Virus genome (UHGV): UHGV-0136597
Length of the DNA stretch: 16,082 nt
Origin: a virus
Direction: 5' to 3' (one strand)
How positions within the stretch are numbered: position 1 is the stretch's first letter; every line of letters begins with the position of its first letter. This document shows, in pieces, positions 1 to 16,082 of the stretch. Both the position numbers and the translations under genes were made by a program. The notes below the pieces were generated by a model that was given only the letters and a program-made list of their open reading frames with translations, did no database searches and had not been told where the DNA came from.

Positions 1-1503
1 GTCTTCAGATATACGTAACGGACCATTGCCATTTTTCATCTCATCGATGGCATCCATCATCGGATCAAGCTGGTCGTCGTGCGTATTGAAATCAGGATTA
101 ATGGCTTCCATCTCAACGAGGAAGTCGTTGATGAATGGTGCGCTGCTTGGCAACTTGATGTAACCGGATTCGATATAACCCTGTACGTCCATCAGTCGCG
201 TGTACTTATCCTTATCGCGCTGAATTGCTTTGATGGGGCATATCGCTTTTTTACGGATGTTCTGTATCAGGCCTGTGCCAGATGACTTGTCCTCTATCGC
301 CATGTGGCGAAGCGGCCCATTCTTCAGAGTTTTGCACTTTTCCCAGAATGCAACAGCACGGCGTTGTAATTCATCGGCCTCCCATTTACCGCGAATCATA
401 TCGATCAGATAGATGTACCCGTCAGTACCAAGCCCCCAGTGCTCGAATACTGAGAAGTCGTTGACCTCTTTTGTTTTCTGTGCGGTGTCTCCATAGACGG
501 CACGCCATTGCATGGGAGGGAGTGCCGAATATTCACCAAACCATTCAGACTTAATAAGCCCCCCGCCTTTGGCGGTTGGTCGTTGCTGATAAAGAGCATT
601 CCATACAAGAGAACCGCGCTGTTTGCACTTCTCTACGAACTCTCTCGGCATGCGCTCAGGAAACAGAATTTCACCGGGATTGCGCAGTCGATACACATTA
701 CCGTTGAGTTCATGAATCTCTTCCTTTTCAGCCTCCATTGGGAAGCTAACTACGCGCCAGCGTTCCCCGCCCTCTTCAGCTAGTTTTAATAACTGTCCGG
801 CGAGATCGTTTTGATGCCAGCGCGTCAGGATGATGACAATTCCGTTTATCTTCGGGTCAACACGCGTGAAGAATGTCGTGTCATACCAGTCCATCACCGC
901 TTCCTGGTAAGTTGGAGACGATGCGGTTTTGTAATCTTTCGCGGGGTCATCAATAACCCCAATATTCATACCCTGCCCGGTGATACCACCGTTAACGCCA
1001 GCAGAACGATATGAGCCGCCGTGTAGTTCGCCTTTGGCATCAACGGGTTCCCATAGCTCGGTTTTGTTGATACCGCCAGCCAGACTACGACCGGAAGGAA
1101 TTTTTACATCAGGGAAAACATCAGCGTACTTGTCAGAGGTGATAATGCGTTTAACGTCACGGCTCATTCGGTCTGACAGGTCAGAAGAATATGAGCACGA
1201 GATCATGTTCCATGATGGGTGCTGCCCTAACACATACGCTGGGAAGCGGCGAGAGCACAACTCACTCTTTCCTGAGCGCGGAGGGGCAAACACCATTAGC
1301 CTGGGCATGTTTCCGGCTTTAACTTCATCCAGAAAGTAATCCAGCTCAGCGCAAAGCAGCTCGTTAAACCAGCCTGTTTCATATTGGGGGTTAGTGTACA
1401 AAGTGAAATCGAGAAGGTTTTTTCTTGCTGAGCGGATAGCTAGCTCTTTGTGCAACTCATAAATCTGAGCGTTTCGATTCAAGCTGATTGGAGCGCCTGC
1501 CAT
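1..1503 (-). CDS. Terminase large subunit (N-terminal about 500 aa; C-terminus lies beyond the window start)
   Basis: One minus-strand frame is open from the ATG at 1503 to position 1. AAGGAG lies 7 nt upstream of the ATG. Translation begins MAGAPISLNRNAQIYELHKE and contains a Walker A-like motif (FAPPRSGKSE) and an ILTRWHQNDL motif typical of terminase ATPases. Lies directly downstream of the small subunit. Absent from the ORF track because no stop is in the window. Confidence 0.85.
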   Translation of the reverse strand, partial: MAGAPISLNRNAQIYELHKELAIRSARKNLLDFTLYTNPQYETGWFNELLCAELDYFLDEVKAGNMPRLMVFAPPRSGKSELCSRRFPAYVLGQHPSWNMISCSYSSDLSDRMSRDVKRIITSDKYADVFPDVKIPSGRSLAGGINKTELWEPVDAKGELHGGSYRSAGVNGGITGQGMNIGVIDDPAKDYKTASSPTYQEAVMDWYDTTFFTRVDPKINGIVIILTRWHQNDLAGQLLKLAEEGGERWRVVSFPMEAEKEEIHELNGNVYRLRNPGEILFPERMPREFVEKCKQRGSLVWNALYQQRPTAKGGGLIKSEWFGEYSALPPMQWRAVYGDTAQKTKEVNDFSVFEHWGLGTDGYIYLIDMIRGKWEADELQRRAVAFWEKCKTLKNGPLRHMAIEDKSSGTGLIQNIRKKAICPIKAIQRDKDKYTRLMDVQGYIESGYIKLPSSAPFINDFLVEMEAINPDFNTHDDQLDPMMDAIDEMKNGNGPLRISED

Positions 1504-2044
1504 TACCAAGCTCCTTCAGTTTCTCTTCAAGTAACTCTTCTGACATATCGGCATAACGAACAGGACCGCCATCAGCGCCAGTTATTTCTGTAGATGTTTG
1601 CTCTTTAAACGCCTGAACAGAAACATGACGCCCGAGCAATTCAAGGTTTTTAACCTTATCAGGCCATTTGATTTTCTTCAGAAGTGCGGCGCTATCTGCT
1701 GATGCCATCTCGACGACATCCATTCCTGATAGCGTTGTACGCCACACCTTAGGCCAGTCTTTAATGGGTTTTAGCTCACCGTTTTGCAGGAGAATGTCGA
1801 GCACATCCATCTGATCGATTTCAAGAAGGCGATTAAGTACGTATTCTGCATTTATTCCAACAGAGTCATTGCGTTGTGCTTTCAATTCGGAGATTCTGAA
1901 TTGTATGTCAGGTTTTGACAGGTTTTCGGATGCGGTACGGTTGGCTGTTTTTGCGCTGTACCCCGCCCGAATAGCCGCTTGCGTGGCATTTAAATCGATG
2001 AGGTACTCGCGACAGAACATTTCTTGCTTGTCGGTGAGTGCCAT
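1457..2044 (-). CDS. Terminase small subunit (P27-type family, not lambda Nu1)
   Basis: 195-aa ORF starting MALTDKQEMFCREYLIDLNATQAAIRAGYS, the conserved N-terminus of this terminase small-subunit family (recalled from memory). Its 3' end overlaps the large-subunit start by 47 nt. Confidence 0.9.
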   Translation of the reverse strand: MALTDKQEMFCREYLIDLNATQAAIRAGYSAKTANRTASENLSKPDIQFRISELKAQRNDSVGINAEYVLNRLLEIDQMDVLDILLQNGELKPIKDWPKVWRTTLSGMDVVEMASADSAALLKKIKWPDKVKNLELLGRHVSVQAFKEQTSTEITGADGGPVRYADMSEELLEEKLKELGNGRRSNQLESKRSDL

Positions 2045-2068
2045 AGTTTTCTCTAGAGGATTTCTTTA

Positions 2069-2302
2069 ATGAACTCAAAGCAAATTTTTTACCGAAATAC
2101 AGGTCATGATAATGAAACTTATATATTCCTGGACAAATTGGACAATGGCTCCTACCAAGTCAGGGCTGGTCATTCGTCGCCTGTGAGCCATTTTGAATGG
2201 GAGGATGATGAAACCATTCAGACAGTGGAAGAGTTTCTAGGTTCTAACCCATCATATACTGAACGTGTTCATCAACTAATTTCTGAGTTTGAAGCAGAAT
2301 AG
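2069..2302 (+). CDS. Hypothetical 77-aa acidic protein, divergent from terS (moron-like)
   Basis: ATG with GAGGA about 10 nt upstream. No signal peptide or recognisable motif. Opposite orientation to the late operon, like lambda bor. Confidence 0.4.
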   Translation: MNSKQIFYRNTGHDNETYIFLDKLDNGSYQVRAGHSSPVSHFEWEDDETIQTVEEFLGSNPSYTERVHQLISEFEAE

Positions 2303-2757
2303 TAATCACCACCCAAGCGACTCAACTGCCGTCTAGTTCATCATCCAAAGGACTAAAAGTAGATTCCTGACATTGAGAACCTCTTTATCCGCTTGTGGGG
2401 ATATCAGTTAAGTTATCCCGTGTAGGGTATAAGCCATTGTCGAGACCACTCATTGAATGGTCTCTGCAATAACCGATGTCTTTCCATCAGTCCGCCACCA
2501 CAAAGAATCTTTTTTGCCATAAGGCTGGAGGTTCATCTTTCAGTGGCTGCCAGTGTTATTTCCCCACTTACTGGCTTGGGTTGTTTCGTGGTACTGCCGT
2601 TAACTGGTGGCGCACAAATTTAGTTAAATCCGTTCTCGCCTGAACTATCTTTTACATACCCGGATTGTGGGGATGTAAATCACGGTTTCATTATCAAGCC
2701 CACCAGTAGATGGGCTTTGTAATGAAGAGTTGTTATGAAAATTGCTCTAAACAAGCA

Positions 2758-3246
2758 TTAATAGCCATCAGAAGTAATCGCTACAGATTTCAATCCCTCA
2801 ATGTCATCCTTGGACAGGGCGAACCATTCACCGTGCTTTCTCTTTGCGGCAAATTTGCGATGAAGCATGTTTTCAGTTTCTCTTCCACCAGGGATCAGGC
2901 ACTCAAGCTTCAAGCAGTCTGGTCCAGAGTTGCCAAGCGATTTGATGCGTTGTGGAATGTTGGATGAATACCCAATTTTGGTTAGCCCAGTTTTCTTCGA
3001 TGACAAAACGTATACCTGAGGAGGTTCTTTTCTCTGGTCTTCCATTACACGTCTCATTGTTGCCATAAGTCCGCCGTGCATCAGCATTTCAACAAAGAAC
3101 GCTGACCGAACACCTGACGACTTAAGCATGCCAGAAAATTCACTTGCCAATTCCATTAACTCTGCGATGTTTTCAGGAACTTTTTGGCAGTTATCTTCCT
3201 TGTATAAGGAAATCATTCTTTGAAGCTTTTCTTCTAATTGGTTCAT
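2758..3246 (-). CDS. T5orf172-domain (GIY-YIG-like) protein with an unknown N-terminal domain
   Basis: C-terminal half (VYVLSSKKTGLTKIGYSSNIPQRIKSL...LHRKFAAKRKHGEWFAL) fits the T5orf172 pattern as I recall it. Start placed at the ATG at 3246 (MNQLEEK; AAGG-containing SD upstream); the ORF-track start at 3282 is a GTG. GC content is visibly lower than the flanks. Confidence 0.7.
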   Translation of the reverse strand: MNQLEEKLQRMISLYKEDNCQKVPENIAELMELASEFSGMLKSSGVRSAFFVEMLMHGGLMATMRRVMEDQRKEPPQVYVLSSKKTGLTKIGYSSNIPQRIKSLGNSGPDCLKLECLIPGGRETENMLHRKFAAKRKHGEWFALSKDDIEGLKSVAITSDGY

Positions 3247-3395
3247 AGCGTCTTTACCTTTTAGAAAGTGAGCCTGTCTCACAGAAAAGCCGCCCCGAGA
3301 TGGTCGCCACCATATACGGCAGTTCTCAGGCTCAACTTTCTGAAAGGCTCGGGTGATGTAATATGCGCGTGAGATGCGCTGTGAAATTCAGATGT

Positions 3396-3421
3396 AAAAA
3401 AAGCCCCGCATCGCGAGGCTC
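3396..3421 (-). terminator. Rho-independent terminator downstream of Rz
   Basis: On the minus strand, AGCCTCGC-GAT-GCGGGGCT stem-loop followed by TTTTTTT, about 30 nt after the Rz stop. Confidence 0.55.
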
Positions 3422-3451
3422 ATTAAATGGACTTTGTGATTTGCAAAAAAA

Positions 3452-3913
3452 TTATTTCAGGCATTGCGTCCTGATGTATTCCTGCAGGTAGTTAACCTGC
3501 GCGGTTATCTTGTCGATTCCACTTCGGAGACGGTAATAATTGAGTTCAGCATCTGCTGTAAGTCCTGGGCTTTCTCCATCGCCCATGCTGCTGGCTCCGG
3601 TCGTTGACTTTGCACAGGTGGCGGCGACTTGCAGGCGCTTACGCCCAGCAGAAACATCAGCACGGAGACTTTCGATAGTCGCGTTAGCATCAGCAAGCTC
3701 CTTTGTATATCTGGCATCGAGTTCTGCTACGTCACGTTGACGCTTCTGCATGTCAGAGATCGTCGCCATAGCCGAATCTAATGCCATAGCGTTTTCGTCG
3801 CGCTGTTTTTTGTATTCAATGGCTTTATTGTGGTAATGATTAGCTGACCAGACGAGAGAACCGAATAAAGTCAGGAGGAAAGCAGAAATAACCAGCTTAT
3901 AGCGAAGTTTCAT
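3452..3913 (-). CDS. Rz: Rz i-spanin
   Basis: Start [27 protein letters not shown] with GGGGTGG SD, overlapping the end of R as in lambda. N-terminal TM segment and coiled-coil-like body; ends ...YLQEYIRTQCLK, resembling lambda Rz. The ORF-track N-terminal extension is rejected. Confidence 0.85.
   Translation of the reverse strand: MKLRYKLVISAFLLTLFGSLVWSANHYHNKAIEYKKQRDENAMALDSAMATISDMQKRQRDVAELDARYTKELADANATIESLRADVSAGRKRLQVAATCAKSTTGASSMGDGESPGLTADAELNYYRLRSGIDKITAQVNYLQEYIRTQCLK
3505..3690 (-). CDS. Rz1: Rz1 o-spanin lipoprotein, embedded in the +1 frame of Rz
   Basis: Embedded ORF starting MLTRLSKVSVLMFLLGVSAC with lipobox-like VSAC, then a proline-rich mature region (KSPPPVQSQRPEPAAW), matching lambda Rz1 architecture. 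Confidence 0.65.
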   Translation of the reverse strand: MLTRLSKVSVLMFLLGVSACKSPPPVQSQRPEPAAWAMEKAQDLQQMLNSIITVSEVESTR

Positions 3914-4373
3914 TAACCACCCCGCCAGCTTCTTTGAATTTGGCAATCAGACTATCGATCTTGTGTTCATACTGACCGTAGCCAGCACCGGGCAATGAAG
4001 CCCAAATATTGCTGCAACGATCAATAGCCTGACGGATATCGCCACGATCAATCATCGGTAAAGCGCCACGCTCTTTAATCTGCTGCAGTGCAACAGCGTC
4101 CTGGCTTTTCGGAGAGAAGTCTTTCAGGCCAAGCTGCTTGCGGTAGGCATCCCACCAACGGGAAAGAAGCTGATAGCGACCGGCTGCTGTTGATTTGAGT
4201 TTTGGGTTTAGCGTGACAAGTTTGCGAGGGTGATCTGAGTAATCAGTGAATAGCTCTCCGCCTACAATGACGTCATAACCATGATTTCTGGTTTTCTGCC
4301 GTCCGTTATCAGTTCCCTCCGACCACGCCAGCATATCGAGGAACGCCTTACGTTGATTATTGATTTCCACCAT
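3897..4373 (-). CDS. R: Endolysin R (lambda-type lytic transglycosylase)
   Basis: 158 aa beginning [53 protein letters not shown], near-identical to lambda R as I recall it. Confidence 0.95.
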
Positions 4374-4680
4374 CTTCTACTCCGGCTTTTTTAGCAGCGA
4401 AGCGTTTGATAAGCGAACCAATCGAGTCAGTACCGATGTAGCCGATGAACACGCTCGTTATATAAGCGAGATTGCTACTTAGTCCGGCGAGGTCGAGAAG
4501 ATCACGAATGAACCAGGCGATAATGGCGCACATCGTTGCGTCGATTACTGTTTTTGTAAACGCACCGCCATTATATCTGCCGCGAAGGTACGCCATTGCA
4601 AACGCAAGGATTGCCCCGATGCCTTGTTCCTTTGCCGCGAGAATGGCGGCTAACAGGTCATTTTTTTCTGGCATCTTCAT
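4357..4680 (-). CDS. S: Holin/antiholin S (dual start Met1/Met3)
   Basis: 107 aa beginning [39 protein letters not shown], near-identical to lambda S. The MKM dual-start motif is present; 3' end overlaps R by 17 nt. Confidence 0.95.
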
Positions 4681-4922
4681 GTCTTACCCCCAATAAGGGG
4701 ATTTGCTCTATTTAATTAGGAATATGGTCGGTTACTGATAGAACAAATCCAGGCTACTGTGTTTAGTAATCAGATTTGTTCGTGACCGATATGCACGGGC
4801 AAAACGGCAGGAGGTTGTTAGGGCAACCTCATGCCACCCGCTTTCACGAAGGTCATGCGTAGAATGCCGCAGCGTAACTATCACTGATGAATTCAGGATA
4901 GCCAGTGGCTACGGCTCAGTTA

Positions 4923-4998
4923 TGGTGCTGGTTAACGGACTTGAACCGCTACCCATTCGCTTACAAGGCGACTGCTCTACCATTGGAGCTAAACCAGC
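4923..4998 (-). tRNA. tRNA-Thr (anticodon UGU), phage-encoded
   Basis: Minus-strand 76 nt: 7-bp acceptor stem GCTGGTT/AACCAGC, D-arm GCTC-CAATGGTA-GAGC, anticodon loop CUUGUAA, 5-nt variable loop, T-arm AGCGG-TTCAAGT-CCGTT, discriminator A and encoded CCA. One G27-A43 mismatch. Hand-folded, not run through a tRNA finder. Confidence 0.55.
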
Positions 4999-5003
4999 AT
5001 ATT

Positions 5004-5078
5004 TGGCGGGACAGCGTGGACTCGAACCACGATAAGAAGGTTAACAGCCTTCCGTAATGACCTTTATACGACTGACCC
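5004..5078 (-). tRNA. tRNA-Asn (anticodon GUU), phage-encoded, atypical
   Basis: Minus-strand 75 nt: anticodon arm GAAGG-CUGUUAA-CCTTC, T-arm CGTGG-TTCGAGT-CCACG, encoded CCA. The acceptor stem has a T-T mismatch and the D-stem is only 3 bp, so it may be divergent or partly degenerate. Confidence 0.45.
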
Positions 5079-5124
5079 AAATAAAAAAAGCCACCGTTGC
5101 AACTTAAGAGTCACTAACGGCAGC
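5079..5124 (-). terminator. Hairpin plus U-tract (terminator-like) between the HNH gene and the tRNAs
   Basis: On the minus strand, GCTGCCGTT...AACGGTGGC (9 bp with 2 G-U pairs, large loop) followed by TTTTTTTATTT, starting 8 nt after the HNH stop and abutting the tRNA-Asn 5' end. Confidence 0.4.
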
Positions 5125-5132
5125 TTATATCT

Positions 5133-5645
5133 TTAAACGGTATGATATTTCATTCTGGCGGCCTCAAAAGCCACAGCGGCAAGTTCGGCAGTGTCATGGT
5201 ATCCAAGGTTAATACACTTTCCAGACGCATTAATTATTGCTCTCCATTTCCCGTACTTAGCATCCCAAGACACGCCACGGTATCCAGATTTATTATTCTT
5301 CTGAATTTTCCTGTTTTGCATATTTTCGGAATGAGTGACAAGACGAAGATTTGATATCCGGTTATCTGTTCTTACCCTGTTGATGTGATCAATAAAACCA
5401 TCGGGCATGGTGCCATAAACAATCAACCATGCCAGTCTGTGAGCAGGGTATGCTTTACCATTAATCATAATCATTAAATACCCATCAGAATTTATTGATG
5501 AGCATTTCTTGAAAGCAAAACGAGAGTTCCATGTCAAAGTGGTCCTCTCTCTCCCCTGCCTCCATCTCCAGTGAAAGTCGCCTGATGATGGATTGTAATC
5601 AACAACAGAAAGCACCATTTCTGGCGTTAATTTTATTTCTTTCAT
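5133..5645 (-). CDS. HNH homing-type endonuclease with C-terminal AP2 DNA-binding domain
   Basis: 170 aa with HNH motif (GFIDHINRVRTDNRISNLRLVTHSENMQNR) and AP2-like segment (SGYRGVSWDAKYGKWRAIINASGKCINLGYHDTAELAAVAFEAARMKY). AT-rich relative to the flanks. Confidence 0.85.
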   Translation of the reverse strand: MKEIKLTPEMVLSVVDYNPSSGDFHWRWRQGRERTTLTWNSRFAFKKCSSINSDGYLMIMINGKAYPAHRLAWLIVYGTMPDGFIDHINRVRTDNRISNLRLVTHSENMQNRKIQKNNKSGYRGVSWDAKYGKWRAIINASGKCINLGYHDTAELAAVAFEAARMKYHTV

Positions 5646-5766
5646 CGCTTTACCTTAGGGATAGAGCCTGTTCGCGTAGATATGACAGCCAAGAGCGGAG
5701 CGATGTTTCCACCACCATATCTCAGGCCCATATCACTAAGACTCTTGTTTTGATTGCACGCGAATG

Positions 5767-5791
5767 CAAAAAGCCCACAGGAGGTGGGCTT
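5767..5791 (-). terminator. tR'-like rho-independent terminator downstream of Q
   Basis: On the minus strand, AGCCCAC-CTCCT-GTGGGCT followed by TTTTT, about 50 nt after the Q stop. Confidence 0.55.
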
Positions 5792-5831
5792 GTGATGGTT
5801 GCTGAATGCAAAAGCAGCAGCATATGTGAAT

Positions 5832-5861
5832 ATTATGGCTAAATGGCTAATTGCATGTCAA
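5832..5861 (-). promoter_or_regulatory. Candidate late promoter pR' (TTGACA-18-CATAAT) overlapping the 3' end of Q
   Basis: On the minus strand, consensus -35 TTGACA (5856-5861) and -10 CATAAT (5832-5837) with an 18-bp spacer. The predicted start lies about 35 nt upstream of the terminator hairpin, giving a short 6S-like leader. Q-binding element not defined. Confidence 0.5.
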
Positions 5862-6357
5862 GGCTTTTAACGGCAACATGCTTAACTTTCTCAACACGTT
5901 TACGCATTTTGAAAGCATTTTGCATTGGCTGGTATAAAACAAATAATGACGCTTTCAGGATGTCGTCAATTTCGTTTCTACAGGTTGCCAGTGAAGGTTT
6001 TCTCCATCCCTCGCCACCACGTCCACACATCTTGCGTGGCTTTGCAGTCGCGTGATAGTAGGATGCAATTGCTCGCTTAGATGAACCATGAGCGTAGTAG
6101 CTGAGGAGGATGCCAAAGGCTTTCTTGTCAATGTACATGACGGAATCGACGACCTGAGAAATCAACATTCCATCATCATCATTGCACATTGGCCTTGTCA
6201 TAACTCTTCCCGGCTCTACGCTCTCCATGAACTTCGCTATTACGCTGCTCATGCGCTTTTCCAGACGACCTGAATAAACCCATGCGCCCCACAGTTCAAG
6301 CCAGCCATTCAGCCACTCGTGCTGCTCTTTGGTGAGGTTTAGTTCTCTTATGCCCAC
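5839..6357 (-). CDS. Q: Late-gene antiterminator Q (non-lambda Q family, 82/QuuD-like)
   Basis: 172 aa with [12 protein letters not shown] and [10 protein letters not shown] motifs that I associate with the Phage_antitermQ family. GTG start overlapping the phosphatase stop. Position between the nin region and pR'/lysis genes. Confidence 0.8.
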
Positions 6358-7016
6358 GCGCCTTCTCCCTGTACCTGAATCAATGTGAGGTTTCCGCAGA
6401 ACACTGCGCCGGTATCGATATACATCTGGTTGGCAAACTTGAGTAGTTTCACTGCTGGCGTATGACCAAAGATGAACGTGTCAGCTCCTTTGATTTCTTT
6501 CACGATCCCGTCTTGTGAGTTGCTGATTCGTTCGCGGTTCCAGATTACCTGCTGATGATCAACTGGCTTTCCAAATTCGTATTCGTCACAAGGATAATCG
6601 GCGTGGCAGATGACATATTTTTTACCTTCGCTCACCAGTTCGATGATTAACGGAAGTTCATCTGCTTTATGGGCAAGAGCTTTAGCCAGAATTTCTTTGT
6701 CGTAATCGAGATTAAAGAACCAGCCACCGCCATTAAACAGCCAGTGATTGACGTTTCCGTGCTCTGATAAGCCATCAATCATCATTTGCTCATGGTTTCC
6801 ACGTACAACTCGGAACCAGGGGAATGTGATTAATTCCAGACATTCGACGTTCTCTGTACCGCGATCGACCAAATCGCCAACCGAGATAAGCAGGTCTTTT
6901 TTGGTGTCGAATCCTATCGTCTCCAGTTTTTTCATCAGGTTCGTGTAGCATCCGTGCAGATCGCCAACTACCCAAATATTTCGGTATTTGCTGCCATCAA
7001 TTCTTTCGTAATAGCG
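6348..7016 (-). CDS. Ser/Thr protein phosphatase (lambda ORF221-type metallophosphatase)
   Basis: Starts [28 protein letters not shown] with GDLHG, GDLVDRG and GNHE metallophosphatase motifs, near-identical to lambda phosphatase as recalled. The 26-aa ORF-track extension overlaps ninH and is rejected. Confidence 0.9.
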
Positions 7017-7203
7017 CATCTCTTTCACTCCATCCGCGATGAACCATGAGAACGTCGTTGACGATGGCGTGCATTTTCCCGTCTTTATCATCAACGTATT
7101 TTCTGACCGTGCCGCGACTACATTTCAGTCTGCGTGCTACTTCTGTCTGGTTTCCGTATGCTTCAACGAGCATGTCTGGAATGGTTTTTACTGAGAACGT
7201 CAT
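6997..7203 (-). CDS. ninH: NinH
   Basis: 68 aa, [37 protein letters not shown], matching lambda NinH as recalled. ATGA start/stop overlap with ninG. Confidence 0.9.
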
Positions 7204-7805
7204 GCGGCCTCACTTCTGCTATTTCGCAGGTCTTTGAGTTTCTGTTGGTACTCTGCCTTGATCGCCTTGCACTCTTCGATAGTCCAGCGATGGCGGTTAT
7301 GGTTTGATTCGATTTCGTCTACTGCTTCCTGCCCGATGCGGATAATCAGTTCGACGCGATACGGAACGAGATTTCCACTTTTGTGCTGGTTGCACACCAC
7401 GCATTGCTTGTGAATATTGCGTTCATCAAATCGGAGTTGAGGTGCCGCAGCAGTTGTCCGGTAATGTCCGGCATCCCACTGAGCAGACGTGAGCGTTCCG
7501 CACGAGATACATGGTAAGTCGCGGTCTCTTTCTCTGATGAAGGCGTTTACGGCTTGTTGGGCTTGTTTAATCCAGTAACTGCGGGGCTTTAAGGCGAGTT
7601 TTCGAATCTTCAGTTTATCTTTCTGTTTCTGCTCCTCTCGTCGTCGTTTCTTCTCTGCTGCTTTTTCCGCTTTTTTTCGCTGTTTACTTTGTAGTTTGAG
7701 TGCTAACTGAGTTCCGTGTTCCGGGCAGCACCACCACTGATTTGAGAATGCCGGGTGAAACCATTCCTTGCATATTTTGCATTTCCTTCGCGCTGGTTTA
7801 GCCAT
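7200..7805 (-). CDS. ninG: NinG (Rap) recombination/Holliday-junction endonuclease
   Basis: 201 aa, [20 protein letters not shown]..., lysine/arginine-rich middle and Cys-rich C-terminal segment as in lambda NinG. Confidence 0.9.
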
Positions 7806-7968
7806 CGTCTTCTTCCTCGTACATTGAGCTATTCGGATCGCTCATCAGTTCTGCGCAGCAGTGCTCACACACGTGAACTTCCAGCACATGCAGCTTCTGG
7901 CCACAGTTAGCGCACGTTAAAGCTCGCTCGACGCTTTCTTGTTCGTAACTTCGATTTGGGTCAATCAC
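7798..7968 (-). CDS. ninF: NinF
   Basis: 56-aa ORF hand-translated from a GTG start (GAGGA SD; the GTG overlaps the ninE TGA): [56 protein letters not shown]. Its stop overlaps the ninG ATG. Too short for the ORF track. Confidence 0.75.
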
Positions 7969-8147
7969 CTTGTTTTCCTCGCACGTTCTCTAAGCCACCG
8001 GATATCCCACAGGTGAGCCGTGTAATTGAAGGTTTTTACGTCAGATTCTTTTGGGATTGGCTTGCGTTTATTTCTGGAGCGCTTCGTTGGAAGGTATTTG
8101 CAGTTTTCGCAGATGATGTCGGTGATACTTCGTCGCTGTCGTCTCAT
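7965..8147 (-). CDS. ninE: NinE
   Basis: 60 aa from the internal Met of the listed [63 protein letters not shown], matching lambda NinE as recalled. Start overlaps the methyltransferase stop. Confidence 0.8.
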
Positions 8148-8671
8148 GCTGCCCTCCTGACGCCCTGCCCGATCGCCATCAATGCCGCTTTGGATACGGT
8201 AGTAAACATCCGTCGAGGACTGATGAACGGTCGCCAAATCAGCAGCATGGAACCTTTGCTGTTTCCCTTCTTCTCCAGCCCTGTCGATGGTTCGATAAAA
8301 TTAATCCGTCCATCAGTGATGATGCGAACTTCGTCAATACTCTCCAGAGCCTTGCTGAACCATCCGACAGACATATCCTCTGGCACAAGCATCACTACCG
8401 TCTGTCGCTGTTGTATGCACTGCTCAGCGGCTTTTTCCACCCACGGCCTGATATTGCTGTACGGTGGGTTATTCCAGATTGCACCGTGGCTTATCCACTC
8501 AGAATTTAGCGCGTCGTCGGCCTCAGTTAACCAGTGAGCGCACAGAGCATTTTTGTCGCTCGCTGCCGAATCCAGCCAGAATCCAAACTCAACATCCAGT
8601 GCATCAAAAAGCCAAAGCGGCGTTTGCCAGCAGTCCTTGTCGTGTGCTGGCGTATTTGATTTGATAGTCAT
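8144..8671 (-). CDS. Phage DNA N6-adenine methyltransferase (Dam-like)
   Basis: Start [26 protein letters not shown] (ATGA overlap with the ninB stop) and an NPPY catalytic motif ([10 protein letters not shown]). Not part of the lambda nin region. Confidence 0.8.
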
Positions 8672-9114
8672 GCAGCCTTCCCTTTTCGTTGTGACCATTC
8701 ATACTCTCTCCGGGAGTCATCACTCCACCGCACGTTGCGCTCTGAGCCGAACCAAAACATGATTTCGATAAGCTCAGTCATGCTGGCCTTTCGCATTTTG
8801 CTGGTACGCACGCCAAGCATGACAACGCCACCATCGATACCAGGCACACTTCGTTGCTCCAGTTTTTTGGTCTTAAGCCACAGGGCAGTGAACAGGTCTT
8901 TCCAGTCTTCCGGCGCCAGCCGTTGACCATGCCATAGCACCTGACGGGAAACGTCCTGAAGCATCGGCCACATACGGTCGTTCTGCGCTTTGGTTCGCTT
9001 AGGTTCTTTGACGTGGACTTCGTGAGGTGACTTGTCGTCGATCGGAAGTGAGAGTATTGCGTCTATGGCGTTATTTCTGATTGCTTCGTTGCGAAGCATG
9101 TATATTTGCTTCAT
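8668..9114 (-). CDS. ninB: NinB (Orf-family recombination mediator)
   Basis: 148 aa with DVSRQVLWHGQRL and ERNVRWSDDSRREYEW segments paralleling lambda NinB (DVSRQVEWHGRWL, ERGVKWSDEARLALEW) as recalled. Confidence 0.85.
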   Translation of the reverse strand: MKQIYMLRNEAIRNNAIDAILSLPIDDKSPHEVHVKEPKRTKAQNDRMWPMLQDVSRQVLWHGQRLAPEDWKDLFTALWLKTKKLEQRSVPGIDGGVVMLGVRTSKMRKASMTELIEIMFWFGSERNVRWSDDSRREYEWSQRKGKAA

Positions 9115-9550
9115 CGAAATTCTTCTCTTTAATTCCAGCGGCTCTGATAGCTTTCATTACTACAATTACCGTTTTGTCACGCCCATCCATATAGCCCATC
9201 GCATAAGCGCCTTCTTCACCATCTTTCCAGAAGTCGTCATTCGACTCGGGCCAGTCGATATCCAGTTCAATAGCCGCTCGCGATGCCTGCCACGTTTGCC
9301 AGTGGCCTTGAACATCGTCCATCACGTATTGACCACCAATATTACCGCTGCCAATTTCATGGTGATTTTCAGGGTAACGGATAAGGTCTGAAGATTCGCC
9401 CCCACGTCGTAACCAACTCTCTTCAAACTGGCATCTGCTTTCGTCATCTTTCATAAGGCAGTCACATTCAATAAAAATCGGCTCTCCCCAAGGAGTAGAA
9501 CCTCCGCTATCACACATTCCTGTGTTATTGCACTTTTGGCACTTGCTCAC
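9071..9550 (-). CDS. Hypothetical Cys-rich acidic protein (ren slot)
   Basis: 159-aa ORF, GTG start with GGAGG SD. N-terminal CxxC...C...CxC cluster (CQKCNNTGMCDSGG...IECDC) suggests a zinc ribbon. Overlaps the ninB start by 44 nt. No family recognised. Confidence 0.5.
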   Translation of the reverse strand: MSKCQKCNNTGMCDSGGSTPWGEPIFIECDCLMKDDESRCQFEESWLRRGGESSDLIRYPENHHEIGSGNIGGQYVMDDVQGHWQTWQASRAAIELDIDWPESNDDFWKDGEEGAYAMGYMDGRDKTVIVVMKAIRAAGIKEKNFDEANIHASQRSNQK

Positions 9551-9562
9551 ATTAACCTCCGA

Positions 9563-9769
9563 TTAACTCACAAAACGCCACGCCATTTTTGCTACAGCGA
9601 CAGGCATAACACCGATAATCACCCAGACAAATGCAGCGCCAAACAACGTATACCATGGGTCTTTACCGTCATTCACAAGACGAATGTAGCTATGCAGAAC
9701 AATAAAAAACGTCATAAGAATCCATCCAACGCCAACGCATTTGAGTGCGACGAGCATAAACTTAACCAC
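9563..9769 (-). CDS. Hypothetical small membrane protein (2 predicted TM segments)
   Basis: 68-aa ORF, GTG start preceded by GGGGGAGAG SD (the same SD context that precedes ninB in lambda). Two hydrophobic stretches. Immediately downstream of the tR2-like terminator. Confidence 0.5.
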   Translation of the reverse strand: MVKFMLVALKCVGVGWILMTFFIVLHSYIRLVNDGKDPWYTLFGAAFVWVIIGVMPVAVAKMAWRFVS

Positions 9770-9783
9770 GATTTACTCTCCCC

Positions 9784-9816
9784 CAAATAAAAAGGCCTGC
9801 GATTACCAGCAGGCCT
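9784..9816 (-). terminator. Rho-independent terminator, lambda tR2-like
   Basis: On the minus strand, AGGCCTGC-TGGTAATC-GCAGGCCT followed by TTTTTATTT, about 30 nt after the primase-helicase stop. Matches lambda tR2 as I recall it. Confidence 0.75.
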
Positions 9817-9845
9817 GTTACAAGCTCAGTGATGTAGATGGTCAT

Positions 9846-11726
9846 TTAATACTCCGTCACGTTTTCCTGTCGCCACGCCTCGTCATATTCCGATTTCGGC
9901 ATATTGGCGATGTAGCTATATGGCGATCCTGATTCAAGTTGCAGGAACTGGTGCGATTGCTCGTCAAGGAACAACGGGACACCACCTTCCCAACCTTCGC
10001 CGTTACGTTGTTTTTCAAGCATCAAAACAGATGCCGGAGATGCCAGTAGCTGTTCGTCCTTCTCTGACATCTTTTCACCACTCTGAACTCTCTGTAACGC
10101 TCTCTCGCGAGCCTTGTTACGCCAGATGATGAAAAGGTTGTCTGTCAGGTCTGTTATCGCTCCAGAGCCTTTTACGTCCATTTTCCCGGTTGGTTTTTCT
10201 TCGCTGTCTCCTTTTCGCGAGTGAGTAACGAGAATGACGTGGGAGTTTGTTTTGTTTTTGAAGTCGCAAATCGAGTCAACAAACGCCTTCTGCCCGTTAT
10301 AGTCATCGTCGCCTATGCCACATTTCATCAGGCTGTCGATGATGAATAACTGGATCCCGTATCGGCGGCGAGCGTAGTCGAATATTTCGATCAGCCTGTC
10401 GGCTTTCGCCGTTCCGGTCAGACCAAACACCCAAAGTCTTTCGTCATAAAATTTAAATGCAGAGTCAATTTCCAGCACTGGCGGCATCTTGCAGCACGTC
10501 GCCTGACGGGTAAGGCGCTTAAGGAGAATACCAGGCTTCAGCTCAAGTGACGCGATGCACGTCTTCACACCCTGACGCATTGCCTCAAGTGCCATATGCC
10601 CGACAACCTCCGTTTTTCCGTGACCGTTCACACCATTGACCAGCGTCAACTCGGCCTCACGGAACTGGAATTTATCTGCCAGAGATTCCCACGGTGGATT
10701 AAACAGATACTGCTGCTTGCCGTAGAAAGCGTTGATAGTGTCCTGATAAAACTCTCGCGCGCTGTAGAGTTCTTCAGGGTCGAAGTAGGATGCCGTGCCG
10801 ATGTACTGCCAGATTTCATCCTCGGTAACACCGTTCATCAGGCATTCGTTGATGTCTTTGTACGGCAGAGTAACAAGACGGCAACGATGTTCACCGAGTC
10901 GGCTTGCGATTTCCCTTGCGGCTTCACGACCAACATCATCAACGTCCATCGAGATGAATATTTCCTCAAACCTGTCGAGGTTGTGATACTCAAACTCAAT
11001 CCACTGTTGCTTAGCGCCTTTCCCGCCACCAAACGGCACAGATAACGCCGAGATGCCGTATTGCGCATAGCTCATACAATCAATTTCGCCTTCGCAAAGT
11101 ACAACCGCCCTCACGCCAGCGTCCAGAGCCTGCCATCCGAACAGACAAGGTTCGCAATCACCTTCTGCCATAATGACTTTCTTCCCGTCCGGTCGCTCAG
11201 TGCTGATTCGCTTGACCTGCAACAACTCACCATCGCGTTTGTACGGAAGCACCAGTGCATCAAGTTCTCGTTCTCCATTCCACACCTTGCCGCTGACAAC
11301 CTCGTAGCGCTTTACGACTTCTGGCGATATGCCACGCGATTGCAGGTACTCAAGATGGGATTCTGTTCTGGTAACGTAGCGGGCGATTTTCTTGCGGTCA
11401 GGTCTGGAGAATTTCTTCTCACGTTTGGCATCGAAATGGTGATCGTCATCCTTGATTCCGAGAAAGGCTTTCGCTTCCTGCATAGCCTGATGCAGGTTAA
11501 TTCCACGACATGCCATCCACAAATCAAGCATGTCACCGCCGTCTCCCTCAGCGAAATCAGCCCATTTTTTCTTGCCGCTAAGGTTGACCTTAAGGCTGTT
11601 TCCCTTGTCACCGTTAACGTTACCGGCAACCCACTCATGCCCCTCTTTCTTGCCGTTTGGCAACAGGTGCGGAGCCACCCTGTCAACCTGCGCCCAAAGC
11701 AGGTCGCTAAGTTCACTTGGCGTCAT
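9846..11726 (-). CDS. Bifunctional DNA primase/helicase (TOPRIM primase domain plus T7 gp4-like helicase domain)
   Basis: 626 aa with a TOPRIM-like acidic cluster (VVLCEGEIDCMSYAQ), Walker A (NGVNGHGKT), Walker B (LFIIDSLMKCG) and a C-terminal GSGAITDLTDNLFIIWRN segment resembling T7 gp4 helicase. Occupies the position of lambda P. Confidence 0.85.
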   Translation of the reverse strand: MTPSELSDLLWAQVDRVAPHLLPNGKKEGHEWVAGNVNGDKGNSLKVNLSGKKKWADFAEGDGGDMLDLWMACRGINLHQAMQEAKAFLGIKDDDHHFDAKREKKFSRPDRKKIARYVTRTESHLEYLQSRGISPEVVKRYEVVSGKVWNGERELDALVLPYKRDGELLQVKRISTERPDGKKVIMAEGDCEPCLFGWQALDAGVRAVVLCEGEIDCMSYAQYGISALSVPFGGGKGAKQQWIEFEYHNLDRFEEIFISMDVDDVGREAAREIASRLGEHRCRLVTLPYKDINECLMNGVTEDEIWQYIGTASYFDPEELYSAREFYQDTINAFYGKQQYLFNPPWESLADKFQFREAELTLVNGVNGHGKTEVVGHMALEAMRQGVKTCIASLELKPGILLKRLTRQATCCKMPPVLEIDSAFKFYDERLWVFGLTGTAKADRLIEIFDYARRRYGIQLFIIDSLMKCGIGDDDYNGQKAFVDSICDFKNKTNSHVILVTHSRKGDSEEKPTGKMDVKGSGAITDLTDNLFIIWRNKARERALQRVQSGEKMSEKDEQLLASPASVLMLEKQRNGEGWEGGVPLFLDEQSHQFLQLESGSPYSYIANMPKSEYDEAWRQENVTEY

Positions 11727-11830
11727 GATTCCCTCAGATTGAGATTTTTAAACCAGAAATCGACAAACGAAATACTTAACCAGCCGTGGTTATAACCAGC
11801 GACCAGTAGCGATTTGATTTTTGATTTCAT
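11723..11830 (-). CDS. Small coupled ORF (35 aa) between the O-like gene and the primase-helicase
   Basis: ATG 3 nt after the O-like stop, with GGTGA SD; TGA overlaps the helicase ATG (ATGA). Hand-translated MKSKIKSLLVAGYNHGWLSISFVDFWFKNLNLRES. Below the ORF-track size cutoff. Confidence 0.3.
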   Translation of the reverse strand: MKSKIKSLLVAGYNHGWLSISFVDFWFKNLNLRES

Positions 11831-11833
11831 GGT

Positions 11834-12694
11834 TCACCTGTCGAAAAACACGTAGCCAGTTTTCGATACGGTGATTGCGGATGATGGTTTGGATTGTGGT
11901 TGAATAGTTTCTGGCTTCTCGTCGTTCCAGCGTTGACCGTTCAGGTAGCTCGATGGTAACAACCTGTCGAATCCGAACTGCTTACCATTCCTGCATGCGA
12001 TGTCTTCTGCCAGCATCGTGGCAAACTCGCTTGCCGTACCCCTGGTAGTTTTACGCCATTCCCTGAACTGTGTTCTGAATGCCGAAGCTGCGTTTTTCTT
12101 CCCGGCCTTCCGCATGCCTGCACACCAGAATATTTCCTCGAATGCCTTGTCGGTTTCTTCGTGACGGTCAGGTGATTTTTCACACTCCGTCCGAACACTT
12201 TCGGACATAGTGTTTTTATTATTACTTTTTTCTTTTGTAATAGTTTCTTTTGTGTGTCCCTGTTTTGGTGACAGCGCTGTCACCGTTTTGGTGACACTTT
12301 TTGTCACCAATGCAGTGACATTATCACCAGAGTAGTGACACCCTTCGATTTGCCATTCCTCGATGTTCTTGTTAGGCCCGATTTGCTGGCCTTCGCGAAG
12401 GATAACCTTCATCGCGATAAGCTCATTCTTGGCCTTGTTTACCTTCTGTCTTGGCAGCCTGGTAATTTGAGCTAACTGACTATCAGAGATGCGATCCATC
12501 TTTTTACCGTAGCCGTATGTTTTACGGCATATGGCGTGGGCAACCTTGCTCTGATTTTTCGTTAAATCTGCGCCGATAAGCTCTTCATACAGGGCATTTG
12601 CAAGACGGGTATAACCATCTTCAACTTCTGCCACACGACGCTCCACAGGCCGTTGTGAAGGCCTTAAATGTGTTACGGTTGCAAGATTACTCAT
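11834..12694 (-). CDS. O: Replication initiator, lambda O-like N-terminal domain, with the origin inside the gene
   Basis: N-terminal region ([54 protein letters not shown]...[11 protein letters not shown]) parallels lambda O as recalled. Iterons and an AT-rich block lie within the central coding region. C-terminal domain is not lambda-like. Confidence 0.85.
12210..12340. repeat. Origin of replication: about four 19-20 bp palindromic iterons (TGTCACC-N6-GTGACA type) plus adjacent AT-rich block
   Basis: Iteron copies at about 12256-12272, 12278-12296, 12302-12320 and 12321-12340, flanked at 12210-12258 by a T/A-rich stretch, all inside the O-like ORF. Same architecture as lambda ori. Confidence 0.6.
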
Positions 12695-12833
12695 GACCTT
12701 TCTCCTTCTGCATCAGCTTCACTTTTTCCAACTCAGCCCGGAATCGACCAGGCTGCTTGAAGCTGGACAGGAAGCGATCACGTAGTATGTGTTTGTGAAT
12801 TTTGTCCTGGTAAGGACTGAGTTGTTTTGTCAT
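12687..12833 (-). CDS. Small basic ORF (48 aa) between cII and the O-like gene
   Basis: ATG with GGGAG SD 6 nt upstream; last codons overlap the O-like ATG. Hand-translated [48 protein letters not shown]. No motif recognised. Confidence 0.4.
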
Positions 12834-12867
12834 AATTACTCCCGTGGATTGATCCAGTCTTTCTACA

Positions 12868-13146
12868 TTAGGCCTCGAAGAATTCGCCGTTCTTCGGGGC
12901 TTTTTCTTTTGTCAGCATTCTGGCTACTTTCTTAGCCAGTTCCGCCAACTCCTCGTCTTCAACACCCCATTCAAGAACAGCCAGAAGCATTCCCATTTTT
13001 GGGATGAAGCTGTCTTTCCATCGCGAAATTTGCGATTCATTGATCCCTAATGCATCAGCAACCTTTCGCTGACCACGTACAGCAATTCGATTTAGGATGT
13101 TGCTTGTAATTGCATTCGCTTTCTTGCGAGTACTTGTAAGTTGCAT
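12868..13146 (-). CDS. cII: Transcriptional activator CII
   Basis: 92 aa from the internal ATG (MQLTSTRKK...), which carries the lambda-like cII translation-initiation context (AAGGAAATACTTACATATG). Contains QISRWK...[13 protein letters not shown], matching lambda CII. The 121-aa ORF-track version would run through nutR and is rejected. Confidence 0.85.
12873..12910 (+). terminator. Plus-strand rho-independent terminator overlapping the cII 3' end (oop-like antisense RNA terminator)
   Basis: CCTCGAAGAA-TTCGCCG-TTCTTCGGGG (10-bp stem) followed by CTTTTTCTTTT, antisense to the last cII codons, in the position of the lambda oop terminator. Promoter not confidently located. Confidence 0.55.
13100..13113 (+). 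promoter_or_regulatory. Candidate CII-binding site (TTGC-N6-TTGC) of a pRE-like promoter directed toward cI
   Basis: TTGCTTGTAATTGC on the plus strand inside the cII N-terminal coding region, oriented to transcribe antisense through cro toward cI, as for lambda pRE. Confidence 0.35.
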
Positions 13147-13203
13147 ATGTAAGTATTTCCTTAACAAATAAGAAGTTATGCGCACCAACTGATGCGCGTT
13201 GTA

Positions 13204-13248
13204 TTCCCGCATTTCGGCGGGAATAAGGACCATGACTGTTAAAGAGCG
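13204..13248 (-). promoter_or_regulatory. nutR (boxA plus boxB) between cro and cII
   Basis: Minus strand reads CGCTCTTTAACA (boxA consensus), then a spacer, then the hairpin TTCCCGC-CGAAAT-GCGGGAA (boxB). The same boxB hairpin recurs in nutL. Confidence 0.55.
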
Positions 13249-13254
13249 GTGTTA

Positions 13255-13449
13255 CTATTTGTTTTTCTTGTTGCTTGGGAAAGGACGAACTTCCTCTCCA
13301 ATCACACTGCCATCAGGCTTTACCGTAACCATAATGTTACGGCCTGCCAGAATGGCCTTGCTGATAGCGCACTGGATTACACCAAAGTCACTGGCTGCTT
13401 TAGCCTGTCCATGGATTTTGGCGTAATCGGCAAGTGTCATTCGAATCAT
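13255..13449 (-). CDS. cro: Cro repressor
   Basis: 64 aa from the third Met ([33 protein letters not shown]...SNKKNK), paralleling lambda Cro. GGAGAG SD is correctly spaced for this ATG. Confidence 0.85.
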
Positions 13450-13480
13450 ATGCACTCTCCGTTATTAACCATGAACAAAG

Positions 13481-13544
13481 AATACTACAGGTATTCAAAG
13501 CAATCAATACTCAGGGTATTTTTAGTTTAAGTACCTTAGCTATT
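13481..13544. promoter_or_regulatory. Right operator OR: three 15-bp dyad sites (AATAC-N5-GTATT) overlapping divergent PR and PRM
   Basis: AATACTACAGGTATT (13481-13495), AATACTCAGGGTATT (13506-13520) and the degenerate AGTACCTTAGCTATT (13530-13544), spaced 24-25 bp start to start. Candidate PR is TTGATT-17-TATTCT on the minus strand. cI ATG sits about 12 nt past the last site, suggesting a near-leaderless PRM transcript. Confidence 0.6.
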
Positions 13545-13555
13545 AGAATTAAGCT

Positions 13556-14272
13556 ATGGAAAATAAAAAATCACTGACGACAGAACAGCTCGAAGACGCT
13601 AAGCGGCTTAAGGCTTTGTATGAGTCAAAAAAGAAAGAATTGGGAATAACCCAATACTCAATCGCTGATGAACTGGGTATCACCCAAGGAGCGGTAGGGC
13701 ATTATCTTAATGGCAGAAACGCGCTAAACGTTGAGGTTGCATCTGGTTTTGCACGATTGTTGCAAGTCTCAATTGCTGATTTTAGCCAGTCAATTGCTGC
13801 CAAGGTTGCAGAACAGGCAGAAAGCCTTAAGAGCGATGCCAACGTAAGGTATGCAGGGGAATACAGAGCAGGAAAGAGGTATCCGGTGTTAAGCAGTATC
13901 CAGGCTGGCTCGTGGTGTGAAGCATGCGAACCATACACCATTAAAGACATAGATGTTTGGCTTGAGTCTGACGCGCATATTCAAGGTAATGCGTTTTGGC
14001 TTAAAGTGGAAGGTGATTCAATGACGGCACCGGTTGGGTTAAGCATTCCAGAGGGAACATTCGTTCTTTTCGATACCGGAAGGGAGGCGATCAACGGCAG
14101 CTTGGTCATAGCAAAACTTTCTGACTCTAACGAAGCAACATTCAAGAAGCTGATAATCGACGGCGGAAATAAATACCTCAAGGGACTTAATCCTGCATGG
14201 CCTCTCGTGCCAATCAATGGAAACTGCAAGATTATAGGCGTTGCAATTGAGACAAAACTAAGGCTGGTTTGA
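13556..14272 (+). CDS. cI: CI prophage repressor (HTH N-terminal domain plus S24/LexA-like autopeptidase C-terminal domain)
   Basis: 238 aa with an HTH segment (ITQYSIADELGITQGAVGHYLNG) and a C-terminal domain (FWLKVEGDSMTAPVGLSIPEGTFVLF...ATFKKLIIDGGNKYLKGLNPAWP) resembling the P22 c2 / lambda cI cleavage domain. Divergent from cro across the operators. Confidence 0.9.
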   Translation: MENKKSLTTEQLEDAKRLKALYESKKKELGITQYSIADELGITQGAVGHYLNGRNALNVEVASGFARLLQVSIADFSQSIAAKVAEQAESLKSDANVRYAGEYRAGKRYPVLSSIQAGSWCEACEPYTIKDIDVWLESDAHIQGNAFWLKVEGDSMTAPVGLSIPEGTFVLFDTGREAINGSLVIAKLSDSNEATFKKLIIDGGNKYLKGLNPAWPLVPINGNCKIIGVAIETKLRLV

Positions 14273-14289
14273 TCACGCAAGGGGCGATT

Positions 14290-14658
14290 ATGGTTGGAAC
14301 CGCTATAGCAAGCTTTTTTGGGATGTTGGCAATCTCGACAATTTACGTCTTAGCGCATGCTTTTATTGCGAAATCTCTATCAGAAAAAATAAGCCAGGCT
14401 TGGGCGCATAGATCAGCTCGTTTCATGATTCTTGTGATCATAGCAATACAAGGGATATCTGCATTTATCCTCTATGGATCAAGCTTATACCTATTGTATC
14501 AAGGCGCGACATTTACGCCTTACACCAGTGATTACGGAACTCTATACGATGGTAGTGAAGACATCACTGTGGCTTGGATCGTCTTTGGTTTATCTATGGC
14601 CGTGTCTGTTGTAGCAGACATCATTAAGGTAATTCTCGTCTTAACCTTCGCTGACTAA
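14290..14658 (+). CDS. Hypothetical 3-TM membrane protein co-directional with cI (rexAB-slot accessory gene)
   Basis: ATG 17 nt after the cI stop with AAGGGG SD (the ORF-track TTG start at 14269 is rejected). 122 aa with three long hydrophobic segments. No family recognised. Confidence 0.6.
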   Translation: MVGTAIASFFGMLAISTIYVLAHAFIAKSLSEKISQAWAHRSARFMILVIIAIQGISAFILYGSSLYLLYQGATFTPYTSDYGTLYDGSEDITVAWIVFGLSMAVSVVADIIKVILVLTFAD

Positions 14659-14744
14659 CCCATAATCCCGGCAGCAATAGCTATCGGGATCCACTTCACA
14701 TATCCCGCATAAAAATCACTGAACAAGCAGACAGCGAAAAAATA

Positions 14745-14829
14745 AATATCCTTTGTATTCATTTGTTTATCATTATTTCATCAAAAATAAATACCTTGGG
14801 TATTTACACAATAAAATACCTACAGTATT
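14745..14829. promoter_or_regulatory. Left operator OL: three 15-bp dyad sites of the OR type, with candidate PL directed at N
   Basis: AATATCCTTTGTATT (14745-14759), AATACCTTGGGTATT (14790-14804) and AATACCTACAGTATT (14815-14829). Candidate PL is TTTACA-17-TATTCT on the plus strand overlapping the last two sites. Confidence 0.55.
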
Positions 14830-14876
14830 CTTTAGCCATCAGCAGGACGCTGGAAGCCAAACGGAACAGATTGGCA

Positions 14877-14918
14877 GGCTCTTTAACATTGATGGGATTG
14901 TCCCGCCGAAATGCGGGA
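14877..14918 (+). promoter_or_regulatory. nutL (boxA plus boxB) in the PL leader
   Basis: GGCTCTTTAACA (boxA-like), then a spacer, then hairpin TCCCGC-CGAAAT-GCGGGA, identical in stem and loop to the nutR boxB. Confidence 0.55.
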
Positions 14919-15229
14919 ACCAAAGAGTAGTTGGCTTTGGGGTGGCGTGAAGTGCAGCTGCACGACGGCAACCGGAAGATAAGCACCCGGCGCGTCACCG
15001 CCAAAGTCAATTCCATAGGCGAAATGCAGCCGCCAAACATAGCCAATGCTGCACATGCAACAGGAGGATTTATGTGAATGCATAACTTCAAAACCGAGGT
15101 TAATTAAATCTCTCGATCCGAGCATTGACCTATTAGGTGGCGAGATGCTCTTTCTGCCCCTCAGTTCGAGGGGCCAGAAACCACTTTGCAATCACTATCA
15201 ATTCCAAAGTTGTTTCATCGGAGGTCAAC

Positions 15230-15502
15230 ATGACAGTAGTCATTACATATCTGGCTGACGATAACGCCAGAAATCGCCGCAGAGCACGCAGACAGGCTCA
15301 ACGTGAACAGGCAATGCAAGAGCAGCGACTGGCGCGAAAAATTGCGCTAAAGCTCTCTGGTTGCGTCAGAGCAGACAAAGCAGCATCACTTGGCAGCCTT
15401 CTCAGCAAGAAGGCAGATGAATGCAGTGGAAGTATTTGCCTGCCAAACGTAGCCATTTACTCGGCAGGCTACCGGAAATCAAAACAACTGACGGCGAGGT
15501 AA
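15230..15502 (+). CDS. N: N-like transcription antiterminator (P22 gene 24-like) with an arginine-rich motif
   Basis: 90 aa from the ATG at 15230 (GGAGG SD 6 nt upstream): MTVVITYLADDNARNRRRARRQAQREQ...LPNVAIYSAGYRKSKQLTAR. The arginine-rich N-terminus and C-terminal tail resemble P22 gp24 as recalled. The ORF-track N-terminal extension is rejected. Confidence 0.8.
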   Translation: MTVVITYLADDNARNRRRARRQAQREQAMQEQRLARKIALKLSGCVRADKAASLGSLLSKKADECSGSICLPNVAIYSAGYRKSKQLTAR

Positions 15503-15505
15503 GTG

Positions 15506-15730
15506 ATGAATCAGACATACATTCCATCATGCTTGAGAAATCTGCCAAAGCAGAAAGCAAAGCCCCGCAAGCAAGCCATAAAGGGCGCTAAGGCAGAGGT
15601 TATTGATCAAGCAATACAATTGCTCAGGGAGGAGTTAAGAAGTGGCAAGCTCGAAGGAATGATGATGCCCTATCAGCGCGGATATCTATCGGCGATTAGT
15701 AAGTTGGAAGTATTGAAGAGTGAATTATGA
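15506..15730 (+). CDS. Hypothetical 74-aa protein immediately downstream of N
   Basis: ATG 3 nt after the N stop with GAGG SD. Basic N-terminus and a helical-looking C-terminus. No family recognised. Confidence 0.45.
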   Translation: MNQTYIPSCLRNLPKQKAKPRKQAIKGAKAEVIDQAIQLLREELRSGKLEGMMMPYQRGYLSAISKLEVLKSEL

Positions 15731-15792
15731 ACTATCTGGAATTTCCGGATGGTTCATTGTTTTGGCAGCAAACCACTTATTTGAGGTGAGAT

Positions 15793-16082
15793 ATGACAAT
15801 ATCATGGAGCGTACCTTTTCCTGAATCAGAAACTGAACATGATGGAATGCCTGTTTTCTGGAGATTCCAGGCGACAGTTGAAGAAGATGGAATCAAAATA
15901 TTCGCACTTCAATATATAGCTTTTCATCAGACAGAGCATTATGCATGGTTGGTTCCTGCGCATTGGATTGTTAATTTTAAACCAACACCAAATCAGTGGT
16001 TACAGGAATGGAAACAAAAGAGAAATAGATATGCAATTAAGAAAGTAGCAAAAAATGCAGAAAGATCTTTTGCATTCCCAAC
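15793..16082 (+). CDS. Hypothetical protein, AT-rich, N-terminal 96 codons only (runs off the window end)
   Basis: ATG at 15793 with GAGGTGA SD; frame open to the window end (MTISWSVPFPESETEHDGMPVFWRFQATVEEDGIKIFALQYIAFHQTEHYAWLVPAHWIVNFKPTPNQWLQEWKQKRNRYAIKKVAKNAERSFAFP...). GC content is clearly lower than the rest of the window. Confidence 0.45.
   Translation, partial: MTISWSVPFPESETEHDGMPVFWRFQATVEEDGIKIFALQYIAFHQTEHYAWLVPAHWIVNFKPTPNQWLQEWKQKRNRYAIKKVAKNAERSFAFP

Follow-up and report, generated by a model that had tools for sequence, protein, structure and literature searches.

What kind of gene lies between the lysis and packaging genes at positions 2,758-3,421 of UHGV-0136597, and does it behave there as an independent insertion? 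In this 16,082-nt stretch of viral DNA from a lambda-like prophage (the window), the first-pass annotation had placed a lower-GC, T5orf172-type gene between Rz/Rz1 and the terminase genes, behind a strong terminator hairpin, and had taken it for a moron. The gene is real and lies where it was placed: a minus-strand ORF of 162 aa (2758-3246) is found between Rz/Rz1 and terS/terL and shares the late-operon strand with S, R, Rz and the terminase genes. The interval 2758-3421 comprises the CDS (2758-3246), a 5′ leader (3247-3400) and the terminator (3401-3421). The ORF listing calls a longer frame with a GTG start (2758-3282), and several database entries give the T5orf172-family ORF an extended start and a length of 174-224 aa; we assign the start to the ATG at 3246, giving 162 aa, since loci with other, unrelated cargo genes remain homologous exactly as far as ACGCTATGAA. 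The locus is laid out as follows.

4357-4680: holin, upstream of the T5orf172 gene
3897-4373: endolysin, upstream of the T5orf172 gene
3505-3717: embedded Rz1 ORF, upstream of the T5orf172 gene
3452-3946: Rz, upstream of the T5orf172 gene (Pfam Phage_lysis, 7.7e-39)
2758-3246, minus strand: CDS of a T5orf172/MUG113-type GIY-YIG protein, HK106 gp64 family, PHROG 4284 (stop codon 2758-2760)
1457-2044: terS, downstream of the T5orf172 gene (Terminase_2, 1.4e-39)
Window start to about 1460: terL, downstream of the T5orf172 gene (Terminase_6N/6C)

The GC content of the gene (42.9%) is indeed below that of the lysis genes (48-49%) and of the whole window (46.9%). This dip is genuine but modest, and low values are also found in terS (46.1%) and ORF77 (39.3%).

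A catalogued gene and its two-domain protein

The protein matches HK106 gp64 (YP_007151734.1), WP_016245257.1 and PHROG 4284 at 99.4-100% identity (99.4% to HK106 gp64), under the database names 'hypothetical protein' or 'GIY-YIG nuclease family protein'. In HK106 the same protein stands in the same position after Rz and a terminator, with no difference found. The gene is thus already catalogued and not new, and by sequence it is an uncharacterised member of the T5orf172 branch of GIY-YIG nucleases. Proteins of the same two-domain family, in the same slot and behind the same leader, are epsilon34 gp68, g341c gp64 and an Escherichia coli W homologue (B-type, 161 aa), which are diverged (about 30-33% identity) and likewise uncharacterised. 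Two domains are distinguished.

2761-3021, minus strand: C-terminal T5orf172/MUG113 domain, aa 76-162, GIY-YIG fold, basic (pI 9.4)
3022-3246, minus strand: N-terminal domain, aa 1-75, with helices 3-20, 23-43 and 49-71, acidic (pI 5.4)

The T5orf172 assignment proposed for the C-terminal domain is borne out by Pfam, in which both MUG113 (PF13455, residues 90-151, 6e-15, 56 bits against a cut-off of 22.3) and T5orf172 (PF10544, residues 78-150, 2.8e-10, 41 bits against a cut-off of 20) score above threshold; all 146 homologues in the family alignment (23-62% identity) match both models. In the structure model, this domain (pLDDT 93) has the three-stranded sheet and flanking helices of the GIY-YIG superfamily, so that the suggested relation to these nucleases also holds in the fold. 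Y79, K90, G92, R100, E125, H129 and E140 (in E140-W-F) are invariant or nearly so across the homologues. The GIY-YIG catalytic set consists of the Tyr of GIY, the Tyr of YIG, an Arg and a His/Tyr in helix 1, a metal-binding Glu and an Asn. Y79, R100 and E125 of this set are kept and invariant, whereas the second Tyr (YIG) is replaced by Lys (K90), the helix-1 His/Tyr is missing and E140 stands at the position expected for Asn; Odn of ICP1, an active enzyme, is reported to depart from the set in the same ways. This mapping used topology together with a partial hhalign alignment to an approximate I-TevI query sequence, which covered the first half only at a probability of 5%; on a reading of the model topology, the E125-E140 spacing of 15 equals that of I-TevI E75-N90. 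PDB sequence searches with the full-length protein and family profiles gave no significant match (best, UPF0213, E = 0.097), and NCBIfam held no match to the protein. Nuclease activity is predicted for the 162-aa protein from these sequence features.

The N-terminal domain, put at some 80 aa in the first-pass annotation, measures about 75 aa and is as unrecognised as described: residues 1-75 returned no Pfam, PDB or DNA-binding domain match and contain no zinc-finger motif, and a profile of the domain found neither other architectures nor any structure. As modelled, it is an acidic three-helix bundle restricted to the small gp64-type family.

The slot behind the lysis genes

The T5orf172 gene is an alternative occupant of a conserved, nearly always filled slot that lambdoid phages have behind the lysis cassette, not an insertion into an empty junction. 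Genes for Rha, KilA-N, ANT, HNH-AP2 and T5orf172 proteins alternate between the same flanks, and homology among loci with unrelated cargo runs up to the ATG and is found again about 42 nt past the stop. A complete cargo ORF is present in 102 of 121 IMG/VR loci (Rha in 56, plus 2 with a longer, 228-aa Rha; KilA-N in 28; HNH-AP2 in 7; T5orf172 in 7; ANT in 2), and the slot is clearly deleted in only one of the 121 (L073). All variants have a common leader of roughly 205 nt, and each leader type is found with several cargo types. An Rz-like gene precedes 91 of 113 leaders, and the gene for a 49%-identical orthologue follows a different lysis cassette and is preceded by the same hairpin (75 bits). 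Searching genome contigs with a degenerate leader pattern gave 74 matches, 72 of them chance and 2 real by covariance model (CM). Downstream homology resumes at a further element, where CATTnCAAAGCCCATCTACnGGTGGGCTTGATAATGAAACCG is common to Rha, KilA-N and T5orf172 loci in the alignment.

2697-2716, minus strand: hairpin AGCCCA-UCUACUGG-UGGGCU, conserved, about 42 nt after the stop

This hairpin has no U-run on the gene strand and was not flagged by the terminator scan, so it is not a canonical terminator. We could not find a description of such a slot, with a shared hairpin leader and interchangeable cargo, and found no literature on gp64, the post-lysis slot or its leader.

A second cassette of this kind is inserted after pR' in the same window.

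5643-5755, minus strand: the other copy of the leader hairpin, diverged in sequence and reaching to the HNH-AP2 ATG (CM R1, 29.6 bits, E = 1.9e-6, with filters off)
5133-5645, minus strand: HNH_3 + AP2 endonuclease gene, 170 aa (Pfam HNH_3, 1.9e-18; AP2, 9.1e-8)

The second leader copy is placed like the first, after a terminator-like hairpin (about 5768-5790) and abutting the start codon, and the HNH_3 + AP2 protein type is also cargo of the post-lysis slot in other phages. Sf6 lacks the HNH-AP2 block, with a sharply defined junction, and among 183 phage records only HK629 has it.

Within the slot, the T5orf172 gene is sporadic. It is carried by 3 of 378 related phage records, so it is not a universal part of the lysis or packaging machinery, and by 82 of 5,426 E. 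coli genomes, all at ≥99% identity, while its flanks are common to about 1,500 genomes. Several chromosomal sites and unrelated lambdoid backgrounds are represented among the E. coli carriers; about half of these carriers resemble one vertically inherited defective prophage, and the gene is intact inside an insertion sequence (IS)-riddled defective prophage common to many E. coli strains. The allele is not linked to a single setting: at least three types of terminase and at least two types of lysis cassette adjoin it, its terminase neighbours being Terminase_2/Terminase_6 in the window, HK97-type packaging genes in HK106, and lambda Nu1/A-type genes.

Leader RNA and expression

Three elements make up the leader in the window.

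3401-3421, minus strand: intrinsic terminator directly after Rz, first element of the slot leader (9-bp stem, 6 G-C pairs, T-run)
3365-3379, minus strand: small predicted hairpin, GCGC-AUCUCAC-GCGC, lying past the terminator and ahead of the main hairpin
3256-3348, minus strand: 93-nt leader hairpin, ending 9 nt before the start codon (minimum free energy (MFE), covariation)

The terminator is thus as strong as had been claimed; it is kept in all slot variants, and HK106 and epsilon34 have a rho-independent terminator annotated in the corresponding position. Conservation within the leader is lowest between terminator and main hairpin, and the small hairpin, as read from the alignment, occurs there with changed stems (CGCGC..GCGCG, or AUGCGU..ACGCAU plus a U-run in the O157-type leader). 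At the base of the 93-nt hairpin, the Shine-Dalgarno AAGG (about 3257-3260) is paired with GCCUUU. The hairpin has an MFE of -50.5 kcal/mol (z = -3.75), a stability that none of 200 shuffles matched, and takes the same fold in six diverged leader variants. In the CM alignment, 86.8% of cells are paired against 42-54% with slid partners, and double changes occur at 23 pairs against 6-10, values for pairing and covariation that 0 of 500 shuffles reached. Such covariation supports conservation of the hairpin as an RNA structure, and its many G-U pairs make it specific to the transcribed strand. The hairpin that buries the Shine-Dalgarno belongs to the slot and not to the T5orf172 gene, and its predicted effect, going by the fold, would be translational repression. 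A gathering-threshold search with the 4,227 Rfam covariance models returned two tRNAs only and no match to the leader, and a permissive search of 2300-3500 gave nothing meaningful.

Three other roles for the hairpin were considered and rejected. A leader peptide is contradicted by the 19-codon ORF in the hairpin, which is not kept in frame (indels of 1-2 nt, and TAG for ATG in one variant). A recombination site acting at the level of DNA, in the manner of an integron attC, fits neither the strand-specific G-U pairs nor the homology breakpoints, which lie outside the hairpin. The variants show no conserved -10/-35 pair, which speaks against a hairpin-internal promoter of the kind that T4 homing endonuclease genes have.

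Transcription appears to be supplied from outside the slot. A σ70 consensus scan of 2000-3600 found 0 sites against 2.4 expected by chance, though this crude scan may miss weak or non-consensus promoters, and late-only transcription of the gene is the proposed arrangement. A close parallel for the leader is in the T4 family, where hairpins sequester the ribosome-binding site (RBS) of I-TevI/II/III, segB and mobE (PMC2988022); those endonuclease genes, like the gene studied here, lie within a long polycistronic transcript and have their Shine-Dalgarno paired in a stable hairpin. In T4, however, a late promoter within the hairpin frees the RBS, whereas the leader in the window has no conserved internal promoter that we could find. 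Unlike the T4 hairpins, it also serves non-nuclease cargo and forms a sequence family across many phages.

What the gene may do

We give about an even chance to the gene being a late-transcribed, translationally throttled accessory endonuclease that cuts DNA in mobile-element conflict or for selfish spread. The acidic three-helix domain, fused to a T5orf172/MUG113 GIY-YIG catalytic domain, would make a small two-domain endonuclease whose expression signals (terminator, small hairpin and 93-nt Shine-Dalgarno-pairing hairpin) would come from the slot. Transcription would occur within the Q-antiterminated late operon, because the operon must cross the gene to reach terS and terL; Q-modified polymerase reads through terminators. 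Translation would be weak or conditional, which would suit a toxic DNA-cutting protein, and DNA cutting late in infection might be aimed at a competing phage, a prophage, a satellite or a rival slot allele. Counted against this endonuclease reading are the N-terminal domain, which is acidic and not recognisable as DNA-binding; the Lys in place of the second Tyr and the missing helix-1 His/Tyr (as in Odn); the other slot occupants, most of which are not nucleases; the intact gene in the IS-riddled prophage, a hint of host use and so of expression in the lysogen; and the distant structural matches, with UPF0213 (E = 0.097) as the only PDB link and 5% for hhalign to I-TevI.

A characterised protein with the same domain order is Odn (Gp88) of ICP1, an origin-directed T5orf172 nuclease that is encoded by a phage, directed against another mobile element, cuts DNA and needs the aligned Glu (PMC8263062). 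Both proteins have a C-terminal T5orf172 domain after an N-terminal domain, keep the Arg and the Glu, and lack the helix-1 His/Tyr. The N-terminus of Odn, in contrast, is a RepA_N DNA-binding specificity domain copied from its target, whereas that of the window protein is an acidic, family-specific bundle; phage, host and genomic position also differ, and activity has been shown for Odn only.

More tentatively, and with a clearly smaller chance, terminator, structured leader and promoterless ORF may together form an undescribed portable lambdoid cassette. It would be found in the late operon at set places, behind Rz and behind pR', and would carry DNA-targeting, potentially toxic cargo (Rha, KilA-N, ANT, HNH-AP2 and T5orf172). 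The hairpin would act as a regulated gate, opened, for example, by RNase III or a trans-acting factor, rather than as a constitutive damper, and the T5orf172 protein would serve as a weapon in the manner of Odn, its family-specific N-terminal domain recognising some protein or nucleoprotein that a competing prophage or satellite makes.

A free-standing homing endonuclease, which would cut the slot or a neighbouring gene of co-infecting phages so that repair copies the gene with its flanks, is unlikely, although several observations are of the kind it predicts. The gene is sporadic between conserved flanks; one allele (≥99% identity) spans 82 E. coli genomes, several sites and unrelated lambdoid backgrounds; and HNH-AP2 genes, of a type known as homing endonuclease genes (HEGs), occupy the same slot behind the same leader. 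T5orf172 genes of ICP1, T5-like and Vibrio phages share the nuclease domain and are sporadic and often near the terminase; in ICP1 and T5-like phages they are regarded as HEGs, and 35% of T5orf172 genes lie close to terminase genes (PMC10448857). RBS-sequestering hairpins are typical of T4-family HEGs (PMC2988022). In the survey of Barth et al., however, 87% of T5orf172 HEGs have CapR, DUF723 or DUF4397 zinc fingers (PMC10448857); the window protein is much smaller and has none of these repeats, and in place of such a DNA-binding module its N-terminal domain offers an acidic helical bundle with no domain match. Non-nuclease cargo (Rha and KilA-N) swaps too, and because it does so between the same conserved flanks, ordinary homologous recombination can account for cargo exchange. 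The half of the E. coli carriers that look like one vertically inherited defective prophage also speaks against homing.

A true moron, here a defence or superinfection-exclusion nuclease expressed from the prophage to protect the lysogen, seems distinctly improbable. In the strict sense, a moron is an independent transcription unit with its own promoter, added to a phage operon. The part of the moron claim that stands is variable presence, the gene being found in some relatives and absent from others; the part that does not is independence, since no promoter consensus is found, the gene lies on the late-operon strand with its Shine-Dalgarno buried, and it replaces other cargo. Lambda bor lies on the opposite strand, has its own promoter and is expressed in lysogens. 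The window gene resembles bor and the morons of HK97/HK022 comparisons in being accessory and variable, in its place in the Rz-to-packaging interval and in its shifted composition, and unlike bor it is on the late strand, with no detectable promoter and an occluded Shine-Dalgarno. Bracketing by hairpins and the somewhat lower GC would suit a moron, and the intact gene in a decayed prophage lineage hints at host use and hence expression in the lysogen. PADLOC-DB 2.0 gave no full-length defence match; a weak partial match (PDC-S57, 7e-6), over the T5orf172 domain alone, is to an unvalidated candidate, and NCBIfam again offers nothing. The leader, moreover, also precedes genes of the Rha, KilA-N and ANT types, none of which is known to act as a defence effector in this place.

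It is very unlikely that the protein is a non-catalytic DNA-binding or regulatory equivalent of Rha, KilA-N and ANT, acting, for example, like an antirepressor against other prophages. T5orf172 was reportedly first described, by Iyer et al. in 2002, within the Bro-N/KilA-N domain-shuffling network, a place that would suit such a role. Slot occupants are mostly Rha, KilA-N or ANT, close homologues of the C-terminal domain are fused to Rha, AntA, GntR and HTH domains, and the repressor CapR of PLE is related to T5orf172 HEGs and has been domesticated (PMC10448857). The Tyr, Arg and Glu that are invariant in 146 homologues are nevertheless hard to explain without an active site. An accessory packaging nuclease like HNH gp74 of HK97, to which the position immediately upstream of terS and terL would point, is close to refuted: there is no constant terminase type, the identical allele occurring with at least three, HK106 has a separate gp74-like HNH besides gp64, and most phages with these lysis and packaging modules are without the gene.

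The gene itself adds little; more is to be gained from the slot around it. In prophages that are very common in E. coli, Shigella and Salmonella, nuclease genes and Rha, KilA-N and ANT genes replace one another in a single slot behind one conserved hairpin, and the leader is an RNA element missing from Rfam whose inclusion would improve start-codon calls. The sharing of one slot suggests that Rha, KilA-N, ANT and nuclease proteins serve a common purpose and are held under the same tight translational control. The roles of Rha, KilA-N and T5orf172 accessory proteins in temperate phages, a long-standing puzzle, thereby become directly testable.

Gene order and boundaries at the lysis-packaging junction

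The sequence of the window is that of a lambdoid prophage, given in the orientation opposite to its late strand.

Features of the window
13556-14272, plus strand: cI
minus strand: cII, O and primase-helicase, then NinB, Dam and NinG, then a NinI-like phosphatase
5839-6357, minus strand: Q
5133-5645, minus strand: HNH_3+AP2 gene
5004-5078, minus strand: tRNA-Asn (GUU)
4923-4998, minus strand: tRNA-Thr (UGU)
4357-4680, minus strand: holin
3897-4373, minus strand: endolysin
3452-3946, minus strand: Rz
3505-3717, minus strand: embedded Rz1 ORF
3401-3421: terminator, 9-bp stem with six G-C pairs, T-run
2758-3246, minus strand: T5orf172 gene, ATG start, 162 aa
1457-2044, minus strand: terS (Terminase_2)
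window start to about 1460, minus strand: terL (Terminase_6N/6C)

The first-pass annotation described a lower-GC gene at 2758-3421, between the lysis and packaging modules and separated from Rz by a strong terminator hairpin. The T5orf172 gene does lie there, with Rz upstream and terS/terL downstream, the hairpin is a strong terminator, and the GC content is lower, by a modest margin (42.9% versus 48-49% in the lysis genes and 46.9% in the window), but the coding sequence spans 2758-3246 only, the remainder being leader and terminator. Automatic ORF listing stretches the gene to a GTG at 3282. In alignments of loci carrying unrelated genes at this site, homology extends exactly to ACGCTATGAA, so the ATG at 3246 is the true start. 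Public gene calls P0001 (224 aa) and P0003/P0004 (174 aa) run upstream through the leader hairpin, to the GTG at 3282 or beyond, and are over-extended because the conserved homology boundary sits at the ATG.

Several neighbouring features were also recorded. The two tRNA genes separate tR' from the holin gene, an arrangement also found in Sf6, phage 21 and many P22-like phages. Downstream of the T5orf172 gene, 2303-2757 comprises 455 nt without a convincing ORF, and a 77-aa ORF on the plus strand (2069-2302, GC 39.3%), with no Pfam or PHROG match, precedes terS. At its position E. coli prophages carry YlcI/YnfO family annotations, often followed by a DUF1398 gene, which is absent from the window. 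A hairpin at 2697-2716 is a better terminator when read on the plus strand, where TTTGT follows, and possibly serves the convergent transcript of this ORF. From 2398 upward the sequence is common to HK106 and many other phages, so 2398 marks a mosaic breakpoint where the slot region meets the packaging module.

Domains and conserved residues of the protein

Pfam supports the earlier T5orf172 call at residues 78-151 (MUG113, 6e-15; T5orf172, 2.8e-10), and residues 1-75 have no Pfam match, in agreement with the N-terminal domain having been described as unrecognized. The whole protein belongs to phrog_4284 (9e-88), to which PHROGs assigns no function; PADLOC returned only a partial match to candidate PDC-S57 (7e-6), and NCBIfam returned none. 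The protein shares 99.4% identity with HK106 gp64 and 100% with the product of a phage Chlobot gene, and B-type T5orf172 relatives at 33% identity are found at the equivalent site in epsilon34 (gp68), g341c and E. coli W. RefSeq names it 'GIY-YIG nuclease family protein', and our literature search found no paper studying it or HK106 gp64. The gene is an already catalogued, uncharacterized member of a known nuclease family, and for that reason its interest alone is low.

Modelled in full by AlphaFold (pLDDT 87), the protein has helices at 3-20, 23-43 and 49-71, followed by a beta-beta-alpha-beta-alpha unit. Because helical bundles swamped fold searches with the whole model, residues 72-162 were modelled alone (146 homologues; pLDDT 93, pTM 0.83); the top fold relatives were I-TevI (5.6), UPF0213 (5.1) and GRXS16 (5.0), with PD-T4-3 (4.9), UvrC (4.1), Eco29kI (4.0) and T4 EndoII (3.9) further down. 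Across 15 two-domain members and the 146 C-domain homologues, Y79, K90, I91, G92, R100, E125, H129 and E140-W141-F142 show little or no variation; the predicted catalytic-type residues that the first-pass annotation proposed to look for are among them (Y79, R100, E125 and E140). By topology, Y79, K90 and R100 would be equivalent to Y6, Y17 and R27 of I-TevI, an assignment that is partly confirmed, and E125 and E140 may correspond to E75 and N90, a pair likewise spaced by 15 residues. In a profile search of 1.84 billion representatives, the C-domain was detected in 38,349 proteins (E ≤1e-3) and both domains together in only about a dozen clusters. The N-terminal profile matched only ~160-aa T5orf172-bearing proteins of Escherichia, Salmonella, Klebsiella and Vibrio, plus fragments, and this domain has no meaningful relative in the PDB. 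It is acidic (pI 5.4) and the C-domain basic (pI 9.4). Judged from sequence and model, the protein looks like a T5orf172 nuclease, catalytically competent by its predicted residues, with a private partner domain that does not resemble a DNA-binding domain.

Cargo exchange behind a structured leader

An alignment that begins at the Rz stop and ends where the cargo starts shows that loci carrying T5orf172, Rha, KilA-N or B-type T5orf172 genes share a leader of ~205 nt, conserved up to the start codon, and cross-cargo homology restarts ~42 nt past the stop, at the conserved hairpin 2697-2716. A pattern scan of IMG/VR, with the pattern lying inside the leader element, gave at least 120 loci. Among the matches listed, 102 have a complete cargo ORF: Rha (56), longer Rha (2), ANT (2), KilA-N (28, often with ORF11CD3), HNH_3+AP2 (7) and T5orf172 (7). 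There are three leader sequence types, each with several cargo types, and an Rz-like gene precedes the leader in 91/113. Among 121 loci listed, a single slot is clearly empty, that of IMGVR_UViG_2698536618_000024 (3802-3916), where the cargo is gone and the 5' half of the hairpin is joined straight to the downstream flank. Since the slot is nearly always filled and cargo types alternate, the T5orf172 gene is one alternative occupant rather than an addition to an empty junction, and the earlier word 'inserted' needs correcting, with one deleted slot among the matches listed.

HK106 (two records) is the sole carrier among 378 phage records sharing the lysis region, the remainder having Rha, KilA-N or other genes instead; tblastn added Chlobot. 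One or both flanks occur in 1507 of 5426 complete E. coli genomes and the T5orf172 gene in 82, all copies being ≥99% identical; universal presence in related phages, set beforehand as the refuting outcome, is not what these counts show. Carrier backgrounds include lambda-type S/R/Rz with Terminase_2 (the window), HK97-like HK106, and DLP12/21-like prophages with EssD/RrrD lysis genes and Nu1/A-type terminases. One carrier is a defective prophage of E. coli 65COLEC (NZ_CP070914.1, 3367000-3375488); IS3/IS150 elements have inserted in it and its Rz and terS genes are truncated, but the T5orf172 gene and leader hairpin are 100% intact despite the IS-riddled surroundings. Many E. coli genomes have the gene at about 3.3-3.46 Mb, probably in this same remnant; its intactness could reflect selection for retention or only recent decay.

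The leader contains a 93-nt hairpin (3256-3348; MFE -50.5 kcal/mol for a 166-nt stretch, z = -3.75), and 0/200 shuffles were as stable. At its base, GCCUUU pairs with AAAGGU, the Shine-Dalgarno sequence, 9 nt ahead of the AUG. Six diverged variants also adopt this fold, and in them the Shine-Dalgarno sequence or its spacer to the AUG is paired (outer pairings include ACCUGC/GUAGGU and GCCUA/UAGGU). In 67 matches aligned by fitting to a covariance model of the leader, with IMG/VR sequences picked by a pattern within the element and few clades supplying the variation, 86.8% of cells pair versus 42-54% with slid partners, both sides change in 23/34 pairs versus 6-10 when slid, and the covariation score is 0.249 versus ≤0.093; 0/500 shuffles reached the observed values. 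Independent support comes from a prophage of 39% GC with a different lysis cassette, whose orthologue (49% identical) lies behind the same hairpin (75 bits) with more compensatory changes, and from 72 chance pattern hits in unrelated genomes, none of which matched the model. Because G-U pairs are frequent, the structure is specific to the transcribed strand, and it therefore functions as RNA rather than as a DNA cruciform. The 19-codon ORF within the hairpin loses frame among variants, which makes a leader peptide unlikely. Rfam had no match to the hairpin. The enterobacterial phage leader also occurs, at 100 bits, on a 4-kb contig of a MAG assigned to Candidatus Nanosynbacter (JARKOR010000234.1); this contig almost certainly entered the bin as a contaminant.

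A second match of the leader model lies at 5643-5755 on the minus strand (29.6 bits, E = 1.9e-6, filters off), ending at the HNH_3+AP2 start codon (ATG) and preceded by a terminator-like hairpin at about 5768-5790. Terminator, leader and ORF form a block of ~700 nt that is extra relative to Sf6 (5085-5830, minus strand), right after the pR' -10 and before a phage-21-type tR' (5085-5127), flanked by the imperfect repeat GCTGCTGCT / GCTGCCGTT. HK629 is the only other carrier among 183 phage records sharing the region. Lying in the initially transcribed qut region, the block might influence how Q is loaded. In IMG/VR loci, additional diverged leaders stand ahead of a KilA-N gene, a further HNH gene and one gene of no named kind; occurrence ahead of diverse ORFs, there and at pR', indicates that the leader moves with promoterless cargo as a module.

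Expression and function

We give about even odds to a late, throttled accessory nuclease acting in conflict between mobile elements. The gene would be transcribed from pR' under Q antitermination, because the packaging genes, downstream and co-oriented, depend on that transcript and a scan of 2000-3600 found no sigma-70 consensus; in lambda, Q-modified polymerase is well established to read through terminators. The hairpin would limit translation of the cargo, with RNase III processing of the long stem as a possible step. RBS-sequestering hairpins in front of T4-family endonuclease genes (PMC2988022) offer the nearest precedent; there an internal promoter frees the RBS, whereas no conserved internal promoter was seen in the window leader. 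The product may cut DNA of a competing element or rival allele, by analogy with T5orf172 homing endonucleases and with Odn, which joins an N-terminal DNA-binding domain to a C-terminal T5orf172 domain and cleaves a satellite replication origin in a Glu-dependent manner (PMC8263062). The main gap is that the protein has no recognizable DNA-binding domain.

This same gap lowers the case for homing proper, which we consider unlikely: the T5orf172 genes treated as homing endonucleases by the Seed laboratory in ICP1, T5-like and other phages are often near terminase genes and usually encode zinc-finger DNA-binding repeats (PMC10448857). Retention in the decayed 65COLEC prophage favours a defence gene expressed in the lysogen, a reading we hold to be quite doubtful; the moron label itself needs correction, given an alternative slot occupant with no sigma-70 consensus in 2000-3600. 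It is improbable that the protein is a non-catalytic regulator like its slot-mates Rha, KilA-N and ANT. A packaging role is very improbable, as sporadic distribution alongside varied terminases and lysis genes argues against a part in packaging or lysis. Within the limited coverage of our search, no description of the slot or its second copy was found in the literature, and we claim no priority. The cargo-swapping slot, which the hairpin would gate, and the second copy ahead of the HNH-AP2 gene are the parts worth follow-up.

Follow-up and report, generated by a model that had tools for sequence, protein, structure and literature searches.

Two small accessory genes between tR2 and ninB of a lambda-like prophage: a putative membrane hairpin and a Phage_phiTE_015 family protein

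Background

In bacteriophage lambda, the stretch between the terminator tR2 and ninB holds the end of ninA only, and ren, at 40280-40570, maps upstream of the terminator. H-19B and many prophages also have ren upstream of tR2, followed, beyond the terminator, by homologues of the two genes that are treated here, orf68 and orf159. The record of HK620 carries the annotation 'ninA, similar to P22 NinA' and places tR2 inside this gene. Tight packing has been described in the literature as typical of nin genes.

Here we analysed the corresponding slot in a virus genome sequence of 16,082 nucleotides (UHGV-0136597), the whole of which we refer to as the window. We consider it about an even bet (probability roughly 0.5) that orf68 and orf159 represent two independent, dispensable accessory cassettes whose expression depends on the phage N protein, with orf68 forming a membrane hairpin and orf159 acting as a protein binder, directed at targets of the host or of competing phages.

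Results and discussion

Organization of the locus

The window represents a lambda-like prophage in which tR2 is followed by orf68, orf159 and ninB, with both orf68 and orf159 on the minus strand (Table 1). The gene coordinates, the lambda-like tR2 upstream and ninB downstream, all given in an earlier sequence-only reading of this DNA, agree with the ORF list, the terminator scan and the Pfam results. The TAA stop codon of the primase-helicase abuts the ATG of ninA; the ninA ORF covers the tR2 hairpin, and its own TAA stop overlaps the GTG of orf68 (GTGGTTAA). This 27-aa ORF, overlapping the start of orf68, had been overlooked in the earlier reading.

Table 1. Features of the slot between the replication module and ninB, with the subdivisions of orf159
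Feature	Position	Strand	Evidence
Toprim/DnaB-like primase-helicase (replication module)	9846..11726	-	Pfam Toprim_2 3e-12, AAA_25, DnaB_C; ORF list
ninA micro-ORF, 27 aa, MTIYITELVTGLLVIAGLFIWGRVNRG	9762..9845	-	phrog_5907 E 1e-18; near-identity to lambda
tR2-like intrinsic terminator	9783..9816	-	terminator scan; fold -17.1 kcal/mol; labelled tR2 in the HK620 record
orf68	9563..9769	-	68 aa, GTG start; phrog_1165
Shine-Dalgarno sequence GGAGG	9556..9560	-	sequence reading; alignment with 683R2
orf159	9071..9550	-	159 aa, GTG start
Four-Cys (CxxC...CxC) module, putative zinc-binding, codons 1-35	9446..9550	-	invariant residues in diverged copies
Phage_phiTE_015 (PF26207)/phrog_343 core, codons 36-143	9122..9445	-	frame SRxQFE, WxxWQASRAAIE, AG-I-K-x-K
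Variable cassette V1, residues 44-83	9302..9421	-	AF2 pLDDT about 90
Variable cassette V2, residues 97-134, DIDWPESNDD... type	9149..9262	-	low AF2 confidence
Read-through tail, 16 aa NFDEANIHASQRSNQK and stop	9071..9121	-	DNA alignment with 683R2, MB46, H-19B
ninB (Orf recombination mediator)	8668..9114	-	Pfam NinB 1.6e-48

The tR2-like terminator, which consists of an 8-bp G+C-rich stem, an 8-nt loop and a U5AU3 tract, was scored by the terminator scan at 9816-9793 and is invariant when compared with lambda, HK620 and H-19B, and the entire stretch from the ninA ATG through the hairpin to GGGGGAGAG is near-identical to lambda. Downstream of GGGGGAGAG lies ninB in lambda, and orf68 in the window, HK620, H-19B and 683R2; the alignment with lambda thus agrees with the earlier proposal that orf68 uses the Shine-Dalgarno context that precedes ninB in lambda. 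The GGAGG is located within the 12-nt spacer between orf68 and orf159, 2 nt past the orf68 stop codon and 5 nt before the orf159 GTG. An out-of-frame overlap of 44 nt joins the end of orf159 to ninB; its length agrees with the earlier reading and is evident from the coordinates, and the identical overlap has been annotated by PGAP in E. coli MB46. Two plus-strand ORFs (9032-9391 and 9536-9790) were judged to be antisense artefacts because substitutions are of the coding type in the orf68 frame, the orf68 alleles have a fixed length of 207 nt, and the homologues are encoded on the minus strand. No RNA family was found within the region with Rfam.

The slot had been described as the position that ren occupies in lambda, which is incorrect given the location of lambda ren. 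A ren homologue was not detected in the window (best tblastn match of Ren, E 2.0), and the possibility that either ORF is Ren-like was rejected, as the blastp comparison gave an E value of 17 without a real alignment and Ren is positioned upstream of tR2. orf68 and orf159 thus do not replace ren. Similarly, tblastn tables name ninA for matches of orf68, but this label arises merely from an overlap of 2-8 nt; in HK620, ninA is a separate 27-aa ORF spanning tR2 that shares 2 nt with the match, and we therefore rejected an identification of orf68 as NinA.

With respect to expression, orf68 and orf159 are placed in the pR operon, the rightward early transcription unit of this lambdoid prophage, and would be delayed-early genes. 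Promoter-like sites are absent from positions 8600-10100 (0 found, 1.8 expected) and both genes lie behind tR2, from which we infer an N-dependent, delayed-early expression confined to the lytic cycle: the N protein, whose peptide domain is encoded at 15137-15502, would let RNA polymerase pass tR2, and the two proteins would be made during lytic growth only. Translation might be chained along the transcript, from the helicase stop and the ninA ATG via the ninA stop and the orf68 GTG to the GGAGG and orf159, and on to the end of orf159 overlapping ninB.

The two-helix protein orf68

orf68 is a genuine gene, far beyond what chance would produce, because all of the 38 distinct DNA alleles obtained from related loci are exactly 207 nt long and start with GTG, and because pN/pS among the alleles is 0.53. 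The phrog_1165 profile matches the protein over its full length (residues 1-68 of 68, E 1e-38), and an alignment of 45 homologues contains no internal gaps. These homologues were found in Escherichia/Salmonella prophages only and fall into two clades that are about 55% identical to each other; the exact sequence from the window is already contained in NCBI E. coli records. The protein is basic (pI 9.7) and constitutes a conserved hairpin of two hydrophobic helices separated by a short polar loop. Its 19-residue Kyte-Doolittle mean peaks twice, with 2.25 for residues 6-24 and 2.38 for residues 42-60. The ORF list and the hydropathy profile are therefore in accord with the small two-TM protein of 68 aa with a GTG start that had been proposed earlier. 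The protein would probably insert into the inner membrane, its two termini facing the cytoplasm, and may act on a membrane target.

Class II holins are small proteins with a two-helix layout, and both the size and the helix arrangement of orf68 would fit a holin- or pinholin-like protein, or a toxic membrane peptide, which alters lysis timing or membrane potential; the slot of relatives is also rich in further small hydrophobic ORFs. However, no holin family in Pfam matches orf68 at E values up to 1, the gene is located in the early operon and outside the lysis cassette, the window already encodes a lambda-S-type holin (4357-4680) and Rz (3452-3946), and there is no dual-start motif conserved across both clades. 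We thus regard a protein of this kind as very unlikely.

orf159, a Phage_phiTE_015 family protein with a four-Cys module

orf159 is likewise genuine far beyond chance, because residues 27-152 match phrog_343 with an E value of 8.2e-33. A profile built from its homologues retrieved 900 representatives, and all homologues listed carry a precomputed PF26207 label; the assignment of orf159 to PF26207 was made via these labels, as the Pfam copy that we scanned predates this family. Family columns that are invariant or nearly so are represented in orf159 by F42, W84, W87, S90, R91, G139, K141 and K143. Phage_phiTE_015 comprises more than 5,400 clusters at 90% identity from temperate and virulent phages, with a median pI of 4.9 and a net charge of -6. 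The acidic 159-aa protein with an N-terminal CxxC...CxC cluster described previously was recovered as such: its pI is 4.67, its net charge about -12, and its cysteines are arranged as C4-x2-C7...C29-x-C31. It is a soluble fusion of three parts, a 35-aa four-Cys module, the family core and an accidental 16-aa read-through tail.

The family core consists of a conserved helical frame and two freely recombining variable cassettes, V1 and V2. We distinguished 124 V1 and 117 V2 types that occur in 211 combinations, among them 24 complete four-way combinations. The V1 of orf159 is the commonest type and is paired with 22 different V2 types; its V2 type is paired with 20 different V1 types. Tandem paralogues are present in seven loci.

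The four-Cys module is putatively zinc-binding, and a beta-hairpin is predicted within it (AF2). Across 10 diverged copies of the module C4, C7, D14-S15-G16, P20-W21-G22, C29 and C31 are invariant. It is present in 26 of 337 sampled family members (about 8%), some of which lack an internal Met, and it also forms the N-terminus of the unrelated proteins Seurat gp78 and PAK_P3 gp127. A profile search of PDB sequences with the module gave non-significant matches to one knuckle of 11 residues (E 0.47 and 1.6), and the DnaJ-type zinc finger (PF00684) yielded no Pfam match for the window protein and an E value of 0.54 for the PAK_P3 homologue. The tail at the other end arises through loss of the usual '...IKVKE*' stop and is predicted with a pLDDT below 50 (AF2); the exact 159-aa protein is found on only 2 contigs of a large collection.

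It is conceivable that the Cys-rich N-terminus is not translated at all and that translation starts at Met33, which would leave a standard 127-aa phiTE_015 protein preceded by 96 nt of leader or remnant. Indeed, the common 125-aa alleles have their start Met (MDESRKQFEE...) at the position of Met33, and some database entries of alleles with the module begin at Met33 or Met12 (P0037, P0021). In contrast, a GGAGG is found 5 nt before the GTG and no comparable site precedes Met33, module and core are not separated by any stop codon, and close alleles differ within the module by a single substitution, which turns the start GTG into TTG (in allele L033), still a start codon. In addition, diverged fusions retain the four cysteines, and in some of them (P0195, P0118-P0120) module and core are joined with no intervening Met, and the N-terminal module of Seurat gp78 and PAK_P3 gp127 also speaks for its translation. 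Finally, the exact 127-aa form is absent from a collection of 15 billion proteins in which the 159-aa form is present. We therefore give little credence to a start at Met33 and treat the module as part of the protein.

Association of the two genes

The sequence-only reading suggested that orf68 and orf159 could be a pair for exclusion escape or host modulation. In such a dedicated unit orf68 might serve as anchor or sensor in the membrane, with orf159 as its cytoplasmic partner. The two genes are adjacent in the window with their short spacer, and in two overlapping sets of 80 loci biased toward close relatives 63 of the 80 loci selected by orf68 have a phiTE_015 gene immediately downstream of it, and 63 of the 80 selected by the phiTE_015 gene have orf68 before that gene; because of this overlap and bias, the co-occurrence may be mere linkage. 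Each gene is, however, also found alone: the phiTE_015 gene is missing in 11 of the orf68-selected loci, orf68 is missing in 17 of the phiTE_015-selected loci, and in HK620 orf68 is directly followed by ninB with no phiTE_015 gene in between. At some loci further, unrelated small genes intervene. Moreover, both orf68 clades combine freely with the same orf159 alleles; the same orf159 allele is found behind orf68 variants of either clade (about 90% and about 55% identity), and the allele with the zinc module likewise occurs with both. Lastly, phiTE_015 extends to Pseudomonas and to virulent phages, beyond the Escherichia/Salmonella range of orf68. The comparison of loci thus indicates that orf68 and orf159 are not an obligate pair, and a dedicated unit seems highly improbable to us. 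The region proved highly variable, in agreement with the earlier reading, with many additional small accessory ORFs housed in the tR2-ninB slot of relatives.

Possible functions

Neither protein had been recognisable in the sequence-only reading, which remains true for function, where no match was found, but not for family, given phrog_1165 for orf68 and PF26207/phrog_343 for orf159. Profile searches, as suggested in that reading, placed both proteins in catalogued families, and neither these nor fold comparisons, libraries of defence systems or publications pointed to a known role. Scans of both proteins and several homologues against Pfam (in the copy predating PF26207), NCBIfam and PADLOC gave nothing significant; in particular, none of the PADLOC-DB defence models matched either protein at E values up to 1. 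A profile of the phiTE_015 family had no match among PDB sequences, and nothing relevant to the characterised anti-defence inhibitors (Ocr, ArdA, Gad, Tad, Acr etc.) was found in the PDB by sequence or fold; an ArdA-like match in BFVD (E 2.1) was dismissed as noise. Searches of the literature on the nin region and NinA, phiTE_015, PF26207, ninB in connection with anti-defense, and mEp213 turned up no work on either gene.

One might expect orf159 to be an accessory factor of phage replication or recombination, whose zinc ribbon binds nucleic acid or the helicase and which acts together with NinB. Zinc ribbons are a common element of primases and of proteins that bind DNA, and DNA is also what several other nin genes act on. 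Enteric prophages carry orf159-type genes between helicase and ninB, as does one P. putida prophage, where the order is DnaB ... phiTE_015 ... NinB, NinG. Yet the strong acidity of the protein (pI 4.7) disfavours direct binding of DNA, and the zinc module is missing in 311 of the 337 family members. Near-identical orf159 alleles are found behind lambda P-Ren, two DnaB types and the primase-helicase, and before two NinB alleles; a search for orf159 alleles that track the NinB allele or the replication module found none. A P. aeruginosa prophage encodes a member of the family close to int/Lar, and others are carried by unrelated virulent phages, among them PAK_P2/JG004 and swi2. Lambda and HK620 lack the gene, which is therefore dispensable. 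A role in replication or recombination is thus quite unlikely.

We instead prefer to view orf159 as a zinc-stabilised protein-binding factor whose variable cassettes would set its target specificity. The acidity of the family, the numerous V1/V2 combinations, the tandem paralogues, the wealth of other small accessory ORFs in the slot and the dispensability of the gene would fit such a binder. Its target would be a protein of the host or of a competing phage, as in counter-defence or host takeover, and not the phage's own replication or recombination machinery. An activity directed at host or competitor is the most plausible class that we infer for the two genes.

A more far-reaching view, which we consider unlikely as a whole, holds that phiTE_015 proteins are early phage binders diversified by recombination, with a helical frame, swappable V1 and V2 cassettes and an optional zinc-ribbon adaptor. 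With these, phages of Enterobacterales and Pseudomonas, whether temperate or virulent, might re-target a variable factor of host or rival, e.g. an immune protein. The slot would then be a hotspot of counter-defence, and the small membrane proteins that abound in it, orf68 among them, could represent a second class of cargo.

More generally, an architecture in which a conserved frame carries freely reassorting cassettes, in some members behind an extra N-terminal module and in some loci duplicated in tandem, is what one would expect of arms-race proteins. If phiTE_015 proteins inhibit host or rival factors, the tR2-ninB slot would be a compact and easily mined source of counter-defence specificities, and the common zinc module would tie the lambdoid prophages to lytic phages of Pseudomonas and E. 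coli. For the window itself the outcome is mostly a correction: the two genes are real, yet they are ordinary, catalogued accessory cassettes.

Comparison with known systems

The likeness of orf68 and orf159 to lambda Ren, which provides escape from Rex exclusion, is one of neighbourhood only, as all are non-essential and located at the end of the replication module; Ren, in contrast, has no sequence similarity to either protein, is encoded upstream of tR2, and co-occurs with both in relatives. NinA of P22, HK620 and lambda has its counterpart in the window directly upstream of orf68, which begins at the NinA stop codon and is distinct from NinA. The closest relatives of orf68 are the members of phrog_1165, unannotated in HK620 and 'hypothetical' in mEp213, 683R2 and SPN9CC, which agree with it in length, GTG start and position right after ninA and tR2, without any notable difference. 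orf159 shares the frame of Phage_phiTE_015, some E. coli copies of which are named 'phiTE_015 family protein' by PGAP, whereas the window allele adds the four-Cys module and the 16-aa tail and has IKEK in place of IKVK as the final motif. Within the module, the first knuckle (CQKCNNTG; CPKCGGSG in PAK_P3) resembles the CxxCxGxG of the DnaJ zinc finger and of anti-TRAP (3lcz), whereas the second ligand pair is CxC and not CxxCxGxG. Anti-TRAP of B. subtilis is also an earlier example of how a small protein with a zinc ribbon can work purely through protein binding.

Two catalogued families between tR2 and ninB

The window is a lambdoid prophage segment in reverse orientation, and the two genes analyzed here, orf68 and orf159, lie in the slot between the intrinsic terminator tR2 and ninB. 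Both exist as the sequence-only reading had described them: each starts with GTG, orf68 encodes two strongly hydrophobic segments with a short polar loop between them, and orf159 encodes an acidic protein with an N-terminal Cys cluster. Neither had been considered recognisable, and indeed both are without known function, but both are catalogued, orf68 in phrog_1165 (match over its full length, E 1e-38) and orf159 in phrog_343/PF26207, and we assign these identities a probability of about 0.9. The observation holds but is unremarkable: both families are catalogued, neither has a known function, the region was already known to be variable, and the slot had been mislabelled.

Features of the window and of related viral loci (L handles)
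Feature	Position	Strand	Remarks
N	15137-15502	+	
CI	13556-14272	+	
Cro	13255-13455	-	
CII	12868-13233	-	
Replication protein O	11834-12694	-	
Toprim/DnaB-like primase-helicase	9846-11726	-	directly precedes region studied
ninA	9762-9845	-	27 aa
orf68	9563-9769	-	68 aa
orf68 codons 47-68	9563-9631	-	last third
orf159	9071-9550	-	159 aa
orf159 Cys-rich module	residues 1-35		tblastn 53-66% identity to N-termini of otherwise unrelated proteins
orf159 core	residues 36-143		phrog_343 match, E 8e-33; homologues bear precomputed label PF26207 (Phage_phiTE_015)
orf159 tail	residues 144-159		disordered; read-through
NinB	8668-9114	-	after region studied
ninB/Dam gene overlap	8668-8698	-	31 nt
Dam methyltransferase	8144-8698	-	follows NinB
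NinE, NinG, NinH, NinI-like phosphatase, Q, HNH endonuclease, two tRNAs, holin, endolysin, Rz		-	beyond Dam, in this order
Two tRNA genes and HNH endonuclease with AP2 domain	4926-5078, 5133-5645	-	Q-holin interval
T5orf172/MUG113-domain ORF	2758-3282	-	close to small terminase
Tandem phiTE_015 paralogues (L043, L052, L059, L074, L084, L085, L090)	about 4220-4540 and 5001-5370		different variable cassettes; two small membrane-protein ORFs between
Slots with other ORFs	L043 4537-4970; L046 4463-4986; L047 4495-4986; L073 4391-4996		
PAK_P3 gp127	L009 2471-3682		

The slot had been taken for the place of ren in lambda. However, ren lies upstream of the terminator: the lambda order is P, ren, tR2, ninB, in phage H-19B the terminator follows ren and is itself followed by homologues of orf68 and orf159, and the order P-Ren-tR2-orf68-phiTE_015-NinB (phiTE_015 being the family of the orf159 core) is seen in many prophage loci. 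No ren homologue was found in the window, and neither orf68 nor orf159 is similar to Ren. The window is nearly identical to lambda over the stretch that begins at the ATG adjoining the helicase stop, includes the terminator hairpin and extends to GGGGGAGAG; this stretch precedes ninB in lambda and orf68 in the window, HK620, H-19B and 683R2, and the remark that orf68 reuses the Shine-Dalgarno context of lambda ninB was therefore correct.

The conserved stretch bearing tR2 is itself a hydrophobic ORF, ninA (phrog_5907, E 1e-18), annotated in HK620 as 'similar to P22 NinA' with tR2 inside, whose stop overlaps the orf68 GTG (GTGGTTAA). An identification of orf68 with NinA was rejected, because match tables carried the ninA label only through an overlap of 2 nt. 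ninA encloses the tR2 hairpin with its U-tract entirely and agrees with lambda almost base for base. Transcripts terminated at tR2 would thus lack the ninA stop codon and represent non-stop messages, and ribosomes on ninA could hinder formation of the hairpin.

A small, conserved, putative membrane protein

A large protein search yielded 59 orf68 clusters, all from Escherichia or Salmonella, nearly all exactly 68 aa long and none with a Pfam domain or name; NCBI E. coli records already hold the exact protein as 'hypothetical protein'. The family consists of two clades, about 55% identical, which have in common the length, the hydrophobic pattern and the nearly invariant C-terminus WVIIGVMPVAVAKMAWRFVS. 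All 38 distinct DNA alleles from related viral loci are 207 nt long and start with GTG, and their variable sites per codon position (35/21/44) together with a pN/pS of 0.53 indicate that the frame is under purifying selection. Within codons 47-68, pS drops to 0.14 (0.34-0.48 elsewhere), and non-synonymous sites are also conserved there across alleles, which suggests that besides the protein the DNA itself is constrained, for example by an embedded signal or a recombination joint. A holin-like role was considered, but Pfam, other family and defence profile scans found no match of orf68 to a holin, a defence system or any further family, and an S-type holin is encoded elsewhere in the window.

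A three-part mosaic protein

The second gene (pI 4.67, net charge about -12; GGAGG 5 nt upstream of the GTG) is composed of three parts. Its first part, with C4-x2-C7...C29-x-C31, is also found by tblastn at the N-terminus of Seurat gp78 (179 aa), OddieOddie, SLUR25 and PAK_P3 gp127 (403 aa) and relatives; C4, C7, C29, C31, D14-S15-G16 and P20-W21-G22 are invariant in ten diverged copies, and an AF2 model predicts a beta-hairpin with modest confidence. PAK_P3 gp127 continues with a second Cys-rich stretch (CSTCHDQG...CPDC) and a long alanine/glutamate-rich region. Stand-alone phiTE_015 genes occur in PAK_P2 and JG004, lytic Pseudomonas phages related to PAK_P3, so that both building blocks of orf159 circulate in these phages. 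Local Pfam scans of orf159 were empty because the PF26207 model is newer than the Pfam copy searched. The tail results from loss of a stop: alleles such as 683R2 end with '...GVKVKE*' just before ninB, whereas the window has GGAGTAAC changed to GAATTTC, and translation runs on into ninB for 44 nt, in a frame other than its own. This overlap had been predicted from the sequence, and the PGAP annotation of E. coli MB46 contains it as well.

The Cys region might conceivably be untranslated. Yet it is preceded by a strong ribosome-binding site and is not separated from the core by a stop, the sole substitution among close alleles converts the GTG to TTG, still a start codon, some diverged fusions lack a Met between module and core, and a large collection holds the exact 159-aa product rather than a 127-aa form. 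Several facts thus show that the module should be translated as part of orf159. The exact 159-aa protein is found on only two contigs of this 15-billion-protein collection (Logan/ENA), one of them the window, and relatives of 125, 138 and 144 aa are common, which identifies the allele as a rare recombinant of common parts.

Cassette recombination in the phiTE_015 family

A profile from close homologues retrieved 900 phiTE_015 representatives at the 50% identity level, and one from distant members 5,426 clusters at 90% identity from Enterobacterales and Pseudomonas, all 'hypothetical'. The typical member has 90-105 aa, is acidic (median pI 4.9) and follows the pattern M-x-x-SR-x-QFE-x-W, 17-42 variable aa (V1), W-x-x-WQASRAAIE-x-ELP, 18-54 variable aa (V2), AI-x-AAG-[IL]-KVK. 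When these stretches from 299 sequences were clustered at 60% identity, 124 V1 types and 117 V2 types formed 211 combinations. The V1 type of the window was seen beside 22 V2 types, its V2 type beside 20 V1 types. A complete four-way set, built from two V1 and two V2 types, turned up 24 times, for which the cassettes must have recombined with each other. N-terminal modules are optional (Cys module in 26/337 members, 'MRWAIKHKSGR...' module in 59/337; a few proteins have both). The family extends to virulent phages (PAK_P2/JG004-like, Jersey-like, swi2, Bas79), it recurs between DnaB and NinB in a P. putida prophage, and a P. aeruginosa prophage has it in its early-left accessory region, close to Lar and int. 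Database protein P0232 is a deletion product in which the N-terminal half of a phiTE_015 protein is joined to the Dam C-terminus and ninB is removed.

Association of the two genes

We compared 80 viral loci chosen by the phiTE_015 gene with 80 chosen by orf68. All 80 of the former show the same order of replication module (lambda P-Ren, one of two DnaB types, or primase-helicase), ninA/tR2, variable small genes, phiTE_015 and NinB. Seven of these 80 loci carry two phiTE_015 paralogues in tandem. Small hydrophobic ORFs, at least four of them and unrelated, also occupy the slot in relatives (two with two helices, 63 and 60 aa, and two with a hydrophobic N-terminus, 108 and 90 aa), as do ORFs of 66 aa (helix-turn-helix-like by eye), 67 aa (Cys-rich) and 69-88 aa (basic).

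A true two-gene unit, as the sequence-only reading had proposed with an exclusion-escape or host-modulating pair, would agree with the presence of orf68 in 63 of the 80 phiTE_015-chosen loci and of phiTE_015 directly after orf68 in 63 of the 80 orf68-chosen loci. However, phiTE_015 follows after intervening genes in 6 of the latter and is absent from 11, where ninB comes directly after orf68 as in HK620; moreover, one orf159 allele stands behind either orf68 clade, and the allele with the four-Cys module occurs with both. The association is frequent but separable and lacks allele-level co-variation; pairing is not obligate, and linkage suffices to explain the association, because the two samples share loci and over-represent close relatives. 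Likewise, orf159 alleles that are almost the same stand downstream of each of the four types of replication module and upstream of two NinB alleles, which argues against orf159 being a replication or recombination accessory with a specific partner among these phage proteins.

Possible roles

A scan of the region gave no promoter-like site (1.8 expected); with the genes behind tR2 and N encoded by the phage, expression would be expected to be lytic and N-dependent, and translation may be chained from ninA through orf68 and orf159 to ninB. orf68 is probably a helical hairpin inserted in the inner membrane. It carries positive charges near the N-terminus and, as K61 and R65, at the C-terminus, a pattern that points to both ends being cytoplasmic, and it might act on a membrane target. 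In the simplest reading, orf159 would be a soluble, putatively zinc-stabilised protein-binding factor whose variable cassettes set what is bound. It is a small, acidic and dispensable protein, presumably made early, whose gene lies in an accessory hotspot, is duplicated in some loci and has been reassorted heavily; phage proteins that counter defences or take over the host typically look like this. The genes' distribution, family membership, anatomy, mosaicism and dispensability are shown, while the functional class of the genes is a tentative proposal to which we give clearly less than even odds. Worth keeping are the abundance of small membrane proteins in the tR2-ninB slot, the way in which the very large phiTE_015 family is built from two recombining cassettes, and the portable four-Cys module that orf159 shares with lytic Pseudomonas and E. 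coli phages; the single external resemblance of this module is a non-significant likeness of its first knuckle to the CxxCxGxG motif of DnaJ and anti-TRAP.

Follow-up and report, generated by a model that had tools for sequence, protein, structure and literature searches.

How does a lambdoid phage initiate replication when it carries a relative of the lambda O gene, with an origin inside that gene, but no P? The question is raised by a locus in UHGV virus genome UHGV-0136597, of which we analysed a stretch of 16,082 nucleotides (hereafter, the window), and it brings with it a second, namely whether the two very short open reading frames (ORFs) adjoining the initiator gene are genes at all. 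On its minus strand the window encodes orf48, an O-like initiator, an ORF of 35 codons and a 626-aa primase-helicase, at the coordinates given in Table 1, and the presence there of an origin-in-gene initiator together with a phage primase-helicase is confirmed. The region very probably represents a replication module of the ES18 type, through which a lambdoid phage of E. coli supplies both an initiator and its own helicase; we take such a pairing to be the IH-type in the classification of Weigel and Seitz. The four ORFs follow cII and occupy the usual early-right slot (pR, cro, nutR, cII, orf48, initiator, orf35, primase-helicase, nin), and cII, Cro, CI and N were all identified in the window. 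Each of the four start codons is preceded by a Shine-Dalgarno-like sequence (GGGAG, AAGGAG, AGGTGA and GAGGG), and an Rfam scan of the module at the gathering threshold returned no RNA family.

Table 1. Coordinates of the replication module and its parts in the window, with the evidence for each assignment.
Feature	Position	Strand	Evidence or remark
T7-gp4-like primase-helicase, 626 aa	9846..11726	-	phrog_239, E 2e-171
SF4 (DnaB/gp4-type) helicase domain (residues 355-594)	9945..10664	-	AAA_25 and DnaB_C
TOPRIM primase catalytic core (residues 209-296; catalysis predicted)	10839..11102	-	Toprim_2, E 3e-12
35-aa ORF, ES18 gp60 homologue, phrog_21848	11830..11723	-	profile match, E 4e-26
O-like replication initiator, 286 aa	12694..11834	-	PF04492 and TIGR01610
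Initiator C-terminal half (residues 163-286)	11837..12208	-	specific to helicase system; phrog_33384
Palindrome GTCCGAA-N4-TTCGGAC	12189..12206	.	repeat I5; flanks AT-rich block
AT-rich block, presumed DNA-unwinding element and mosaic crossover point	12205..12254	.	GC 22-25% (0.225-0.25)
Four 19-bp dyad iterons, TGTCACY-N5-RGTGACA	12255-12273, 12278-12296, 12302-12320, 12322-12340	.	pattern match, repeat families D1/D2
N-terminal origin-binding domain (residues 20-114; binding predicted)	12353..12637	-	Phage_rep_O profile positions 1-95 of 95
orf48, 48 aa, DUF2740 / phrog_1913	12833..12687	-	Pfam PF10872, E 9e-29

Nothing in this layout is new. The module is already annotated in Salmonella phages ES18 and epsilon34, coliphage mEp043 and Shigella phage Sf101, which share the gene order and coupling of the window and a 626-aa primase-helicase. 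Over positions 9800-12990 the DNA is 98.3% identical to that of mEp043 and Sf101, which are viable phages; these two also have orf48 and an initiator N-half with TGTCAC iterons, whereas ES18 and epsilon34 combine a lambda-type N-half and TCCCTC iterons with another small ORF upstream (gp58, 53 aa). Between ES18 and the window, amino acid identity is 94% for the helicase and 94% for gp60. Our comparison with ES18 is based on its GenBank annotation (AY736146), in which genes 58-61 have the same layout, gp59 is described as O-like with an internal rep_origin 'similar to lambda ori', gp60 is of unknown function, and gp61 is a 'putative primase/helicase; similar to phage T7 gene 4'. Gene order, internal origin and similarity to T7 gene 4 were annotated there two decades ago, and are no discovery of ours. 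The module of epsilon34 is annotated as in ES18 (PMC2629481), and O homologues partnered by ES18-type primase-helicases have been described (PMC10307801). We found no experiment on the ES18-type module in the literature, and for the related 'Eru' types of Stx phages the replication proteins are stated to be wholly uncharacterised (PMC8951638).

An earlier note, made from the DNA sequence alone, had attributed to the initiator a lambda O-type N-terminal domain and an origin within the gene, composed of four palindromic iterons and an AT-rich block, and both attributions are borne out. Residues 20-114 match Pfam PF04492 Phage_rep_O (E 1e-37; 128.8 bits against a cut-off of 28.7), the protein matches TIGR01610 (E 2e-30; 105.3 bits against 45.5), and its identity with lambda O, 49%, is confined to residues 1-156. 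With the pattern TGTCACYNNNNNRGTGACA and up to 2 mismatches, four iterons were found where 0.14 matches were expected; none of 200 shuffled sequences reached four, and the window holds no further match elsewhere. Their start-to-start spacing of 20/24/23 bp is that of oriλ, with which they align iteron for iteron against the four annotated lambda iterons. The adjoining AT-rich block is near-identical to the AT-rich region of lambda, so that the gene, like lambda O, contains iterated dyad sites and an AT-rich region in its own coding sequence, at the same operon position. The palindrome on the far side of that block (12189-12206) has a counterpart at the equivalent position of oriλ, which is not annotated in the lambda record consulted.

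The iterons themselves differ from those of lambda (TGTCAC in the window, TCCCTC in lambda), and their type covaries perfectly with that of the N-terminal domain: 53 of 53 genes for the window type, 2 of 2 for the lambda type, and 19 of 19 for the HTH_36 type, which has palindromes of its own. Homologues lacking the iterons, which the note had named as counter-evidence, were not encountered among the 53 genes with a window-type N-domain, and what variation exists among these copies falls almost entirely within the central 5 bp. The repeats at 12255-12340 do encode a repetitive peptide (given as 17 residues), and one might regard them as nothing but a coding repeat for a flexible, VT-rich linker of the initiator, the true origin lying elsewhere. 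We consider this highly improbable: coding has no need of dyad symmetry, the repeats agree in position, number and spacing with the experimentally defined iterons of lambda and covary with the type of DNA-binding domain in all 53 cases, and the AT-rich block and palindrome come next, as they do in oriλ.

Beyond residue 156, the initiator has no significant similarity to lambda O, and a P-interacting C-half was not recognised; apart from a short tail, the C-halves of the two proteins are unrelated. No Pfam family matched the C-half, searches of the PDB by sequence and by profile returned nothing for the whole initiator or for its C-half, and an AlphaFold model of the C-half from a seven-sequence alignment gave three helices at a poor pLDDT of 56. 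The C-half terminates in a tail of 16 residues, and when the profiles of window-type and DnaT-like-type initiator C-domains were compared, a 20-residue tail was the sole part in common. A conserved C-terminal tail is also common to otherwise unrelated initiators.

The significance of this second half becomes apparent from a natural two-by-two set of chimeras formed by lambda, ES18, PhiR12_1 and the window. ES18 gp59 has a C-half colinear and near-identical with that of the window behind a lambda-type N-half, while PhiR12_1 has a window-type N-half joined to the lambda C-half and followed by P. The 'O' and 'P' of the Stx 'Eru5' type and of vB_EcoP_24B supply a further combination: they resemble the window in the O C-half, the 35-aa ORF and the helicase, with approximately 97% DNA identity up to position 12218, but differ in an HTH_36 N-domain that has 21-bp palindromic repeats of its own (1-5 copies). 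The identical C-half is found joined to three different N-terminal domains, upstream of near-identical helicases, and homology with the Stx phages and PhiR12_1 ends at 12218-12225, inside the AT-rich block. As far as sequence comparison can tell, the N-terminal half and the iterons together set origin specificity, and the C-half travels with the helicase system, that is, with λ P in PhiR12_1 and with the 35-aa ORF and primase-helicase in the window and ES18. The proposal in the earlier note that P had been replaced by a gp4-like enzyme stands, with a refinement; P is absent and a TOPRIM and SF4 gp4-like protein is present instead, but P was not exchanged alone, the C-half of O having been swapped too. 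What our analysis adds to the existing annotations is this reading of the natural swap, by which the C-half of O, and not P alone, would define the helicase system, with a crossover in the AT-rich block.

The primase-helicase itself is related to T7 gp4 and to mitochondrial Twinkle, with which it shares a TOPRIM core, a linker and an SF4 helicase in one chain and conserved catalytic motifs. Residues 192-539 match the T7 gp4 structure 5IKN (E 2.7e-23), matches to 5IKN, 6N7I and 1Q57 in the PDB range from E 1e-21 to 1e-23, and Twinkle follows at E 6e-14. Identity is low, at about 25% across these relatives and 25.6% with T7 by tblastn (E 7e-19), but the TOPRIM motifs CEGEID, DVDD and KDINE align with EGEID, DMDE and KDANE of T7 and show no variation among homologues of 61-94% identity. 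In the helicase domain, the Walker A (GHGKT) and Walker B (IIDS) motifs together with H502 and R536 likewise align with T7 gp4 and are invariant in homologues. The protein has, in sum, a TOPRIM domain with Glu and DxD, and an SF4 domain with Walker A and B, the motif H3 histidine and an arginine finger. The window differs from T7 in that it comes from a temperate phage, would have a theta origin defined by an initiator, and has no cognate phage polymerase, no polymerase domain having been found among the window genes scanned.

A second difference from T7 gp4 concerns the N-terminal domain, which is without a Cys4 zinc site. Pfam returned nothing for the first 200 residues; the domain shows homology to the zinc-finger part of DnaG (positions 27-155 of the TIGR01391 model), yet residues 26-70 contain no cysteine and a single histidine, and hence neither a CHC2 nor a Cys4 site is possible. 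Template-directed priming by T7 gp4 depends on its zinc-binding domain, and the Twinkle of metazoans lacks both the zinc ligands and primase activity. The missing ligands could thus mean that the protein acts solely as a helicase and has an inactive primase half, as in metazoan Twinkle, in which case the phage would avoid DnaB and DnaC but need DnaG. There is a precedent in P22, whose gp12 helicase cooperates with the DnaG of the host (Wickner 1984, as cited in PMC8022706). We nevertheless think such a loss unlikely, since the acidic TOPRIM residues E212/E214/D216, D261/D263/D264 and D291 are all kept, and are invariant in homologues 61-94% identical, and since the N-terminal domain, although zinc-less, is highly conserved, which argues for a retained function. 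An active primase-helicase remains our preferred reading. The P22 system is otherwise comparable in that genes 18 and 12 pair a lambdoid O-like initiator with a replicative helicase of the phage and not with a loader (PMC10307801, PMC8022706), but P22 gp12 is DnaB-like, lacks a primase domain and relies on host DnaG, whereas the protein in the window is gp4-like with a fused TOPRIM. Relative to lambda, the window has neither P nor Ren, and a phage helicase-primase takes the place of recruited host DnaB. Host DnaB and DnaC should accordingly be dispensable to the phage. Host DnaG, which the note had likewise taken to be bypassed, is probably not needed either, but this is the weaker part of the argument, because the zinc-finger-like domain of the primase is without zinc ligands.

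The initiation pathway that we envisage is modelled on lambda. The winged-helix N-terminal domain of the O-like protein would bind the four dyad iterons in its own gene, and the resulting nucleoprotein complex would destabilise the adjoining AT-rich block. In lambda, the C-half of O recruits the P-DnaB complex. Co-inheritance, which is what the chimeras document, suggests that the window-type C-half recruits the phage's own hexameric gp4-like helicase; this would unwind the origin, the TOPRIM domain would make primers and host Pol III would extend them.

There remain the two small ORFs, which the note had regarded as possible regulators or linkers, each coupled to its neighbours by start and stop codons. 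The coupling is as described: the last 8 nt of orf48 coincide with the beginning of the initiator gene (ATGAGTAA), and the 35-aa ORF starts 3 nt past the O stop codon and overlaps the helicase start with its own stop (ATGA). Both appear to be real genes under purifying selection, because pS lies well above pN in the annotated frame only and both ORFs are intact wherever this could be checked. For orf48, comparison with L170 gave a pS of 0.50 and a pN of 0.20 in the annotated frame, and stops in the other two. Located between cII and the initiator, it is a DUF2740 protein (99.4 bits with PF10872, cut-off 27) and the long-known 'orf48' of HK022 and P22, annotated in HK022 record U02466 as 'orf48, unknown, well conserved in P22'. 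Its DNA is 100% identical in HK022, HK620 and VT2-Sakai, all of which have other O genes; orf48 is part of an independent mosaic unit on the cII side, occurs ahead of many O types, and has no fixed link to the helicase.

The 35-aa ORF, on the other hand, constantly accompanies helicases of this clade. It lies immediately ahead of the primase-helicase gene, is recognised by the phrog_21848 profile, and is intact, with neither of the defects that the note had named as counter-evidence (frameshift or stop), in 74 of 74 viral contigs and 10 of 10 genome loci (counting loci with enough upstream sequence to check), some of them with unrelated initiators. Its presence in all of these loci, and its absence from RefSeq PGAP annotation, are the second addition that we make to what was known. 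Amino acid identity is 49-51% where pS is approximately 0.8, dN/dS is approximately 0.2-0.3 where computable, and an invariant core is retained (LL-AGYN-G-L--FV). A scan of viral contigs with the protein alignment recovered identical copies only, and an AlphaFold model of the peptide alone, from a single sequence, was one long helix (pLDDT 81), which we judged uninformative.

One explanation for this ORF, and perhaps for orf48, is that it is a spacer for translational coupling, in which the hand-over of ribosomes matters and the peptide has no function. Stop and start codons of adjoining genes lie close together in every locus; the 'LR' codons conserved at the C-terminal end (CTGAGG; CGGAG in relatives) also serve as the Shine-Dalgarno sequence for the helicase, and the ORF is missing from a related Pseudomonas phage module, 39% identical, which indicates that the helicase family has no universal need of it. 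A functionless spacer is nonetheless quite improbable, for the ORF is 35 codons long wherever the annotated ATG serves as start, its core lies away from the Shine-Dalgarno sequence and is kept even though pS is saturated, dN/dS is low, and the excess of pS over pN is confined to the one frame. We consider that the protein most likely assists helicase loading or regulation as a small accessory factor, and that translation of its ORF also carries ribosomes over from the initiator to the helicase. More tentatively, and as a possibility to which we give rather less than even weight, it could be an obligatory partner of the gp4-like primase-helicase in enterobacterial temperate phages. It would then act as a minimal adaptor or loader, putting the helicase onto the opened origin in concert with the conserved initiator C-tail; alternatively, it could be a small regulator, or a peptide directed at the host, whose synthesis is matched to that of the helicase.

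Two further ideas were considered and set aside. In the window clade the O stop codon is a TGA in frame with the 35-aa ORF, but fusion of the two proteins by readthrough is not a conserved feature, as spacing and frame differ in L170 (a 4-nt gap) and in L172 and SaltyDalty (an ATGA overlap). Mimicry of the initiator tail by the 35-aa protein, suggested by D-x-R-like ends in both, is unsupported, since arginine codons (AGG/CGG) that make up the Shine-Dalgarno sequence of the gene downstream account for the resemblance at the RNA level.

The ES18-type module is present in 520 of 5426 complete E. coli genomes (~10%) and, through 'Eru5', in Stx-converting phages, and being so common it bears on prophage induction and on the replication of toxin phages. 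The helicase gene of 24B, among the latter, carries an intein (Hint and LAGLIDADG).

The window is a lambdoid early region in reverse orientation, with the CI repressor and an N-type antiterminator both on the plus strand and the replication genes on the minus strand (see table). The junctions match the earlier note, which had described the two micro-ORFs as start/stop-coupled to their neighbours: the end of orf48 and the start of the O-like initiator overlap by 8 nt (ATGAGTAA), the initiator stop lies 3 nt from the start of the 35-aa ORF, and the stop of the latter shares ATGA with the helicase start. Each of the four start codons has its own Shine-Dalgarno-like sequence. An 18-nt hairpin, TCCCGCCGAAATGCGGGA, recurs in identical form in each early transcript, and the two copies probably serve the antiterminator as boxB of nutR and nutL; with boxB at nutR, the 121-aa cII ORF call (from 13233) is too long and the true start is at 13149.

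Features of the early region and replication module in the window
Feature	Position	Strand	Description
N-type antiterminator	15230-15502	+	
nutL boxB hairpin (probable)	14901-14918	+	18 nt
ORF overlapping cI stop	14269-14658	+	122-129 aa
cro	13455..13255	-	Pfam Cro
nutR boxB hairpin (probable)	13205-13222	-	18 nt
cII	13149..12868	-	Phage_CII
Terminator-like hairpin	12870-12902	+	14 pairs; T-run to about 12912
orf48	12833..12687	-	48 aa; Pfam DUF2740
O-like initiator	12694..11834	-	286 aa
Four 19-bp iterons	12255-73, 12278-96, 12302-20, 12322-40		TGTCACY-N5-RGTGACA
Short palindrome after AT-rich block	12189-12206		
35-aa ORF	11830..11723	-	
Primase-helicase	11726..9846	-	626 aa
tRNA-Asn(GTT)	5004-5078	-	
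tRNA-Thr(TGT)	4923-4998	-	

The earlier observation is confirmed and its interpretation supported, but the replication module is already known. The GenBank record of phage ES18 has the same layout: a small ORF (gp58), gp59 ('similar to phage lambda gpO', with a rep_origin 'similar to lambda ori'), the 108-nt gp60 of unknown function, and gp61 ('putative primase/helicase; similar to phage T7 gene 4'). The annotation of epsilon34 is the same (PMC2629481), and coliphage mEp043 and Shigella phage Sf101 are 98.3% identical to the window over 3.2 kb, from helicase to cII. The class is the initiator-helicase of Weigel and Seitz, as cited in PMC11131426; the same helicase is contained in the Stx-phage replication type Eru5, about which, according to the authors, nothing is known from experiments (PMC8951638). 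Of 5426 complete E. coli genomes, 520 have the module, 169 of them in full length.

The proposed lambda O-type N-terminal domain was confirmed by matches of initiator residues 20-114 to Phage_rep_O and TIGR01610 and by 49% identity to lambda O up to residue 156, past which we saw no similarity between the two proteins. Pattern search and alignment with oriλ likewise bore out an internal origin of four palindromic iterons and an AT-rich block. Allowing up to two mismatches, the iteron pattern matches the window four times, always at the origin (0.14 expected; 0/200 shuffles reached four). Start-to-start spacing in gene direction is 20, 24 and 23 bp, exactly that of the four annotated lambda iterons (39034, 39054, 39078 and 39101), and in a three-way alignment the iterons of the window, oriλ and ES18 fall upon one another. 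The block that follows, ACACAAAAGAaACTATTACAAAAGAAAAAAG, where GC drops to 0.225-0.25, is almost the same as the lambda AT-rich region. Spacing, alignment and AT-rich block together indicate the architecture of oriλ with a different iteron sequence.

Comparison of 74 loci (72 IMG/VR contigs with a near-identical helicase and readable upstream sequence, the window and ES18) revealed three initiator N-terminal types on one common C-terminal region of ~125 residues. The window type (53 loci) has its four iterons in 53/53 genes, so that a search for iteron loss among homologues found none; of the single-position changes in nine variant copies, one affects an arm and the other eight the central 5 bp. 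The lambda type (ES18 and epsilon34) has TCCCTC iterons, and the HTH_36 type (19 loci, Stx phages) has 1-5 copies of a 21-bp palindrome, GGGGCAGGAGCTGCCCC (5252-5317 in the vB_EcoP_24B locus), encoding GGAGAAR heptads, such that protein length varies from 243 to 272 aa. Window-type iterons never occur in lambda-type or HTH_36-type genes among the 74 loci; iterons and DNA-binding domain covary.

The reverse combination occurs in a natural chimera, phage PhiR12_1. Down to 12225 its DNA is 99.8% identical to that of the window, with an N-half and iterons of the window type; its initiator continues with the C-half of lambda, and lambda P and Ren come next. The crossover maps to the AT-rich block, at the encoded peptide TKETITKEK. 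With PhiR12_1, the two-by-two set that also includes lambda, ES18 and the window is complete, and in it the O C-half is co-inherited with the helicase system, here the 35-aa ORF and the helicase. The chimeras agree with the classical division of labour, in which origin recognition belongs to the N-half of O and recruitment of the helicase machinery to its C-half; we infer that the C-half makes the recruiting contact. The extreme C-terminal tail follows the helicase clade, even on a DnaT-like C-domain (L169). The tail of lambda O (TASKPKLDLTNTDWIYGVDL) also aligns with that of the window initiator in the last 20 alignment columns, the remaining C-halves being unrelated; this likeness may reflect a shared docking motif or constraint from the next gene's ribosome-binding site.

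Domain and structure matches confirmed the suggested bifunctional TOPRIM/gp4-like protein. The 626-aa product contains Toprim_2 (residues 209-296) and AAA_25/DnaB_C (355-594), matches phrog_239 'DNA primase/helicase', and directly matches T7 gp4 structures 5IKN, 6N7I and 1Q57 (E 1e-21 to 1e-23) and Twinkle (E 6e-14) over both domains, with 25.6% identity to T7 (tblastn). The TOPRIM acidic residues, Walker A and B, H502 and R536 align with T7 and are invariant among homologues 61-94% identical. Against the DnaG model, residues 26-143 align with its N-terminal portion, zinc finger included; residues 26-70 have no cysteine and one histidine, hence the zinc site is absent, and this zinc-less domain is itself strongly conserved. 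The homologue in Stx phage vB_EcoP_24B ('P', 1813-4719, 968 aa) carries in its helicase ATPase region a ~340-aa insertion with Hint and LAGLIDADG, an intein with homing endonuclease that is absent from the window protein.

By analogy with lambda, P22 and T7, the initiator would assemble on the iterons and then open the AT-rich block, its C-half would bring the phage hexameric helicase, and the TOPRIM domain would prime for elongation by host Pol III. Independence of DnaB/DnaC is likely, with P22 gp12 as precedent; independence of DnaG is plausible given the intact TOPRIM site, and uncertain because the N-terminal domain is zinc-less.

The possibility that the 35-aa ORF is real is supported by its intactness in all loci checked and a frame-specific coding signature. 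Frameshifts and stops were sought and none seen in 74/74 viral loci (four variants, each of 35 codons) and 10/10 genome loci of other species (Shimwellia, Pseudocitrobacter, Pseudescherichia, Morganella, Enterobacter, two Pantoea, E. coli/Shigella remnants); phages SaltyDalty and Fraca also have it. At several loci the helicase has just 59-66% identity and the initiator an unrelated N-terminal domain, yet the ORF keeps its place immediately upstream of the helicase. Amino-acid identity is 49-51% in comparisons whose synonymous sites are saturated (pS about 0.8), and dN/dS is about 0.2-0.3 where computable; in the other two frames pS does not exceed pN in the more diverged comparisons, is slightly greater against epsilon34, and nearly all alternative frames contain stops. 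The invariant core is K2, K6, LL, AGYN, G, L, FV, F and LR; conservation of the terminal LR may act at the RNA level, since its codons double as the helicase Shine-Dalgarno. A Pseudomonas phage module whose helicase is 39% identical lacks the ORF, which is therefore clade-specific, not universal in the helicase family. PGAP leaves it unannotated in E. coli genomes. Prophage remnants in E. coli ECMA0423 and Shigella flexneri SFBU1023 keep just the last ~50 initiator codons, the 35-aa ORF and a 619-aa helicase ORF, whose match covers only residues 1-372.

For orf48, also suggested as a possible gene, the DUF2740 match and in-frame substitutions lend support: against a diverged copy (L170), pS is 0.50 and pN 0.20 in its own frame, with stops in the other two. 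Its DNA is 100% identical to HK022 'orf48', annotated in the 1990s as 'sequence well conserved in phage P22; unknown', and the same sequence occurs in HK620, VT2-Sakai and others, all with different O genes; homology on this side extends 7 nt into the O gene, stopping at 12687. Coding signature and sharing among different O genes make orf48 a real gene and an independent mosaic unit. We see nothing to support the label 'tail protein' that PHROGs and RefSeq phage records give it.

The strong plus-strand terminator-like hairpin is antisense to the cII 3' end, where lambda has its oop RNA terminator; a promoter to match it would fall within the orf48 5' end. The ORF overlapping the cI stop, at the usual site of lysogenic-conversion or exclusion genes, has no Pfam match; its product appears hydrophobic by eye and is possibly a membrane protein. 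The two tRNA genes are adjacent and lie past the nin region.

Follow-up and report, generated by a model that had tools for sequence, protein, structure and literature searches.

What is the small gene that sits directly behind the repressor gene of the viral genome UHGV-0136597, and what might its product do for a lysogen? We address this question in the window, i.e. the whole stretch of 16,082 nucleotides that was analysed. Few parts of a prophage are expressed as well as the repressor operon, and work on the accessory genes found there (rexAB, stk, hex and bstA) has time and again revealed instructive systems of defence or regulation. The repressor-downstream slot is home to rexAB in lambda, stk in 933W and hex in 434, and most genes of documented function that are cotranscribed with a lambdoid repressor serve in phage exclusion (PMC3564112). 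In BTP1 the slot holds bstA, and it has been described as a 'hotspot' with heterogeneous cargo (PMC8585504). A preliminary description of this DNA held that the slot carries exclusion genes; this is borne out by rexAB, stk, hex and bstA, and has to be widened to include non-defence cargo. The nearest relatives of the cI gene found here have unrelated genes in the slot. The start of the repressor operon in the window is laid out as follows.

13556 to 14272, plus strand: cI repressor gene, 238 aa (HTH_3, E 8e-10; Peptidase_S24, E 5e-24)
14273 to 14289, plus strand: 17-nt spacer between cI and hkaS, with the Shine-Dalgarno motif AAGGGG at 14279-14284
14290 to 14658, plus strand: hkaS coding sequence, ATG at 14290 and stop codon TAA at 14656-14658, 122 aa plus stop

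The open reading frame is the hkaS gene of an HK620-type immunity cassette (OR-cro / cI-hkaS-OL). A sequence comparison shows the protein to be 100% identical over 120 aa to that of hkaS of coliphage HK620, where the same protein occupies the same position between cI and OL. An exact-sequence look-up of the 122-aa protein returns AAK28867.1 / AFH20797.1, and the phrog_6534 profile matches residues 1-122 of 122 (E 1.1e-78). The protein had been thought to belong to no recognised family, which these matches correct. They bring a name rather than a function: the PHROG is labelled as of unknown function, and hkaS has been in the databases since 2001 as 'unknown' in HK620 and elsewhere only as 'hypothetical'. 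No relevant paper on hkaS, its accessions or its PHROG identifier turned up in the searchable literature. The functional annotation has thus stayed blank for more than 20 years, despite the gene being carried by easily handled laboratory phages (HK620, HK630, HK140 and mEpX2).

The boundaries of the gene can be set with the help of other lineages. The frame was originally drawn from 14290 to 14707; the start stands, and the end has to be moved to 14658, as 14707 lies 49 nt past the stop, into a downstream hairpin. The ATG at 14290 is the conserved start because an in-frame upstream TTG extension is broken by stop codons in three lineages (L015, L013 and L003), and a 129-aa form from the TTG at 14269 was dropped on the same grounds. 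There is a single conserved ATG and no dual-start motif. That the gene begins 17 nt after the cI stop on the same strand was correctly observed (cI ends at 14272), and so was its own Shine-Dalgarno sequence, which lies 5 nt 5' of the ATG. An AAGG(A/G) motif recurs, equally far from the ATG, in L003, L007, L013 and L015, in spacers that otherwise differ.

Is hkaS a gene at all, or a chance frame or decaying remnant in the 3' untranslated region of cI? The latter idea can draw on the absence of a known domain, on the 'hypothetical' annotation and on a few frameshifted or truncated variants (P0004, P0005 and P0007-P0009). Against it stand the substitution patterns. Between this stretch and L013, dS is 0.665 and dN 0.097, which gives a Nei-Gojobori dN/dS of 0.15; at saturating divergence, pN is 0.27-0.33 versus a pS of about 0.8. 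The length stays at exactly 122 aa, without indels, in lineages down to 52% identity, and hkaS is intact in 80 of 80 viral-contig copies. Together with the conserved Shine-Dalgarno motif and a confident predicted fold, this effectively refutes a non-functional frame, which we regard as extremely improbable. hkaS is a selected protein-coding gene, far beyond chance.

Selection on hkaS is purifying, and weaker than that on its neighbour. The two genes show equal synonymous divergence (dS 0.67 for hkaS versus 0.74 for cI; piS 0.0275 versus 0.0255), while piN/piS within E. coli is 0.26 for hkaS versus 0.012 for cI. The protein changes about 4-5 times faster than cI between lineages, and about 20 times faster by piN/piS within E. 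coli. Variation within E. coli consists of conservative amino-acid swaps in the transmembrane helices, with no arms-race hot spot. Given these swaps and the piN/piS of 0.26, we dropped the idea of positive selection on the periplasmic loop.

The preliminary description had counted 122 residues and three hydrophobic segments, and we find the same, with the segments at about residues 3-27, 45-70 and 93-120. Hydropathy, the positive-inside rule (four K/R in loop 1, none in loop 2) and the helices of an AlphaFold2 model (three long helices, mean pLDDT 92.3) together predict a three-helix inner-membrane protein with its N-terminus out and its C-terminus in. The predicted parts are encoded as follows.

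14296 to 14370, plus strand: TM1, residues about 3-27 by hydropathy (AlphaFold2 helix 2-29)
14371 to 14421, plus strand: basic cytoplasmic loop, residues 28-44, four K/R, with a short amphipathic helix at 31-38
14422 to 14499, plus strand: TM2, residues about 45-70, with invariant Q54 and a conserved YLLY(Q) end motif
14500 to 14565, plus strand: acidic Tyr-rich periplasmic loop, residues 71-92, no K/R, with a small beta-hairpin
14566 to 14655, plus strand: TM3 and C-terminus, residues 93-122, with D110 and K113 inside the helix

Conservation is spread unevenly over this predicted topology. In the loop at residues 28-44, 9 of 17 residues are invariant and mean identity is 71%. The last 13 residues are more constrained still, with 10 invariant (D110, K113, then ILVLTFAD) and 84% mean identity; the protein ends in ...LVLTFAD and has no charged tail. 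The most conserved parts are therefore on the predicted cytoplasmic face. The periplasmic loop at 71-92 is the least conserved (52%), its distal half being the most variable. Inside the helices there are four invariant polar residues (Q54, S106, D110 and K113), and the alignment shows a face of small residues on TM1 (G3-x3-A/G7-x3-G11).

Beyond its own kind, HkaS matches very little. Scans against Pfam (E up to 1) and NCBIfam gave no significant family, a PADLOC-DB v2 scan gave no defence family at E up to 10, and a PDB sequence profile search gave no match. Fold searches with the model returned generic helical bundles and nothing specific. It was proposed early on that the protein is neither RexB nor SieB, and hhalign agrees, with probabilities of 0.7% for lambda RexB, 1.8% for lambda SieB and, in addition, 0.1% for 434 Hex. 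An exhaustive profile search of 1.84 billion representatives recovered one full-length cluster and a 44-aa fragment. The HkaS family is a tiny orphan.

This small family is tied to a single repressor. The cI found here is 99.6-100% identical to those of HK620, HK140 and mEpX2, and hkaS and cI co-occur 1:1 in 16 of 16 phage records. Among 5426 complete E. coli genomes, hkaS and cI are each present in 146 (about 2.7%), at 147 places, and all 147 are linked. In the IMG/VR viral contigs with upstream DNA, hkaS lies beside cI in 79 of 79, with a spacer of 17-19 nt each time. Every genome or metagenome locus that we read holds the two genes together, and neither these linkage data nor the profile search of 1.84 billion representatives gave an hkaS away from this one cI lineage. 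Even an apparently degraded prophage in E. coli CH468 has kept hkaS intact along with cro-cI. By contrast, the replication, N and recombination modules around the cassette vary between loci, as does the virion type of the carriers (e.g. the Lederbergvirus HK620 versus the Hendrixvirinae phage HK140). hkaS is thus fixed 17-19 nt downstream of one cI lineage, with its own conserved ribosome-binding site. This is not the pattern of a freely moving defence gene: such confinement would be atypical of a defence moron, and it suggests a role tied to this immunity type.

How would hkaS be expressed? The flanking DNA offers the following elements.

13480 to 13545, unstranded: OR1-OR3 operators, between cro and cI
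14665 to 14690, plus strand: stable hairpin 7 nt 3' of the hkaS stop (z -3.1), without a U-tract
14744 to 14760, unstranded: probable OL3 operator (site 14745-14759), core AATATCCTTTGTATT
14789 to 14805: OL2 operator (site 14790-14804)
14814 to 14830: OL1 operator (site 14815-14829)
14803 to 14831, plus strand: PL-like promoter (-35 at 14803-14808, -10 at 14826-14831), pointing away from hkaS and toward N
15230 to 15502: N gene (N_peptide, E 5e-15), preceded by nutL

The cI gene is presumed to be the first gene of a PRM/PRE transcription unit and, by analogy with the annotation of HK620, PRM for cI-hkaS would lie within the OR region. The spacer between cI and hkaS is too short to hold a promoter or terminator, and a consensus scan found no promoter-like or terminator-like site between the two genes. 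In the outgroup Serratia phage OS31, where the slot is empty, a canonical terminator follows straight after cI. The hairpin behind hkaS recurs at the equivalent place, with different sequence, in L003 (z -2.9) and L007 (z -2.1), i.e. in three lineages; it has no U-tract and the scan did not score it as a terminator, and it is likely to be the 3' end or a stabiliser of the cI-hkaS transcript. The view that OL/PL follows rather than another gene stands, with this hairpin intervening and no further conserved gene ahead of OL/PL. hkaS is the only open reading frame between cI and OL, and there is no rexA-type partner gene. An antisense 35-aa hydrophobic frame (14655-14762) that we considered as a partner or toxin was dropped, since it shrinks to 10 aa in L003 and 3 aa in L007.

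Our operator assignment departs from earlier annotation at one point. The placement of OL3 differs from that in the HK620 GenBank record; its 45-bp spacing to OL2 is conserved in L003, L007 (a perfect match), L013 and L009. The tIMM terminator annotated in HK620 (14740-14770 here) was dropped because it has no hairpin and overlaps this conserved third operator. Operator-like sites inside hkaS (14445 and 14486) were also dropped, as they have two mismatches, are at about chance level and are not kept in L003 or L007.

Our tentative preference, to which we give a little less than an even chance, is that HkaS is a membrane-level exclusion factor made in lysogens. It is position that makes this plausible by analogy, rather than homology, a fold match or a published phenotype. 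The architecture suggests that hkaS shares its transcripts with cI, made from PRM in the lysogen and from PRE while lysogeny is being established, and that it lies outside the PL and PR lytic transcripts; with such a placement, PRM/PRE transcription would be its natural route of expression. In the inner membrane, to judge from sequence and model, the N-terminus and the acidic Tyr-rich loop should be periplasmic, with the basic amphipathic loop in the cytoplasm and the invariant ILVLTFAD end at the cytoplasmic face. There, HkaS might protect the lysogen from superinfecting heteroimmune phages. Our first choice would be interference with genome entry or an entry conduit, and our second a triggered, membrane-permeabilising abortive infection. 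HkaS is probably not overtly toxic, because its gene seems to be expressed constitutively alongside an essential repressor and is hardly ever found disrupted; an entry block accords with this better than a pore on a hair trigger would. That said, the conserved surfaces are cytoplasmic and the periplasmic loop is the least conserved part, which might be the opposite of what is expected of an entry blocker.

A functional model for an entry block is P22 SieA, which is made from a prophage, sits in the inner membrane and on its own stops DNA from being delivered across it (PMC10461980). SieA illustrates that one small prophage-expressed protein in this membrane can suffice for exclusion; it differs in having no homology to HkaS in the Pfam and PHROGs scans and in that sieA lies outside the repressor operon. 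T4 Imm and HK97 gp15 are further single inner-membrane superinfection-exclusion proteins. A parallel by position is BstA, a proven defence protein that is highly expressed in lysogens and whose gene lies immediately 3' of the BTP1 prophage repressor; BstA is not reported as a membrane protein and localises to phage DNA replication sites (PMC8585504). Furthermore, bstA is found next to a wide range of repressors and also outside prophages, in contrast to the restriction of hkaS to a single cI lineage. If exclusion is the true role, HkaS, a single protein of 122 residues whose fold is confidently predicted, would offer a membrane-level system of minimal size for dissection, and would add a model that is missing from PADLOC, the defence library compared here.

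Class I holins, e.g. lambda S, have three transmembrane helices in an N-out/C-in arrangement. HkaS shares their size of about 100-120 residues and, by prediction, their topology, which raises the alternative of a pore-type abortive infection effector, like a holin or RexB acting alone. An HkaS oligomer would open on a cue from an infecting phage, e.g. one of its membrane proteins or a falling membrane potential, depolarise the cell and abort the infection. The small-residue face of TM1 and the invariant polar residues inside the helices would suit such a pore, and abortive infection systems are known from the same slot in lambda (RexAB, where RexB is reported to form an ion channel) and BTP1 (BstA) (PMC8585504). 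Lambda RexB (144 aa) resembles HkaS in slot, strand, presumed PRM/PRE expression and as a small polytopic inner-membrane protein. It differs in sequence and profile, and HkaS is a single gene with no RexA-like sensor partner. The holin resemblance also has its gaps, as hkaS lies in the immunity region rather than a lysis cassette and in a lysogenic rather than a late context, it lacks the charged C-terminal tail and dual start, and the one contact with a holin model is below threshold (12.9 bits versus a cut-off of 40.2) and in one homologue only. To express a killer constantly along with cI would put the cell at risk, and still all 80 viral-contig copies of the gene are intact. We consider a pore of this type rather unlikely. 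Cargo for lysogenic conversion, with benefits for the host envelope and no part in conflicts between phages, is in our estimate quite unlikely. Examples would be tolerance to stress, antimicrobial peptides or bacteriocins, or the modulation of a transporter. Cargo in the slot is heterogeneous, as befits a mosaic hot spot (PMC8585504), and the nearest cI relatives have unrelated genes there; a PagP annotation stands next to the repressor of phage Huey, and the moderate constraint on hkaS shows no arms-race signature. Known envelope and stress families are unmatched in Pfam and NCBIfam, however, and genes cotranscribed with repressors mostly serve exclusion (PMC3564112). Retention of hkaS in the CH468 remnant, which would suit envelope cargo, is equally explained by selection for immunity.

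Could HkaS act on its own repressor instead? A partner specific to the repressor would be expected to show just the absolute and lasting co-inheritance with one cI lineage that hkaS shows, and 434 Hex provides a precedent. Its gene is a single accessory gene right after a related cI (52% identity), is cotranscribed from PRM and was named for heterologous exclusion, and the protein blocks the RecA-stimulated cleavage of the 434 and P22 repressors, and not that of lambda cI or LexA (PMC3564112). In a Hex-like scheme, the cytoplasmic loop and C-terminus of HkaS would act on the cognate repressor or the induction pathway and tune lysogen stability or the lysis-lysogeny decision, with no attack on other phages. 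The cytoplasmic orientation of the best conserved surfaces would suit this, and expression from PRE would put HkaS at the decision point. The two proteins are unrelated in sequence, however, and differ in build: in Hex a single hydrophobic stretch at the N-terminus is joined to a soluble body, while HkaS is nearly all membrane-embedded and would have only about 17 cytoplasmic loop residues to offer a DNA-bound repressor. Moreover, 434 hex overlaps the cI stop, whereas hkaS is 17 nt away. HkaS also changes faster than cI, unlike the tight co-variation of a direct partner, and the linkage could simply reflect a small immunity cassette. We consider a Hex-like regulator distinctly unlikely. A more specific version, which we think very unlikely, would make HkaS a third co-inherited part of the HK620-type immunity switch and a membrane-tethered functional analogue of 434 Hex. 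HkaS would then be no generic defence moron: through its invariant cytoplasmic loop and C-terminus, the membrane-anchored protein would target the cognate repressor or the RecA-dependent cleavage of that repressor, so that the state of the cell envelope, or an incoming phage, would influence how stable the prophage is or whether it is induced. If HkaS does act on the repressor or on induction, its strict linkage to one immunity type would mark regulatory, not defensive, cargo.

Two smaller observations concern related phages. Compared with HK620, the phage studied here has other replication genes and an insertion of about 204 bp in the N leader, which it has in common with HK140. In the match row for phage Huey, the annotation that adjoins the repressor is that of a PagP lipid-A acyltransferase.

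[quoted passage not shown] The relevant features of the window are:

13556-14272, + strand, cI repressor gene (HTH_3, E 8e-10; Peptidase_S24, E 5e-24)
14279-14284, + strand, Shine-Dalgarno sequence AAGGGG, a good match, in the cI-hkaS spacer
14290-14658, + strand, hkaS coding sequence (ATG 14290, TAA stop 14656-14658; 122 residues)
14665-14690, + strand, hairpin 3′ of the hkaS stop (z -3.1)
14745-14759, 14790-14804 and 14815-14829, unstranded, three operator-like sites downstream of hkaS
14803-14831, + strand, PL-like promoter (consensus scan)
15230-15502, + strand, N gene, after nutL

The gene upstream of hkaS is a typical lambdoid repressor. The preliminary description placed an ORF at 14290-14707, starting 17 nt past the cI stop with its own Shine-Dalgarno sequence and followed by OL/PL. 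Its existence, strand, start and ribosome-binding site hold, and no further conserved gene lies between hkaS and the leftward control region; the end does not hold, as 14707 is 49 nt beyond the TAA. AAGG(A/G) is kept at the same distance from the ATG in four other lineages, with spacers that are otherwise unlike. A 129-aa form from TTG 14269, used by some gene callers, was rejected; the in-frame extension is closed by stops in three of the four other lineages.

A consensus scan found no promoter or terminator between cI and hkaS, and the 17-nt spacer is too short to hold such signals. PL and PR both transcribe away from hkaS. On this architecture, the simplest reading is that hkaS would share its transcripts with cI, started at PRM in lysogens and at PRE during establishment. 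Repressor-operon expression has precedents for this slot, the cI-to-N interval, in rexAB, stk and hex (PMC3564112) and in bstA (PMC8585504). A hairpin also follows the hkaS stop in a Salmonella lineage, L003 (z -2.9), and in a further lineage, L007 (z -2.1). The three hairpin sequences are mutually unrelated, which argues for a conserved 3′-end structure placed after hkaS, not after cI. All three lack a U-tract, and the hairpin after hkaS may be a terminator or merely an RNA stabiliser.

cI and hkaS are linked without exception in all the data sets examined (phage records, E. coli genomes and IMG/VR), and hkaS was never seen there apart from its one cI lineage. The 16 phage records with cI at at least 99% identity are the identical 16 that carry hkaS. 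Among 5426 complete E. coli genomes hkaS is chromosomal in 146, at 147 places, and the same counts hold for cI. A full cI lies 17-19 nt before hkaS in 79 of the 79 IMG/VR loci with upstream DNA, and the hkaS ORF is intact in 80 of 80. Gene order is the same in every locus read (in the window's orientation, cro leftward; cI, hkaS and N rightward). The nearby replication genes (DnaB-type helicase, Toprim/AAA_25 primase-helicase or lambda-P-type), antiterminators (N_peptide or N36) and recombinases (Erf, RecT or Rad52) vary; a P22-like podovirus (HK620, Lederbergvirus) and an HK97-like siphovirus (HK140, Hendrixvirinae) are both among the carriers. Since outer genes and virion types differ in this way, hkaS moves with the OL-OR-bounded immunity cassette rather than with a module for the virion or for replication. 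In E. coli CH468 (L015; NZ_CM166354, 1274-2887) an intact cro-cI-hkaS adjoins a truncated head-completion (gp4) pseudogene at the expected cII/replication-gene site; this is apparently a degraded prophage that has retained its immunity cassette, hkaS included.

The two genes also evolve together, at different rates. Protein identities to the window were reported to fall in the same order of loci for cI and HkaS (100% and 95.9% in L015, 95.8% and 82.0% in the Hafnia-type L013, 88.7% and 51.6% in L007, 86.1% and 59.8% in L003). Across 79 IMG/VR loci piS is equal (0.0275 for hkaS, 0.0255 for cI), which together with the order of identities argues that hkaS and cI share one history. In the same loci piN/piS is 0.26 for hkaS versus 0.012 for cI, with 24 HkaS and 6 cI protein variants. 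Between the window and L013, hkaS has dS 0.665, dN 0.097 and dN/dS 0.15, and cI has 0.742, 0.022 and 0.03. Among the deeper lineages both genes have reached saturation at synonymous sites (pS about 0.8), and pN is 0.27-0.33 for hkaS versus 0.07-0.08 for cI. Judged from these substitution patterns, hkaS is under purifying selection that is much looser than that on cI. Replacements within E. coli (F10L, V20G, I50V, I51M, T93S, V94M and others) are conservative and mostly helical, and no arms-race signature was seen among them. Across the 146 E. coli genomes cI is at least 99% identical in 144, the hkaS segment in only 13. IMG/VR copies fall into two common haplotypes at residues 93-94, TV (44 copies) and SM (35-36); V20, found in the window and HK620, is rare there (2 of 80, with G in the others).

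The three hydrophobic segments previously described for the 122-residue product are borne out by hydropathy (about residues 3-27, 45-70 and 93-120). The AlphaFold2 model, built from a seven-sequence alignment, is confident (mean pLDDT 92.3, pTM 0.79) and helical, with helices at 2-29, 31-38, 41-74 and 89-121; loop 2 also contains a small beta-hairpin. Loop 28-44 has four Lys/Arg; loop 71-92 has none, with four Asp/Glu and several Tyr, and the positive-inside rule therefore predicts that the N-terminus is out, loop 1 in, loop 2 out and the C-terminus in.

Regional conservation of HkaS across five lineages (residues; mean pairwise identity; invariant residues)
Cytoplasmic loop, 28-44; 71%; 9/17
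Periplasmic loop, 71-92; 52%; 4/22
First half of TM3, 93-109; 45%; 3/17
Last 13 residues, 110-122; 84%; 10/13 (D110, K113, ILVLTFAD)

The end of TM2 that faces the periplasm carries a YLLYQGATFxPY motif, which is well conserved although not every position is invariant. Small residues line one face of TM1 (G3-x3-(A/G)7-x3-G11), and four polar residues inside helices, Q54, S106, D110 and K113, are invariant.

This sequence feature is already known: its annotation goes back to 2001 and PHROGs lists it, with no function assigned. By tblastn it is 100% identical to hkaS of HK620 (AF335538, product 'unknown') and occurs in 16 phage records, including HK620, HK630, HK140, mEpX2, HZ41, HF4s, phi296, phi367, 611R6 and two Stx2c phages. 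Exact-sequence look-up gave AAK28867.1 and AFH20797.1, 'HkaS protein', and phrog_6534 (function unknown) matched end to end (E 1e-78); other sources label it 'hypothetical protein'. The searchable literature, which does not cover the 2001 HK620 genome paper, gave no mention of hkaS. A word-indexed search recovered 12 clusters, the most distant at 52% identity, in Escherichia, Salmonella and Hafnia, with Enterobacter added by cluster members. A profile from seven members, run against all 1.84 billion 50%-identity representatives, returned one full-length protein and one 44-residue fragment. On these searches HkaS is an orphan family with very few members, restricted to lambdoid (pro)phages of enterobacteria.

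Profile searches and structure prediction, as proposed in the preliminary description, gave no specific homology among Pfam, NCBIfam, PDB and fold matches. Pfam has no family for HkaS at E up to 1 and PADLOC no model at E up to 10; NCBIfam has no significant match, the best being a holin model at 12.9 bits, against a cut-off of 40.2, for one homologue. There are no sequence relatives in the PDB, and fold searches found only generic helical bundles. The protein had been called not recognisably RexB or SieB, and hhalign agrees (probability 0.7% for lambda RexB, 1.8% for lambda SieB; 0.1% for 434 Hex). Together these results place HkaS in no named functional family, as had been stated, although the ORF itself is catalogued; its remaining memberships are hkaS/phrog_6534 and the positional class of repressor-operon accessory genes.

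What is firmly supported is that hkaS is a real gene, encoding a three-helix membrane protein, that belongs to the immunity cassette and is positioned to be expressed in lysogens. The alternative, an ORF without function, is essentially excluded. The earlier proposal of an exclusion or defence role is reasonable and rests on position only. Our tentative preference, at somewhat less than even confidence, is that HkaS is made in lysogens and acts at the inner membrane to exclude heteroimmune phages. Such a factor would more likely interfere with genome entry than form a triggered pore, since HkaS is almost all membrane, has no sensor partner, is presumably co-expressed constitutively with a repressor that is essential, and is hardly ever found disrupted. 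A precedent is P22 SieA, where one inner-membrane protein made by a prophage blocks DNA delivery (PMC10461980). A pore-type Abi effector would suit the predicted holin-like topology, the small-residue face of TM1 and the buried polar residues, and RexAB and BstA occupy this slot (PMC8585504); we consider it unlikely.

Two observations pull away from defence: the best-conserved surfaces are cytoplasmic, and hkaS is never apart from one cI lineage. Both would fit an immunity-specific role like that of Hex, but the cytoplasmic surface is tiny and HkaS evolves fast relative to cI, and we regard this role as distinctly improbable. The slot may not be reserved for phage defence, as relatives outside the lineage carry unrelated cargo. 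It is empty in Serratia phage OS31 (cI 71% identical), with a canonical terminator directly after cI, and holds an unrelated 200-residue soluble ORF in Erwinia phage 49 (65%), a P63C-domain protein in Midgardsormr38, hex in phage 434 (52%; L008 2609-3013, annotated 'repressor protection protein') and rexAB in lambda. In phage Huey (H105) a PagP lipid-A acyltransferase is annotated beside the repressor, as read from features under the cI match only. This heterogeneity leaves some room for a benefit to the host envelope, which we think rather unlikely. A small membrane protein presumably cotranscribed with a lambdoid repressor will not surprise specialists; hkaS is common in E. coli, present in tractable laboratory phages and absent from PADLOC.

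Several minor observations concern the neighbouring DNA. The site at 14744-14760 (core AATATCCTTTGTATT) is the best fit for a third leftward operator. It has one mismatch to AATAC-N5-GTATT and is conserved 45 bp from OL2 in L003, in L007 as a perfect match, in L013 and in Serratia phage OS31. In the HK620 GenBank record, the positions corresponding to 14767-14783 are given as OL3 and those corresponding to 14740-14770 as a 'tIMM' terminator; that stretch has no conservation and no hairpin, so this annotation is probably wrong. An antisense hydrophobic ORF of 35 codons (14655-14762, - strand, MNTKDIYFFAVCLFSDFYAGYVKWIPIAIAAGIMG) converges on hkaS, its ATG abutting the third operator. L003 has a truncated version of 10 codons and L007 one of 3; only the operator-derived start is conserved, and it is thus probably not a gene. 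The nutL-to-N leader has an insertion of roughly 204 bp (~15012-15215), flanked by short TCAATTCCA repeats, that is common to the window and HK140 and is not in HK620, HK630 or mEpX2. HK140 annotates a 41-codon ORF that starts about 60 bp upstream of the insertion and runs into it. For cro (13255-13455, - strand) a mechanical ORF list starts at GTG 13455 (66 aa); its homologues all start at ATG 13449 (64 aa, MIRMTLADY...). Two adjacent tRNA genes lie inside the phage late or regulatory region:

4926-4998, - strand, tRNA gene (Rfam tRNA, 61.5 bits)
5007-5078, - strand, tRNA gene (Rfam tRNA, 55.3 bits)

Follow-up and report, generated by a model that had tools for sequence, protein, structure and literature searches.

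What are the AT-rich genes that begin directly after N in the early-left region of UHGV-0136597, and what would they do for the phage that carries them? The original prediction, made from the 16,082-nt stretch analysed here (the window), regarded positions 15506-16082 as accessory genes of the early-left (pL) operon and as candidates for anti-defence or host-takeover proteins. The first part held, as the genes occupy the position of lambda ea10, ral, orf28 and sieB, and the N-cIII interval of lambda shares with them both its place in the operon and its non-essential, accessory character. An anti-defence role of these ORFs is plausible, the argument for it being one of location. The last 3 kb of the window form a lambdoid immunity and early-left region in which the + strand is the pL direction:

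13255-13455, − strand: cro
13556-14272: gene for a cI/LexA-type repressor
14269-14658: 129-aa membrane ORF, at the position used by lambda for rex
14803-14831, + strand: pL-like sigma-70 promoter, TTTACA-17-TATTCT (consensus scan, 9/12 matches)
14878-14918, + strand: nutL-like element, read from the sequence
14878-14888, + strand: boxA-like GCTCTTTAACA
14901-14918, + strand: boxB-like GC hairpin, TCCCGC-CGAAAT-GCGGGA
15230-15502, + strand: N-type antiterminator gene, 90 aa (Pfam N_peptide, E 5e-15; PHROG 271, E 2e-32)

The position of the promoter-like site between the cI-side genes and N is consistent with pL, and it is presumed to be the start of the early-left transcript. The element at 14878-14918 we take to be nutL-like from the resemblance of its first part to the boxA consensus. 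An Rfam scan of the stretch from N to the end of the window, and of the corresponding loci L001 and L175, gave no match. Upstream of the 74-aa gene described below, the 3' end of N was the same as in the window in 83 of 85 loci, and N is the conserved left flank of an array of cassettes. Following N, five features were assigned:

15506-15730, + strand: gene for a 74-aa basic protein (PHROG 5305, E 2e-37 over residues 1-74)
15727-15765, + strand: terminator-like hairpin (terminator scan), a 14-bp stem ATGAACTATCTGGA-ATT-TCCGGATGGTTCAT followed by U-rich TGTTTTGG
15727-15789, + strand: '20-aa mini-ORF', a chance frame spanning the junction of hairpin and linker
15764-15795, + strand: conserved cassette linker GGCAGCAAACCACTTATTTGAGGTGAGATATG, with the Shine-Dalgarno GAGG at 15783-15786 and the next start codon
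15793-16082, + strand: first 96 of the 156 codons of an HK97 Gp45-family gene (PHROG 1636), which continues beyond the window

The tight coupling of the 74-aa ORF to N that had been proposed is evident from its ATG, which lies 3 nt past the N stop codon and has a GAGG of its own. Its product has 41 homologue clusters, including members in Enterobacter, Citrobacter and Leclercia, in which identity falls to 57% and the length stays at 74 aa. Codon position 2 varied least, pN was 0.18-0.19 versus a pS of 0.84-0.85 (pN/pS 0.21-0.23), and the ratio of synonymous to changed codons was 11:14 in this frame versus 6:21 and 3:22 in the other two. A mosaic junction coincides exactly with the ATG in one locus (L003), where the PGAP annotation contains the 74-aa gene; for one RefSeq genome, PGAP instead gives an overlapping 56-aa ORF in a different frame. 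The frame-specific selection, together with the junction and annotation at the ATG in L003, indicates that the 74-aa frame is the real one. The protein has a pI of 9.9 and a lysine-rich N-terminal segment of 30 aa with a net charge of +8. This ORF is a real, selected gene and a shuffleable cassette.

Between this gene and the long ORF, a possible 20-aa mini-ORF had been placed at 15726-15788. The string is present one position further on, at 15727-15789. Rather than a gene, it is the hairpin of the 74-aa cassette joined to the linker. The final 3 kb contain 49 ORFs with a length of 20 aa or more, of which this frame is one, and it straddles a mosaic junction. Translation of the frame as a leader peptide, coupling the 74-aa gene to the cassette that follows, would account for the overlap of its ATG with the 74-aa stop codon (ATGA), for its TGA lying inside GAGGTGA, 3 nt before the next ATG, and for the inclusion in PHROG 37429 of sequences that begin with the mini-ORF peptide. 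We consider such a peptide very improbable, as the frame is not conserved: it is missing from 59 of the 82 contexts of the downstream gene, all of HK97 type, in a Citrobacter relative it starts with TTG and is 12 codons long, and in L003 its start reads in-frame into Nmad5. Natural variants in two loci (L116 and L126) are non-synonymous in the mini-ORF and keep the RNA pairing as G·U, and the start codon is buried in the 14-bp stem. Read-through into, or fusion with, the long ORF was also considered, the two sharing a frame with a TGA and one codon between them and PHROG 37429 spanning both; this was rejected because the upstream half is unlinked to the long ORF in most phages.

The stem-loop proper occupies 15727-15757, the first half of the mini-ORF, and the hairpin at 15727-15765 overlaps the stop codon of the 74-aa gene. 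Its minimum free energy was −24.1 kcal/mol (z −3.55), a value equalled by 0 of 200 shuffles. The top of the stem is kept in Citrobacter, where the U·G pair is C-G, and the close relatives are nearly identical, with little true covariation for this hairpin. We regard it as a putative terminator closing the 74-aa cassette. Because the stem is AT-rich (5 GC of 14 pairs) and the U-tract modest (UGUUUUGG), the element may instead serve in RNA processing or in translation.

The linker, about 28-32 nt long, precedes the long ORF in nearly all of 84 loci, whatever lies upstream, and after the 74-aa cassette it also precedes at least 13 different genes. Across 175 loci, the 150 matches of a regular expression for the linker were all on the + strand, with none on the − strand. 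Cassettes would be swapped between phages by recombination at this common linker, presumably homologous recombination within its 28-32 nt, and the linker offers a simple sequence tag for collecting further cassettes from prophage data.

The long ORF leaves the window as had been described, starting at 15793 with exactly 96 codons visible. The rightward extension suggested in the original prediction was made through close relatives (L001, WP_000167585.1) and gave an ORF of 471 nt encoding 156 aa, the HK97 Gp45 protein of PHROG 1636. The full-length relative matched PHROG 1636 at E 5e-112 over residues 1-156 of 156 and was 98.7% identical to HK97 Gp45 (NP_037731.1; WP_000167585.1), from which the 96 codons in the window differ at two or three residues only. 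Gp45 has 156 aa everywhere, and in HK97 it likewise lies between N and cIII. ORFs with 99-100% identity occur in H-19B, EDL933-Stx (933W), BP-4795, Min27 (as ORF20), phage 86 (as orf57) and dozens more Stx phages, always annotated as "hypothetical" or not at all, and a literature search by name, accession, locus tag and PHROG number found no work on Gp45. At the nucleotide level, the 288 nt in the window were 97.6-99.3% identical to the gene copies in 84 loci.

Several lines of evidence show constraint on this gene. The original prediction had named disruption in functional relatives as evidence against it, and the ORF was found intact at 471 nt in all 84 loci, including those of the functional phages HK97, H-19B, 933W and phi367. 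Among complete E. coli genomes, 598 of 5,426 (~11%) carry the gene, with up to 4 copies per genome. In 31 distinct alleles, the variable sites at codon positions 1, 2 and 3 numbered 1, 1 and 20, and 20 codons varied synonymously versus 2 with a change of amino acid. In comparison with the homologue in a metagenomic prophage (L175), which is 81% identical, pN was 0.12 and pS was 0.84, the latter being saturated, and pN/pS was thus ~0.14. These patterns indicate that Gp45 is a real gene under strong purifying selection. The opposite view, that the ORFs are decaying or non-functional prophage remnants, could draw on their annotation as hypothetical only and on the wrong-frame 56-aa PGAP call in one genome. 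It is refuted by the selection analysis and has a practically negligible chance of being right, given the constant length of the long ORF, its 20 synonymous to 2 changed codons, the low pN/pS of both genes and the presence of both in plaque-forming phages.

The close Gp45 family is confined to Enterobacterales. An exhaustive profile search returned 87 matches at E <= 1e-3, of which ~70 are full-length proteins of 130-160 aa with two common motifs. The first, YR..G[IV]..HET, lies in a beta-sheet and takes the form FWRF...DGIKI...HQTEHY in the window; the second, K[RK]I.K..SRFAF.T..A..L..RK..Q..HLKR, starts at residue 79 (RYAIKKVAKNAERSFAFP), and its remainder lies past the window end. Searches of Pfam and NCBIfam, and of PDB sequences with the single sequence and with a 74-member profile, gave noise only, as did PADLOC, in which the best matches had E values of 0.0097 and 0.015 and covered short stretches only.

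Known genes of this region were considered in turn as identities for the long ORF. It is not cIII, kil or Rad52/Erf, the outcome against which the original prediction had warned, for these are separate genes 1.5-2.5 kb further downstream in the relatives examined. Homology to lambda Ea10 received an hhalign probability of 0.2%. Neither Gp45 nor the 74-aa ORF has a Ral match in Pfam or PHROG, and Ral is a separate 66-aa cassette that in phi367 is inserted upstream of Gp45. No signature of gp17 (PF17420) or SieB was present in Gp45; in L001 it is the next gene that matches PF17420 (E 2e-55).

The base composition of the gene bears on its origin. Its visible part has a GC content of 0.368 and a GC3 of 0.25, compared to a window mean of 0.470 (sd 0.036), and is the lowest-GC 288-nt stretch of the window (0.2th percentile); the observation that the long ORF is more AT-rich than its surroundings is therefore correct. 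Across the family, the gene has a GC content of 0.36-0.45 versus 0.47-0.51 for the carrier prophages, and its homologues in other genera have 0.44-0.45 versus 0.49-0.51. With this deviant composition and sharp mosaic junctions on both sides, the earlier suggestion of separate acquisition gains ground, and we regard it as well supported that the long ORF is a module acquired separately.

The surroundings of Gp45 were then compared among loci. Upstream sequence was sufficient for classification in 82 Gp45 loci. In 59 of these, an HK97-type N lies directly upstream, followed by the linker with no mini-ORF of the window type, and in HK97-type phages the distance from N to Gp45 is only 58 nt. Whereas Gp45 of HK97 follows N directly, the copy in the window is the second cassette, after the 74-aa gene and its hairpin, an arrangement found in 6 of the 82 loci. 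In other phages, Ral and Nmad5 cassettes lie directly upstream of Gp45; a ral or Nmad5 cassette with its terminator was present at ~9 of the 82 loci.

Viewed from the other side, the slot is highly variable. Among 85 loci with an identical succession of N, 74-aa gene, hairpin and linker, the gene that comes next is one of at least 13. Gp45 itself fills 20 of these; a lambda orf28-like acidic 28-aa peptide that leads into ral, as one alternative cassette of the Gp45 slot, fills 19; and the others contain an 83-aa protein (10 loci), a DUF7446 protein of 80 aa (8), Nmad5 (6), a 107-aa protein (6), a 149-aa membrane protein (5) or one of several smaller proteins (1-3 loci each). Except for Nmad5, DUF7446 and the ral-associated cassette, no function is assigned to these occupants in Pfam or PHROGs. 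A variable slot between conserved flanks of this kind is a phage accessory hotspot.

The metagenomic prophage L175 carries the cassettes in reversed order: N, linker, a Gp45 homologue, a GC hairpin with TTTTGGCAGCAA…GAGGTGAATATG, and then a homologue of the 74-aa gene, followed by the same ~130-nt non-coding region and terminator that come after Gp45 in E. coli. This reversal shows that the two ORFs are cassettes belonging to one array, with N at one boundary and a common terminal element at the other. Of 76 loci, 66 have a GC hairpin with a T-run downstream of Gp45; the stem shows covariation, and a terminator is annotated at this place in the HK97 record. This terminator-like element belongs to the end of the array and not to Gp45 itself. 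Further downstream in relatives are gp17 and anti-RecBCD genes. In Pectobacterium, Gp45 lies at the distal end of the operon, adjoining xis and int, and in a Vibrio phage the relative lies beside RecE-like and replication genes. We hold the cassette architecture and the gene calls with high confidence.

In the explanation that we favor, positions 15506-16082 are the start of an array of accessory cassettes placed directly after N in the pL operon. A cassette is composed of a short linker with a Shine-Dalgarno sequence, a single ORF and, at its end, a terminator-like hairpin with a U-tract. Past the window, the array is closed by a structured, conserved stretch of non-coding sequence and a strong intrinsic terminator. 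Both genes would be transcribed from pL, with N antitermination reading through the hairpins at the cassette ends. A consensus scan upstream of Gp45 found no promoter-like site on the + strand, and a weak promoter could escape such a scan. From the pL-like promoter of HK97-type phages to the terminator that follows gp45, the sequence contains no strong terminator-like site, so that Gp45 is probably made together with N in these phages. In the commonest arrangement, that of HK97 and 933W, with Gp45 following N without an intervening terminator, it would be an immediate-early product.

This array resembles two known systems. With morons in the HK97/HK022 sense (Juhala et al. 2000; Cumby et al., PMC3594210), Gp45 has in common the single ORF, the foreign composition, the sharp mosaic boundaries and, as a terminator-like element, the terminator on the 3' side. 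Unlike them, Gp45 has no promoter of its own that we could find, and because its expression appears to depend on pL and N, it would not be an independent transcription unit. Like integron cassettes, the genes of the post-N array are promoter-less single genes in one orientation with short conserved junctions, served by one upstream promoter. The array has no dedicated integrase and no attC structure, unlike integrons, and the analogy is a functional one only.

The structure of Gp45 was modeled with AlphaFold using the 74-sequence superfamily alignment, which gave a pLDDT of 95.6 and a pTM of 0.82; an earlier model from 22 close homologues was poor (pLDDT 66) and was not used. The model shows a long β-hairpin with a third strand, two short helices and a short strand, and then a 33-residue helix followed by an ordered C-terminal tail. 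Comparison with solved structures in the PDB found no structural relative and no known DNA-binding fold. In BFVD, 14 matches were obtained at E <= 1e-3, all of them uncharacterised phage proteins, from phages of Erwinia, Rhizobium, Sinorhizobium, Achromobacter, Delftia, Tenacibaculum and Cellulophaga. The pI of the whole protein is 9.05. Residues 65-120, with a net charge of +12, form a basic central region that is flanked by acidic segments and contains the long helix RRKKYHLMRIKQ; R107, R108, K109 and K110 lie in the basic helix, and the C-terminal motif FGHN.ET..W is invariant. Gp45 is soluble and by inspection has no predicted membrane segment. An AP2/integrase-arm DNA-binding fold, suggested by the strand-strand-helix pattern SFAFP..A..SLL, was unsupported by both sequence and structure searches.

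Part of the slot has been sampled experimentally. Silas et al. screened 200 phage accessory genes and found that orf184, from an accessory region common with ral, triggers the gop-beta-cII abortive-infection system; their supplementary table gives orf184 as AFM76385.1 of mEp213 (JQ182733 30588..30265) (bioRxiv 10.1101/2023.04.06.535777). Alignment of the window to mEp213 ends at 30586, which corresponds to window position 15795, and orf184 thus starts at the equivalent of window position 15793. It is the 107-aa occupant of the slot filled here by Gp45 and, like Gp45 in the window, comes after the same series of N, 74-aa gene, hairpin and linker. The library of Silas et al. also contained the 83-aa occupant (orf60), a relative of the membrane occupant (orf47), ral (orf87) and gp17 (orf144); Gp45 and the 74-aa protein were absent from it (bioRxiv 10.1101/2023.04.06.535777). 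Since neither Gp45 nor the 74-aa protein has sequence similarity to orf184 or Ral, the phenotypes of the latter are not transferable to them.

In the reading that we favor, Gp45 would bind nucleic acid or a host protein via its basic segment (residues 65-120, +12) and would serve, during lytic growth or upon induction, to counter host defences or to take over the host. A counter-defence or host-takeover function is a tentative assignment, for which location provides the support. Members of the superfamily, by sequence or fold, lie in clusters of early genes in Erwinia, Achromobacter, Delftia, Rhizobium, Vibrio and Klebsiella phages, some of which we take to be virulent, which suggests a function during lytic growth and not in lysogeny. 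The host-directed or counter-defence reading is favored because of the probable early timing, the region shared with ral and an Abi trigger, the neighbors and the non-prophage relatives. Guilt by location is a weak argument, because the lambda region also holds the defence gene sieB and one occupant of the slot is a membrane protein. Both observations would suit a prophage defence or superinfection-exclusion moron like lambda sieB and rexAB or HK97 gp15, as would the P22-type gp17 in or adjoining the slot, the AT-rich foreign composition, the terminator that follows the gene and the abundance of Gp45 in E. coli prophages. Nevertheless, we find a defence role distinctly unlikely: Gp45 lacks an upstream promoter-like site and lies only 58 nt from N in HK97-type phages, its PADLOC matches did not rise above noise, the protein is soluble, and sequence or fold relatives occur in phages believed to be virulent, which have no lysogen to protect.

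Gp45 could also be a nucleic-acid-binding factor for the phage's own development, in early transcription, replication or recombination. The basic central region with its long helix would fit such a role, as would the very strong sequence conservation, the early position beside N and upstream of recombination genes, and the Vibrio phage relative that adjoins RecE-like and replication genes. Against such a role stands the dispensable position, in that at least 13 unrelated genes can take this slot and many lambdoid phages, lambda among them, do without Gp45; moreover, the Pectobacterium copy adjoins xis and int at the distal end of its operon, and the protein has no likeness to known DNA-binding folds. 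This role seems unlikely to us. Returning to the counter-defence or host-takeover reading, we rate the explanation of the locus as a whole, a post-N cassette array in which Gp45 would tentatively have such a function, as somewhat more likely than not. It is more doubtful that Gp45 and its superfamily, with ~70 clusters from both temperate and lytic phages, represent a new counter-defence or trigger class with a fold outside the PDB, carried by an array that works as an integron-like exchange system. The array is not a new kind of system, because it consists of a long-known hypothetical gene (HK97 gp45) in a known kind of hotspot.

Gp45 is present in about a tenth of complete E. coli genomes (~11%), in HK97 and in the clinically important Stx phages 933W and H-19B, and it was missed by the only published screen of this accessory region. 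It is a good target for experiments, being tightly conserved, placed first or nearly so in the early operon, probably expressed early and confidently modeled with a structure unlike any solved one. Both Ral, an anti-restriction protein, and orf184, an Abi trigger, came from the same slot, which makes Gp45 and about ten other occupants without a known function a short list for counter-defence screens. The linker-hairpin architecture also leads to recurrent annotation errors, among them spurious mini-ORFs, Nmad5 calls that are extended N-terminally and the wrong-frame 56-aa coding sequence in RefSeq.

The array of exchangeable accessory genes that follows N, the antiterminator gene, is closed by a non-coding region of ~130 nt, and several of the cassettes within it end in a shared hairpin.

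L001 9050-9182 (past the window end), L175 3726-3860 and HK97 (L011) 3972-4100: array-end non-coding region
L002 (phi367) ~6850-6915, L003 ~5675-5740 and L175 3455-3480: shared cassette-end hairpin and T-run

Between E. coli and the divergent metagenomic prophage L175, the array-end region retained ~90% identity despite saturation of synonymous sites in the adjoining genes. A strong fold was predicted for it (-46.8 kcal/mol, z -5.5), in which an outer stem encloses a 14-bp hairpin with core GTGTATTCA...TGAATACAC; a terminator whose stem covaries lies 3' of this structure. Searching Rfam returned no match to the region, which could yield a small RNA derived from a 3' end, act in processing or antitermination, or serve as a target for recombination. 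Also overlapping it is a promoter-like site on the minus strand, TACACA-17-TAAAAT.

The individual cassettes carrying ral, Nmad5 or the L175 gene for Gp45 (the HK97 Gp45 family) all end in one short GC hairpin followed by a T-run, GGCCGCATAGTCGGCC TTTATTTTTGGCA and variants. Since this element directly abuts the next linker, the conserved stretch preceding each cassette, the linker sequence TTTTGGCA is in part the U-tract of the preceding terminator.

Upstream, the operon presumably begins with elements resembling those of a lambdoid early-left transcript, with N starting ~310 nt beyond the boxA- and boxB-like elements.

Window 14803-14831, plus strand: pL-like promoter, TTTACA-17-TATTCT
Window 14878-14888, plus strand: boxA-like GCTCTTTAACA, 3' of the pL-like promoter
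Window 14901-14918, plus strand: boxB-like hairpin, TCCCGC-CGAAAT-GCGGGA

The boxA- and boxB-like pair (14878-14918) presumably constitutes nutL.

Several existing gene calls in the array appear to be artefacts.

L001 8207-8377 (window 15421-15591): 56-aa ORF WP_198485046.1, called by RefSeq/PGAP in another frame

This ORF overlaps the last part of N as well as the first part of the 74-aa gene, and where it is called in L001 the 74-aa gene is left out of the annotation. Both selection and the mosaic junction speak for the 74-aa frame, so WP_198485046.1 looks like a recurrent mis-annotation. Positions 1-20 of PHROG 37429 (106 positions) match the peptide of the 20-codon mini-ORF and positions 23-76 match the first 53 residues of Gp45, so this family seems to have been assembled from artefactual calls in which genes were fused or cut short. 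The mini-ORF start of L003-type phages is in frame with Nmad5, giving 230 aa versus the 207 aa called by PGAP (L003 5020-5675).

L005 (Pectobacterium odoriferum) 6001-6477: Gp45 homologue, 63% identical
L001 9539-10507, downstream of the window: 322-aa protein gene, PHROG 1376 (function unknown)
Window 14269-14658, plus strand: predicted 129-aa membrane protein gene, overlapping the cI stop

The Gp45 homologue lies at the N-distal end of the early-left operon, directly before xis and int rather than beside N, so members of the family are not confined to the post-N slot. The 322-aa gene, which several relatives carry between gp17 and cIII, is a further large early-left gene that is uncharacterised; its product has a long, highly charged E/K/A/R-rich repeat region, and PGAP named one relative 'TolA'.

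Beside cI, the membrane ORF matched PHROG 6534 (function unknown; E 1e-78) and nothing in Pfam or PADLOC. It occupies the place of rexAB in lambda and bstA in BTP1. In the lysogen this ORF probably shares a transcript with the repressor, which makes it a candidate for an exclusion or defence gene expressed from the prophage.
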